This document shows, one piece after another, positions 1 to 64,000 of a stretch of DNA of 64,000 bases. A model generated the notes under the pieces. It saw only the letters and a list, made by a program, of their open reading frames with translations, made no database searches and was not told the origin of the DNA. A program made the position numbers and the translations under genes. Position 1 is the first letter of the stretch. Each line of letters opens with the position of its first letter. Source of the DNA: Lytechinus pictus (Eukaryota); the NCBI RefSeq assembly GCF_037042905.1, contig NC_087245.1, positions 24,430,001 through 24,494,000 of the forward strand, read 5' to 3'.

Positions 1-226
1 TTATGGCAAATTTCATATGCTTATTTGCATAATTAATTAATAAAAAATTTTTTTTTTTTTAATTTTGAAAATTTTACTATACACTCTTGTAGTTTAAATC
101 CGGCTCTCCGCACTTGCAAATTTTCGCGGCGATTACGCAATCAGCGGCCGAGATCTGAGGGGGGGTCAAATTGACCCCCCCCCCCCCCAGTATATACTGG
201 TCCGAAATAGCCCAGTTAAGATAGGG
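1..226. mobile_element. Right end of a piggyBac-type MITE (truncated by window edge)
   Basis: ends ...GATAGGG|CTAA; similar to the right part of the copy at 24076-24758, which starts TTAA|CCCTATC. Confidence 0.6.
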
Positions 227-720
227 CTAAGGTTGTCTATAAATGATTTGGTCTTTAAGGAATAAAAATTAGAAAAATAGGCTTATCTGAAAGAATATAT
301 GTACTTCTTCTTCTTTATACTGTCAAAATGTTAAGGTGTCAAGTTGGGATAAAAGACAAGATAAAAAGAGTTTCTGTGACACCCTATTTTGCAGACTGCC
401 TGAAAGTTTCACTGAGATTGCATAGCATGCACATCCCATGATTGAGTAAACCCCAAACTTTAAACCTTGATCTCTCCTTAATTTTTGAAGCTCTATGTGA
501 TATTCTTCTGCATTCAATCAAGCACTAGTATGGGTATTTAAATTGTTGATTAATTTTAACAAATCATATATAATTTCAAAGCTTGGGATGGCTTTTTTTT
601 TTCAAGCACAATAAAAATATCAAATTTCAGTTTGGGCAGCTTACTGTGGGTTTTGAGGTGGCAGGTCACATATACCGTACTTCAGTCATGTGTTCTGGGG
701 CCTATAACATAAATCTTTAA

Positions 721-1119
721 AGGAAACCAAAACCCAAGAAGAGAAACAATCTTATTGGAAAGAGTAAAATGAGAGGAACAATTTTAAGTTTTATTACAAT
801 CGGTTATAAAATAAGCAAGTTATGGACGTTTAAAAAGTCTTGTTGTACTTTCTGTGGGTATCCTTAAATTGGCAAACTTGCTTCAATTTGTGGACAACTC
901 TCCATTTGTTTTTTACACAAATTTTCAGATTTTCCTTATTATCTTTCAAATTGCATCTTGCCTCCTGAGCACAACAATTGTCATGAGAAAATATAATTCA
1001 CACCACATATGTCAAAGTCAGGAGGAGATAATGTGAAATTTTGATGAAACTTTTTAAATTGTTCCTCTCATTGTACTATTTCCAATAAGATTGCTTCTCT
1101 TCTTGGGTTTTGGTTTCCT
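721..1119. mobile_element. TTAA-flanked MITE (Kolobok-like, AG...CT termini)
   Basis: about 45-bp near-perfect TIR AGGAAACCAAAACCCAAGAAGAGAA..., TTAA on both sides; nested in a small fold-back (~697-1224). Confidence 0.85.
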
Positions 1120-3106
1120 TTAATAGTAATGGATCATGGGTCTGATTTTTAGATAATCGATCAATGCAATCAATGAGATAAATTCGCCCTGTGATCCATT
1201 GCTAAGCTTTTATGTTGGTCCTGGTCGTCATTGTCAGCAGTGTTAGAATATGCTATGCTTCCGAACACAAGCAAAAAGGTGTATCTTGCAACTGAACTTG
1301 GAATTACCTATTTTTTTTTTCCATTATTCTGTTGAAGCTTGTTGATGTTAGATTCTAAGATGCCAATCTGCATATGTTACAAGGGCAAAGAGATGTTTAA
1401 AAAAAATAAAGCCCAAAATTTCTGCTTTGCCACATTCAACCACTTAGTTTTGGGAATTTTGATGCACCAAAGTATTCATAACACCACTTTTCACGTGCAA
1501 TGCTATATGAAAAGATAATCATATACATGTAGCTGTTTATCTCTAAGAGTGGAGTTGTGCTTGCAGATCAGTGTAATGTAAACTAAATCTTGTGGATATA
1601 CATGTATGCACTGTATTATTCTTTAAAATATCTCTGAATAGTTACTAGAGATCGGGCACTGTTTTTGTGTTGCTTCTCAGCACTGACAAGGTGTTGTTCT
1701 CTGACTAGAAACAGACAGATTCTCGGCAAATCAAAACCAAGGATTTCACTGAAAATTTCATGAGCAATCTGTACTGGCGCCAAGAAGGGATAGGAAAGAG
1801 GGAGGGGATCAAAGACAACATTTAATCCAAGATGTGTTATATCAACATTAGACATTATCCTTTGAATGTTTGGCTGATATTAATACCGTCAACCCATATC
1901 CATGGAATAAGGGTTTTTGCTATGATCTTATTTTTGATTATTTTTGTTTTCACATCAGCTTACTTGTTTCAAGGGTCTAATTTTCCATGAAAGCCACTTT
2001 AGTGTAGTTGTAGTAAAAAATAATTTCATAAGAAAATATTTTTAATCAAGACCTTGGGAATACCATATGATCTTAGATCCAGATGCACATCTAATGTACA
2101 AAAACTACCTTTGTGAAGTACAGCTCAGATCACTGAAAAGCTTGTAAACTGAAGATTGTCAACCCAGATTAGCCCCCCCCAAAAAAAAAAAAGAAGCTTT
2201 ATTTGCACAGACACCAAAAATCAGTTCACATCATTTTGAGATTGTTGCCAAAACTTATATATACTTTTGACCTCGTGCAGTCCTACAGTATAGGATCTTC
2301 AGAATGAGAGAATGTAATTCTAAAGTGCTAATTATTTTTAAGGTGTTAAATTACTTTAATGATAAGCCTCCATACTGCTTTATTCCGTTCTCTTAGACAG
2401 ACTATTAAGTGTGCAATGGTAAAAAGGGAAGGTGACGATCCCAGCCAGTATTTTGTTTCGTCGCCTTTATGCTTTTCTCATTTCTACTGAACATCCATTG
2501 TGAAATGTAGTTTTGAACATGCACGATGAGGTTTTATTTTACTCATTTTAAAGCAAGACCTAAGTTTTATTGTGTGCTTGAATTTGCTTTCATAAGTCTA
2601 TTAACAAGTGAAATAATGGTGTTTACGTAAACATGCCTTTTGTTATGTTTTTGTCCTGTTTTGTTTTTAAAGAGAAGGGGGCAGGTGCTATTGTTTTTGC
2701 ATTGAGCCTCTACAAATCAAGTTCAAAATTTTCCTGAATTATTTTTTAATTTGCTTCTTGATCAATTTTTTTTTCTTTCTTTATATATTACCCTCTATAT
2801 TCTATTAATGCATTCATTCATCAGTTTAAGTTATTTTTTTTTAATTTAATTTATTCATTCTTACACAATTCATTGTGTGGTATATTCATTTATCATGAAA
2901 AATGTATCTATTTTGGGGGTATGCAATCGTGTCATTAGTATCTACTTTCTCTGTCTTTACCTTGGATAATGCTTCTAACGTATCTTAAATGAATTTGGCA
3001 AACTATAAATATACATGTAGCTACTTGTAAGGATTGTATGGTATGCATTGTGTGATCATGTGACAATGTTTCCTCCAATCACATTACTGCATTCCAAAAA
3101 TGGCAG

Positions 3107-3187
3107 TAACCTCACTAACTCGATGCGACCACGGACGTGCAGCGAAGGTGGGGGTGGACACTCGACCGTGCCTCGTGGAAGATCAAG
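3107..3187 (+). CDS. IRS: IRS-like gene, probable (alternative?) exon NLTNSMRPRTCSEGGGGHSTVPRGRS
   Basis: ggcag|T ... AG|gtacct, 81 nt, phase 2-2, open frame, RPRTCSEG motif resembling IRS1 RVRASSDGE; splice signals are weak. Confidence 0.55.
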
Positions 3188-3494
3188 GTACCTAAGCTTA
3201 TTTTGCAAGCCCTATCGTCTGATAGCCTTTCAGTCTTTTTTTTGTGCTGGTTGTTTTCGTACAAGAATCAGATTTTTGGTTGCGTTGGTACTTGTAGACA
3301 GTGAAAAAAGATCAATGTTTTTTATGTATAACAAGCAACCTATTCTGCTTTTATTTCCTTGATGCTATTTGTAAGCCTCTGGCGGAAAGAATACAGCTTT
3401 AATAAAAACAGGGAACGCACTAATTAATACAATGTTCAAGGGTCGGGGGGAATGAATTTACAATTGATCACAATTCATTTGAATCGTTGATTAA

Positions 3495-4428
3495 GGACGT
3501 TCCACTGTTATGTTTGTGCGCATTATGATCTGCGCATAGTTTACACTCTGCGCGCTGACGTCACATTGGATGAACAGGTGATTAATTAGCTGCGGGTATG
3601 AGCTGATTTTCTCATCTTCTGCACTTTAACTGCAGATCCGATGCGTTATTTCATGAAGCTAAAAAAATGAATTATTCAATGGACCATTCAAAAAAATATT
3701 CTCTACAATTTCATTATACTTTACTCTGCAGTGCTGCTAAAAATCACGAATATCACCCCGAGTTTGAATAAATGGTAGAGTGGTTTTGATTTTTTCTTCA
3801 CATAGATACTAAGCATTCGGCACATTTTTGGTGTTTTAAAAAGCACATTTGCTCTAATAAAAATGATGATAGTTTAAAAACAAGCACATGAACCCCTATT
3901 TTTTAATGTTTGTACCTCTTAGGTATACCTTCCTTTACAACTCTGCAAATTTTGGTGAAAATGACATGGATTTTGAATAAAGTGCAGCATTTATTGAACG
4001 TTTGTGGTTTGTTGCTGAAAATATACATTTTTAGATTGGGATTTCGTTATCTTTTACGCCATTTTTAAGAACTGACAGTGCTGTTAAACTTAAAATTGCA
4101 AACAAATAGCACTATAAATAGATTCTCCATTCTAACGATACAATTATTAACTCTCTTGCGAAATTTGATGACTTTTTCATGTATTTTGACTGAGTAATAG
4201 AGGTTTAAACTCATTGTAGTAATCTTGGGCGGTCTAAAAATGCTAAATTCTTTTGAAATCGCAATTCTTAAGAACATCAATTTGGGTGAACTTTGAAGCT
4301 CTATAGTAAAAAATCAAGCACATGGACCTATGTTAATTTTTGCATATTTAGAATATTAAGGTTTTAAAGTATCTATGTGCAAATTTTGGTGAAAATGACA
4401 TGGATTTCACTTTAACTGTGGAACGTCC
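3495..4428. mobile_element. TTAA-flanked MITE (Kolobok-like)
   Basis: TIR GGACGTTCCAC / GTGGAACGTCC, TTAA TSD, internal direct duplication (~3870-3975 vs ~4300-4410); decayed copy at ~32422-32959. Confidence 0.85.
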
Positions 4429-5810
4429 TTAAATGGCAAATAAATGATATAAATAGTTTGGTTCTTTAAAAAAAGAAAAAAAAGGGAATATTCTAAATCC
4501 TCTTTCCATATTCATTTTGTTGGACAAGTACAAAATATAGGAGAGTTGCCCAATACAGCTTGAAGGGACAAAAGATTATTTCTAGAATAAATCTTAAAAT
4601 GAATGAACAATGATTTTTATGGTGGGCAAGATTATTCTTTCCAACAGGGACGTAGTTCAAATCTGCTTTTTGTTTTAATTAAACCAAAGCTGTTTACTTT
4701 CCCCAAAAAATTCCTTTCTATGCTTGTAGCAAGTAGAACATTTTCGTTGCATGCATATTTCAATGTTTTTAATTGGATAGTTTAGGGTTTTTCCCCAAAA
4801 TGATTCATGCAATGTTAGCTGTTTCTCTATACAGATTCAATTTTTTGCTGGTAATGTAGGTGTTATAATCCATATCAAAACCATCAAAACCAGTACAGTA
4901 TTTGGGTAGTACTCTGCTCCTTTTAATCAATTTTCTGTCTCCAAACCACATGACTTTTCAGGAACTTATAGAAAAAAAATAGTTCTTTTCTTCTTTCTTG
5001 CTCTAAGTATGATTTTATGTCCAATATGCCAGTAGATCACTTTCAGTCTGTTGTCAGACATTGAAGCTTGTAACAAGTTTAGGTCTTTGAATTCTGTATT
5101 TAATTCAAATAAAGTGCGCCGTGAAACACACGTTGTGTGAAAGATCTAGAATCTGATATACAGTGTACATGTCTGTACCTACTTAAAATTTGAAATATAA
5201 GTACTTAAAAAGCTTAAGGGTTGGAAAATTGAACATAATACATGTACATATAGCAATGCAGTGTGTGGGTACCAAGGCAACTTGTCAAGAGTGAGTGCTG
5301 CGTCAAAATCAGCTCTAAGGATGCGATGCATATTTTCATTTAATTGCACAACTTTCTTGCAGTCCCCATGGTGACTGATGATTTGCAATGAAAAGCTGCT
5401 TGCAGAATTCCTGCGGCAAGGACATGGCCTCTGACTTGACAAGGTGCTTAAATTTGATTGACAGTCAAATTCAAATAAATAAAGATAACAATCTATACTG
5501 GAATAATAGCTTGATATTCCACTACTATTCACATAGCTACCCCTTTACCAGAACTGTGGAATAGGATTTCAAGTTTCACACGGTGGACAATTTAATTTTA
5601 TTTCCAATTCATACAAATAAAACGCATAATAAAGAAAATATTTATTTCACATGAAATACCGCCCCCCCCCCCCCCCCCGCCCTTTTTCTAGATTTTTGAA
5701 TTTCACATAGTTCACAATTTTTTTAAACAATTCAGTTTGATATTTCTCCTTTTTTTGTGTAAAATACCAGCTGTAGTAATATTTTATCTGCCCCAAGTCT
5801 CATCTCTATA

Positions 5811-6207
5811 GGGCCGTCTGCACCAGCCCTAGTTTTTGAATTAGCGCGCTATGTGTGATCCGGCAAATTATCCCGAACTGAACAATCTCGAGATTATTTG
5901 TTATGGAGACTCAACTATCGTGCTAGTTCGCAGGATTAATCTCGAGATTGCAATCCCAAGTTAACTTGGGATTATTTGCAAAATAGCACGCTATTTTACG
6001 AATTATCCTGCTAATTTGTAGGTGCAGACACACTCAGGATTATTTATTCATGGCGTCACCATAATGCATCGATGCCTCGCTCGAGCAGGAATCGCTCTTT
6101 TTGCGATGGTGGAGATGGGGTTTCTTGAATCTTGAGATTAATCGCGCAGAGGGCCAATCGGGCTAAAATCTCGAGATTGAGCAAACTCGGGCTGGTGCAG
6201 CACTGCC
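5811..6207. mobile_element. MITE, possibly PIF/Harbinger-type
   Basis: imperfect TIR with core CTGCACCAGCCC / GGGCTGGTGCAG; repeated palindrome AATCTCGAGATT inside. Confidence 0.65.
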
Positions 6208-8209
6208 TAAATATATACACGTTCCCATGGATTGGGATTTTAAATGCTACTTTGTGTTACAGGGGGGGAAATAGTGCATGAATCGTTGTAGGAATAGCAA
6301 TCTGCTGTACGTGTAGAATAATAAAATAAAGAGTTTCCACATTGATAATAACGTCGGTGGTGGAAATTTTGGCAAAGTCTGTATATGCATGGAAAGAAAA
6401 AAAAGTGATTTTATTTATCTTTCTTTTATGTTTGAATATGATTGCCTTGATACTCGTGTGGCATGACATTTGTGCCATTGTGCATGTGTTTGAACATTTG
6501 CAGAACAAGAGTTCTGCTTTATTGAATTGTCAGTACAGGTGAGCCCCCTAGGGACATTCATATTTCACTTGTTTCATGCTGATGTACATCAAATAAGGTT
6601 AGCAACATGCAACATCATCTAAAGCTATGTGTGACAGTTATACATATTTCTTGGAAAATCAATTTCATTTCAATTTCTTTTGTAAGGTACATACAAAGCA
6701 AAACAGTTTTAGGGAACCTTACGAGCTACATGTATAACACAAAACTAAGTTTTTATTTGATTGATGGCAGAATTCATATTGGCTCAAATCTTTCCTTGAT
6801 TTTATTGTCTTTTTTCCTCTTGTGTTTACAAAACAAACTCGGCTTTGGAATAGTTAATGTATTGTTTTCTCCCATAGTTTTGTTTGTTAATGTTTCTTTT
6901 GTATTTTTGATGTTTCCTTCTTTATCATTGCATGTTTGTAGAACTTGTGAAATGGTGGGCATGATTTCTCTTTTCTGTTGATCACTTAGAGAATTATGTT
7001 CTTTGATTGTTTACGTGTATGTGTACAGGTAGCAGCCCTAATAAATCTTTTCTTGTTTATTTGTGCCCCCCCCCCCTTTTTTTTTTTGGGGGGGGGTGGG
7101 CCATTTCAGCCCATTATAAAGCTGTTTTATTTTTAGATGAATGTTTACATCGCATACATGTACATGTAGCTACATTATTTGTTCAGATATTGAATTCAGT
7201 GTAGAATTCTGGTTAACCTCAACATTAGGATTTATGTTCACTTGATGGTGGAAATGTATTTTCAGTGTGCATGGAAAACATCTTAGTGTAATATCGCTCT
7301 TATTCTCAGAATGTATATTTTTTCTTTATTGCCATTTTATTGTATAGTTACATATTATATTTTTCTTGTAACTTATGTTGTTTTCATAATTGAATCAATA
7401 TGAAAACTGATTTCCAGCTCTGTTTTACGGAGAAGGGGGGGAGGAAACCATAATTGGATTTCTATAATGAACTGATACAGTGTCAAAATGTGGAGAATAG
7501 GATGAAATTAACATATTGTTTGTTTATTTGTGTTGTTTGGTACATTGTTACAAATATTCTTTTGTTCTTGATTTTTGAGTAATTGTTCTTGCTTAACCAA
7601 ACTTGAGTCAAAATGCAATTTGACATATATAGAACACAACCATACAATTATAAAAGAGAAGTAACATTTCTGCTAGTAACAATCAAGCATTTGTTATTTC
7701 TAAAAGAAGGAAGAGATACAATGATTTGTATGTTGTAAATACGACTATAATCTTCCTCTGGATCTTGTACATGTAGATTTGGTATAAAACCCTTTGAACA
7801 GAATGTATTTCAGTAATCAGTTCAATTTCTGCCTATTGTACAAATGAAAGGGTTTCTTTTACTAGGAAGATGAAATTGTGAATTTTGCATAACTTGTTTT
7901 TATTTTCTTCAAATGTAGGGACTTAGGAATATCCAATAATTGAAATTTTGTAATATTTAGCATATTTGTCATTTTCGCATGGCTACAGTATGTATTCATT
8001 CATGATTTTCCATGTGGGCACTTTCGGGGCATTTTCTCTTTTTCATGTCCACATTGCATTAAATTTCAGTTTCAGATGTGTATACCTGTGTGATCGTAAG
8101 CCATTTTCATTGATATTGTGCAAATTACGGCAAGAAAACAAACACATCATGCTCATGACTATCAATCTCATTGTTGTATTTTATGTGTTCCATTATCATT
8201 TATCATCAG

Positions 8210-8284
8210 CCTCCTCAAATTTGGTAATAAGCTCCGCCCACGGACATCAAGCGAAGGGGAAAAGGGCATGAAAGCGCCTGATAG
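8210..8284 (+). CDS. IRS: IRS-like exon LLKFGNKLRPRTSSEGEKGMKAPD
   Basis: catcag|C ... AG|gtatgt, 75 nt, phase 2-2; RPRTSSEGEKGM resembles IRS1 RVRASSDGEGTM. Confidence 0.75.
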
Positions 8285-9326
8285 GTATGTATGTATATTA
8301 ATCAATGTCTGTACCATAAAGCTGTCATTTATCCCGTTTACTTTTACTTTATTTTTACTTTTTGTCATTTTTTTTGGTCATATTCATTGTTGTTAAGTGC
8401 TTCGGGCATGATAATGGAGAGGCGCTATAAAAATATTTAATGTAGGTATGTATGTATTTATGTTTGTATGTTTACAAATTGTGGGTGGCCAAATGATAGA
8501 CGGAAGTCAAAGGAGCCCAAGAGTTTGTTTCCGGAAATTTGTGAGAATTTAATGGCATTCTTGATGGCCATTTAATCTGTTATAAGAAAACATTTTCATT
8601 GCCATTGCAGGAAAAGAAGCAAGAGAAGAACACACTCTTTTATATCTCTTAATCTTAATATAAGCCTGTATTACATATTGCATTGGAAGCCACTGCAAGG
8701 AAATAGCTGCTGATTTTCTCAAAGGAGTTTTAAGAAAACATAAAACACACTTGAGCATCCAATGTTTGCTCGTTATCCTTTCAAACTGAAAAAAATTTAC
8801 GTCAAGGAAGTTACTACTCATATCATAAGCAAGAATAATGGGTTTTTGATAGCACAAAAGAAAACTTGGATTAGGCTACGTGACTTACATGTATGTTGCA
8901 TCTGGAAGAGTATTCGTATCGGAATTTATCTTTTAGCAAATTTTCATTTTTAGCTTTTAAGAATTTTGACACATATATATTTCTGAAGATGCAGGTCAAG
9001 TTGAAAATTGGTCAAATTTGAGAAAGATCATAATTCTTAATCCATTCATGAAATTTCCTTACTTATATAATGAGAGGGTAGGTAAAGTTAGAATGTTTGA
9101 AATGGTTTTTACTAAAAAAAGATTACAAGGTTAAATCTTCCCAAAACAATTTCCCCCTTCTGCGTCCCACTGAGAGATACATGTATACAGGTGCCAGATT
9201 ATTAACATTAATGGGATTCTAATGTGATAATGAACTTTGAACTTCACTGAGTTTGTGGCACTGAATTTATTGATGTAGACTGTATCCCTGTGGCATTATG
9301 AGTAATAGGGGAACAGTGCTCTTTTA

Positions 9327-9916
9327 AGGTCAAGTCCACCTCAGAAAAATGTTGATTTGAATAAATAGAGAAAAATGAAACTGCAAAACGCTGAAGATTT
9401 CATCAAAATCGGATGTAAACTGAGAAAGTTATGACATTTTAAAGTTTTCCTTATTTTTCACAAAACAGTGATATGCACAACTTAAATGAGACAGTCGATT
9501 ATGTCCCTCACTCACTATTTCTTTTGTGTTTTATTGTTTGAATTATACAATATTTCATTTTTTTTTTATTTGACAAAAATGACCAACTTGCCTGCATCAT
9601 ACATGTATAGCATTAAACAATACTCATTCCACATGTTCAGGGAGGAATTAATCGTTCTTTCACTTGACAATGGGGAGAAAATTATAATATTTCATATTTC
9701 ATATGATAAAATACAAAAGAAATAGTGAGTGGATGACGTCATCAGTCTCATTTGCATAGCGAACAGGATGTGCATATAACTGTTTTATGAAATTAAATGA
9801 AACTTTAAAATGTCATAACTTTCTTATTTTACATCCGATTTTGATGAAGTTTTCAGCGTTATTCATGTTTGATTTTTCTCTATTCAAATCAACCTTTTCT
9901 GGGGTGGACTTGACCT
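9327..9916. mobile_element. Kolobok-like MITE family AGGTCAAGTCCACC, copy 1
   Basis: TIR AGGTCAAGTCCACC / GGTGGACTTGACCT, TTTA/TTAA flanks, long internal inverted symmetry. Confidence 0.85.
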
Positions 9917-11828
9917 TTAATAAAGCTATGGAGAATGTGAACTTTTTTATACTCTTAAAAACACATTTTCCAAGGAGCAGTGAGTTCGGGTTTCATCTGT
10001 ACATGTTGCTGTGACTTTCAATCGTCTTCTTATAGTTCAGCTCCTTTTTTCTCCTCATCTTTCTTTTTTCATATTCCTTTCCCTTTAATACCTTCTCCTG
10101 TCGCAATTTTCTTTCTCTTTGTCTTATTTGTTTTCTTATGTGTAAAGTTTTTTTTTTCTTCTATTTTATCTGTGACACAACATATGCTCCTGCGACATTT
10201 GCTCCTGTGCAATGTCTTAGAGGGCATAGGATTAGAGTAAGAATTGTAATAAGAGTTTTTAGTTCAGAATATTGTAAAGATTGGGATTATGGTTTATTTA
10301 GTTTTGGAGGTAAGGTTTGATGTTTGGCTTAACGTGCAGATTTTCCATTGGAGCAATTGTCACCGAATCACATGTCATGGGACCATTTTATCATTATCCT
10401 CCTTCATCACACCCTCCTTATTCTTGTCTTCTTCCCCCCCCCCCCTTCTGCTCTTTCTTCATTAAGGAGGTAACTCCTAGGTTACACTACATGCCATAAT
10501 TGTCCAATGCAATCCAGTAGCCGAACCTTCAGAGTTTTCATCATCTCTGTGTACTGTATCCATCATATGTTTATCTATGTCCCTCTGCTCATGTCGTTTC
10601 CTTTGCCAGATCAACGCCTGTTTGAGTAGCTCATTGTCTTACCTCCTCCAAATTCATTGCCAATCCATCTCAAAATCCGGCTTCCCCTAGTTCCTTCTAA
10701 CCCCAATCTTCCAATCGGTCTATTTGTATTATTTTACTCCAGCACCTGTACATCACTCATTTTCCTCATTTCTACAGTGACCTTGTGAGAAGATATTAGA
10801 ATGTCATCATAAGTGAAAGTGTATAGACGGTAGCAAAGTTATTTAATCTGTGGTAAAGGTTAAAATGTGATGGCTGATTGGCGAAAGACGTCATATTTTT
10901 TTCACAAACGTCCTGTTTTGTGACAGGACCCTATTAGCAGATTGCTATAATCTCATCATTAGTAAATGTTAATAGCTGTTATAGCATTCAGCAAAGGTTG
11001 CTGCCTTGATATTGTAGGTGTCAAACATCCTACATGTATCTTAGGCTCTAATATAGCGACACTCGGCCATGGCTTCTTAATAGGAACTTCACCCAGCGTC
11101 TTTTCACTTCTCATACTACTTTTTTTTTTTGGGGGGGGGGGGTGCCAGACGAATTGGGGATGCATGAAAGCCACATCTATGGTTTTAATATACAAGTATA
11201 CAGGGTTTTACAGCAGCTTTTCATGCTTCCTCTGATCTGTTTGATGATGTGTAATTGGAAGATGATAATAATAATACCAACATGCTTTATTATATAGTGC
11301 ATATTACATGTATCACTGCCAAATGTGAAAAAGCAAGGTAAAGATAGAAAATCAGAGTTGAAAAGGTGCTGAGTGGAGCTTGTACCAAATAGCATGGCTA
11401 AATAACAGGTTGCTTTATTACAGAGAGTCACTGTCAGAATAGATCTCCATGTACGCGCCTGTATTCCTAGCCTCAAATTGGGTAAGGAAAAAGAGTGTTA
11501 TGGGTGAAATACTGAAGCATCCCTCGTCCACTGCTTTCACGTCACTTCAACCGTTTACAAAAACAGCACATTACTTTTTTCCCAGTACAACTGTAGTGTA
11601 AAAATCATTGCCTGCCTGACAGAAGGACAGTAGGATTCATGCGTACATCGATTTCCATTACTGTGTGCCTGGCATAAGGGTGTTAACTCTTGTTTGCATT
11701 GTACATTCCAGGTATGCACTTAACCTAACAAACTGTATTACTGTGGCTTGTTATTTGTGACAAAGATAAAAAATGCTAACCCCTTTTTTTGTGTCTCACC
11801 ATCTTTTCCCTCTTTCTATTACCAATAG

Positions 11829-11975
11829 TCCGACAAAGACCAGGGGGCGATTCTCCATTCCTTCATTGACATCTAGGAGTAGTCTTAGCAGTGGTCCCAT
11901 CAGACCCCTTAGCGTACATCGGATGGTAGCCCAGCCTATGTCGAACTCGCCACCAATACCCAATAGTCCTCTTAG
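11829..11975 (+). CDS. IRS: IRS-like Ser/Pro-rich exon PTKTRGRFSIPS...PIPNSPL
   Basis: pyrimidine tract + caatag|T ... AG|gtaggt, 147 nt, phase 2-2, open frame compatible with flanking exons. Confidence 0.75.
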
Positions 11976-12981
11976 GTAGGTAAAGGTCAAAAGGATAGTG
12001 ACAGATTATAAGTGAATGTATTTTAGAGTATTTAAAAAAAAATATGTCTTGAATACAGTATTTACAGCAAATTTTGCATAAGTTGATTCGCCTTCGTAAA
12101 GAATCAAGAAATATTTGGAAATTCTTTCTATTGATTATCTTGATCAGAATACAAAGTATCCCGTCTTGTATTGCATGTTGCTAAAGCCTGTCCAATCCTT
12201 TTACCTAATAGGTTTAATACTGCGAATTATTTTGAACTGTCTTTTTTTTTGTAGAGACCATTATTAAACATTTTATTGATTGATCCTTTTATGAAAATTG
12301 ATTTTGCTTTTTGTAAGATATAGTGGCCTCTTTGGTAATGTGTATTGTTCTACATAACGACCATTTTAATGCTTATCGTACAAATTTAGTGACTGAAAAT
12401 CTGAAAAGCTACAATAAGAGATATATGTGATTAAATTTCAAAAAACATTTTTAAAATTCATTGATAAAGTACAAATGAATATGCTACTGTACCTCAGATT
12501 TTATCCTGAAGGTTTCACCACATTCCATGTTTGAAAAGTGTTTCTGAACCAGAAAGAACAAAAACATATGCTTATCATGAGTGTGAATTTTCTTGGGGAC
12601 CCAACTTTTTTTAATTTAGACAAAAAAAATACAATATAAAACTATTATGGTGCAATTGTTCTGAATATTACATACATGTAAGCGGGCAAGTTGAGAGATT
12701 CTATTCAACAACGTGAAGCAGAGTTGAAAAGTCTGCTTCAACTTGCACTGAATGTACATTTAATCTACAACTGGTTGCACGAATAATAAAACATTGAATA
12801 TTTGTTACATACAACACACGATTTGTAAAAGATGCTGATTTGGAATCCTTAGCACTGTAATACTGTAATTTAGGGATGCGGTTTTACCGAAAATATCAGA
12901 TCTTGTATCATATCATACACCATCAGTTTTCTCATAGGTGCTTTCATGTCATAGGAAAATAGATTAGAATTCTTGATATAT

Positions 12982-15691
12982 GGGCATTTTCACGGTAACT
13001 GACATTACACGGCACAATGTTTTCACACCTTTCATTGTGTGTATCTCTAAAACAACAAATGATGGGAGTTTGCTTTTGATAGAGTTAATAAAGTGAACCT
13101 TGCTGTATACTCTGATACTAAGTTTTCCTATGTAACCACATTTTTTTACGCATCAGCAAGCAAAAATGTGTCGGTAACTGACATTACGCAAAAGGACATG
13201 CAATTTCAGGGTGTTCATTAAAATTGAAATATTTCATGTCCCTGAGTAGATAGAGTAATAATTTGAATATGTAAATATACCTCAGTTACTAGGTTAAGAT
13301 GTGTCAAAATATTAAACAATTAGTTTTTGTCTTTTGGGGGCTATGATAATTTTTCCACAACCATGCTGGTAACTGACATTACGGTAACTGACATTACACT
13401 TAATTTGCCATAGAGATAACACATGGAAGTCAAATGTGTGGAATCATTGCATTGTATCTTCTGTGCAGGGCTTCACATGAAAGTGAGCTTGATGTGGAAG
13501 TATACCCAAGTTTCTAGGAACATTTCAATGAAAAAACTATTTCTTTTTCTTAATTCCTTTCTTTGATTTGAACATTTTTATCATTACTTGTCAGTAACTG
13601 ACAATACACATTAATATTTACCAGTGCTACATGATTTTCAAAGGCATAATTTTCTTGGTACTTATATGGAAGGCTATTTAAAATCATAAAAGTTTCATAA
13701 TACTTCACATTTTTAATTATCAAAAGATAAGAAATGTATGTTTTACTTACTCGGGGGGGGGGGGGGGGTGGGGGGGGGGTCGGGTCGGGTCATAGCAGCT
13801 ACAAGTTTTCCTATAGTTATTTAATATTGCATTGACTGTACACATGGATTTTTCTGACTATACACCCATAATATATTCATCAGTTTTATATTGACTTTTT
13901 AAACCTTTTCCTTCTCCAACCTCCCCCTCCCCTCAAAAAAGGCAAAATGAATAAGGGTCTCCTCCCCTAGGCTACACGTACCCCTCCCCCCTAATCTCAT
14001 GCAGCCATGTAGTTTTATTGATTTCTATTCTGGTCAGTGCAGGCAATGCTTGTTCATATCTGTCGGATTTCAATTCTCTTCATAATTTGTTTAATCATTT
14101 TCTTTGCTAATTTCTTTTTTAAGCTGTCAACAAAAAATAAACTCCAGCTTCTAAACTGAAACTGAACTATTTGTAAATTAGAAAAAAAAAACAGTTTTAG
14201 TAGATCCATGCAACATTGATCAGAACTGTCAAATTTCACCTTTCATCTATATTTGTAAACCAAAAACAAAAATTGTATCACACATCCACACTACTAACAG
14301 GTATAAAAACCAGGAATTTACTTTTAGCGAGGCAATGCTCAAAAGAATCCTAGAAAGTAAAAAAAAGGACCCTGGAAATCCCTTTCATCACAATGTTAAA
14401 GGTAAATTCCAGTTCTGGTAACGATCTCAAAATGACTTTTTACAGAATCTAATATAATGACCACCCAAGTGTCTGTTTGTATATATAAAAAATATGTGCC
14501 AAAGGATTCTGGAAGAAATTGTGTAATTGCTGAGAAATAAGCAAAATAAGCGCGGATTCGGTCACTTCCGTCGGGTCTTTATTCCAGCAATAATAATACA
14601 CTGTCCCACGTCTGCCTATCTGTGTTGGTGATCTTCAGTGTGATTGTATTTCAGCTTAGATTTTATGATTTCACAAAGTTCAGTTTATGTAACTGTACCA
14701 GATCTAGATCCACGATGATAAAGTCATACTTAACCTTGGTTTTACAGACTTTCTCACGAAATTAGTGTTTTACTGCAACTACTTTCATTTAGCTTTAAGC
14801 TTAAAAAATGTTGCAGATTTAGGCAATAATTTGGGAAAAGTACCCCCCGCTACCCCCCCCCCCCCCCCCCGAAAACCAAACAAAAAATTGTCTGATACAA
14901 ACAATTAGGTACTTGGTAAGTGCATGTACAAAACAATTTCATCATAATTTTTTTTTGCACGATGGGAATGCAACTTCCTTCATAATTTCATATAGTATTC
15001 CTTGTGAACTATATCTTTTAAAAGTCAATAGCAAGCTCCTTCTGGTGTGACTTATAAAGTGAAAGACTTGAATAACAAGTATAAAATATTTCTTCACCAT
15101 AAAATTGACCACATATTTGCATTTCAATATTGGTAACCAACGTTTTATCATGGTAACTGACATTACATATATTTAATGGTACCCTATGACTTCATTGTTA
15201 ATTGGTAATCTTTAATTTTTGGTGTAGAAGGGAGGGGTGTTACCTAGAGAGGAAATCTACCAAGTTTCATATAATATATCCTCTTTTCCAGGAAATGAGA
15301 AAAAAAAGTTCATGTTTTCGGTAACTGACATTACATACCATATCACATACTTCATCAATGTTTTTTTATCAGATGAATGAATTACTGGTGTTTCTTTCTG
15401 TTGGATTTTAAAAAGTGTTATAATAGCAAGCTAAATCACAGGCGAAAACATCATGATCAAACCTGTTCTTTAAAAATCTGTCAAAACAAAATATGTATCA
15501 ATATACTATTTTCAACACTAATTTGTATCCATACTTTGGCAGCCATTTTGAAATAAAAAATGACTGCCAGAGTCTGAAAAAAATTTTGTCTCAGAAACTT
15601 CAGGTCTTGTTTTATTAAAAAACATAAAGCATTTGACATGAATATCAACTTGATTTTTTTGCCTCTGTGTCCATCTGTGGTGAAAATGCCC
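12982..15691. mobile_element. Non-autonomous Sola2-like transposon
   Basis: TIR GGGCATTTTCAC (12982-12993) / GTGAAAATGCCC (15680-15691); ATAT TSD on both sides; seven internal copies of GTAACTGACATTAC (one with a mismatch); no long ORF. Confidence 0.8.
14400..14794. mobile_element. TTAA MITE nested in the non-autonomous Sola2-like element
   Basis: TTAA|AGGTAAATTCCAG ... CATTTAGCT|TTAA; reverse-complement copy at 26987-27385. Confidence 0.85.
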
Positions 15692-16038
15692 ATATGCATA
15701 ATAGAAATAATGCAGAAAGTGATTTACATGTACATTCTATAATACTGTTAACACATATATGCCAGTGAAAGAAAATTTGTAAAATATTCCCCATTTGCTT
15801 TGAAATAAAATAACTTGAATTCAGCCATACTTTGTTATAAATCATAAAATTCAAAATGTTTGGTTGCAGAGATTATATCCATTTTAATAATAATAATTAC
15901 TTCTTATCAAACTCTTTTTTTTGTATAGGTCACAATTAAAAGTCCCATGAAATACAGCAAAGATGCTGATTTATTTGTTAGCTTAGTGGTTACTAATTAC
16001 GATTCCATCAAAATTTTACCCGAAAATCATCCCACATC

Positions 16039-16605
16039 AGGTTCAAAGGCAATTTTATATTGAAAATTGAGCCAAATTCGCCCCGCCCACAAAAATTCAG
16101 CCCGATTTGGTTTCGTATATCACGTGACCATTATGACGTCAGGGAAGGAAGCTGCTGAGTGTTGTTGACGTTTGGAGCGTGAAGTGTTGTGGTTGCATGT
16201 GTGGATTCAAAGTAAATAAATAAGGTTGTGTGCTCTTTGTGATTTGTATCTTTGTGATCGATGACGATGCTGCAGCCATGATCAAAACTTCGTAAAAATC
16301 TAAAAAAATATGTTAAGGATGAGCTCGGTCGAAACAGCAACTACACAAAAAACATGTACAATAACTAGGGGTCCGGCTGCACAGCTGAGAAAGCCTTCCT
16401 TCAATGACGTCACAATGATTGACAGGTCGATCGGCCGACTTTTTCGAAAATTTTAGTGGGCGTTCCCGTTGAAGTTCATTTCCATGGAATAACTCAACAC
16501 CGGTTCGTCGTACTCAGAAACCGATGGCAAATTCATATTTTTCAAGTAAAACTACCTAATAATAGATATGTATCTAGAATAAGATGGCCTTTGTGTCTTA
16601 GAACC
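16039..16605. mobile_element. Probable MITE
   Basis: imperfect TIR AGGTTCAAAGGCA / TGTCTTAGAACCT|TTAA; CpG-rich with ATGACGTCA sites; left TSD not evident. Confidence 0.4.
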
Positions 16606-16943
16606 TTTAAAGCGCTATCCAAAGCCTTAAAAGAAGATTGACCCAGATAATCCATTCTCATTAAGAGGCCTTTGAAATAGCTTATATTATATGAACAAAG
16701 AAAATGTTAGCCAAAACTGCACAAATAAAAAGTGTTGTTTGGCTTCATGCTGATTGGAAATACAAGGATTTAATAGTCTTCTGGATATTTCAGAAGTTTG
16801 GAAATACTTATGGATTTTTCTTTTTTGGTGACATTATTATTATGTGTTGAAGGCATGTAGTCACTAGAGGGTGCTATTGCAGAAGTGCACAAAATGTCTA
16901 CTGAGCATTTCGTTCACATACCCATGCATTATACTGCAATATT

Positions 16944-19900
16944 GGGTCAAAACCACTATCTCGGCGCAATTGCGTCAAATTCGTGTCCCGCATGTTATGG
17001 GTCCAATTAAAAATAAAATCGATATAGAATGGTCGAGTTAAGCTATTCTATTTATTATATGAGATCCATTCTTTAAAAAGAAAGTCATATTATTGACCTT
17101 CTTTTGGTATATAATGAGAAATTAGCAAACCCATCCGTTGTAATAGTGAAAAACAGCGTGTCGCCGGTCATATATTTTCTAAATTTCTGTATCTTGCCAA
17201 AATAAAGTAAAAAGCAACTGCCCTAAAACTAAATTAATATGCATATAAGTGATCCCTCCACAAAATACAATCAAAAGTTTTTGATAAAAATGTTTTGTTT
17301 TCACATGCGGATAAAACCAAATGTGTCGCCAAATATAGTGAAACTTACGTTACCGTATTTTAGATCAATAATTAATTACTTTTTGTCATCGTAAATATGT
17401 TTATTTTTATTTATTTGACACCTCGGGTATATGATAAGAAATGATACTTATGTACTCCCATTCCTAAGTAAGAATAATCTTATCAAAACCAAACTAAATG
17501 CAATTTATAGAAACGTAGCGTTAAGAGATGAAACTTACGTTACCGTTTTGGGGTAATGTGTATAGACCTTAGATGCTGATATGTATATCAGCAGTTAGCA
17601 TTGATAAAAGGAAAGTCAGAGGGCCAACGAAATCATACTTGCAAAGAGCAATTTTGGATCAGCAACTATTTATTTACCCCATCATGTAATTTACGTTATG
17701 AAACTTACGTTACTGTATATGCAGACCTCGGCCTTTTTGGCGTTAAAAGAATTTTTCTCGATATATAACAAAGATGAGCCATCTACGATCATTCTCAGAA
17801 AGCCTAGCAACAACTTTTTCAAGTCTATGGTGGATCTCGTCCCATTTTTCTAATCCCTTGCATCAGAGGCTGACTAGTAAGTATTCAATTTCATCAAATT
17901 TTTTAAAGGTTCTACTCCCCTAAATATTTGAGTGTATTTTAGGTGCAACCATTAGTCAAGGGCTTCTTAAGAAGTGCTAGAAAATCAAACAAAAGTTTAA
18001 GAATGTGAAATTACTCTTCAATCAATTTTTTATACCTTGATAGCTAGTAATAATAATGTAACGTACGTTTCAACTCTAGTAACGTATGTTTCAAAATAGA
18101 AGTTGTCCCATACATAGATGATATAAGGGGATTTAATCTTGCTAATCGTAACTTTATGTTTATAATAAGCTAGTACTACATTCAATTTCATTACCAGTGG
18201 AATTTCGGGAACAAAAAAAAAGAAAAAAGTACAATTACTATCACTTCAAGCATTGTTTATGTTCCGTTCAACTTTTATTTTCATGAAATATTTAAAGATA
18301 AAACTAGCCCTTTAAAAGATTCGGTATTTTGTTACACTGTCTATACCTTTCTTACATTAATACTTGCCAATATTAATAAGATCTCTCTCAATTGGTTGAA
18401 TTAAGGTACATAACAAAGTTCATATGCTAATATTTTATCCACCTCATTATAGTAACGTAGGTTTCAAATTATAATAACGTAGGTTTCAGGATTTGGTACC
18501 GAGTTTTGAATACTAGTTAAGATTTTTCCCAATCCCATGATCAAATTTTATTTTTCGCAATATAAAGGAGGGGCGTATATCGGTTTATCGAATGTATTAT
18601 TGTTGATTTCCTTCCCTCAAATTTCTTGTATATATATCAATTTTATATAATTGCCTTCTTAAAAAAATAAATATATATATATACCTTAATATTTTTGTAA
18701 TGAAAGAGAAAAAACTATAAATAGCAGTATAAGGCATATTTGTGTAAAGAAGTTGTTGATATCAATTGATAAACGCGACACCTTTTAATAAGATTTGGAA
18801 TATAATAATGGCATTTCCCCTGCCCAAAATGGTAACGTATGTTTCAAGATTTCATAATTGAAAACATAACATACAATATAACCTTTCTCTTTTTATTTTC
18901 CCTAAAGGAATGGCTAGGAGCAGGGCTGAAATTCAGGCTGCTTACAGGCAAAGGAAGCGGCAAAAGATGGGGGAAAATGCTTACTTACAAGCGGAGAGGC
19001 AGAGGGTGAAAAAATACTACAAACCGGTGGATACGCTCACAAAGAAGAGGGTCCAAGAGAGAAGAACGCAAGTAAATAGAAGAGTACGAAAGCATAGAGA
19101 TCGAGTTCGTCGGGTAAGACAGGAAATGGAACAAAGAAGAAACATGAACATAGATGACGTCGGATACACTGCGGATGACGATTCTGCTATCTCGGACATA
19201 TCCCCTGACATATCTAACCAGTTAGGCCTTACTATCAAAATGCCATTCCAAAAGCCAAGAAGAAAACGAGTGAGTAGGTGTTTGAGCAAGGCTCATAGAA
19301 ACATTGAACAGCTCACACTGAAACTACAGGCGGCAAAGAAAGACAAGACAAGACTAAAGAAAAGGTGTGAGAGGCTGCAGAATAAAGTCATGACTTCAAT
19401 GCCAACAAGAAAAGAAGTTAAGAATACACCGCGATCCCGTACAAACTCTCAGCTAGAAGATGAAGGAATAGATCCAAGCCGTGTTCCTTCAATCAGAAAA
19501 CGATTGTTATTCTCCAATGCAATGATGGAAGAGATTCAAGGTTCTTCTAACACAAGCAGAAAGATGTCTGATCGCCGGATTCTTCACCAGCTGGTAGCTG
19601 GATCAAAGGTTCTGAAGAAATACCGCCTATTAAAGTTGCTCCGGACGGAAACTGGATTGGGGAAACGTAACCTTTCGAAGGCAAACAAACATACCAAATC
19701 AACTCAACAATCACGACCAACCTGGACTTCTCTCCATCTGGAAGTAGTAGAATTTCTGCACAGAGATGATGTATCACGTATGTGTCCGGGAAAAAAGGAT
19801 TCAAGCAAGGGCAAAGACGGAACCAAGTGTCAGAAGAGGTATTTGACTGATTATCTGTCTAATCTTCATGAAAGGTATCTGGCAGAGACCGATGGGAAAA

Positions 19901-22900
19901 GAAAGATATCATTGTCAGCATTCAACCGCGTGCGACGAACCCTATGTCCTCACATTAAGCCTGTCCAGTTCGCCTCGAGAGATCTTTGCCTTTGTCAAAA
20001 GCATCAGAATGTTGCATTGAAGCTCAAAGCACTACAATCACTAGGGGGAACTGTAAATGACAACCCAGATGAGTTCATTAAAGAACATAATGAAGCTCAG
20101 GTAGATATTCTCCTCAACAACTTGCAGTCAGAGCAGATCCAATTTGATGAGTGGTCAAGGGTTGAGGTAGATGGGAGAAAGAAAATCAAAATCATCCGCA
20201 TATCTCAAAGTAAACCTGACTTTATCAAGCGCTTTCAGAAGGAGATCCAAGAATTCAGGCAACATGTTGTCAGAATCAAAAACCAATTCAGAGCTTTGCT
20301 AGATTGCAAGAATTCTTTGAAGCCAGATGAGTGCATTATCCAGATGGATTTTGCCGAAAATTATGTCTGTGTTCCACTTGAAGAGGTCCAAAGCGCCTAC
20401 TGGTGTCAGGATGGGGTGACACTTCACCCAATTGTCGTGTACTTCCGCAACGACGGGAATGAACTAGTTCATCAAAGTTTTGCAGCTGTGTCTGATGACA
20501 GAAATCACAACACTTCCACAATACTGGCAATACTCACCAAGCTCATGCCAAAGCTCAAAGAGCTGATACCCCATCTCCATAAGGTTCACTACTGGACCGA
20601 CAGTCCTACATCGCAATATAGGAACAAAACAATGTTTTCGTTGGTGAGTGAGCATGCTGATATCTTCGACGGCATACATGCTCAATGGAACTATTTCGAG
20701 AGTGGCCACGGGAAGGGTCCGTGCGATGGGATCGGGGGTACCATCAAACGTCTTGCAGACACTGCAGTGAAGAGACGGGCAGCAGTTATCCAAGATGCCT
20801 ACGACTTTTTCGCCTGGGCCTCACAAGAACGCCACGAATGCTCAGGTTCAAAGATCAACTTCTTCTTTGTAGCCAAGGGAGATTGTGCTGCAGGAAGTCT
20901 TCTCATTGCGGAGAGGTGGTCCAGTGTGAAAACCTTTCCTGGGACAATGCAGATGCACGCAGTGATTGGCCATGACAATGGAGTTCTTCTCAGAAAGTTG
21001 TCCTGCTACTGTCAAAGCTGCTATGGCAGTCGGGAAGAAGGCCAAGTTGAAACGATGTGCGAAGGGTGGAAACACAATCGTCTCCTTTATCGATCGACTA
21101 CCATGTCAACAACAGGTGCTTCTGTTACACCACAGAGTCCAAGCAACACAAGCATGTCTGAAAATGATGAGTCCTCACCAACAACCAACGAAGCGTCCTC
21201 GGGTACATATGGTGTTGACGACTGGGTTGCTGCAGTTTATGATAAGCAGTGGTACATTGGCAAAGTCCTCAAATTTGACTCTTCTGATATTCATATTGAC
21301 TTCATGGCAAAATGTTCTGGTACCCATACAGGGGGGAAATACAAATGGCCTGTAAAAAAAGATGCAATATGGGTGGCATGGGACAAAGTGTTGTGTCACA
21401 TTACACCATGCTTTTGTGATACTTCTCAAAGAATTGTCACTTTATCTCCAGAGCAGAAAGCTCTGATCGAAGAAGCCTTCAAGGCCGTTGTCTGACTTCA
21501 TAGATCTTTACTGGAATGATTCAAAAGGGGTTTTAATTTTTATGGGTTAATTGATTAATTGATTTCCATATAAATCATTGGCCATATGTTTATTGTAAGA
21601 GCTATAAGAAATTAATATCACACATGCAAAACTAGAGTTAGGCCTATGTGATTAAGTTGTAGGGATATCAGATTGATCTGCTTCCAGTCTTAGGGAATTA
21701 ATATTCAAGCATAAATAATTGATATGTGAGTTATCTTCAACTCCCTATTATGTTCCTCATCATATCATGGGGGGTTAATTTCTTCTTGTTTTTCATCTTG
21801 TGTCTACTTACTGCAATCTCCCTTTTCCTCATTTCATCTCTCTCTTTCAACATTAGGTTTTATGGTTCATCCACAATTTCAAATCTTAAATGTTAGCTGA
21901 GTTAAAATAATTGTTTTACATTGTCAGATATTGAAGTTAAAATACGTTACTCTTTTTAAAATAATTTTATTACAAATTTTCGCTATGTAAACGTAATCAA
22001 AATTTGCTAACAGAAAATGGGGAATTGATATAAAAGTCATCGGGAAAATAAAGGTAACCACGTTTTGATGATCAATCACATTTCCATATGTTTGACGTAC
22101 AGTTGATCTATAAGTGTTATAGTTTATTCACAATTTCAAATTGGTGTTATAGTTCTTTCACACTTTCAGTATTTCATACCTTGGTAAAGTTCAAAAAGAC
22201 AAATTGTTAAATTTTAAAGTTGCAATTTCTTGGCACATTGGTGTTATATTTCATCCAAGCTAGCAGATTTTTAATGTTAGTTGTGGTAGGACAATTGTTT
22301 AGCATTGTCAGATATTAAAGTAACATACGTTACTATTTTCAAAGTAACTTTATTTCTACTTTTCACTCTTTACATTTAATTAAAATTGCAAACAGAACGA
22401 GGGAGTTGATATAAATACCATTATCTGAAAACACAACTGACCCCGCGTTTTGATTATCACTCACACTTCCACACGTCTGGCACTTTACATTTGAATATAA
22501 AATGCCCATATTCTGAGCACCGTGTAATCTAAATTTCCCGTGGATTAAAACCATTTTGTGATAATAGTTGGGTCCATTTTGTTTCATGATATTATTTGAG
22601 AATGTAACCAATCAACTTTCAGTTATTTTCGTGCATACAATTCTAAACCTTCGTAGTTATTTTCAGATTTTTAGAACATGTAATTTACGTTACCTTTCAT
22701 GAAACCTACGTTACCATATTTAATGAGACAATTACATATTACATGCTGCCCGTTCGTTGAATTTGATGAACATCCTGTAAACTTAATCATTACATGACTT
22801 TATAAATGTTTAAATCTTACCTTTATCTTTCAGATTTATTGTTCGAAGTAAAAAGATACGATTCGTGATTTTGACAGTCAAATTTCTTTATAGAAATTAA

Positions 22901-23273
22901 TGTTTTCAAACTTCAATTCCCCTCAGTGGTTTTCGCAATCAAACTCAAGGGAAGTAATAGACCATTATCGTACAATTTTTGGCACCAAATTGATTATTTC
23001 AGAAGTGGCAAATTAGTTCTACTCAATAGAAATAGATTTCACCACGACTATTAAAGGTGTAATGCTCTGTAACGTAGGTTTCACACTGAATTATACATGT
23101 CATTACGAAAACGTGAAAATTTAGTCAATCAGCAAAATTCAAAAGCCAATAATCAACGGATATTAACTTGACAATACATGCATTCTTTTCATAATAAAAT
23201 GATATGTGTTGAACAAAGTTTATTTTTCTGATTTGTTGAGTTTCCAATTGCGCCGAGATAGTGGTTTTGACCC
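16944..23273 (+). mobile_element. Full-length, apparently autonomous DNA transposon, Sola2-like
   Basis: perfect 29-bp TIR GGGTCAAAACCACTATCTCGGCGCAATTG (16944-16972 / 23245-23273); 4-bp TSD TATT (16940-16943 / 23274-23277); GRG termini with a 4-bp TSD match Sola2; intact ORF inside. Confidence 0.9.
18910..21495 (+). CDS. 861-aa DDD transposase (Sola2-like)
   Basis: uninterrupted ORF; QMDFAENY (D480), WTDSPTSQYRNK (D564), WNYFESGHGKGPCDGIGG (D606); Cys/His clusters CPGKKD, CLCQKH, CYCQSC; basic/coiled-coil N-terminus; aromatic beta-barrel-like C-terminus. Family call is from recalled motifs, not a search. Confidence 0.85.
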   Translation: MARSRAEIQAAYRQRKRQKMGENAYLQAERQRVKKYYKPVDTLTKKRVQERRTQVNRRVRKHRDRVRRVRQEMEQRRNMNIDDVGYTADDDSAISDISPDISNQLGLTIKMPFQKPRRKRVSRCLSKAHRNIEQLTLKLQAAKKDKTRLKKRCERLQNKVMTSMPTRKEVKNTPRSRTNSQLEDEGIDPSRVPSIRKRLLFSNAMMEEIQGSSNTSRKMSDRRILHQLVAGSKVLKKYRLLKLLRTETGLGKRNLSKANKHTKSTQQSRPTWTSLHLEVVEFLHRDDVSRMCPGKKDSSKGKDGTKCQKRYLTDYLSNLHERYLAETDGKRKISLSAFNRVRRTLCPHIKPVQFASRDLCLCQKHQNVALKLKALQSLGGTVNDNPDEFIKEHNEAQVDILLNNLQSEQIQFDEWSRVEVDGRKKIKIIRISQSKPDFIKRFQKEIQEFRQHVVRIKNQFRALLDCKNSLKPDECIIQMDFAENYVCVPLEEVQSAYWCQDGVTLHPIVVYFRNDGNELVHQSFAAVSDDRNHNTSTILAILTKLMPKLKELIPHLHKVHYWTDSPTSQYRNKTMFSLVSEHADIFDGIHAQWNYFESGHGKGPCDGIGGTIKRLADTAVKRRAAVIQDAYDFFAWASQERHECSGSKINFFFVAKGDCAAGSLLIAERWSSVKTFPGTMQMHAVIGHDNGVLLRKLSCYCQSCYGSREEGQVETMCEGWKHNRLLYRSTTMSTTGASVTPQSPSNTSMSENDESSPTTNEASSGTYGVDDWVAAVYDKQWYIGKVLKFDSSDIHIDFMAKCSGTHTGGKYKWPVKKDAIWVAWDKVLCHITPCFCDTSQRIVTLSPEQKALIEEAFKAVV

Positions 23274-24075
23274 TATTGCTGTTATTTCTGTAGCAGTGTG
23301 GATGAATGTTATATTTCTCCCCTCTGTATCATGACAATGGCAGCATCAAATTCAGCCGAATTTATGGTGGTTTTTATTTTAAACATACTGTATGGGTCCC
23401 AACTTTAAAGGAATTCACTCTTAATATTAAAGCCCAATAGTGTCCGTGAAAAAAAAATTGTTTGCTGAATTCTTGGATAATTTGTTTTTGTTGTTGTTGT
23501 TGAAAAGAACCATAGTATCATTGAAACTTAAGTTGTTGATGTATCGATGTGGGATTTTTAAATACTGTGCAGAGCATTTCTGTGAGGGCCAAGTGAAGCC
23601 ATAGAAATAGGCTTGCACAATGAATTTCAAGATGCTTGCGTCAGTTGTAATTCAAGCCCGTAGCCAGGGAGTTTGGGGGGGGGTCCTATCGAACTCCCTA
23701 ACAATTACAAAAGCAAGGGAAAAAATGGAGAAAAGGGAGAAGGGAAAAGATGGAATCAAACCCCATAATTGATAACCCTGTCCGTGCTCCTGTAATTTAT
23801 GGATATTTTTTGGCTAACCACTGATAAATTCGTTGGAAAGCTTATTGACCAGCACAGCTCATGATCAAATGATGCCACAAAAAATGTATTGAATCTTTGT
23901 ATAACCTAGTACATTTATAAACACTATTAAATTCATTTCAGTTGATCTATTGTATGTTATATGGTTTCATCCTTGTATAACCTGTTGAATAAAAAAAAAA
24001 TCAGGCCGTCTCTCTTTTCATCCATGCTGCATTTTATAGCCTAGACAAGGAAATTAACAGGAGTCCCTAGTTTAA

Positions 24076-24758
24076 CCCTATCCAGCCCTGGGGTGGGGGC
24101 TTAAAATTTTTCACAATAAATCTGTAATGCGAAAAGATCGTGCCGCGGTGTTTCGTGACTTTTTTCTTCAAGTCTCATGCAACTTTTAAGACCAAATTCA
24201 CGATGCTGGGTTACACGGTTCCAAAAATACGTAACATTTTGTAAGTGCATGCCAGACCTAAAATTGCTCAAAAAGGTGATTTCATGTGCAAATCCAATGC
24301 AAATTCTGTATGTAGCCAAAATTAATAAATGTATCATTTTTATTTTAACTGATTAAAAGCAATAGCTTTCATGTTATTTGTGACTGAAATAGCATTGCCG
24401 ATGATTTCCATCAAAAAAACAATAAAATACTTAAAAACAAAAATGGATATTGCAATTTTTAAATACTCATTTGATGATAATCCTAAGAAGAGCGTTCTGA
24501 CCAGAATTTAGCAGTTTTGGTGGTTATATTGAAAGATTTACAGCAAAATTATGATGTTATGCATTAATTAGCATTATTAATTAAAAATGAATTTGAATAA
24601 TTTTGGTATAATTGACAATTGAATTGTGGAGATTATGTCATGGATGACATGCTTGCCAAATTTCATCGCGATCGCACAATCAACGGCCTAGATTAGGGGG
24701 GGGGGCCAAAACATCCCCCCCCCGGCTATGCGTTTTCAAAATAGCCCGGGCTATTTAG
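24076..24758. mobile_element. piggyBac-type MITE, decayed
   Basis: TTAA|CCCTATC start; 3' part similar to 1-226. Confidence 0.6.
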
Positions 24759-25096
24759 TTATATGCTATATAGTCACAATGAAATGAAACAAATACCTTA
24801 GCACTTCTGATTTAATTCTGACTGAGATTCGTAGTCTGACATGGACCAATAGACAAGAATATTAAAGTCCTGCTTGGGAAGTAAAATTAATGTACAGACA
24901 TAAAACTGCTATTAGATATTCAGGGTGAACGGAATCATCCCCAAGTAAGTGAGTTGTGTGCGTACACTTATTGTTGATGATTGTTGAGCCTGTTTTATTG
25001 ACTAGCTAAGAGTTTAACCTCTGAGACTTGATTTATTTTATCTGTTCCCTCTTTTTATTCTTAATGCTCAATACTTTTGTTGTTTGTAATTTGCAG

Positions 25097-25171
25097 TGAA
25101 AGTCCACAGAGTTACCTTGATGAACGTTACCAGTGCGATTCCCATAGTTCAGATGATCACTACTTCACCAG
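25097..25171 (+). CDS. IRS: IRS-like exon ESPQSYLDERYQCDSHSSDDHYFT
   Basis: ttgcag|T ... AG|gtacga, 75 nt, phase 2-2. Confidence 0.7.
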
Positions 25172-25538
25172 GTACGAATGCTTGATACAGTTTACTTTCC
25201 ATACCCAAAAAACACAATCAGATGATCATTATTATATTTTTGTACAAAAAAGGGGGGCTGAAGCTCCATAGTCTGCAGGCACAGACCCTGATTGAAAATG
25301 ATCAACAAGTGTGTCTCCACGCAAAGACTAGAACAAACATAACTTGCTGTTTTAGGCCGTCAGTACACAAGGCTTGAATAGGCTGCACATTCAGACCCTT
25401 AACTCAAGTGAAGGGTTTGCACAGCAGACTAGAAGCTCCAGAACTGCCCTGGTTCTGCGGCCCCAGCATATCAAACACGACAGTATCAAGACGGCATTCG
25501 CCTTTTAAATGATCTCATCTGATTTTTCTTTCTTAAAG

Positions 25539-25660
25539 GTTTGGAAGCAGCGGGGGAAGAAGTCGCACCCCGGATTCCCCATCTCATGTATCGATAAGAG
25601 AAGAAGCACTGGAGGCTAACGATGAATATATGAGTATGTCGCCCTCTGCGTCCTCTAAAG
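25539..25660 (+). CDS. IRS: IRS-like exon FGSSGGRSRTPDSPSHVSIREEALEANDEYMSMSPSASSK (not in ORF track)
   Basis: tcttaaag|G ... AAAG|gtatga, 122 nt, phase 2-1; YMSM PI3K-docking motif; RSRTPDS resembles IRS1 RSVTPDS. Confidence 0.85.
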
Positions 25661-26986
25661 GTATGATCCAGGCATCCTGGCTGAGCATAGGGGAGCATGA
25701 TCATCAGTGGGTTGCATGGTTGTCCGGGCCCTGCTTCATAAAGTGCAGTGATTGATCGTGGGGCTAGTTTCTGAGATTGATTGCATTGATTATTATATAT
25801 GACATCATTTATAAAAAAAATCAACCTCGTGATTAATCACTAAAGCTGTTTGTTACAGGGCCTGAATGTTTTAATATGTAGCATTATGGATGTTCACTCA
25901 CAATCGATTTCACTGTTAAAAACACCTTTCAGATATGGTGCAACAATACTCAGCAAAATTTGTCATAGTATTTAGACATGTTGGGACACATTGCCCAACT
26001 TTTTTTAAAGCATTAAAATATGTTGAGAGATGCAAACATCTGACATAGTAATTTTTTCTTTTGTGAGAAGATTAAACTAGTAACTAGGAAATTAGAAAAA
26101 AAAAGATAACTTTTGATATGATGAATCTCGACAAGAGAAGGTATCCAAAGTTTTCTCTAATCAATTAATTCATTTAAATGTCTGAAATAACATATAGACA
26201 CGTGGTCCATTGCAGAAAAAAAAGTTGCATTTGAAACACAACCAGAAAATATCAAATGCAAGTCCAATATACATTCATGTATTTCTGATTGGTTGAAAAT
26301 CAATTATCATTTGAATTTTTGTTTCTTTGATTTCAACTCTTGTAGTAGCTGGCTCTTGGTCCACTGTTAAAAGACTTGAGCTGACTAATTTATTCAACAA
26401 GAGAATATGACCCTAGCTAAATTTTAGTTTACCTTGGAATTCATGACCTATTTCTGGCTTATGAAAACAAAATCACAATTAAAACTTTGAGTTAAGAAGT
26501 AGTGCATGATTTTTTGTTATCCAATCGATGTGCTTGCATGTTGCCTCTGCCAAATATGATTTGTCCCTTTTTTTTCAAGAAAGTTTCTTTGCCTCCCTGC
26601 ACAAATTGATTTATGGGTTCGAAATGATAAAATTCCCTGAAAAATGATAAGTTTGTATGTATGATTTCAGTATGATAATTATAAATTGTATTCATTTTGG
26701 ATTGATTCTGTTTAATTGTTAATAGTATTGTGCATTTAATGTTTGCATGCTGCTTCCTGTGTATTGTCTTTTAACCTGCGATTTTGGTATGTTGTGGATA
26801 GTATTTGAGTGTGGCATATATCTTTCAATGTGATGAACTTGAAACATCAAGGGAAAAGACCTGGTACTCCATTGCTGTTACTATTACTATAATAACTACA
26901 ATTACTATAATCGTAACATTCTCTTTCCAATGCTTCAATCCATGGAATCCATGATTTTGGTTCGACATTGTTACCATGGAACTTAA

Positions 26987-27385
26987 AGAGAAATGCCAGT
27001 AGTTGTAGTAAACACTGATTTCATGAGAAAGTCTGTAAACCAGGCTTAATTTTCAGTATACCATCGAGGATCTAGATCTGGTACATGCACAGTTACATGA
27101 ACTGAACTTTGTGAAATCTTGAAATCTACGCTGAAAAATGTTCACACTGAAGATCACCAACACAGATAAGCGCACGTGGGACAGTGTATTATTATTGCCT
27201 TGAATGTCGGCCCGACGCATGACCCGAATCCTGTGCTTATTTGCTGATTTCTCAGCAATTACACAATTTCTTCCAGAATTCTTTGGCACATTTGTTTTAT
27301 TTATACAAACGGACACTTTGGTGGTCATTTCATTGGATTCTGTACGAACTCATTTTGATATCGTTACCACAACTGGCATTTACCT
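26987..27385. mobile_element. TTAA MITE, inverted copy of 14400-14794
   Basis: TTAA flanks, imperfect TIR with AAATGCCAGT / ACTGGCATTT core, clear reverse-complement similarity. Confidence 0.85.
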
Positions 27386-28108
27386 TTAACATTGGGGTGG
27401 CAATGTTTCCATAATAAAATTTAGAAAACCTTTATGCAAGAATGCTCAGTAGGATTGTGGTTATTTGCATATTTTAATTCTTTGAATTCTACTGCTCTCT
27501 GTGTATTTGAGTCCTGAGTCATGTTTCCTAAAAATTATGATAGTGTTTATTTTTCCATCCAAAATACAACTACCATGCTATTCACAAAGTTATGTTATTT
27601 TACAAAAGACTGGAAAATGGCTATCCACATTGATGTCTTAGTCATTTTAATTACATTACACATGAAGAAGTTCAAATATGTTGAGGTTTACACCTTACTG
27701 TATATGCCATATATTGAAAAATTTGTCAGGACTTTTAATTCATTAAAAAAAAAAGAAGATAACCTTTCAGCTCATACTTTTTTCTCTGTTATTTTCCAGC
27801 CGTGTGTAAGTTGTGTGTACTTACATTTATGGATAGCTTCGTAATGGCGAATAACCTATTATGAAAATGGAGAGCTTGTAGCCTCTAACTGTAGTTTGTA
27901 AAGTTTTCTTGCAAAAGTAGGTTACTATTACAAACAGTTACTATTACAAATAGAGTATAAAAATAGTTGCTGGCTGTTTCCAAACAAATAATTACTTGGT
28001 CGAATTGAAAGATATATACCACTCTCAGGAAATACACCTATCCTCTACAGGTTTTGTTATGTTCACCATTTTGGATGTGTATATGTTTTTCTTTTTCCTT
28101 TTATCTAG

Positions 28109-28402
28109 CATTACCCGTACCCAGAACATTTGCTTACAGTCCACACCTCCACCATCGTCGATTGTCCCCTTCCCTGGCCCATAGAAGGTCCTCCTCCCCG
28201 GCCCTAACCTCCCCCACCTCCAGCCCCTCCCTAGCCCCGGGAACCGGTGGACAGCACCTCCAGGTACCGCATCACTACCACCACCACCACCACCAGCAGC
28301 ACCAGCAGCATCACATCTACCAGAATCACCTATTCTTGCATGTTGCCTCGTCCTCCTCGTGTGCCTCCAGCGCTGAGAGCTCGCCCCGTAGTCTCTCCCC
28401 TC
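28109..28402 (+). CDS. IRS: IRS-like His/Ser-rich exon, probable cassette (LPVPRTFAYSPHL...HHYHHHHHQQHQQHH...SPRSLSP)
   Basis: long pyrimidine tract + tctag|CA ... C|gttagt, 294 nt, phase 1-1, open frame, GC-rich against AT-rich flanks. Confidence 0.65.
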
Positions 28403-29112
28403 GTTAGTTTGTTTGCTTTTGATTTTTTTACAATGATAATCCATTTATCTTTTATAAAGGGGGTGAGGTAAATTAACTTGCCAATGCAGAATATATTTTA
28501 TTATACGTTTTAATGATTCAACAAGCTAGAAAATAGATATCGGTGAACTTTTGCCAAATGTTTATTGAAAAATGAAATTTTTGTATTATTGTTTTAACTT
28601 TTTTGTCTGCATGATTGTTTTGCATGATATCGCATGTTTATTTCTGCTGAATTTGTGTCAAATAATCTACCGTGCATGTCCCGAAAAATGAAATGTGTGA
28701 GTTTCTTGTAGTTGTCTGGGTGCAAAGTAATTGCATAGAAGTACAAGCCGTTAACATATGAGCTAATGTATGAATGTTTTTTTATTTCAAAAAGACTTGC
28801 CAAACCCCATAATCTCAAGCAGGTTTAGATTTTTATATACACCCTGTACAGGTATTGGAACCATAGTTCTACCTCGGAAAAAGAGTTGCTTATTAACGCA
28901 GCCAATGTTGTTTTAGTGTATGACTTCTGTACGATATAGTGCCTGTGGTATTAACAAGTTTTGTGATCAGATGGTCTATTTTGCCATCCTGTTGCAATTT
29001 TCAAATACCAAAATCACTGTTCATGCTTGGAAAAGGTTAATGTTTTGAATGGAAGTGAATTACTCAATATAAAATTTTCAAAATAGAAATTCCAGGCCTA
29101 ATGTTTACCACT

Positions 29113-29700
29113 TAGGTATTAAGTCCTCCACAGAAAAAAAAGGTTGATTTGAATTGAATAAAAAAATAACGCTGAAAAATTCATCAAAATCAAATGCGAA
29201 ATGAGAAAGTTAATACATTTCAAAGATTCATAAATTTTTCGCCAAACAGTTAGGCCTGTATCCAAAACTCAATGATTTGCATATGAGTGAGTCAATGATG
29301 TCACTCACTCACTATTTCTTTTATTTTTTATTGTTTGAATTAAACAATATTTAAATTTTTCCAGACTTGACAAATTGAACCACAAAATGTTAAAAAAGTG
29401 TATTTCCACATGTTCAGGGAGAAATAAAAGTTTGCTTTACACGACACTAAAATATTTTATATTTCATATAATAAAATACAAAAGAAATAGTGAGTGGGTG
29501 ACGTCATTGGTCCCCTTATTTGCATACTGACCCGGATGTGAATCTAACTGTTTTGTAAAAAAATAAATAAGCAAAGATTTAAAATGTCATAACTTATTTT
29601 ACATCCAATGTTGATGAAATTTTCAGTGTTATGCTTGTTAGATTTTTTATCTTTTTATTCAAATCAACTTTTTTTTTGGGGGGGTGGGTGGACTTGCCCT
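29113..29700. mobile_element. Kolobok-like MITE family AGGTCAAGTCCACC, decayed copy
   Basis: colinear similarity to 9327-9916; right end GTGGACTTGCCCT. Confidence 0.75.
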
Positions 29701-29925
29701 TTCAATATCACACGTTCCTACACTTGTACTCTATGGAGGGGTTAAAAGTACTGTACTAAAGCGTATTAGAAATATATCTGCACATACATGTACAGTAATA
29801 TGACTGCAATCTCTCTTTCTTCTCTCTCTCTCTCTCTTCTCCCATCACCTCCTCCACACTCTCTTTCTATTCTCTCCTTCCTCCTCTCTCCTTCACCTCT
29901 TTATCCCTCCCCATCATACCCATAG

Positions 29926-30126
29926 TCGTTGTCGATGAACCGGATTCCTACATGGCAATGACCCCTAGCAACCGCTCAAGACCAAGCTCTGTTACCCTGG
30001 CAACAGGCTCCTCCCCTGCTACTCAGTTGACGCCGTCACCCAGCCAGAGATTGGCCCCTTCCAGCAGCGCGTTGAAGGCACCATCCAATGAAGACGAGGG
30101 TTATATGATGATGGGACCCAGTCCAG
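29926..30126 (+). CDS. IRS: IRS-like exon VVDEPDSYMAMTP...EDEGYMMMGPSP
   Basis: about 110-nt CT tract + catag|TC ... CAG|gtaaac, 201 nt, phase 1-1; YMAM and YMMM motifs. Confidence 0.9.
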
Positions 30127-31276
30127 GTAAACAACGATAAAAACAGGAAATCGAAACAGTACATGCCAATGTAAAACTTAATTAAATCTCATTTATTTCC
30201 ACAATTCAGCAAAATAGACATTAGAATTACACAAAAATAAATCCCCAAAACAGTGAATTAAACAATTCATAGGCATACATTTATATACAATAACAATGGG
30301 TAAATAATATACAAGCATTAACAAAAGTACTACAGGTATACATTAAAAAGTGAAGGGACAAATAAAAGTCTGGGGCCTATCAAGCATTTGTCCCCCAACA
30401 TATAAAGTTTAACTGATACATGTATGCCAGTTTATAAACAAACAAACAGACAAAATAGTAAATAGTTATTTTGAAAAAGGGTAAAAAAGAACTGAGAATA
30501 GGACTTACCGGTAATCGGTTTATTTTTAACATCTTTTTAAATCATGGTATGCCAACGGATTCTTTTGTACAGTATTTTGCACTTTTTTACTTATTGAAAA
30601 AAATGTAGCAGGTTTCATGAAAAATAGTTTATTTCCCCAAATTGTATAATACCTGTATCTGTTGTGGAAAGATACTGTTTTTCCACCCCAAAACTTGTTG
30701 TCATTCCTCAAAGTACTGCTCCTCTTTTTTTTTCCTTTTTTTTTTACAAGTTTGACATCCCTTAGACAGTCTTCGAAAATTAAATCTCCTTAATTAAATC
30801 AGTAAGTCTTTTGGTAGCAAATTTAAGATTATAATCATGCATGCTATCATGGAGTCGTGGCACATTTTGTGACAGTATGATCAGATGCTAAAAAAAGAAG
30901 TGCATTCTACACACATGTTAATAATAATAATATGTTGTACAATTAAATGAGAGAACTTGTTTTCACAAATTGACAAGTTCATCTTATATCCAATTCAGTG
31001 AATCATGGTTGATTATATAATCATCATATTTTCATGGATGGGGGATATTTTAAGTGTGACTTTAATAGAGTTGCACTTGAATTCCAATTGCGTGCAATGT
31101 ATAATACATCAGCGCGATGGTAAGATCATAGAGGACACAATCTACTGCACATTGATCAACGAGGTTGTGCATTCAATATCATTTTCATAACCCTAACAAC
31201 ATGGCTCGCTACTCAAGGTGTCTTCCTTTTCATTTTGATATCACGTCTGTGTCAACATTGAAAGATGACTTTGAAA

Positions 31277-31849
31277 TGAGAAATTCACCCTGACAAAAAG
31301 TTTTGTGTAAAAATAGCAAAAAGGTTAAAGAAAATTCCATGAAAGAAAAAAAAAAGTACGTAGAATTTTAATTATTTGATTTGTGACATCATATGCAAGC
31401 AACCTTCTTATATATCGTATGGTAAAAAATAAATGAAATGTCATTTTTTCAGAAAATTAAAAACGTTTTTTACTGTATGTTCAGCATAACAATAGACAAA
31501 TCACTTCACACCCGTTCCTAAAAGGTAAACAAAAATAAGTCATCAGTAACCATTACAAAATTGAAATTTATGCATTTGATATTACATAAAATATGGGGCA
31601 GCTGCTCGTTTATGACGTCACATATCCAAACTTTAAATTCAAATAACTTTCTTTAATTTTTTGCACAAATTTATCGGCATTACTCCTATGTGTTGAAGAT
31701 CCCATGCACGATCTGTAATGAAAATCATACGTCAGAAAAAAATTGGAACCAGTGGGATTCGAACCTGCTTAATATTAAATGGATTCTCTTCAAACTTTCA
31801 CCAATATTTTTATTTCCTATAACAGTTTTCGTCAGAGTGAACTTCCCCT
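31277..31849. mobile_element. Decayed MITE (Kolobok-like)
   Basis: inverted ends AATTCACCCTGACAAAAA / TTTTCGTCAGAGTGAACTT. Confidence 0.55.
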
Positions 31850-32421
31850 TTATCTTTGTGGAACACCCACTGACCTTTTACGAGCATCCCAAGTGTGGCT
31901 TATTGTTTATTAAAAATTTCTTTCCACGATGAAGAGTCAGAAGTGAGTGAGCTTTTAAAACACACACAAAAAAAAAGGAGCTCTTTGTAGTCAATCACAC
32001 TGATTAAGGGAACTGTGATAATTAATTGATATTGATCTAACCTTGATCTGGCCATGGCAAGGTTGTCTCTTTGTATCTTACTGATGATTCCGATGATTAC
32101 TCTAATTGCTTTTGCTTACAGAACCATGAAGGTAATATTCATTCTAATTTGTTGATTAGGTGGATAGATATTTTGCCCTCAATTACACACACACAAAAAA
32201 AAGGGAGTATGAAAATATTTTTGGTTGATTTTGATTGAAATTTTGGAATGAATGTTAACCTTTTCTTTGGTTGGAGGCTTGCTATTCAAGTTAGGTTGAC
32301 ATTAAATTCTGTCTTTATATTTCATATGAGGAAGATTTTGTTACTTTATTTCTATTTTAATTACTAATGATTTTTTTCACAGAATACAGATAAAGTAGAA
32401 TAGAATTTTAGTTCAATGCAT

Positions 32422-32959
32422 GGATGTCTGTTCCACAATTATCTTTGTGCGCATCGTGATCTGCATCTATTGTAAGCTACATGTATGCGCGTTGATGTCA
32501 CATTGAATGAAGAGATGATTAATCAGCTAATTAGCTGAAACTAATTTTTAAATCTTCCTCTACAACTTCAGAATACTTTACTCTGCAGTGCTGCAAAGTA
32601 TGACGAATATGACCTGGAGTTTGAATATATGGGAGAATGGTTGAGATTTTTTCCTCACAAAGATACAAAACAAGCACATTTTCTCAATGTTTACACATCT
32701 ACAACTTTGCACATTTTGCTGGATTACTAAAAAGAGGATTAACTCAATGTTATGATCTTGTGAGGTCTAAAAATGCCCAATTCTTTTGATTACATAATTT
32801 CACAAGAACTTTCAATGAGTGAACTTCAAAGCTCTATAGCAAAAATGCAAGCACATGAATCCATGTTGTTTTGCAAATTTGGAATATTTAAGTGCTAAAG
32901 CAACTTTGTGCAAAAGACGGTGAAAATTACATGGACATCATTTTAACTGTGGAATGTCC
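32422..32959. mobile_element. Deleted copy of the 3495-4428 MITE
   Basis: shared blocks (ATACTTTACTCTGCAGTGCTGC; AACTGTGGAATGTCC|TTAA). Confidence 0.75.
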
Positions 32960-33930
32960 TTAATAACATAAATCCAAGAATCTTGTGTTCCAATCCATCT
33001 GACTTTAATTTACCCATTGCATACTGGAACCGGGTGGTCCTTGTAAAAGTACAAGGGAGTTACAGAACTTGTTAGATGATTGGTATACAGTTTATGAATC
33101 ACACTGTAAGTAACAGTAACCATTCACTTGACAAAAAAAGCAGCCCCCCACCCCCCCCCCCCTTGTTGATGCACCATGCTATATCAAAGTCACGGTGATA
33201 AGAACCTCCACTGCAACATTACCATCCTTTTTCCCCTGAAGTTTGATGAAAGATCAAAGTGGTGTTGCTCAAGTGCTCATTTCCAAAGTTGTGCAGAATC
33301 TTATACCTGCATGTCAGACCAAAAGGCTATCAAAAAAGAAAACATAGAATTTCAAACAAAATTGTTTTTTCAGCCTCAGAAATGAATGATTATTTCTGCT
33401 GTTGCTAATCAATATTAATTATTTTGCACACTGTATTTGCCCCAAAACATAGAAATGCATATCAGTAATTTATGACACACTACATATTAAATTATTTTCA
33501 TATAATAATTTGTATAGTAGATTTTCCAAGAAGTCCAGGGAGAGCTTCTGGACCCCAAATCAGATTATTCAAACATTTATTTATCGATTGAAAATATCTG
33601 TCTTCATACATTATAAATTAGCATAATCAATGATATCACACCATTATGTGCTAGTTATTCTATCAACTTGTACATTGATTTCAGTACTCCCCAACTTATG
33701 AGGAGCATTTCATGAGGATTGTTGTAGGTGATTTTCACTGACATTTAAAGCTATTGTAGATCCTTTCATCTAATTGGTAGAGAGCTAATGAGTGAACATC
33801 ATCATCGAAACTCTTCATTAAGTGCTCTCAGGATTCTTTTATTCCCGTAGCCCGAACCACAGGAACTACCAGGTGTCTATAACAAATGAGTTAATGGCTG
33901 TTTTTTCTTGTTTTGCTCATTTTCTCCAAG

Positions 33931-35177
33931 GTTCCAAGAGAGCAACACCTATAACCATAACCCCACACGCCGGTAGCTCGAGTGCAGAACCTTCCACCTA
34001 CATGTTGATGAACCCATCGGCCAATCGTCCTTCACCGTCCAACAGCCCCGGCTTAGCCTGGGCTCCTGCACCCATGTCCATCTCGCCCATTGGAGGTGGA
34101 GGTGCCTTCACTACTACAAACTCCTTGGGAAAGAAGTCCCCTGACAAAAAGCACAGGAACTCTGCAGGACCGCAGGACGACGACCTGCTCAAGATCACTT
34201 CATCCGCTCATCAGAGGTCACACAGTGAACCGGTGGTCGATACCTATTGCAATATGGAGTTTGAAGCAAAGCGTGGCCAAGTCTCGCATAGAGCATGCGA
34301 GAACAACAACATTGATAAGAAGGATGCCACCCAGAGGCATAGCATGCCGGCGAAGGAACCAAGGTATATAAATGTGAATTATGAGGAGAAGAATGAACAT
34401 GTGGATAGTAGTGTACAGGTAACGGTTGATGCCCCAGACTGTATAGAAGGAAATGCCATGGTTAGGAACATTGTTGATAGTACTGATGAAGGTCTTGATG
34501 TTGTCAAGAATGGATCGACGGACAGCGGCCTAAATGGGGAGTACATGAACATGAGTTTTGGGAAGGGTAGGAATGGTCCTAAAGGTGTGACTGATCTGAG
34601 CAAGAGGCAGGTTCCCCCCTTGCTCATAGATCCGATTACTCACTCTAACCCGGACAGTCATGATTACATCAATGTCCAAACAGAAACTCGGGAGACCGGT
34701 ATGAAGTCGAGTCCCCGTCACTCCCCCGTCAGCCCACCGTCCCCTTCGTGGTTGCGAAGACCGGTTGCTGAGCAACTCTTGAGGAAGTCGCTGGAAGACT
34801 TATCCTTCTCGCAGCTCAGCAGCATCCCGTCCAGAGGTAGTGCCAACTCTCTCACAGGGGTCGGAAATAACAATCGAAACAGCGACACCATTAGCCCCGG
34901 TGCGCTGTCCTCGCATCACTCGTCACGACGTTCCAGCCAGTCATCGCTGAGCGGTGAAAAGGAATTGAACTATGTCGATGTTGACATTGGACAACCTGCT
35001 CCTGACAAATCTGGTAGTTCCACACCAGCTTTGCGGGAGAAACGATCACGATCCCCCTTCAGACGTATCCCCAATGAGGATAAGAATTGCGATCAAGTCA
35101 ATTATTCCACCATCGATTTCACAAAATCCGAAGGATTGAGAAATGTAACAAGCAACTTACGAGATGCTCGCTACTAA
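33931..35177 (+). CDS. IRS: IRS-like terminal coding exon
   Basis: ttctccaag|GT acceptor (phase 1) to TAA; YMLM, YCNM, YMNM (PI3K), 2x YINV (Grb2-type), LNYVDVD and VNYSTIDF (SHP2-type, cf. IRS1 LNYIDLD / YASISF). Confidence 0.9.
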
Positions 35178-37716
35178 TAATCACATCGCCATTGCTCGTG
35201 AACTTCAGACTTTTCATGACTCTGTTGAAATGTCATGGATATTGAAATGCGAAACACTTTACAGAGCTTTCGTACTTTATTTCTTTTTTAGTTGAAAAAA
35301 AAGAAAGTGAATGAAAAAAGATTTATATGCTGGTTCAAATATTTGTCTATCTGCCTAATCCTCAATCTATTATCAGCCACTTCAGATAAGAAATAAAAAC
35401 CGAAGAAAGAGGAGTTGTTTCTGATTTATTGTGAATTTAGTGATCGTACAGGGAATTCAACGTAGATTGTTTCCCTGTATTTATTAAACCTTCAAAATAA
35501 ACTTTGTCATTTGGTGTTTAGCTCATGAACCACCCAGAATGTATTCAAGCTGTTGGTCATAACACCATTTTTTAATACTATGGTGTGATCCGTACATTTT
35601 TGTGAAAGGTAACATGTTATGAATATGATAGTGATTGGATACTCTATCGGCTTGTGTTGTGAAAAGATTATCTTTCTCTCTATATATAGATATATATGAA
35701 GTTTGTTCATTCATAGATGCCTTTATGAAAACAAGAAATGTTGCTATTGTGTTTACCAGATATGGCTATCAAAGCAAAACGTAATTTGATACCCATTTTA
35801 ATTTTTGATATTTTGTATAAGGGATTTGAATGCATATTTGGTACATGGAACTGTTGGTTCACGTTGTGTACGTATACGATTGATATTGTAATTTTGTAGG
35901 TCATACATGTACATTTTGGTGTGATGAACTTTGCTGTTTATACTGTAGCTCCCAAGATTACGCAAAAGGAACTCTGCAGTCAGTCTCTACCATTGTGTAC
36001 CTTTATGCATCTGTGATCATGTACCAGCTTTCAATTTCTGTATACATTAATTTTTATTAAATTCCTTCAATCACAGCTAGCATTTTATATGTTGACCCAC
36101 GATTGGATAACACTATCAAGGCATTTTCCAGAGGGTGCTGGGAGCCTGCTGGTTCGGTCGATAACATACTGACCATAAGCATACTGACCATGTCTATGTT
36201 TGCGTCTGTCAGGGCGATTTGACGTTGACATCCACATACTGACTGTCGCTACTTTTGGCTATAAACACTAATGATAAATTCAGCGAAAAACATTTTTTAC
36301 AATATCCTGTTGTGAGTGAGCAGTTACGCAGCACAAATTTAAGAATGAGCAGATATGTTTTTGAGCCACTCTGCATGAAAATATAGACTTCAACAGTATT
36401 ATCATTTCTTTCATGTATGAATTCTTTAATGTTTACTGGACTAATAAGCATCACATTCACCCAAGCCCAACTTGGAGTATTTGGGAATTCCAGGGTTTAA
36501 TAGGGAGATAGCTCGCAAGTTATGTGAAAACTTACATCAGGGCCTGCACACCTCCCGGCCATCGACGATTGTACAATATACAGGACGAAAGTGCAATGAT
36601 GGCATTGTTCTTGTATGAATGTATCTTCAAGGTCTGCCCTCTCCGCTGCCTCTCTCATGTGAACACTCAATATCTCAATGTCTGTTGGCAAGGGAAGGTG
36701 GAACATGCGTGTGGAACTCCCTTTCTGCCAGTAGCAGAAGCTGGACTTTGGTGTCCCACTTGATTGTCCGTGAGTGTCCGTTTACTCAAAGTGTTTTGCT
36801 TCCCTTGCGTTGAACTGCATCTTCGTTCCTTATGGTGTGTGCTTTTTATGGCACACAACTTCCTCACTTGCACTGCCAACTTCAATGCACTGGATGGTGC
36901 TTGGATCCTGGAATCCTAATCAATGCCTTTTATGCATAATTGTGTATGTATTTTGCTTCAATTGATTATCAATGTAAGTCTATAGCAAACCGTGTACAAA
37001 AATTTGCTATCAAGAAAGTAAATATCTCTTTATGTTGCAAAGCCCTATTAACTGTCAAGATGTATATCATGATTCTATATTTGTTTGTATGACAATCAAG
37101 TGTGCTACCTTAACAACTCAGTGTAATCATCTCAGAATGAACTCCCAACAAATTCAATTCAGCTTATTTTGTACTTAGGACACCAAGAATTGTGTGTTTT
37201 ATTTGTGAGCAGATAGGTATGTTACTGCAATTATGTGAGTACATTATGGTTTCAGTGAAAGTGGATGCTGTCAAAAATTCAGAGAAGATGAATTTCTTGA
37301 TTTGGATTGCGATATACTAAAATATCAATGTTTATTTTCTATATGCAAAATGCAGTGTACACAATAGAAAATTTTAGCTTCATTTAAAATGAAGTTTTTT
37401 GTAAGCATTCAGCTAACATTTTTTATACCGATCTGGTTCACTAGAGAGCAACATGTTAAAAATTGCCTCCATTCTTTGAGTAGAAATTCAGCTATCATTT
37501 AGGCACGTAGACCAAAAAGTCAGTGGCAAGTCTTTCCTGCAGGAATCCCGCTTCCGGCTTTTGATCACCAATTGTCTTGTTTCATTGTACACAAAGTAAA
37601 TGGAGAATTCAGGAAAGCAGCTACATGTATAAAAAGATGCATATTAAATGCTTTTATAACGGGATTTCTGCTTGAAGGAATGGCACAAACTTTTGACAAG
37701 TTGCCTTTAGGTTGAA

Positions 37717-38014
37717 CAGGGTTCCCATAGTCATGGAAAATCCTGGAAAAATTTGTGAACAGTCATGGAAAAGTCATAGAATTGCATTTACCTCTTGGCT
37801 ATGGCAGCTTTCCAGTTTGTTGTGTCTCACAACTCTCATACTCTGTGATCATAATCTGCTGTTAAAATTGGTGTTCATGATTTCAATTTTTCCCAGTTTT
37901 GTGACATCCCAAATTCTACATATCTACCGGGACGTCACGGGAAGTCATGGAAAGCTGCAATGTAGTCATGGAAAAGTCATGGAATTCTGTTTTCAAATTT
38001 CTGTGGGAACCCTG
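37717..38014. mobile_element. hAT-like MITE with 6-bp TSD
   Basis: TIR CAGGGTTCCCA / TGGGAACCCTG; GTTGAA on both sides; internal AGTCATGGAAA repeats. Confidence 0.85.
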
Positions 38015-38719
38015 GTTGAAGATACAATGTACAAGATCTATGGCCAATGTACCCTGCCAACATTTTTTTTCCTTTAAATTATGCCATACTCATCTACATG
38101 TATACATGTACATAAATCTCCTCAATTCTGATATTTAATGTGTGTTATAACTGCAATCAAAGTTTATTCCAAACAAATCAGTATTAGGGGAAATAACTGA
38201 TTGCTAATATTTGACTAAATGTCACATGCCAAAGTGTGCTTATGGAAAATTTCTGATTGACCTGTACTATGTTGATAATATCAGTTCAATGAAGTACTTA
38301 CATCTTTCATTACTCTTATCGTAGATGATTATATGATAGGTTATGTTATGACATAATCATTCAGGGAAAAGTGGAAAGAACAGTACCAGATAGAAGACCT
38401 TTTGGCAAAGGTAGAGTGTGTATTTTTGTAACTGAGTGAGAAAGAAATAGAAATATATGAAAAGTTTTGTTTTTTATATATATGAATTGAATGGATATCC
38501 ATATATTCAACTTCGAATTCATCGTTTGCGCAATGTAAATTCTGATATTGATCATTTGTGGCAGCTTACAGACACAAGTATGCTTTGTGTTATTTCCATT
38601 TCAGTGGCCTCAGACATGAGGTCAAATGTCGTATTCAAGTTTTGTTCAGAAAAAAATAGGACGAAAGAACTTTTTTTTTCCAAAGAGTAGGCTTAAGTTT
38701 GCTTTACGAACAATTTGAT

Positions 38720-38995
38720 TTACTATTGATAATAATAGTAACTTGATTTATAAAGCACTTTTTGATGCAAAGTGGAACCACTAACACTCCGGCTTTTGTA
38801 GCTTCAGCAACCATTTTATTAGCCACACTCAGTACATTACAGGAATTCAATACAAACGGGTACCCATTCACCTCAACTGGGTTGAGTGCAGCACATTGTG
38901 GATCAATTTCTTGCTGAAGGGATATATACGCCATGGACGGGATTTGAACCTCTGATCCTTTGTTTAAAAGACAAGAATCAGAACCTGTAGACCAT
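38720..38995 (-). mobile_element. tRNA-derived SINE, decayed
   Basis: reverse-complement B-box (GGGATTTGAACC), core GGTACCCATT..ACC..GGGT shared with the 48172 SINE, A/T-rich tail. Confidence 0.65.
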
Positions 38996-41164
38996 ATAAA
39001 GGGTAATAAAGGGCTAAAAGGACTGTGATTCTTGTTTCTTTCGATCTCGTGAAAAGAACCTTGAGCCTTCGATCCTCTGGTTGCTAACCAACAAATATGT
39101 GTAGCAGTCGTGTAGTACATGTACCTCTAGCATCTCGCCCCTCCCCTCTTCATTCATCTTTCTCACTTTCTTTCTCTCTTTGTCTGTCTCTCATCTTTCT
39201 TTATCTTGCTCTCCCTTTTTTTCTCTCTATCTCAATGTCACAGGAACAATAAAATCCAAGGGTCATACTGATAATTCATTTTGTAGGAAGAAAGAATGAA
39301 TAAAGGGAGTCAATATTGAAATGATGCATGTGGTATGTTTCGATATGTAGAGACCGTTAACTTGGTTTATCTTCTACAATAATTATGGTTTCCTCTATAA
39401 CAAATTGTTTTATTTCCCTCATACCAAATGGAATATAGACAATCATGTTTTCTTTGTCAATTGTAATTATGAATTTAAATTTCTATCTGAATATGGAATT
39501 GAAGTATTGATACTGCCATTTCAAGGGTATTCATGTTAAAAGCTGCATACACGTTCCTTTCCATTTGTTTTACTTATTTTTAATTAGTCATCCTTTTGCT
39601 AGCCATCCTCTTTCTCTACACCTTCATCTTATCTTATATTTTCTCCTGAACATTCTTTTAACCCCTAGATATTTCTTTAGTCTCCCCCCCCCCCCCTGGT
39701 TGAACCTGAACTAAATTTGGAGTAAATAATCACATACAAAGCCAAATATGCGCAACCATCCTATCTGCCTCCAAAATCAACATTATTTTTAAGAACATTA
39801 GAAGGAAACCTATTAAATGTACCAGTACTTGATGTTGCTTTCTCTATGTAATTCTGTATTTCATTGTTGCGAACTGGTCATTTATTGTTCTTTGTGTGCG
39901 AAGACACTAACTGCTCAAATGAAGGGGGTGTGATTAAAAAGGGGAATTAGTGCCTTTTGTATGCTTAAATGTGATTGAAATATATGTATGTGGAGTTTTA
40001 TGGATTCACTATAATTGATAGTACATAGTTTCATAAATTTTTGAGGAAAAAAATAGCTTGTCTATATTTTTTGTTTACTTATTTCTCTGTAACGCACTGA
40101 TGAATTCTATATGAGGTAAGACAGATAACCATGTACTTATTTTATCATAGATGTACAAATTCATACATCTAGGTGACTAAATTTACCTTCAGTATATATT
40201 TTTGATGAATTTGTGGTATGTGAAGATGTTTGATATGAATTACTGTGTATTTGTGGACAATCACTCATTTTTTATCTTCAGTACAGCACAAAAAGTACTG
40301 ATATGCTAAATATGAATTTCATAGCACGTGTTTTAAACATTCATTTCTTGTTTGTTTTTTCTCTCTCTCTCTCATATCATGAACTTGTATTAATTGCCAT
40401 TTTATTGCCATTTGATTATTATTGTACATGAAACGAAGCTTTATTGAAATTTATCCTACGTGTGCTACGATCATGCTCGATGTGTAATATCTCAACTCTG
40501 TTTATGTTACGTTGAAGTGTAATCAGTTCAAAGTCGCCATATTAACCTGTAACAGTATATATTTACGCCCATTATTGGAAAATGGAATTCAAAATATCAA
40601 GTTTTTGTTTTTAATTGTTTTGACACCGTCTGTCTCAATAGAGAAGTGTTGACAGATGGAACAATGGTGCCAAAAATGACAAACATTGCTTTGTTAATGT
40701 TGTAATTTTTATTCTATGTAATCATCATGTACATCCCTTACATTCTGTTATTGGTACATGGGCATGTGTTGCAAATGATTTTTAAATCATGGCAAATTTT
40801 TCATTACTTTTCTTTATTTTTTTATAGAAGGGTTTTGCTGCTCTGACAAAGTTTTTAGTAGGTTCTTGAAAAATATTTCTAAAATTATTGAAACCTCTGT
40901 TTGAAGGGATTCACAGAGAGGTTTGGACTGTCTTGGGGTTATGAGGGATGTTCCTTTAACTTGGATGCCTTAAATGTAAAGGTGAACGTGCATATTACTT
41001 GATCAATATGTCATTTGTTTTGCTTTCATTCCTCGCAAATACCAAGAAGAATGTTACTTTGTATGCTCGATGGATTCCAGCTCAGTTGAGGATATTTGAA
41101 GTCTTGCATACATTTCTTTCCAATAATTATGTATTTTTGCCAATTGATTATGAATGGTGTATGT

Positions 41165-41410
41165 TATGAAAAAAAAAAGAACTTATCAAGTGCTTGTATC
41201 CACCATGCCATGCAGATTACTAGACATCATGGATTTTAGCCCACCCATCACAGCATTTCAAGAATGAATATCCCTACCAGGTACATGTACTTTACCTGGG
41301 ATGAGTGCAGCACAATGTAAATTAATTTCTTGCTGAAGGACACTAATTACCATGGCTGGAATACAATTACTATCGAATTTAAAGACAAGAGTCAGGACCT
41401 CAAGACTACA
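41165..41410 (-). mobile_element. tRNA-derived SINE, decayed
   Basis: shares GAGTGCAGCACA..AATTTCTTGCTGAAGG with 38720-38995. Confidence 0.6.
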
Positions 41411-42697
41411 TGTATGTTGCTATATCAGGGATACAGATAGCAGACCTCAAATATTGGGTTCAGAATGTATATGTAGTAGGATTGTTATTCATTCGCAGTA
41501 GTGGAAACATTTTAATAGATCAGAAAAAATTCTGGTTTCTCACCATGAGTGAAAATTGAAGATGGTTCTTCAAATAATGCAAATGGGTGATGAAAATATC
41601 AACAAGAGTTGGAATCGGATGCAATTCAGGCAACTTTTATTTTCAACCAAAGAAATGTGCATATTAGTAACTTTGCGATCGATTCTTTTTTATTCAGTGT
41701 AAAGGCACGTATCTGCAATGGGCCCCTGTTCATTAAATCATTTTGTTTGTAAATAAAATGGAAAAAATGAAAAACTCACAATATACAATATTCACCTATT
41801 CCATAAGCTGAACCCACAAGAGCTGCCAGTTAAGTGCCCTTGCTCATTTGGAGACCCTGATTATTGTTGTTGTTTTTTTTTCATTAAAAAGCCATTCTAA
41901 CCTTTGACCCCCCCCCCCCACCCTTAAACTGGGTCTCTGTAATAAAATACATAATGGTGTCAGCCTACCACAAAACCTCTAATCATATATATGATATGAT
42001 TGTTAGACATATGTTATACCATTGCTGCCTCTTTTATTAATATTAATCTTAATGGCTTTCCGTTTTGGTCCTTCTTTCACCCCTTTCTGGCCAGCTGTGT
42101 TGATATTCTATATATTTGTCTATAATTCTCATAATTTCATAAATACCATCCTAGTTTCAGAAGAGATTGGTATTATACTGGAGTGCACTCATGGACCCTG
42201 TCTTATAAAACTTTGCAATTATTGTAGCTATAGTGTTATTAGCTACTGGAATCTTAATATTGATTGGTTGACTGAAAGCAATTGTGTCATAACATCTTAG
42301 AACTTAATTTCCAACAGGTTTTGTGAAATGTGGTCTATGGTGGAAGTCAAATGTTTCTTGGAATTCCATGGTTTTGTCCTAAATCTGATTGATTTTTTTT
42401 TTAATACACCTTTTTTTTTTACTTTAATGGCCGAGATTTGTGGTCACGTGCCCAGTCACTTGTACAGAAACTACATGTATTTCCATGTATTTGTATTCGA
42501 TGAGAATATTGTCAGTGATCTCTCTGTACCATGTTCTGTCAGTTGATTTATTTGCATTATTTCCTCATGTATCAAATCGAAAGTAACATGTTGTGTATCA
42601 ACAAAGAGATTTGGTAGATTAAATTGACAGAAACTATATAAAACTTGTGTCATTGGTAGTTATTTCCTGTGTGTCAATTTTTTTCACATCCTATTAA

Positions 42698-43194
42698 AGG
42701 TCAAGTCCACCCCGGAAAAATGTTGATTTGAATCAAAAAAGAAAAATCCAACAAACAACACTGAAAATATCATCCAAATAAAAAAATGTAAAATTTTAAA
42801 ATTTCGCTTATTTTCACAAAAAAGGTACATGCACCACTCGGTGACATGCAAATGAAATAGTTGATGATGTCCCTCACAATTTTTTTATTGTTTGAATTGT
42901 ACAAATTTGACAAGGACAAACTTGACTGAACCACCACATATTCAGGGAGAAATAAAACCCCCTTCGCATGACAGTGAAGAAAAAAATTCGAATGTTTCAT
43001 CCAATGAAATACAAAAGAAACAGTGAGAGGTTGATGTCATCAGTTCCCTCATTTGCATACAGACCAGGGTGTGCATATAATTGTTTTGTGAAATTTGAAA
43101 ATGTCATAACTTTCTTATTTTACATTTTCACTGTTAATCTGTTGGATTTTCTCTTTGTATTCAAATCTACTTTTTGTTGAGGTGGACTTGTCCC
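42698..43194. mobile_element. Kolobok-like MITE family AGGTCAAGTCCACC copy
   Basis: TTAA|AGGTCAAGTCCACC ... GGTGGACTTGTCCC|TTAA. Confidence 0.85.
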
Positions 43195-44080
43195 TTAATA
43201 GTGACATGATAATGATGTTAATTGATATCTGCGGTGTCGGCAACTGAGCATGACACCCTTGCGTGCATTTTTTTTTTCTTTTTAAGAACTGCAGGCGAAA
43301 ATGATACTGATATTCTTTTGGTGAAATGTGGTAATTGAACTGGCTTTAATAATACTTTTGTCGCCAGTTTTAAAACCGAGAAATTATATGTTATTTGGTG
43401 GGATGATATCCAAACAGATCATATTTAAAAAAAACAGATAACTATATTGTCTTCCCCTTTCTCCTAAGCATGTAACAAAATTGACAAAGGAATATTTTTG
43501 TCTGCGATGGTCTTTTGTACATGTATGCCTAAGGTGTTTTTGTTATGTATGTACAATATATAGTCCTCTTTATCTTTGCTGGAATATAGTTTGTGCATTG
43601 GAAAAAAAACTCTTTTTCAGATCCTGACGACAGAGAAATCCTGAAAGACTGCCAATTTTCATCATGGAGTCGATACGAATAATGTAATACGATGCGAGCA
43701 GTCGCGCTAATGGATTAAGGGTGCATTATGTCATTTTACCGACCGTGGCGTCGTCCAAATTGTCTCATCGCATTTAAACCGATCATTCATCTTCAGATCA
43801 GTCATAAATATGTAGTTATGCTTTTCATCTTTCCAAGTAGTAATGGCTTCTTATTTGTCTCAATTTATAACCGGGTCAAATTTGTTGATGTATGGAAGTA
43901 GGGTGCATCTTTCTTATTGCTATTGTGTTTCGATTTCTTTTTTGTATGAAATGTTAATGATATTAATGCTGTCAGTAGTTGATGTTTGTGTTTGTTTGCT
44001 TGGTCATAGTGAGGGATGAGTGTGGAACGTGTGGCTGTAGAATATGTCGAATGTTCCCTCGACAGCGTTCTCATAATTTT

Positions 44081-44673
44081 GGGGTACTCCGGATCGAAAA
44101 TGGTTGTATTTTAAAATAGAGTAAATTTTTCTTTGCAAACCTCTGAAAATTTAATCTAAATGTGATTACAAATAACGGAAGTTATGGGCAATATTTTATG
44201 GAAGCAGTTGTATTCACGCCGTCATGAATATGCGATTTGAAGGCTAATTATGCCATATCCCACTTTCCCTTTTATGGTTTGCATGAAATCATAATTATTT
44301 CATATTTATATACCTGTGTGTATATGATAATTCCCCTTGTAATGAAACAAGTTGGAGCATTGATCATCTTACACATACAAGCAGTAGTCAATTATCATTG
44401 TATTTCCCTTTTGGAGAACATTATTTGAATAAATACAATTTCATATAATAGAATGCGAAAGAAGTTGGGATAATGACACCAACTTGCTCATTTTATATTC
44501 ATGAAGCCGTGAAAAGAATTGTCCAGTATACCGAAATAATGCAGAACTCGTCTAAGATATCATAACTCTTATTCCTTCTCCAATTTTGGTGAAAATTTCT
44601 ATTTTATTTTATATGTCAATAAAATTTACTTCGTCTGTTCAAATCGTATCATTTTCAGTCTGGCGTTTCTCTT
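44081..44673. mobile_element. Decayed MITE related to 60863-61463
   Basis: shared blocks (AATAGAGTAAA, ACAAATAACG, CATGAATAT), inverted ends. Confidence 0.55.
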
Positions 44674-44709
44674 TTAACATTAGCTGCCACCCTTCACTAC
44701 TGTAGTTGA

Positions 44710-44932
44710 TACTACTGATGCTGCTGCTACTACTACTACTACTACTATACTACTACTACTACTGTACTGCTGCTACAACTACTACTACTACCTCTACTAC
44801 TACTACTACTACTACTACTACCTCTACTACTACTACTTCTACTACTGCTACTTCTACCACCACCACCACTACTACTACTACGACTACTATTACTACCACC
44901 ACCACCAGCACTACTACTACTACTACTACTAT
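44710..44932. repeat. (ACT)n/(ACC)n microsatellite
   Basis: direct reading; explains the poly-Thr ORF 44706-44954. Confidence 0.95.
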
Positions 44933-45582
44933 TGCTCCGATTCCTTCTACTTAGGCTCGTATAAAGTGCTGCTAATTATACCCACGACGCTCCATTGAAT
45001 TCCCTCCCCTAACGATTTTATTTTTGGCAGCCTCTTCACATTTTGGTTGTGCATGCAAGCATAAAAGCTTTTTTTTTTCATTAAAACGTTTTCTTCAATG
45101 CTTCTTTATTAGATATATCAGGAAACCAGCCTCATTCCGAAGCGATACAAACTGAAAATAATAATTTGAATTCATGGAAATCTATTGCAACAACCTTGGG
45201 GCATCCTCCCAGCCTTGGGGTCCGAGGACAAAACACAAAGAACTTCGCCTTCCGCTTATTCCATATCAAGAGTCCCAGCTAACCATCTATCCATCAGATG
45301 AGACATTAAGTACCAATAACGAGCGTCGGCCCTCATGGTTAATTTTAGAGTTCATGTTTATTCAGATTGCTTATAAATGTCCTTTGCCCCTGCCCCAAAG
45401 AGGTCCTTGTGGATTGATATATCGGTTATTATGTATTCCCATTGTATGTTTTTCTTCATCCCTCTTTAATTTGTATTCCGCCTGCTTGATTTATCATTTT
45501 CCGAGTCCAACTCGTTAGTTTCCTTCCGTTCCGTACTTAGATTCGTTGTCTGTTGTTGTTGTTGTTTTTGTTAAAGATGAAA

Positions 45583-45661
45583 ATGATGATGATGATGGTG
45601 ATGGTGATGTTGATGGCGATGTTGATGGCGATGGTGATGATGATGGTGATGATGATGATGA
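45583..45661. repeat. (GAT/GGT)n microsatellite
   Basis: direct reading. Confidence 0.9.
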
Positions 45662-47689
45662 AATCACTTTCAGACTTACCCCTATAGGACTTTCACTAAA
45701 CGCACACTGAATAGCCTGAGAAAGCGTATAATGATTGAAGAATTGATATTACTTTCAAATTTAGAATTATTTTATTGACCAAGAAGAAAGCATTTTTGTT
45801 GCCCGTATGGGTCATACTCAGCTCTCGGTAAAAAAATGATCCGAAGAGGCGGGGCTTTACAATTGACCCGGGAGTAAGTTCGACCACCTATATTCAGGGT
45901 CACTGTCCCAGAACGGAATATGACTCCAAAAGACTCCCTTTCCGGGTCATCGTACTCGAAATAAAAGTATGGTAATTCATCATGGAAACATATTCTAGGT
46001 TCATAAGTGTTTTCTATTCCATCTATTTTAAATCGATCATTTTGGAATGTCCGTCGATCCAGAGACGGCCTCTTTCTAAATAAACCTATGAAACACTGTT
46101 TGAAGGTTATTTAAAACATTAAATGCACGTTACGCTTTGACCATGCTACCGTCCAAGGCCTCGAAATCGATTCATGATCGGCGTTTGTCTGTCACTTCCA
46201 AGGTATGGACTTAGTTGTTGAAAAACAACTGGAATCAGATAGATAAGGACAACACATTTAACGAAAACATTTGTCACGTTATCAGACTCTTCTGCCCTCT
46301 GTAGATGCTCTGGTGATATTTTTATGGTTATATAAATTAGGGAGGCAAGCGATCAGAATCTATTTTCCTCGGCGACGCTCAGATTTGCTGCGAAAAGGTA
46401 CTCCTCTTTGATAGTTTCTCCCATACCATGGCGGCTTTTACTAATATGGTGTCACTTCGTCCATATATATATGTCCATCCCTTTTATATTATATTTTTTT
46501 GCTCTCCTGACACCCTCGTGATCCCCCCCCCCCCCCCCCATCCGTATTCGATACAGATCTCGTGTGCGTCATTGTTGATTGCCCCCTTTTCGCTTGTCAG
46601 GGGGTTTGTAGATCCCTTTGATAATTTCTGAAATTAATTTCGTTCACTTATAGCTCTCTTTTAATGAAATAATCATTGATGATTGATCTGCCATTAATTT
46701 CTTCCATTGACTATTTTATGGGGGGGGGCACCATGGCAGTATTGTGTTTGCTTAATGATTTGCCTTTTCAAGTCAAAGGATGGATACTGTTTGAATTGCA
46801 TTTGCGTTCACGCTCGGAGAGAAAACTTCAAGTTCATAACAGTCACACCCGACATGGATTCACAGTCATTATTGCTGTTGATGAAAATAGGGAAAGCGTG
46901 CCTCGCCCTGCCCCCTCCTCAGACTATGGTCTGTGGATATGAGGATATAACTTGAGATTATATATTGCGAATGGTTTTATGCATGACTGATATACTGAGA
47001 TTGTACGGTGAGAAGAAGATTTATGATAGGTTTCTTGCATTACCGAGTATGACCACCGATTGCTATGCTCCTCTCGAAATCCAAACCTCTCTTCAGAATC
47101 CTTGATGATTCATGTGGCTTTATCGCAAGATATTATCATTATTCATAGTGGTTTTCGTTGCATAAGCCGTCCCCGTTTTGAGTATAAGTTTCAAGTGAAT
47201 GAAAAAGGTCGTAAAACCATGAAACCTCGTTTTTATTTCCTTTTAATACATCATCTCGTCGCGACGCCTGTAGCATTCAAGTTTTGGTGAAATAGCAAGC
47301 TCCCCCCCCCCCCCGAAAAAAGCACAATCGTGTACACACACGCATACATGTATATACGTGTGGGGGCATTAGTTATTAAAGATATTGAAAAAATTTGTGT
47401 TTTATTCATACTCCACAAAGCACACACACCCACACCCACACGCTCGCACAAATTATTAATAATATTTTGTTGAAGTTGTTACCTTTAATGTAATCTATCA
47501 CTTTTCTCCCCCACCCGCCCTTTCTCTCACTTAAAATGTTATTTCGTATTGTGCCTAATAAACATTGAAATGATGTCTCAATACCCCGGTCATCAGATCC
47601 TGGCTTGTCTGCACACATTGTATTCAATTCCTCCAATAATTTGGGAGCGTATACCAACAAGAGTTTCCTAACTCAGTCTCTTTGCGTAC

Positions 47690-47855
47690 GACACTGACTT
47701 TCGCAACCTACCGCGTACCCATTTAGCACCTGGTGGGATTGGCAAAGTGTGGATGGACGTATTATAGCTATAGGACGCGATGGGATTCGAACACACGACC
47801 CTCTGCTCACAAGACGAGATTGAGAGCCACTATATATACCACTGTGCTTCCACAG
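47690..47855 (-). mobile_element. tRNA-derived SINE 5' fragment
   Basis: GTACCCATTTAGCACCTGG..GGCAAAGTGTGGAT..GGGATTCGAACACACGACCCTCTG is the reverse complement of the 48172 SINE head. Confidence 0.75.
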
Positions 47856-48171
47856 TCGATACTTGACCGATATTTAGACATTTTAAATTCATCAATTTAC
47901 CTGGGGTTTTTTAATTAATCTTAGTCCCCTAATTATACTCCTATTGGAGTGATAGTAGGGACCAACCCCTTTGGAGTGAACTGTACACCCTTTTAGAGTA
48001 AATGCAATTCGCTCCAAAAGGAGTCATAATGCACTCTATAAGGATGTACAGTTCCCTCCAAAGGATTGGTACCACTCCAAGAGGAGTGTGATTACTGGAT
48101 TAGCTCTTTTGCTTTTAAAGATGCTATAATAATTGTCTACCTATATGTTTGCTTATTTATTTACTCTATTT

Positions 48172-48641
48172 GAGGAAGCGCCGTGGAGGAGCGGTTCTGA
48201 CCCTCGCCTTGTAATCAGAGGGTCGTGTGTTCGAATCCCATCATGGCCCAGCGTCCTTTGGCAAGGCGTCAATCCACACTTTGCCACTCTCACCCAGGTG
48301 CTAATTGGGTACCGGTAGGTAACAACCGTCATGTGGTTGGTTTAGCAAGTGTGCGCCTATACCTTGGTCACATTTGCTCTACGGCGGCCGTACGGCGAGT
48401 CGAAAACAGCCGTTTAAACATTTTTTGTACCAAATACATATCGATGGTTTGAATTGAAATTAATAAAACGGCTGTTTTCGACTCGCCGTATGGCCGCCGT
48501 ATATAGAGCAAATGTGACCAAGGTATAACAGGCTGCTTGAAATGCTATATGAATCCATGACCGGGTAATTATTGTGAAGCTATTTGAACAGTCGTAGATT
48601 GATAAAGCGCTATATAAATGCCAATAATTATTATTATTATT
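48172..48641 (+). mobile_element. tRNA-derived SINE interrupted by a MITE
   Basis: A-box-like GTGGAGGAGCGG, B-box GTTCGAATCCC, LINE-like 3' end AAAGCGCTATATAAATGC + (ATT)n tail. Confidence 0.85.
48360..48525. mobile_element. Short hairpin MITE inside the SINE
   Basis: about 55-bp TIR TACCTTGGTCACATTTGCTCTA..CGAGTCGAAAACAGCCGTTT, TA flanks. Confidence 0.85.
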
Positions 48642-51119
48642 AATTTATTCATTAGTTTTTGGACAAAAATATTCATTTATCTACTAAATATGTATCCATT
48701 TGTTTTTTTTTATTATTCTTTTCATATCGTCTGTTAATTATTTTTCACTTACGGAAAGGTTGATAAAATTGCGACTTTGAATTGTTTAAGATATCTAGTT
48801 TTACCTATCATTATTCAAGAAGATATCATTTCAATTATTGATCTGCCTTTGAAAGTGAAAACATAATTATAATGCTGGTTTTTACTCTAATCACATTTCT
48901 TCGTTGAAGCCACTGGATAACATAATTCAAAAGACGAGTTGTTATAATCAAAGCAGGAGCTACGCCAGGAATTTTGATCGTGTGATGGGGGGGGGGGGGC
49001 GTAAGACGGCCTAGACCTATAATTTCTGGCTTCTCTTAATTGAATCACAGTGGAATTATTCACATGTACCTCTCTTTTTGATAACTTTTTCTTCTTCTCT
49101 CTTTTTTTTCCTAGCCCCACCCTTTGATTATCCCTTTTTACTACTTGAAAAATCATGGATGGGGGGGGGGCGACCGTCCACGCCTCATGTATATAGCACC
49201 TCCCAAGAACAATGAATTAGAGTAACTTATTGTAACTAAAACTCCAAACTAATCCTTGAAATTACTTACATTTGTCATAACATGTATTGAGGTGAATGTA
49301 CGTTCGCTCATTTTTTTATTTTTGTATCATAACTAATTGGTGCATTAATATTTTTTCGAACCAAATTAATAGACCCTGTACTAGCAAAACAAAATCCCTT
49401 TATCGTAATTTGTCCACTATGATGAATACATTGAGCGCTTACAATGATTTGTGACAGGCTTAATTTTCATTGTTGCATTAGCGCTCTTTAGAAATTTAAG
49501 TCGTCACAACTGCGCTATTTCATTTATGTACAAAAAGCTACTAATGAATATATCATGTGACATGATTATAATATAGCTTATCCATTTAAAAATTAACGCA
49601 CTGCAAAGGTGAAAACAATTAAATCAAATCTTGTCAATGTGTTTTTATTCAGTAATTCATCGAGAAAAGGATTATTCAAATTATGGTTGCAGATACTGTC
49701 ATCCTTTTGTTTGGGGTGGGTGAGAAGGGGTGCTCGACCCTTGAATAAATTTCAATTGACGATTTTATATATTACGATGTCAACAAATCATTATTGTATG
49801 GCCTGTATTCGTTGTTTCTCTTTGCGTTCCTGTGGGGTAGCAACGGGAGTATGCGACCCCTTTTAAAAATTAATTACTTATTCATTCAGAGTTATTTTAC
49901 TGAGCAATATGATATTGAAGTAACTTGTGCAAAATACATTAACAATTTATGCCATGCTTACTTTTTTGTTTGATATAAATAAATATCTTTTGCATATTAA
50001 GTATAATCATCTGCCTTAATCATGTTAATGGATTAAAGTTTTAGTTCATAATTGTATTATATTTTGTATAATTTGAACTGAATGAATTTAATGAACATTA
50101 TTAAACAAAAATATTGCAATTAAAATCACAATTTTTAAAGAATTTCTATTCTTATAGTTTTATCAGCCATTAATAAAAGCGCATCATAATGCGACCAGCC
50201 ATTCTGAAACCAGCAATAAGTCACCCAAAATTAATTTTGAGATTTTTATTGAGTTTTTAACAAGCACATCCTAAGCTTTGAAATGACATCGTGGTCAAAT
50301 TTCGAATCCCGATTTAAAGCTCGCCTAATTTTGTCGGATTAAAGGAAATGAAAATGTTGGGGCGACTCCTGCATCGTGAACTAGATGAATAATATACCTT
50401 TGCCTGAAGTATGTAAAGAGTTGCAAAGTGATGAATAATAGGTCTATGGTCGTCTTGTCTGCGCCCATGATACCCTCTAAATCGCAGAATTAGAATATCA
50501 TCTTCGAAAGCAGGTGGATTATTGATAGGATATTAATAAAACAAGGCCTTGGGATTAACCTTAATCATGCTAGTATTAACAAAAATATAGTTGTTAAAAA
50601 TTCGCACTAGGATAGGCGTGCAAAATGATTATAATTCAAGAAAAATTCGCTATGGAAAGAGTGTCGTTGAATGTACTTGCACATGAATTATTCACCTATC
50701 TTTACGTCATGTTTTCCGGCTTAATCCTAATTTTAGTCCCATGTTTATATATAATGAATGATAATCTTCATGTTTATAGTTTTTTTTTACCACCGCTGAT
50801 ACGGTCTCCACTTTCTTACACCGTTAATTGCCATTGTATTCCCTATACTATACCATATACAGGAACTTTTAATTCAACTCTATTTTTCTCACATCAATAT
50901 CGTTTAACAATGGATTTTGAAATACAAGAAATAGGGGTTGCAGTGTGTATATAAGTAAACTTCGCATAGTTCATGAAGTCCTATTCATATTCATGACTAC
51001 CGAATCTTACTTCATTTTCGTACCATTTCTTGTGTTGGGCATTTATAATTCACAGAGTGCCATAGAAAAAACCACAGAGAGATCGTACTGTGATCTTATA
51101 AAATATCCAACGATGCACC

Positions 51120-51420
51120 TGCATTGATCGTAGGCTGTCTGTATAATTCCCATGCGGTGATCGTACGATGCATGTAGGCCTGTACGTTGTGTGGTATTCC
51201 TGACCCTATCGTACGATGTTTGTATAACTTCGCGCTAAATAATTTCGTAAACCCCACAATGATCGTGAATCCGTACGTAATTCGTAATATGATCGGTGTA
51301 TGCCACCCTCGGGAGATCGGACGATTAGCTAGATACGATCATCCTACTGGCACCCAGATCATGAATCATAAAATTTGTGATACTTCATTTGGTACGATAC
51401 AGTTTTTGAAAATAATATTA
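51120..51420. repeat. Decayed repeat with recurrent ATCGTACGAT-like units
   Basis: several GATCGTA/TACGAT units in a CpG-rich patch; termini not resolved. Confidence 0.4.
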
Positions 51421-51491
51421 CATGATTTGTATAATGAGTTCAAGTGATTGGTTCGAATTATTTTTACAATTGTTACTTTGTGAACTGTATT

Positions 51492-51740
51492 CACTCTAAA
51501 AAAATATTGGGCAAAAGTGCTCCATGAGGGTAATTATCTGTCCAACCAACATTGGACATTTCTTTTGGGCATTTTTTTTTCCAGTGCAAAAATTTTGCCC
51601 ATTCGAAAGTAATTGTTGCTTATTTTTTAACCTTACTGGACAATATGATTCCCGTATTGGGTAAAATATTGCCCAAGATTGGTTGGACACATAATTACCC
51701 TCGTGGTGGTAAAACTTTGACCCAATATTTTCTTACAGTG
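51492..51740. mobile_element. CACT...AGTG MITE (EnSpm/CACTA-like)
   Basis: TIR CACTCTAAAAAAATATTGGG / CCCAATATTTTCTTACAGTG, 2-bp TT flanks. Confidence 0.75.
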
Positions 51741-52934
51741 TTGTATGAATTTGATTTGAGCAAAAAACGATAAAATATCTTTAAAAAAAAACGGTGGTGA
51801 ACATGTCGTATAAGATGTTATTTATGAGCCTTCTTTACAAACACGACTCGCCTGATTATCATAATGATGGTGATGAAAAAAAAAGAATTATAATGCTTTG
51901 AATATGTTCAAATAAGCAGATGGATGGTTTAAATCATTTTAAAAAGTTCTTGGAATTTTCGTCGTTCCATCTGCTGACAAAAAATTCTTGCAACCAACGT
52001 GACCGATTTCGCAGACTGACTTAGCCCTGTAGAACTACTTTCTCAATGAATAGATGCATACGTCCGTGTAATAAAGACAAGTGCTCTTAGAAAGAGGACA
52101 ATTTATTCGACTATACGTTGACCTTTCTTACACTAAACCTACTTTTTTCAATAATTATAGGGTTCCATACGCAATCGCTAGCATTTCCTTTTGCAAAATT
52201 GATGAAACGATGACGTGAAAATATTAATAATTGAGAAATCCGTGCCATGAAGGAAAAACCCAACAGAGCGGCTTGAAAATTATGATTGCTTGTTCTATAT
52301 CTCATTGTATAAAGTGAACTAAGAATATTTCAAAAAGAGACAACGGGTCTGTTAATATCTTCAAATCTATTGATCTCTAATACCGACCCTCACATATCCT
52401 CTCTTTTCTTATTAACCTAATTACCCTATGACTACAATGGGTAATTAAACCATAGGCCGTTCTGCGATTCCAGTGTAGTTTGTTCTTTTTAATAATCATA
52501 TATAACTAATATAGCTGATAAATTGTTATTTCCTGGAGTACTGGTGAATCTAAATACACCTCATTTAATTATTTTGTCTGTGTGAAATATTTGTGTTTTT
52601 TATTCTTTCTTTTTTTCTAGACTACAAGCACCGGTGTATAGACGGGGGTTGGGGTGTGCACTATGTATTTTTTTCTGAGTATAATGTTGAATTCTATCAA
52701 AAAACTAAAAATCCATTTTTTTAAAGTAAAAATTGTCCCCCTCTCGCCTCACTCGCTCGTAATTTTCATTTCCCCACACACACAATGTTCGCCTCCCCCT
52801 AATTTTTGTTTGCTCATTGCGCCTCTGTTCTGGTCTCTTTATCAAACCGGCAACTTTAACTTCACAATATGGCAATTAGTAGGCCTAAACTTTAAAAAAA
52901 TTAGCCCCCTCCCGTAAGTAAGTGACGATAGCGA

Positions 52935-53400
52935 ATGAGGGAGGAGAGAGGAGAGGAGAGCCAACAGCGAAATAGGGGGTGGTAGAGAGAGAGGTTGAAA
53001 GGAGAGAGAGAGAGAGGGTGAAAGGAGAGAGAGATAGGGGGGGCGTAAAACAGAAGGCTATAGAGAGATTGTAATTATCACCCTTCCAGGTCACGTCATC
53101 CTACAGTTCACTGCGCCTGTCGACATGCAGCTCGAGATATATCGAGGTACAGTCCGACAGCGTGCTGCATCTTGCTCGCTATAGATCCTCCACCTCAACG
53201 ATGAACTTCCCAGCTCCTCACACCATCGCCTGAAAGGTATCAATTGAGAGTGAGAAAAAGGAGGGTCGACTGCCCACCTCTTATGACCTTCGATTCCTCA
53301 AATTATTCCCAGAACACAAATAATTCAGCAACAGTGTCAAGAAATCGTTGGAGATGAAAAGCGTTCGGTCTTGAGTATGTTTTCGTGAAAGTCACACCCT
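52935..53400. promoter_or_regulatory. Possible promoter or first exon of a neighbouring gene
   Basis: GA-rich tract followed by a non-repetitive CpG-rich patch with CACGTCAT and CAGTT; no coding support. Confidence 0.25.
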
Positions 53401-53570
53401 ATGCGCGGACGGTGTTGGTCTGCATTATTCCATGTTTCATAATTTAAAGGGGTATCAGGTGCAGAGTCTAGTGTTCATTTTGCAATTTAGAACTGAAGTT
53501 ATAGGCCTCCAATATAAATCTACAATGAAGTTGCGTTTGTTATCGTGAAAATACCAGTCTGCGTTCATGA

Positions 53571-54178
53571 TTAAAGTCCACCCAAGAAAAATGCTGATTT
53601 TAATTAATAGAGAAAAACAAACTAGCACAACACTGAAAATTTCATCAAAATCGGATGTAAAATAAGAAAGTTATGACATTTTAAAGTTTCGATTATTTTT
53701 CACAAAACAGTGATATGCACAACTGACTGACATGCAAATGAGGCAAATGAGATAGTCGATGATGTCCCTCACTCACTATTTCTTTTTTTTTATTGTTTGA
53801 ATTATACAATATTTCATTTTTTACAGATTTGACAATAAGGACCAACTTGACTGAACCATATGGTATTAAACACTGTTAATTCCACGTGTTCAGGGAGGAA
53901 TTAATCGTTGTTTCACTTGGCAATGCGGAGAAAAATTATAATATTTCATATTTCATACAATAAAATACTAAAGAAATAGTGAGTGGACGACGTCATCGGT
54001 CTCCTCATTTGCATACCAGCCAGGATGTGCATATAACTGTTTTGTGAAATTAAGCGAAACTTTGAAATGTCATAACTTTCTTATTTTACATCCGATTTTG
54101 ATGTAATTTTCAGTGTTATGCTTGTTGGATTTTTCTCCTTTTATTAAAATCAACTTTTTGTTGGAGTGGACTGGTCTT
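53571..54178. mobile_element. Kolobok-like MITE family AGGTCAAGTCCACC copy
   Basis: high colinear similarity to 9327-9916. Confidence 0.85.
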
Positions 54179-54647
54179 TTAAGTATTAGGGTGTAGGGAC
54201 GATTTTAAAGAGGAAGTGCTGGTTTGGAAAAAACGACAAGTAAAATAAATAAATACAATAAAATAAATGTGATTTTGGTCTCATTTCTATTTCAAGCCTA
54301 CTAACCTGATCCAGGAGAAGCTGCGTATGGAGTATAACACAGCACCCAATTCAATTGGGGGAGGGGGGGGGGGCTTCAGCACCCCCTGCAACTCCGCTTC
54401 CCAGGGCCATGTAATTAAGCTTCAACTTTCGGTCATAATCTTATCAAGTGTCTTGCTCCAAAGAAATCCTGGTCTATCTACTGTATCTGTATTTTTGGAC
54501 AATTAGTTACACTTTTCTATATGGAAACCGGGGCGGCTATATACAGGGTATTTTTATTTATTCGTCATCTAATATCTAACGTAGATCTTAAATCATTACT
54601 CTTATACTGTACCACACAAATCAGTATCAATGTCTTCAATTTTTTTC

Positions 54648-54769
54648 CTCTCCTCCTCCTCCTTCTTCTTCTTTTCTTCTTCTTCTTCTTCTTCTTCCTC
54701 TCCTTTTTTTCTTCTTCTTCTTCTTCTTCTTCCTCTTCCTCTTCTTTTTTTCTTCTTATTCTTCTTCTT
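54648..54769. repeat. (CTT/CCT)n microsatellite
   Basis: direct reading. Confidence 0.9.
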
Positions 54770-55281
54770 GGCCTAACAGTAACTCGGTTTCATTTTGATT
54801 TCAATGCGTAAGGGGCCAGATGGGGGTGTTTGAACCCGCGCTCATGCCCTTACACCATGGCAGTCGCTTTTATCCGTTACTAGACCAAGCCAACTCGCCC
54901 ATAACACTAAAATCAGTTGACACACCGCCACGACCCCTATGTCATTTACCACCTCGTTCAGCGGTCCACAGAGCTTGACACGTCGATGATTTCATATCAT
55001 CACCACCACGATCGTCGTCGTATACAGGACATGAATTTTTCAGTACGATTTCGGCATCGGAAAGAGCCCCCAGTGAGCTGTTGCATTTATTTTGCAGGAA
55101 TGGAGTGCGGATGGATATGACGCGAAGAGGTGGAGTGGAAGGGGTACATCATCCCAAATGAGGAGACGTTGATAGAGATAAAGAGGAATGATGGCAGGTA
55201 AATACCAAGGAAAGAGACAGGCCTCGCTCAGTAAAGAAGTAAAGGGAAGGTAAAGACCCACATAAATACAGAGGAAGAGAT

Positions 55282-55509
55282 CTGTGGTGTTAAAACTGAC
55301 ACCAGTTGATGTAAATAGAGGACCACACCCTGAGGTGTTAAAACTACACCCTAGAGATTGAACATAACACCAAAGAGTGTAAATATAACAACCAAAAGTG
55401 TTGTAATAACACCTATGGGTGTAAAACTAACACCACCAATTTAACACCGGTGTAAAACAACTGGTGTGGTCCTCTATGTACACCGGTTAACACCACAGTT
55501 TTTGCTGTG
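55282..55509. mobile_element. MITE remnant with AACACC/GGTGTT repeats
   Basis: inverted CTGTGGTGTTAA / TTAACACCACAG and AGAGGACCACACC / GGTGTGGTCCTCT; right end ...TTTTTGCTGTG. Confidence 0.6.
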
Positions 55510-55574
55510 TAAAGTGAGGGGAAGAGAGAGAGATCGAGATGGTTTATGTGTGTTAGATCAATTTGAGAGAAATG

Positions 55575-56267
55575 TACATGTATAGGCCTCCTATGTTTCA
55601 TTATTTCACATTTATTTTTATTCCACAAACTTAAAATGCTGGGCAACATACTGTCTACTCTGTTGGGTGATGTATGTTGGTAAAAACATGATTGGCAGTC
55701 ACAGACTGAATTGTACATGTTTACGCAATGTCAACATATAAAAATAATCAAAATTATTAAGATTAACAATAAATATACAAATTAGAATTACATATGTGCA
55801 GTTAAAAATGGAGTTAAAATGGATAGAAAATATGATAGATAAAACAATGTTGCATATTCATTTAATACACACAATGCAGACTTATTTACTTTAGTACTTA
55901 TTTAATAATCTTGTCAGACTTGGAAGAGCACGGTTCTGATATCTTTTTGTTTTACATGGAATTTCCTTATATCTATTTATATGTCGTTAATTGAAAGCGT
56001 TTGTTTCCAGTGGAGGTAACCAGTTTTTGTACAATTGATTAATTTCTCATTTTAAAGCGAAATCTGTGGTAAGTTTTACTCTTCGACTTTCAAGTGATGT
56101 CAAATTTAAGGTCATATGATACATACTTTGTTCCTAATATTATCTTGCATGCTCTTTTCTGGGCAGTTTCAATAACTTTTATATGTTTCAAAGTAAGAGA
56201 CGCAGCGAAAAGAGGTACACAATACTCTAGGGCTGGTCTGACATACCCAATATACATACTGGTCTTA
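55575..56267 (-). pseudogene. 3' fragment of a CR1/L2-group LINE ORF2
   Basis: minus strand reads MYIGYVRPALEYCVPLFAASLTLKHIKVIETAQKRACKIILGTKYVSY ... RALPSLTRLLNKY*, typical of the region after the RT domain. Confidence 0.8.
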
Positions 56268-56590
56268 CACTGTTAGAAAATCTCTACTTAAAAAAAAAAC
56301 AAAAATTCCTGCAGCAGAGTCTCGAGAACACCTGTAATCTTACTGCACTGTGTAATCTTACATGCAATTGTGAAAAATAACAGAAAATTGGTATTTGGTG
56401 TATGTAACTTTAAAAAATTATTGTAATAAGACTGTTTTCCCCCTTTTAAAAAACCGACCTGTTCTGTAAAATTGTAGAAAATTTGTAAAAAATCTTTCCT
56501 GTTATAACAATTTACAGAATGATTTGGTTATTTCTTTCTGTAAAATCTTTTTTTTTCTTCTGTAAAATCTTCTGTTTTTTTCTAACAGTG
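56268..56590. mobile_element. CACT...AGTG MITE (EnSpm/CACTA-like)
   Basis: TIR CACTGTTAGAAAA / TTTTCTAACAGTG, TA flanks, internal CTGTAAAA repeats. Confidence 0.8.
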
Positions 56591-56605
56591 TACATACCTT
56601 ATATA

Positions 56606-56753
56606 CACTGTTAACCAATCACATTCTGGTAGATTGTTATTTATTATTTTTATAACCCAATTTGGACAGATTTTAACCAATAGTTGCGTGAACAGTTTGT
56701 TGCCCAGCGATGGTTAAAAATTGGGCCCTTTTTGCCCAACCTTTTTAACAGTG
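56606..56753. mobile_element. Short CACTG...CAGTG MITE remnant
   Basis: CACTGTTAA / TTAACAGTG ends. Confidence 0.45.
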
Positions 56754-57704
56754 AATGTTTCCATCGTTGTTCCATCTCTATTCTCCTCTTGGTCCCTCCC
56801 CCCCCCTCCACCTTTCTTCTCCCCCTGGTCTGACGATTGATATCTCTCCTCATTTCTTCTTTCTCTTCCGCCTTCGAAAATCTCAACTTGTCTTCATCTC
56901 CTACAGGATATTTCATATTTCGTACAAACCATATCGTTATGTTTCGATTTTTTAAATTATTTTCTTTCTTATCTTAAATGTTAATTTCCTGAGCTCTCAC
57001 GTCATGTTGGTTCGCGGACAGCATTGGTGGGGTTGGTGACCTTCAAACCTATACCGATGCCTCTACGAAACCAAATACGTTGATCGTTCCACCTTACAAC
57101 AGTGCAACCAATCACCACACTCACATCCATGTCCTCATTCTCTTTATCATTTCAATGATACATTTCCCTTTGGAGGATACCATTTCCATTCTTGAGAATT
57201 TTCTCCGCCCTACGTCACGGTATAAATCCAATCTATCAATTTTCAAGATTTTCTTCGGTTATACACTCAAAGGAGTGGCGAGTCTAGCGAACCATCGTTT
57301 TCTTCATCCATCCCAATCATGACCAATTTCTGCTTTATAGAAACGTTTTATAGCGAGTATATCTCCACCCCTCCCCCATTTTGTTCATTATCGAATTGTT
57401 GTTCACTTGGAGTTTGCCATTTCAAAAAAATATGCATATCGTTTTATAAAATTGTTTTTTTGCTCCCGTGGTTATTTTCAAAGGGCGTAAACCTCCCATG
57501 AACAGTCAAGTCATGTTCTGGGGAGTGTTTCATGTAGCCTCTTATCAGTGTTTTTTCACTAACAATTTTACTCCCACCCACACTCTTAAAGATGTTGGGC
57601 AACATGATTGTCCACACAACAAATGGTTAAAACATTATCCAATGCTGGGTAGTTTTAAACCAATTATGTGTGCTTTGGGTGAAAGCTACCCAGAGTTGGA
57701 TCAA

Positions 57705-59064
57705 TTTTTATGCCCCCGCAGACGAAGTCCGGAGGGGGCATTAAGTGTTGCCCCTGTCCGTCCGTCCGCCCCCCACTTGGTTTCCGCGCAATAACTCGAA
57801 AAATATTGAATGGATTTTGAAAAGGTTTAGTGTGTCGGTAGATGACACCAAAATACAGGCCAAGTTCAAATTCCGAGTCCGGAGGTCAAAGATCAAAGGT
57901 CACAGCTCATTAAATATGCGAGTTGGTTTCCGCGCAATAACTCGAAAAATATTTAATGGATTTTAGAAATTGTTTGGTGTGTATATAGTACTAGGTAAAT
58001 GACACCAAAATACAGGCTAAGTTCGAATTTCGAGTCCGGAGGTCATAGGTCAAAGCTCATTAAATATGCAAGTTGGTTTCCGCGCAATAACTCGAAAAAT
58101 ATTTAATGGATTTTAAAGATTTGACGCCAAAATACAAGCTAAGTCCGAATTTGGAGTCCGCAGGTCAAATGTCACAGCTCATTAAATATGCGAGTTGGTT
58201 TCCGCGCAATAACTCGAAAAATATTTAATGGATTTTAAAAATTGTTTGGTGCGTAGGCCTATATAGTGCTAGGTAAATGACACCAAAATACAGGCTAAGT
58301 TCGAATTTCGAGTCCGGAGGTCATAGGTCAAAGCTCATTAAATATGCAAGTTGGTTTCCGCGCAATAACTCGAAAAATATTTAATGGATTTTAAAAATTG
58401 TTTGGTGCGTAGGCCTATATAGTGCTAGGTAAATGACACCAAAATACAGGCTAAGTTCGAATTTCGAGTCCGGAGGTCATAGGTCAAAGCTCATTAAATA
58501 TGCAAGTTGGTTTCCGCGCAATAACTCGAAAAATATTTAATGGATTTTAAAGATTTGACGCCAAAATACAAGCTAAGTTCGAATTTGGAGTCCGCAGGTC
58601 AAAGGTAACAGCTCATTAAATATGCGAGTTGGTTTCCGCGCAATAACTCGAAAAATATTTAATGGATTTTATTTTTTTATTTTTTTTGGTGTGTAGGTAG
58701 ATGACACCAAAATACAGGCTAATTTTAAATTCGGAGTCCGCAGGTCAAAGGTTACAGCTCATCAAATATGCAAGTTGGTTCCCGCGCAATAACTCAAAAG
58801 ATATTTAATGGATTTTAAAAAACTTTGGTGTGTAGGTAGATGATACCAAAATACAGGCTAAGTTCGAATTCGGAGTCCGCAGGTAAAAGGTCAAAGGTCA
58901 CTGCTTATTATATATGCGAGTTGGTTCAAAGGTCTAAATTTTTCATTATAGGTATGCATATTGGTTTCTGCTCGATATTAAGTTCAGTCATAGAAATATT
59001 GAATGAATTTCTGATCATGTTAAGCGGGGGCATCTGTGTCCTTTGGACACGTCAAATTTCTAGT
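57705..59064 (+). mobile_element. Non-autonomous Helentron/Helitron2 (DINE-1/HINE-like) with central tandem array
   Basis: 5' T-run + subTIR ATGCCCCCGC (57710-57719) with a nearby inverted copy, (GTCC)n, 3' subTIR GCGGGGGCAT (59024-59033), hairpin GTGTCC-TTT-GGACAC, CTAG|TTT end. Confidence 0.85.
57777..58926 (+). repeat. Tandem array, 8 units of 122-156 bp
   Basis: units start TTGGTTTCCGCGCAATAACTCGAAAA at 57777, 57923, 58073, 58195, 58351, 58507, 58629, 58775 (stub at 58921). Confidence 0.95.
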
Positions 59065-59544
59065 TTAACCAATTGTTGTGTGGTCAGTATGTTGCCCAAC
59101 ATTTTGAGAGTGCAATCAGATGCAAGTATTTCAGTAATATATAAATAATAATATTTGTCAGTGAAAATCACAAACTGATTGTTTCATGGAACCCCCCCCC
59201 CCCCCCCCGTTCTCCCACCGCTTTGTTATGAGTTGTTTCGTTTAGTTCATTATAATCTGTTGAGTTGACATTGCTGGGGGTTTCATGATTTATTATTTCA
59301 ATTTAGAAAAAAAAATCAATTTGTGTAGTAGAGGAGTCTGGATAATTATCAGTTGTTATAGAGTTGGCAGAAAAGTAGAACCATATGATATAATGCATGC
59401 AAACAAGTTGTACGCATTTGGCAACTCAATGGGATAATGATAAATATTATTTTATTTCTTAAAATTCATATTTATTATGTGTCTTTCGTGAAATGATTTT
59501 ACGGTTAATCACACGTAACGAATATGGACTTCAAAGAAACAAAT

Positions 59545-59850
59545 TAAGAAGAAGGGGAAAAAAGAAATAGAAGAAGAAGAGGAGGAAGAAGGAGAAAAAG
59601 AAGAGGAGAGAAGGAGTAGGAGGACGAAGAAGAAGAATGCGAAGAAGAAGAAGACGAAGAAGGAGAAAAAGAAGAATTAGAGGAGGAGGAGGAAGAAAAA
59701 GAGGTGGAAGAAGAAGATGAATGAGAAGAAGAAAAAAAGAAAGAGAAGAAGAAGAAGACGAAGGAGAATAAGAAAATGAAGAAGAAGAAAAACAAAAGAA
59801 AGAAAAAAAGTACATTGTAAGAAGAAGAAGAATATAATGAAGAATGATGA
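59545..59850. repeat. (GAA/GGA)n purine microsatellite
   Basis: direct reading. Confidence 0.9.
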
Positions 59851-60862
59851 TGGAGAGTAAATCGTCTTACATGGAATTTAATTCAATGTTTCATTTGCAT
59901 GATTTAATTGTGTACATGTATATGTATTTTTTCATACATGTAGATAAGTCAATGAGGCATGTTATTCGTGCTATTGGAAGAGATTTGCCAAAGACGTGTG
60001 GCAGGAAATTGCAAAGCTGATCTCCATCAGCATGGCGTAGAACGATAAAGTTGTAGAACAAAGAGAGTCTGTTGCTCTCTGGATCTGATATAATTAGGAA
60101 TAAGTTGATGGTAATGGTGATGACGGTGGATATGGAGGTGGTGGTGTTGGTGATTATGATGATGTGGTTCAAGAAGATGACGATGCTTGTAGTGGTGGTG
60201 ATTTTGTTGATGTTGCGCAGTGGTTACCCCCTTTGGATATTTTTCCTTCATTACAACATTCGAATTATTTTCCAGGCGCGCTCCACGCTTATCAGCATTC
60301 AGAGCTAGAGTCATTTTCTTTTTCTGTTTGTCAGAGTTAATACCCTAGACAATCATTTGCATGGCCGTCGTGGCAGAGTGGTGGGCGGGATCGTGACAAG
60401 CAAAAATAAATATTATTTTAAATGGCCCGCAAGAAAAGTAAATAAAACTTGGTGACTCTCATTGACGTTCATGGAATAAACCTCAACCCACACATACGTG
60501 CACACCCTCCCCCATCCGCACCCACAAACACACCAGCACATGCACCCATACACACTCTTACACACCCTTACATTATCCCATACCTTCCCCCTCGTTTCTC
60601 CTTCCCCCACATAGGCATACGCCGCAAAAATTGGCTTATTTTCGCAGGGAAACTTACAAATAATCGCGGTTATAATGATATGTAATGTTACTATTAGTCC
60701 AATTTTAGGAATAGAATACCTCCCTTAAAAAATGGGGGCTATAAAAAGCTTATGAATACAGCGCCCAGGAATTGAGAATACCATTATGGTTTCGACAATG
60801 GACATGTTCTCCTTGCTACCTGATACATTAACGTAATTGACACCATTCGCCAATATTATTAA

Positions 60863-61463
60863 AGGGATGGTCCAGGCTGGAGATATTTATATCTCAATAA
60901 ATAGAGTAAAATTCACAGTCAGAGAGTAAAATACTGAAAATTTGATCAAAATCGGATAACAAATAACGAAGTTTATATTGAATTTTAAAGATTTTCAATA
61001 TTCCGGTGAAACCATTCTAGTCATGTCTTCGTGAATATTCTTTCGTTGGGTTGATGATGTCATATTCCCACTTGTCCTTTTGTATTATGAAATTAGGTTT
61101 ATTCGAAATTGTTCTACCAAGATCTAAAACACTTGGATTGACAACTGATTAAATGCGTTAGTTATTTATTCCCGCAACTAAGTTTATCATAATGGAGACA
61201 CATCATTTAAACATGTATGGAAAATTGAAACAATTATGATTTCATGTAATAACATAAGAAAAAGGGAAGTGGAGATATGAGATCATCAGCCCACCTTATG
61301 AATATTCATAACGATATGAATTTAACTGTTTTCACAAAATATTGATAAACTTTAAAATTCAATTCGTTATTCTTTATCCGATTTCGATGAAATTTTCAGC
61401 ATTTGCTTTGTGAATTTTACTCTATTAATTTAGATATAAATATTTTCAGCCCGGACCATCCAT
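60863..61463. mobile_element. TTAA-flanked MITE (Kolobok-like)
   Basis: TTAA|AGGGATGGTCCAGGCTG ... CAGCCCGGACCATCCAT|TTAA, long inverted arms. Confidence 0.85.
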
Positions 61464-64000
61464 TTAAGGGGGAAGTATGGGGAGGGGTATGAAATATGTA
61501 ATGTTTTTGTTAAATCATCGTTGTTATTTTAAAGCGTGGTATTTCAACTATATTATTGTAATAATTCGTTCAATGTAATTCGCTAATTATGCTATTATGC
61601 TGAAAACGGTCTCTTGCCCTCATTTTCTTGTCAACAGGACTCCACCCCATAGTTCTGCTCATTAAACCACACACAGCCAACAAGGACACATCGTCAAAAT
61701 GACGTCACTGTATTTTCAGTTTCACTATAGTATTGTATCGACGCGACAATCGGATAGGCTATCATAATTCAGACTTTAATATATTATTTAAAAAGTTCAA
61801 GCGTGAAGGAAGCTATTAATAGATATCCATCTCTACTTTAAGCACGCCAGCATTCTCCCATTCTAATGATGAACCAATTTGTAAACTGTGATGACTTTTC
61901 CGTGGGAAACGTATTTTTTTTTAAGTAGTGGGTAGTATGTATCATTTGAATGTGGAGATGCTTTTGATAACACTTTTCCTCTCGCTTGTCTCCTACGAAG
62001 GCAAGATCAGCATGTTTAGTGTCAAATGTAAATGTAAAGCTTAAATCTCTTTTCAAATGTGAAATGTAAAATTGCTTTTGTTTCGTTTTTATCAAAATTA
62101 CATACGGTGGTGCTCAAAAGTTAGTGAACCTCATCAGAAAATGAACATATTTAAAATGTTCACGTTCTGTCATGTTTTAGCTATTTAATTGTTAAGTCAG
62201 GTGATAAAACATCACAAGCTTTGTTTCTCTGGGCTCGCCGAACATAGAAGTGTTGTTGTCTACATTCAACACTCGGTACGAAGGAGTGCATTTTGTGGTG
62301 GGGTTCACTAACTTTTAAGCACAATTGTAAATTAATCACACGATGAAGTTCACTTGTAAAATTCGAACACAAATGATAAAAAACACTGCAAAACATCGAT
62401 TAATAATATACAGTAATTTATTAATTGTTCCGAGCTCTTTTTATTTGTCTTTGCATTAAAAGGGATATTTTATTGTTGACCAAAATATCAAAGAAAATTC
62501 TCAATTGTCATCTTTTTTTTTTTACAGTAGGCACTCTTATATCATTATAACGTAACAGCCTCCATCTATTCAATTTGCTTCTATCACGCAAAAAAATGCT
62601 TTATTTGTTTTGATAATGAAATGAAAGTACTGACATATAATAACGTTCGGCGTATCGGCCTATCACAATGCTTATAAATGTTCACAGAGTATGAAAAATA
62701 AAACCATGTGTAACATTTGTCAATTTAATCGGTTAACTTAAGGATCTTTCTGTAAGTTGCATTATTTTATACTTCATGTTTGATATAACACTGCTATTGA
62801 TCAAACATCAATTTTATGTGAAAGGAAACAAGCAGCGTGGAGTTCTTCATAAAATTTGGTTTTGGTGTATTTATCTTTATATTATTGTCATTTTCAAACA
62901 TAGAGCATGAAATTAAAACCGGTGAGGATAACTTAAAATAGCAATATATTCTATCATCATAGCACATCTGTGTTTTAAATGGGACCATACCTCTAGCAAG
63001 TTTTATTAGATTTATATACCAAATTTGTCAGACTAATTACACTTTTTAAACTTCATGTTATATTCACAAATAGCAATCTTTCATATACAGCTTATTTGCA
63101 TTTGAATATATACATACCATCTAGTACTTATTCATTAATATAAACATTCGGGGTGCCTGCCTCTAGAATAATTATGTATTTGTGTGAATTCAATATGGTT
63201 GTCTAAAATGTCTATAAAAGTAACACGTTTATCCGAACGGAGCAAACATACCCTAATCTTTCATTAATCTATCCCAGGACGGTATATCTCTGATAAATAT
63301 CATTACAATCAGAGTAAGCCAACAGAGATGATGCAGCTTTTATTTAAAAAAAAACACCTAGATTACAAATATTCTACTTTCTAGTATTCAGTTATTTTGT
63401 TTCATTTCATACAATGAAGGAAAGGGACAAAAAAGTATCAAAACTGCAGCTAAATTGTACACTTAGACTCCTATCAAGTGAAACCGTTTAATATTCAAAA
63501 ATTCTTCTATGAAAACTAGAAAAGTATACTTCTACATTATTTTGAGAAATTCAAACATGCCTTTATATCGTGTTATGCTGGAATAATGTATTCAGTCGTA
63601 GGCGTTAGCTGCTCACTGTAAGTCATTAGTATGAACATCATCTCTTCCTTATATCCGGATGATTTTTCCACCGTGGATCATTAAATATAATGGATAATGG
63701 AATTGGGAGGGAAGAGGAATAATTTCGAAGCCAGTGATCTAATGAAATATGGCAGACGGATCGAACGAAAAGGTCAGGAATGTGTTTAGTCTTTGTTGTA
63801 AAAAGGTGTCGATGGTGTAGCGATCTGCAAGTAATAATGACAAGAAAAGAAAGAAAGAGAATGACGAAATACATCTGAAAAAATTAAAAGGAAAGAGAGG
63901 TAAAATTTACAGGCAAAAAGTAAAAAAAAATAGTAATCAAGTAAATAAATTTTCAAAAGACACATTTCTCGTCAGATTTCTTAGGCATGTTAGGAAATGA

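Follow-up and report, generated by a model that had tools for sequence, protein, structure and literature searches.

A two-step ladder of short boxes in the arms of a Sola2 transposon from Lytechinus pictus and its possible relation to nucleosomes

Introduction

The pairing of cut-and-paste transposon ends that lie kilobases apart in chromatin is poorly understood. In the window analysed here (64,000 nucleotides of contig NC_087245.1 of Lytechinus pictus, with positions counted from its first letter), a DNA transposon carries short motifs at regular distances along both arms, and the question that this locus raises is what holds them there. An initial annotation, made from the letters of the window, took the motifs for transposase-binding sites spaced at about a nucleosome repeat length, forming a chromatin-templated array for end pairing or autoregulation. 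As a whole, that interpretation is partly supported by the analysis below.

The element and its transposase

The focal element is a Sola2 DNA transposon of 6,330 bp at 16944-23273, with the following ends and coding region.

16940..16943, unstranded: left TSD, TATT, 4 bp
16944..16972, plus strand: left TIR, 29 bp, perfect
18910..21495, plus strand: Sola2 transposase ORF, 861 aa
23216..23228, minus strand: AT-rich motif, AAAAATRAAGT-like, conserved ~45-58 bp in from the right end; noted by eye in 5/7 families
23245..23273, minus strand: right TIR
23274..23277, unstranded: right TSD, TATT

The element resembles Sola2 DNA transposons (Sola superfamily) in its DDD transposase with motif blocks as in the published alignment (PMC3627910 S10), its short TIRs, its 4-bp AT-rich TSD and a protein size of ~860-890 aa. 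The blocks recognised by eye as common with that alignment are SRxxPGKKD, QKR, CxCxxHxN and DFAENY, together with EVQSAYW, DxPxxQYRN and HGKGPCDGIGG, and the 29-bp TIR falls within the range of 11-1124 bp given for Sola2 in PMC10741241. TSDs of 4 bp were found in all six families with both ends defined and likewise at further copies, being AT-rich and mostly not strict AWWT (e.g. TATT, TATA, GGTA, and TGCT). The 5' terminus of Sola2 is reported to be GRG; the focal element and families F and H start with GGG, and families B, C, and E with GGC. Rfam gave no matches over the whole element, and RNA over it is sparse (depth 0-5.5 in three RNA runs, of each of which ~6% was read; 88, 121, and 101 reads, flanks included), with neither a start site nor an end site in the reads from these runs. 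Seven copies of the focal family have intact transposases that are 99-100% identical, which makes it likely that an active element could be had for assays.

The transposase is laid out as basic helices, a coiled coil (aa 118-162), a winged-helix-like region (aa 264-360), an RNase H-like DDD core (aa 460-650; D480, D564, and D606), and an SH3-like barrel of Tudor/PWWP type (aa 765-850). The three catalytic-core aspartates are invariant in all 60 aligned rows, and the predicted core superposes on Mos1 at Z 9.4 (rmsd 3.4 over 165 residues). Pfam returned no family above cut-off for the transposase or its C-terminal part, viral contigs gave no relative, and the ESM Atlas gave nothing but unnamed eukaryotic clusters for aa 765-861. 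For aa 165-410, Foldseek gave no match at E<=0.001, and a fold comparison (VIA) pointed to winged-helix folds with Z no higher than 6.4.

The modelled C-terminal domain resembles folds of the BAH, Tudor, PWWP, and chromo-barrel types (Z 6.5-7.8), including the PHF19 Tudor (Z 7.4, rmsd 1.9, 53 residues) and DIM2 (Z 7.8, rmsd 2.2, 78 residues). Profile matches to Agenet/Tudor are weak (E 0.17-1.6 only), and in the model a Z below 8 may reflect nothing other than a common arrangement. Three aromatics of the barrel are conserved (Y777 in 45/45, Y782 in 41/47, and F798 in 43/48 sequences), which may, by analogy, be aromatic cage residues. The same barrel fold is found in the C-terminal domains of retroviral integrases, which counts against a histone reader, and histone binding by this modelled domain is a role that we regard as somewhat doubtful.

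Box A and box B along the two arms

Two short motifs recur in the element: box A, GAAACNTACGTTAC, in 14 copies, and box B, TGTCSC, which occurs 41, 216, and 381 bp in from the left end. Their positions are as follows.

16984..16990, plus strand: first box B, TGTCCCG, 41 bp in from the left end; at 40-41 in 7/7 families of this genome
17159..17165, plus strand: second box B, TGTCGCC, 216 bp in from the left end; at 214-216 in 7/7 families
17324..17330, plus strand: third box B, TGTCGCC, 24 bp ahead of the box A1 core; at 378-383 in 7/7 families
17340..17353, plus strand: box A1, its core 405 bp in from the left end
17530..17543, plus strand: box A2, +190 from A1
17686..17699, plus strand: box A3, degenerate, first of a head-to-tail doublet, 14 bp before 17700
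17700..17713, plus strand: box A4, second of the head-to-tail doublet
18058..18092, minus strand: reverse box A doublet (18058, 18079), 21 bp apart
18452..18487, minus strand: reverse box A doublet (18452, 18474), 22 bp apart
18832..18845, minus strand: reverse box A, 65 bp upstream of the start codon
21850..22479, plus strand: decayed tandem duplication with 385-bp offset (21850-22094 vs 22235-22479, 249 bp at 73%), one box A per copy
21937..21950, plus strand: box A, degenerate, 3 mismatches (TTAAAATACGTTAC)
22320..22333, plus strand: box A, near-palindromic
22680..22714, plus strand: box A doublet (22680, 22701), 21 bp apart
23069..23082, minus strand: outermost box A of the right arm, its core 200 bp in from the right end

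Every box A site that the initial annotation listed is present, the one at 21937 being real despite its mismatches; the box at 17686 and the whole of the second motif had been missed. At two mismatches or fewer, GAAACHTACGTTAC matches 12 times in the window, each time inside the element, against 1.21 expected from shuffled controls (largest 5; 0 of 100 shuffles reached 12).

Core-to-core gaps run 190, 156, 14, 354, 21, 373, 22, and 358 bp in the left arm and 383, 360, 21, and 364 bp in the right. When periods of 120-300 bp were scanned against random placement, the best period for the focal element alone was 186 bp (p=0.016 with the 6 box-A stations; p=0.0003 with box B added, making 8 stations). 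The stepwise spacing by one or two units that had been proposed holds, with a unit nearer 181-186 bp than the 190 bp first given, and the doublets measure 21, 22, and 21 bp, in keeping with the 21-22 bp claimed. The arms also mirror one another, only with an offset: inward distances are 354, 375, 748, 770, and 1128 bp from the left site at 765, and 364, 385, 745, and 1128 bp from the right site at 200, and the left end has about three more units than the right. Exact mirror symmetry does not extend to a general rule, since the first inner gaps match between left and right (<=10 bp) in only 7 of the 17 families with both arms that were compared.

The DNA between the sites had been described as non-repetitive, which is mostly the case, the exception being the decayed 385-bp duplication in the right arm. 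Similar decayed duplications occur in other families, and new stations probably arise by duplication. Such repeats favour a reading of the whole ladder as a neutral relic of old tandem duplications with a 190/380-bp unit, which is weighed below against what the spacers have become.

Spacing across Sola2 families

Seven families in the same genome, with 37-58% transposase identity to the focal element, have the same geometry, the first box A lying 401-407 bp from the left end, the next at +190-192, and the last 192-211 bp from the right end, while most of their spacers no longer align. Between A1 and A2, spacer alignment scores stayed at z -1.1 to 2.7 relative to shuffles in all 21 pairs. A composite site, with box B just before box A1, was found in 21 of 33 families and offers an anchor that is independent of spacing; measured from it, the following site falls at 187-194 bp in 20 of 21 families and at 204 in the remaining one. 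This pattern suggests that selection acts on distance alone, with ~190 bp being kept within 3 bp across unrelated spacer DNA.

Sharp spacing peaks in related families, on whose presence the initial annotation had staked its reading beforehand, were seen. Across the 33 families counted (21 of 54 clusters, in which no motif could be recovered or the flanks did not reach far enough, were left out), 81 gaps average 181±12 bp and 78 average 364±20 bp, a ratio of 2.0. In total, 159 of 165 gaps fall inside these two bands, compared with 50 under random placement (maximum 71), and none fall at 260-319 bp; the bands were drawn post hoc, the sites were chosen with each family's own matrix, and the families are kin, so that the gaps are non-independent. 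With the outer shared gaps excluded, 50 of 54 remain in the bands. The midpoint of a double gap is filled in some families (178+168, 178+190). A distant clade is without the ~340-bp step and has 19-22 bp in its place, and a lineage with ~28% identity carries the lattice motif within its candidate right TIR.

Motif change and constraint

Box A varies by family, tracking the transposase tree, and a change hits all sites together. Among 33 matrices, a family's own scores best for 184 of 311 sites and is within the top three for 284. At least four versions of box A exist among closely related families of one genome, with more in distant families, and the CGTTAC core is replaced by CGGGAC, CGTGAC, or CTGTTAC at all sites of some clades; box B is almost invariant across all families. 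Because each family has its own motif and all of its sites change in concert, binding by the transposase gains indirect support, and box A, perhaps with box B, is very probably its binding site, as predicted from these patterns.

Host factors could instead bind the boxes, phasing nucleosomes or driving germline expression. Box A of the focal clade has an ACGT core, which we liken to bZIP or RFX-type consensus sites, and a host protein would be more plausible for the near-unchanged box B. The several box A versions within one genome and the cores exchanged at every site of a clade both speak against such a factor, as do the few exact matches to box A genome-wide (127, with 21 for the reversed control), which among the matches listed are mostly within these elements. 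We consider this explanation quite improbable.

Motifs and single-unit lengths appear protected where spacers are not. Family H and its gene-less relative differ at 4 of 112 motif positions vs 335 of 1603 spacer positions; their single-unit spacers show 2 one-base indels over 685 bp, and their double-unit spacers 11 indels over 720 bp. Motif protection is absent from young derivatives of the focal family, in which 7, 7, and 18 of 140 motif positions have changed and spacer change is 3-4%. Spacers as conserved as the motifs would have suited simple tandem duplication; they are far less conserved. Intact motifs stand amid spacers that are unalignable both within the element and between families, and motif positions and single-unit lengths are protected, which rules out the duplication relic as sole cause and leaves a neutral origin of the ladder with next to no credibility.

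Gene-less (non-autonomous) copies have lost the gene and kept the outer stations; they are 3.8-4.7 kb long in the focal family and 3.05-3.76 kb in all ten H-related copies with both ends seen. The stations are likely to be needed in cis for transposition. The retained outer stations favour end pairing over autoregulation. An anti-silencing or autoregulatory array, in which the transposase coats its own arms, keeping them open or repressing the promoter, and phases nucleosomes as a barrier with end pairing secondary, would fit motifs that change with the protein, as VANC targets do (PMC5735166), a last left site 65 bp before the ATG, and sparse RNA over the element. It is nevertheless improbable in our judgement, for it makes base-pair-level distances from the termini (401-407; 192-211) unnecessary, the stations are kept in copies without a gene, and the right arm sits 3' of the gene.

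What sets the spacing

We hypothesize that the element's own transposase would bind box A, and perhaps box B, at stations that form a ladder along each arm, ~181 bp (one nucleosome) or ~364 bp (two) apart. Station-bound subunits would fix the position of the intervening nucleosomes and touch one another across them, whereby the ends fold and pair, and only a properly assembled element would be cut; the Tudor-like barrel may hold histone tails. The single and double steps, together with the Tudor-like domain, fit this chromatin-templated reading. For the unit itself we lean towards the nucleosome, a judgement drawn from spacing patterns that is not independent of those on binding and on the need in cis. 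The fuller reading, in which the boxes are transposase sites that end pairing requires in cis and that lie one or two nucleosomes apart, is our best, and we hold it to be evenly poised between right and wrong.

Several observations count against nucleosomes. The lattice unit of 181 bp differs from the bulk repeat length of sea urchins, given as 218 bp in gastrula and 240 bp in sperm (PMC12961432) and ~250 bp in ovary (10.1101/2025.05.12.653534). The shortest single gaps, 150-157 bp core to core (one of 120), leave <147 bp free. Moreover, the AA/TT/TA signal in spacers at 10-10.5 bp (p 0.003-0.08) is equalled by periods of 13.5 and 16, and the phase-free 10-bp ratio (1.17±0.13) does not exceed that of host DNA (1.06±0.03).

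The spacing might therefore be set by a protein-DNA complex without a nucleosome, with ~17-18 helical turns looped or wrapped round an oligomer of the transposase and a bending protein perhaps taking part. This would agree with the difference from the bulk repeat length, the unclear 10-bp signal, the doublets at 21-22 bp, and an A1-A2 distance near-constant at 190 over loci from many samples, and Sleeping Beauty, according to PMC7827188, bends DNA between two sites with HMGB1. Loops should, however, tolerate lengths that differ by 10 bp, whereas 20 of the 21 families lie at 187-194 bp, and exact single and double steps, midpoints skipped or filled, and a floor of ~150 bp suit a particle of fixed size. 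The 1.5-2 kb of each arm would in any case be chromatin in the nucleus. We rate a nucleosome-free complex as unlikely, while giving it some weight.

More broadly, and tentatively, we suggest that the Sola2 cutting complex could assemble on chromatin, one transposase both reading a family-specific box and gripping histones, with a site ruler of one or two nucleosomes over 1-2 kb per arm that is kept despite spacer turnover; we place this slightly on the doubtful side. If true, transposon ends would be defined by a nucleosome array instead of naked repeats, and a chromatin ruler would explain why gene-less copies are 3-4.7 kb long and not miniature.

Comparison with known systems

Our literature search did not find the internal motifs of Sola elements, their spacing, or a Tudor-like C-terminal barrel described, and an earlier mention in Bao et al. 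2009 or Repbase Reports is possible. The IR/DR Tc1-like elements (Sleeping Beauty, Frog Prince, and Minos) have two transposase sites per end within ~220 bp, all four being required, and their transposition is raised by condensed chromatin, explained as inner and outer sites being brought together (PMC7827188 and PMC3680223); from PMC3680223 the word nucleosome is absent. By analogy, the focal element may work like these elements. Membership is rejected: IR/DR elements have long inverted repeats (>200 bp) with two direct-repeat sites each, whereas the focal TIR is 29 bp and the arms share short boxes only, with 4-9 stations reaching 1-2 kb into unique DNA, unequal ends, two motif types, and single and double gaps. 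The IR/DR work shows that chromatin matters without giving a geometry, while the Sola2 lattice has its geometry written in the sequence.

The CACTA (En/Spm) elements also have reiterated, family-specific, cis-acting motifs in both orientations, thought to co-change with the binding protein, but there a separate protein, TNPA, binds the subterminal repeats, and fixed long-range spacing is not described in the available part of PMC2613891. The focal element, with GGG termini, a 4-bp TSD, and one long ORF, is not a CACTA element, which would have CACTA termini, a 3-bp TSD, and a second DNA-binding gene. The subterminal repeats of CACTA elements are clustered near the ends. In the VANC/VANDAL system of Arabidopsis, an element-encoded protein likewise co-evolves with its target motifs (PMC5735166), but VANC is a separate gene and its targets are often family-variable tandem repeats, whereas the geometry of the Sola2 lattice is fixed.

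Of the known systems, the CENP-B box of alpha-satellite DNA comes nearest to a transposase-type protein set on a ruler of two nucleosomes: the site of a pogo-transposase-related protein recurs there every 338-342 bp, flanked by positioned nucleosomes (PMC4410388). CENP-B, however, is a domesticated host protein on homogeneous tandem repeats, whereas the focal transposon keeps its distances with unrelated spacers. The Sola2 lattice offers a clean example from nature in which distance alone is under selection.

The element and its transposase

We examined the following features of the window:

16944-23273: DNA transposon, 6,330 bp, with a perfect 29-bp TIR and TATT duplication (the focal element)
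18910-21495, + strand: single ORF, 861 aa, transposase
33822-35177, + strand: ORF, 451 aa, with no Pfam family above the cut-off
57837-58891: tandem array of mixed 122, 146 and 156-bp units

The 861-aa protein has the motif blocks seen in the published alignment of Sola2 (PMC3627910, supplement S10), three aspartates are invariant in the transposase alignment, and the RNase H-like core of the predicted structure resembles Mos1 (Z 9.4); the focal element is a Sola2 member. The closest database protein is 100% identical and labelled Lytechinus pictus, and further relatives carry the labels sea cucumber, sea urchin, lancelet and bivalve. The focal family comprises 8 copies in the genome at ~99% DNA identity, some interrupted, as well as several internally deleted ones. 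Basic helices, a coiled coil (aa 118-162) and a winged-helix-like domain (Z 6.4) are also seen in the predicted structure. At its C terminus lies an SH3-like barrel whose neighbours in fold are BAH, Tudor, PWWP and chromo domains (Z 6.5-7.8); integrase C-terminal domains share this fold.

In RNA runs X16-X18, low-depth reads cover both the arms and the ORF, and in almost all of them the first mate maps to the + strand; in most stranded libraries this would denote transposase-antisense RNA. Immediately to the left of the element, at window 16444-16612, another repeat draws far more reads, for most of which the first mate is on the - strand.

A lattice of two motifs

The array of a 14-bp motif (box A) reported in the initial annotation was borne out, as a motif scan returned 12 matches against 1.21 expected, every one within the focal element. 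Further sites are:

21937 and 17686: degenerate box A sites, bringing the total to 14
23216-23228: AT-rich motif conserved in most families ~45-58 bp in from the right end, roughly as far in as the outermost box B (below) on the left

A left-end stack of seven families revealed box B (TGTC[GCT]C, once GGTCGC), which fills 21 of 21 slots at 40-41, 214-216 and 378-383 bp from the left end (background 0.2 per 400 bp). With sites <60 bp apart merged, left-arm stations lie at ~41, 216, 393, 595, 758, 1130, 1524 and 1893 bp, with a best period of 186 bp (p=0.0003; p=0.016 with box A only), and right-arm stations at 200, 575, 945 and 1328 bp from the right end. The mirror orientation first proposed holds in that the arms match, but with an offset of about three units, the left arm being read inward from site 765. 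The single and double steps of ~190 bp stand as stepwise spacing with a smaller unit (best period 186 bp here; gap means 181 and 364 bp across 33 families). The right end may use another terminal box than the left.

Distance and sequence across families

Six other families in the genome, with transposases 37-58% identical, share this site plan. The first box A (A1) lies at 401-407 bp and the second (A2) 190-192 bp beyond it; a head-to-tail doublet ends at 765-777, reverse sites lie 335-378 bp deeper, and the last site is 192-211 bp from the right end in 6/7 families, those with that end defined. Distance is conserved between families while inner spacer sequence is not: inner spacers align barely or not above shuffles (A1-A2, z -1.1 to 2.7; A4-A5, ≤4.0). 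End-adjoining segments retain weak similarity (z up to 8.4). The outermost right site is reversed in family H (L025:8075) and its gene-less relative (L125-L135) compared with the other six families, and still lies at 192 bp.

A metagenome contig scan gave 80 loci, 64 of which, with the 7 own families, formed 54 clusters (<80% DNA identity); the 33 with a clear motif were kept for gap counts. Among their 165 station gaps <700 bp, 81 average 181±12 bp and 78 average 364±20 bp, so that the spacing peaks sought in related families were found; six lie outside (133, 217, 255, 256, 465 and 660 bp). Null placement puts 50 gaps on average in these bands (maximum 71), a comparison that overstates significance because the bands were drawn after the data were seen and the families are kin. 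With shared outer gaps excluded, 50/54 still fall within the bands. When box B serves as an anchor that does not depend on the spacing, box A follows at 187-194 bp in 20/21 families (three rows were dropped, the anchor lying inside a neighbouring box A, and 12 families gave none). Lineages of this genome that are more distant (26-30% identity) use different motifs, at steps of 162-197 and 367-428 bp.

Two distant Sola2 right arms (L032:6990-8865 and L034:7969-9153) carry inverted motif pairs 26-27 bp apart, every 370-400 bp. Just outside the latter element (L034:748-1660, locus reverse strand) are seven near-palindromic GTTGCCATGGYAAC-like sites, mostly ~150 bp apart, which resemble the RFX X-box; a second element bearing a lattice of its own may lie here.

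Retention in gene-less copies

A pattern search for focal-family TIR pairs gave 12, all of them enclosing 3.8 kb or more; one further pair encloses 3.77 kb. Deleted copies have lost the gene and retained both arms. The family-H TIR gave 86 matches; among the 20 places fetched, 10 are complete gene-less copies (3.05-3.76 kb), 6 are partial, interrupted or read from the opposite end, and 4 are unrelated. The 10 complete gene-less copies keep the left stations and the two outer right stations. Between a gene-less copy and family H, 4/112 motif positions differ, as do 335/1603 spacer positions, and single-unit spacers are nearly indel-free; this divergence may date partly from an autonomous ancestor. 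Motif protection was looked for in young focal derivatives and none was seen. The fixed distance from the termini, together with retention of stations where the gene is gone, suggests a need for them in cis for transposition.

The gene-less family of loci L125-L138, which includes the relative of family H with the reversed right site, is ~3.75 kb long with arms 75-79% identical to family H, and probably numbers tens of copies; no closer autonomous partner was found among the protein matches examined.

Candidate binding proteins

Box A is uniform within a family and different between families, and its variants cluster on the transposase tree. The own-family matrix scores best for 184/311 box A sites, which is support and not proof, since sites were chosen using the same matrices and kin share labels. 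Box A changes in concert at 4-13 sites scattered through otherwise unrelated sequence, for which the simplest cause would be an element-encoded protein that binds it. At locus L031, the lattice motif falls inside the candidate right TIR. Box B hardly varies between families and could be a host-factor site.

Possible basis of the spacing

A fixed-size particle between stations would produce single and double steps, filled midpoints and a floor near 150 bp, and the nucleosome would be the obvious candidate. A mouse ES cell repeat of 186-189 bp is given in PMC12961432. Against the nucleosome count the sea urchin bulk repeat of 218-250 bp (PMC12961432 and 10.1101/2025.05.12.653534), the tightest gaps, which leave ~135-142 bp free, and the spacers, in which a bending signal was looked for and nothing convincing found. 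Should nucleosomes play a part, the spacing would be set by the bound protein and not copied from host chromatin. New stations probably arise by duplication of two-unit blocks; the right arm has one such repeat, of 385 bp. We weigh the mechanism as a whole, with putative transposase sites needed in cis and spaced by one or two nucleosomes, about evenly between right and wrong.

Relation to known systems

The lattice is a real and strongly conserved feature. In the literature searched, with the founding paper outside its reach, Sola elements are nowhere described as carrying a stepwise lattice on a kilobase scale. CENP-B boxes are described in PMC4410388 as phasing nucleosome pairs every 340 bp. 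Proteins encoded by an element have internal target sites in IR/DR Tc1 elements (PMC7827188, PMC3680223), as do CACTA TNPA (PMC2613891) and VANC (PMC5735166), and the focal Sola2 lattice, with its putative internal sites for an element protein, would be akin to these.
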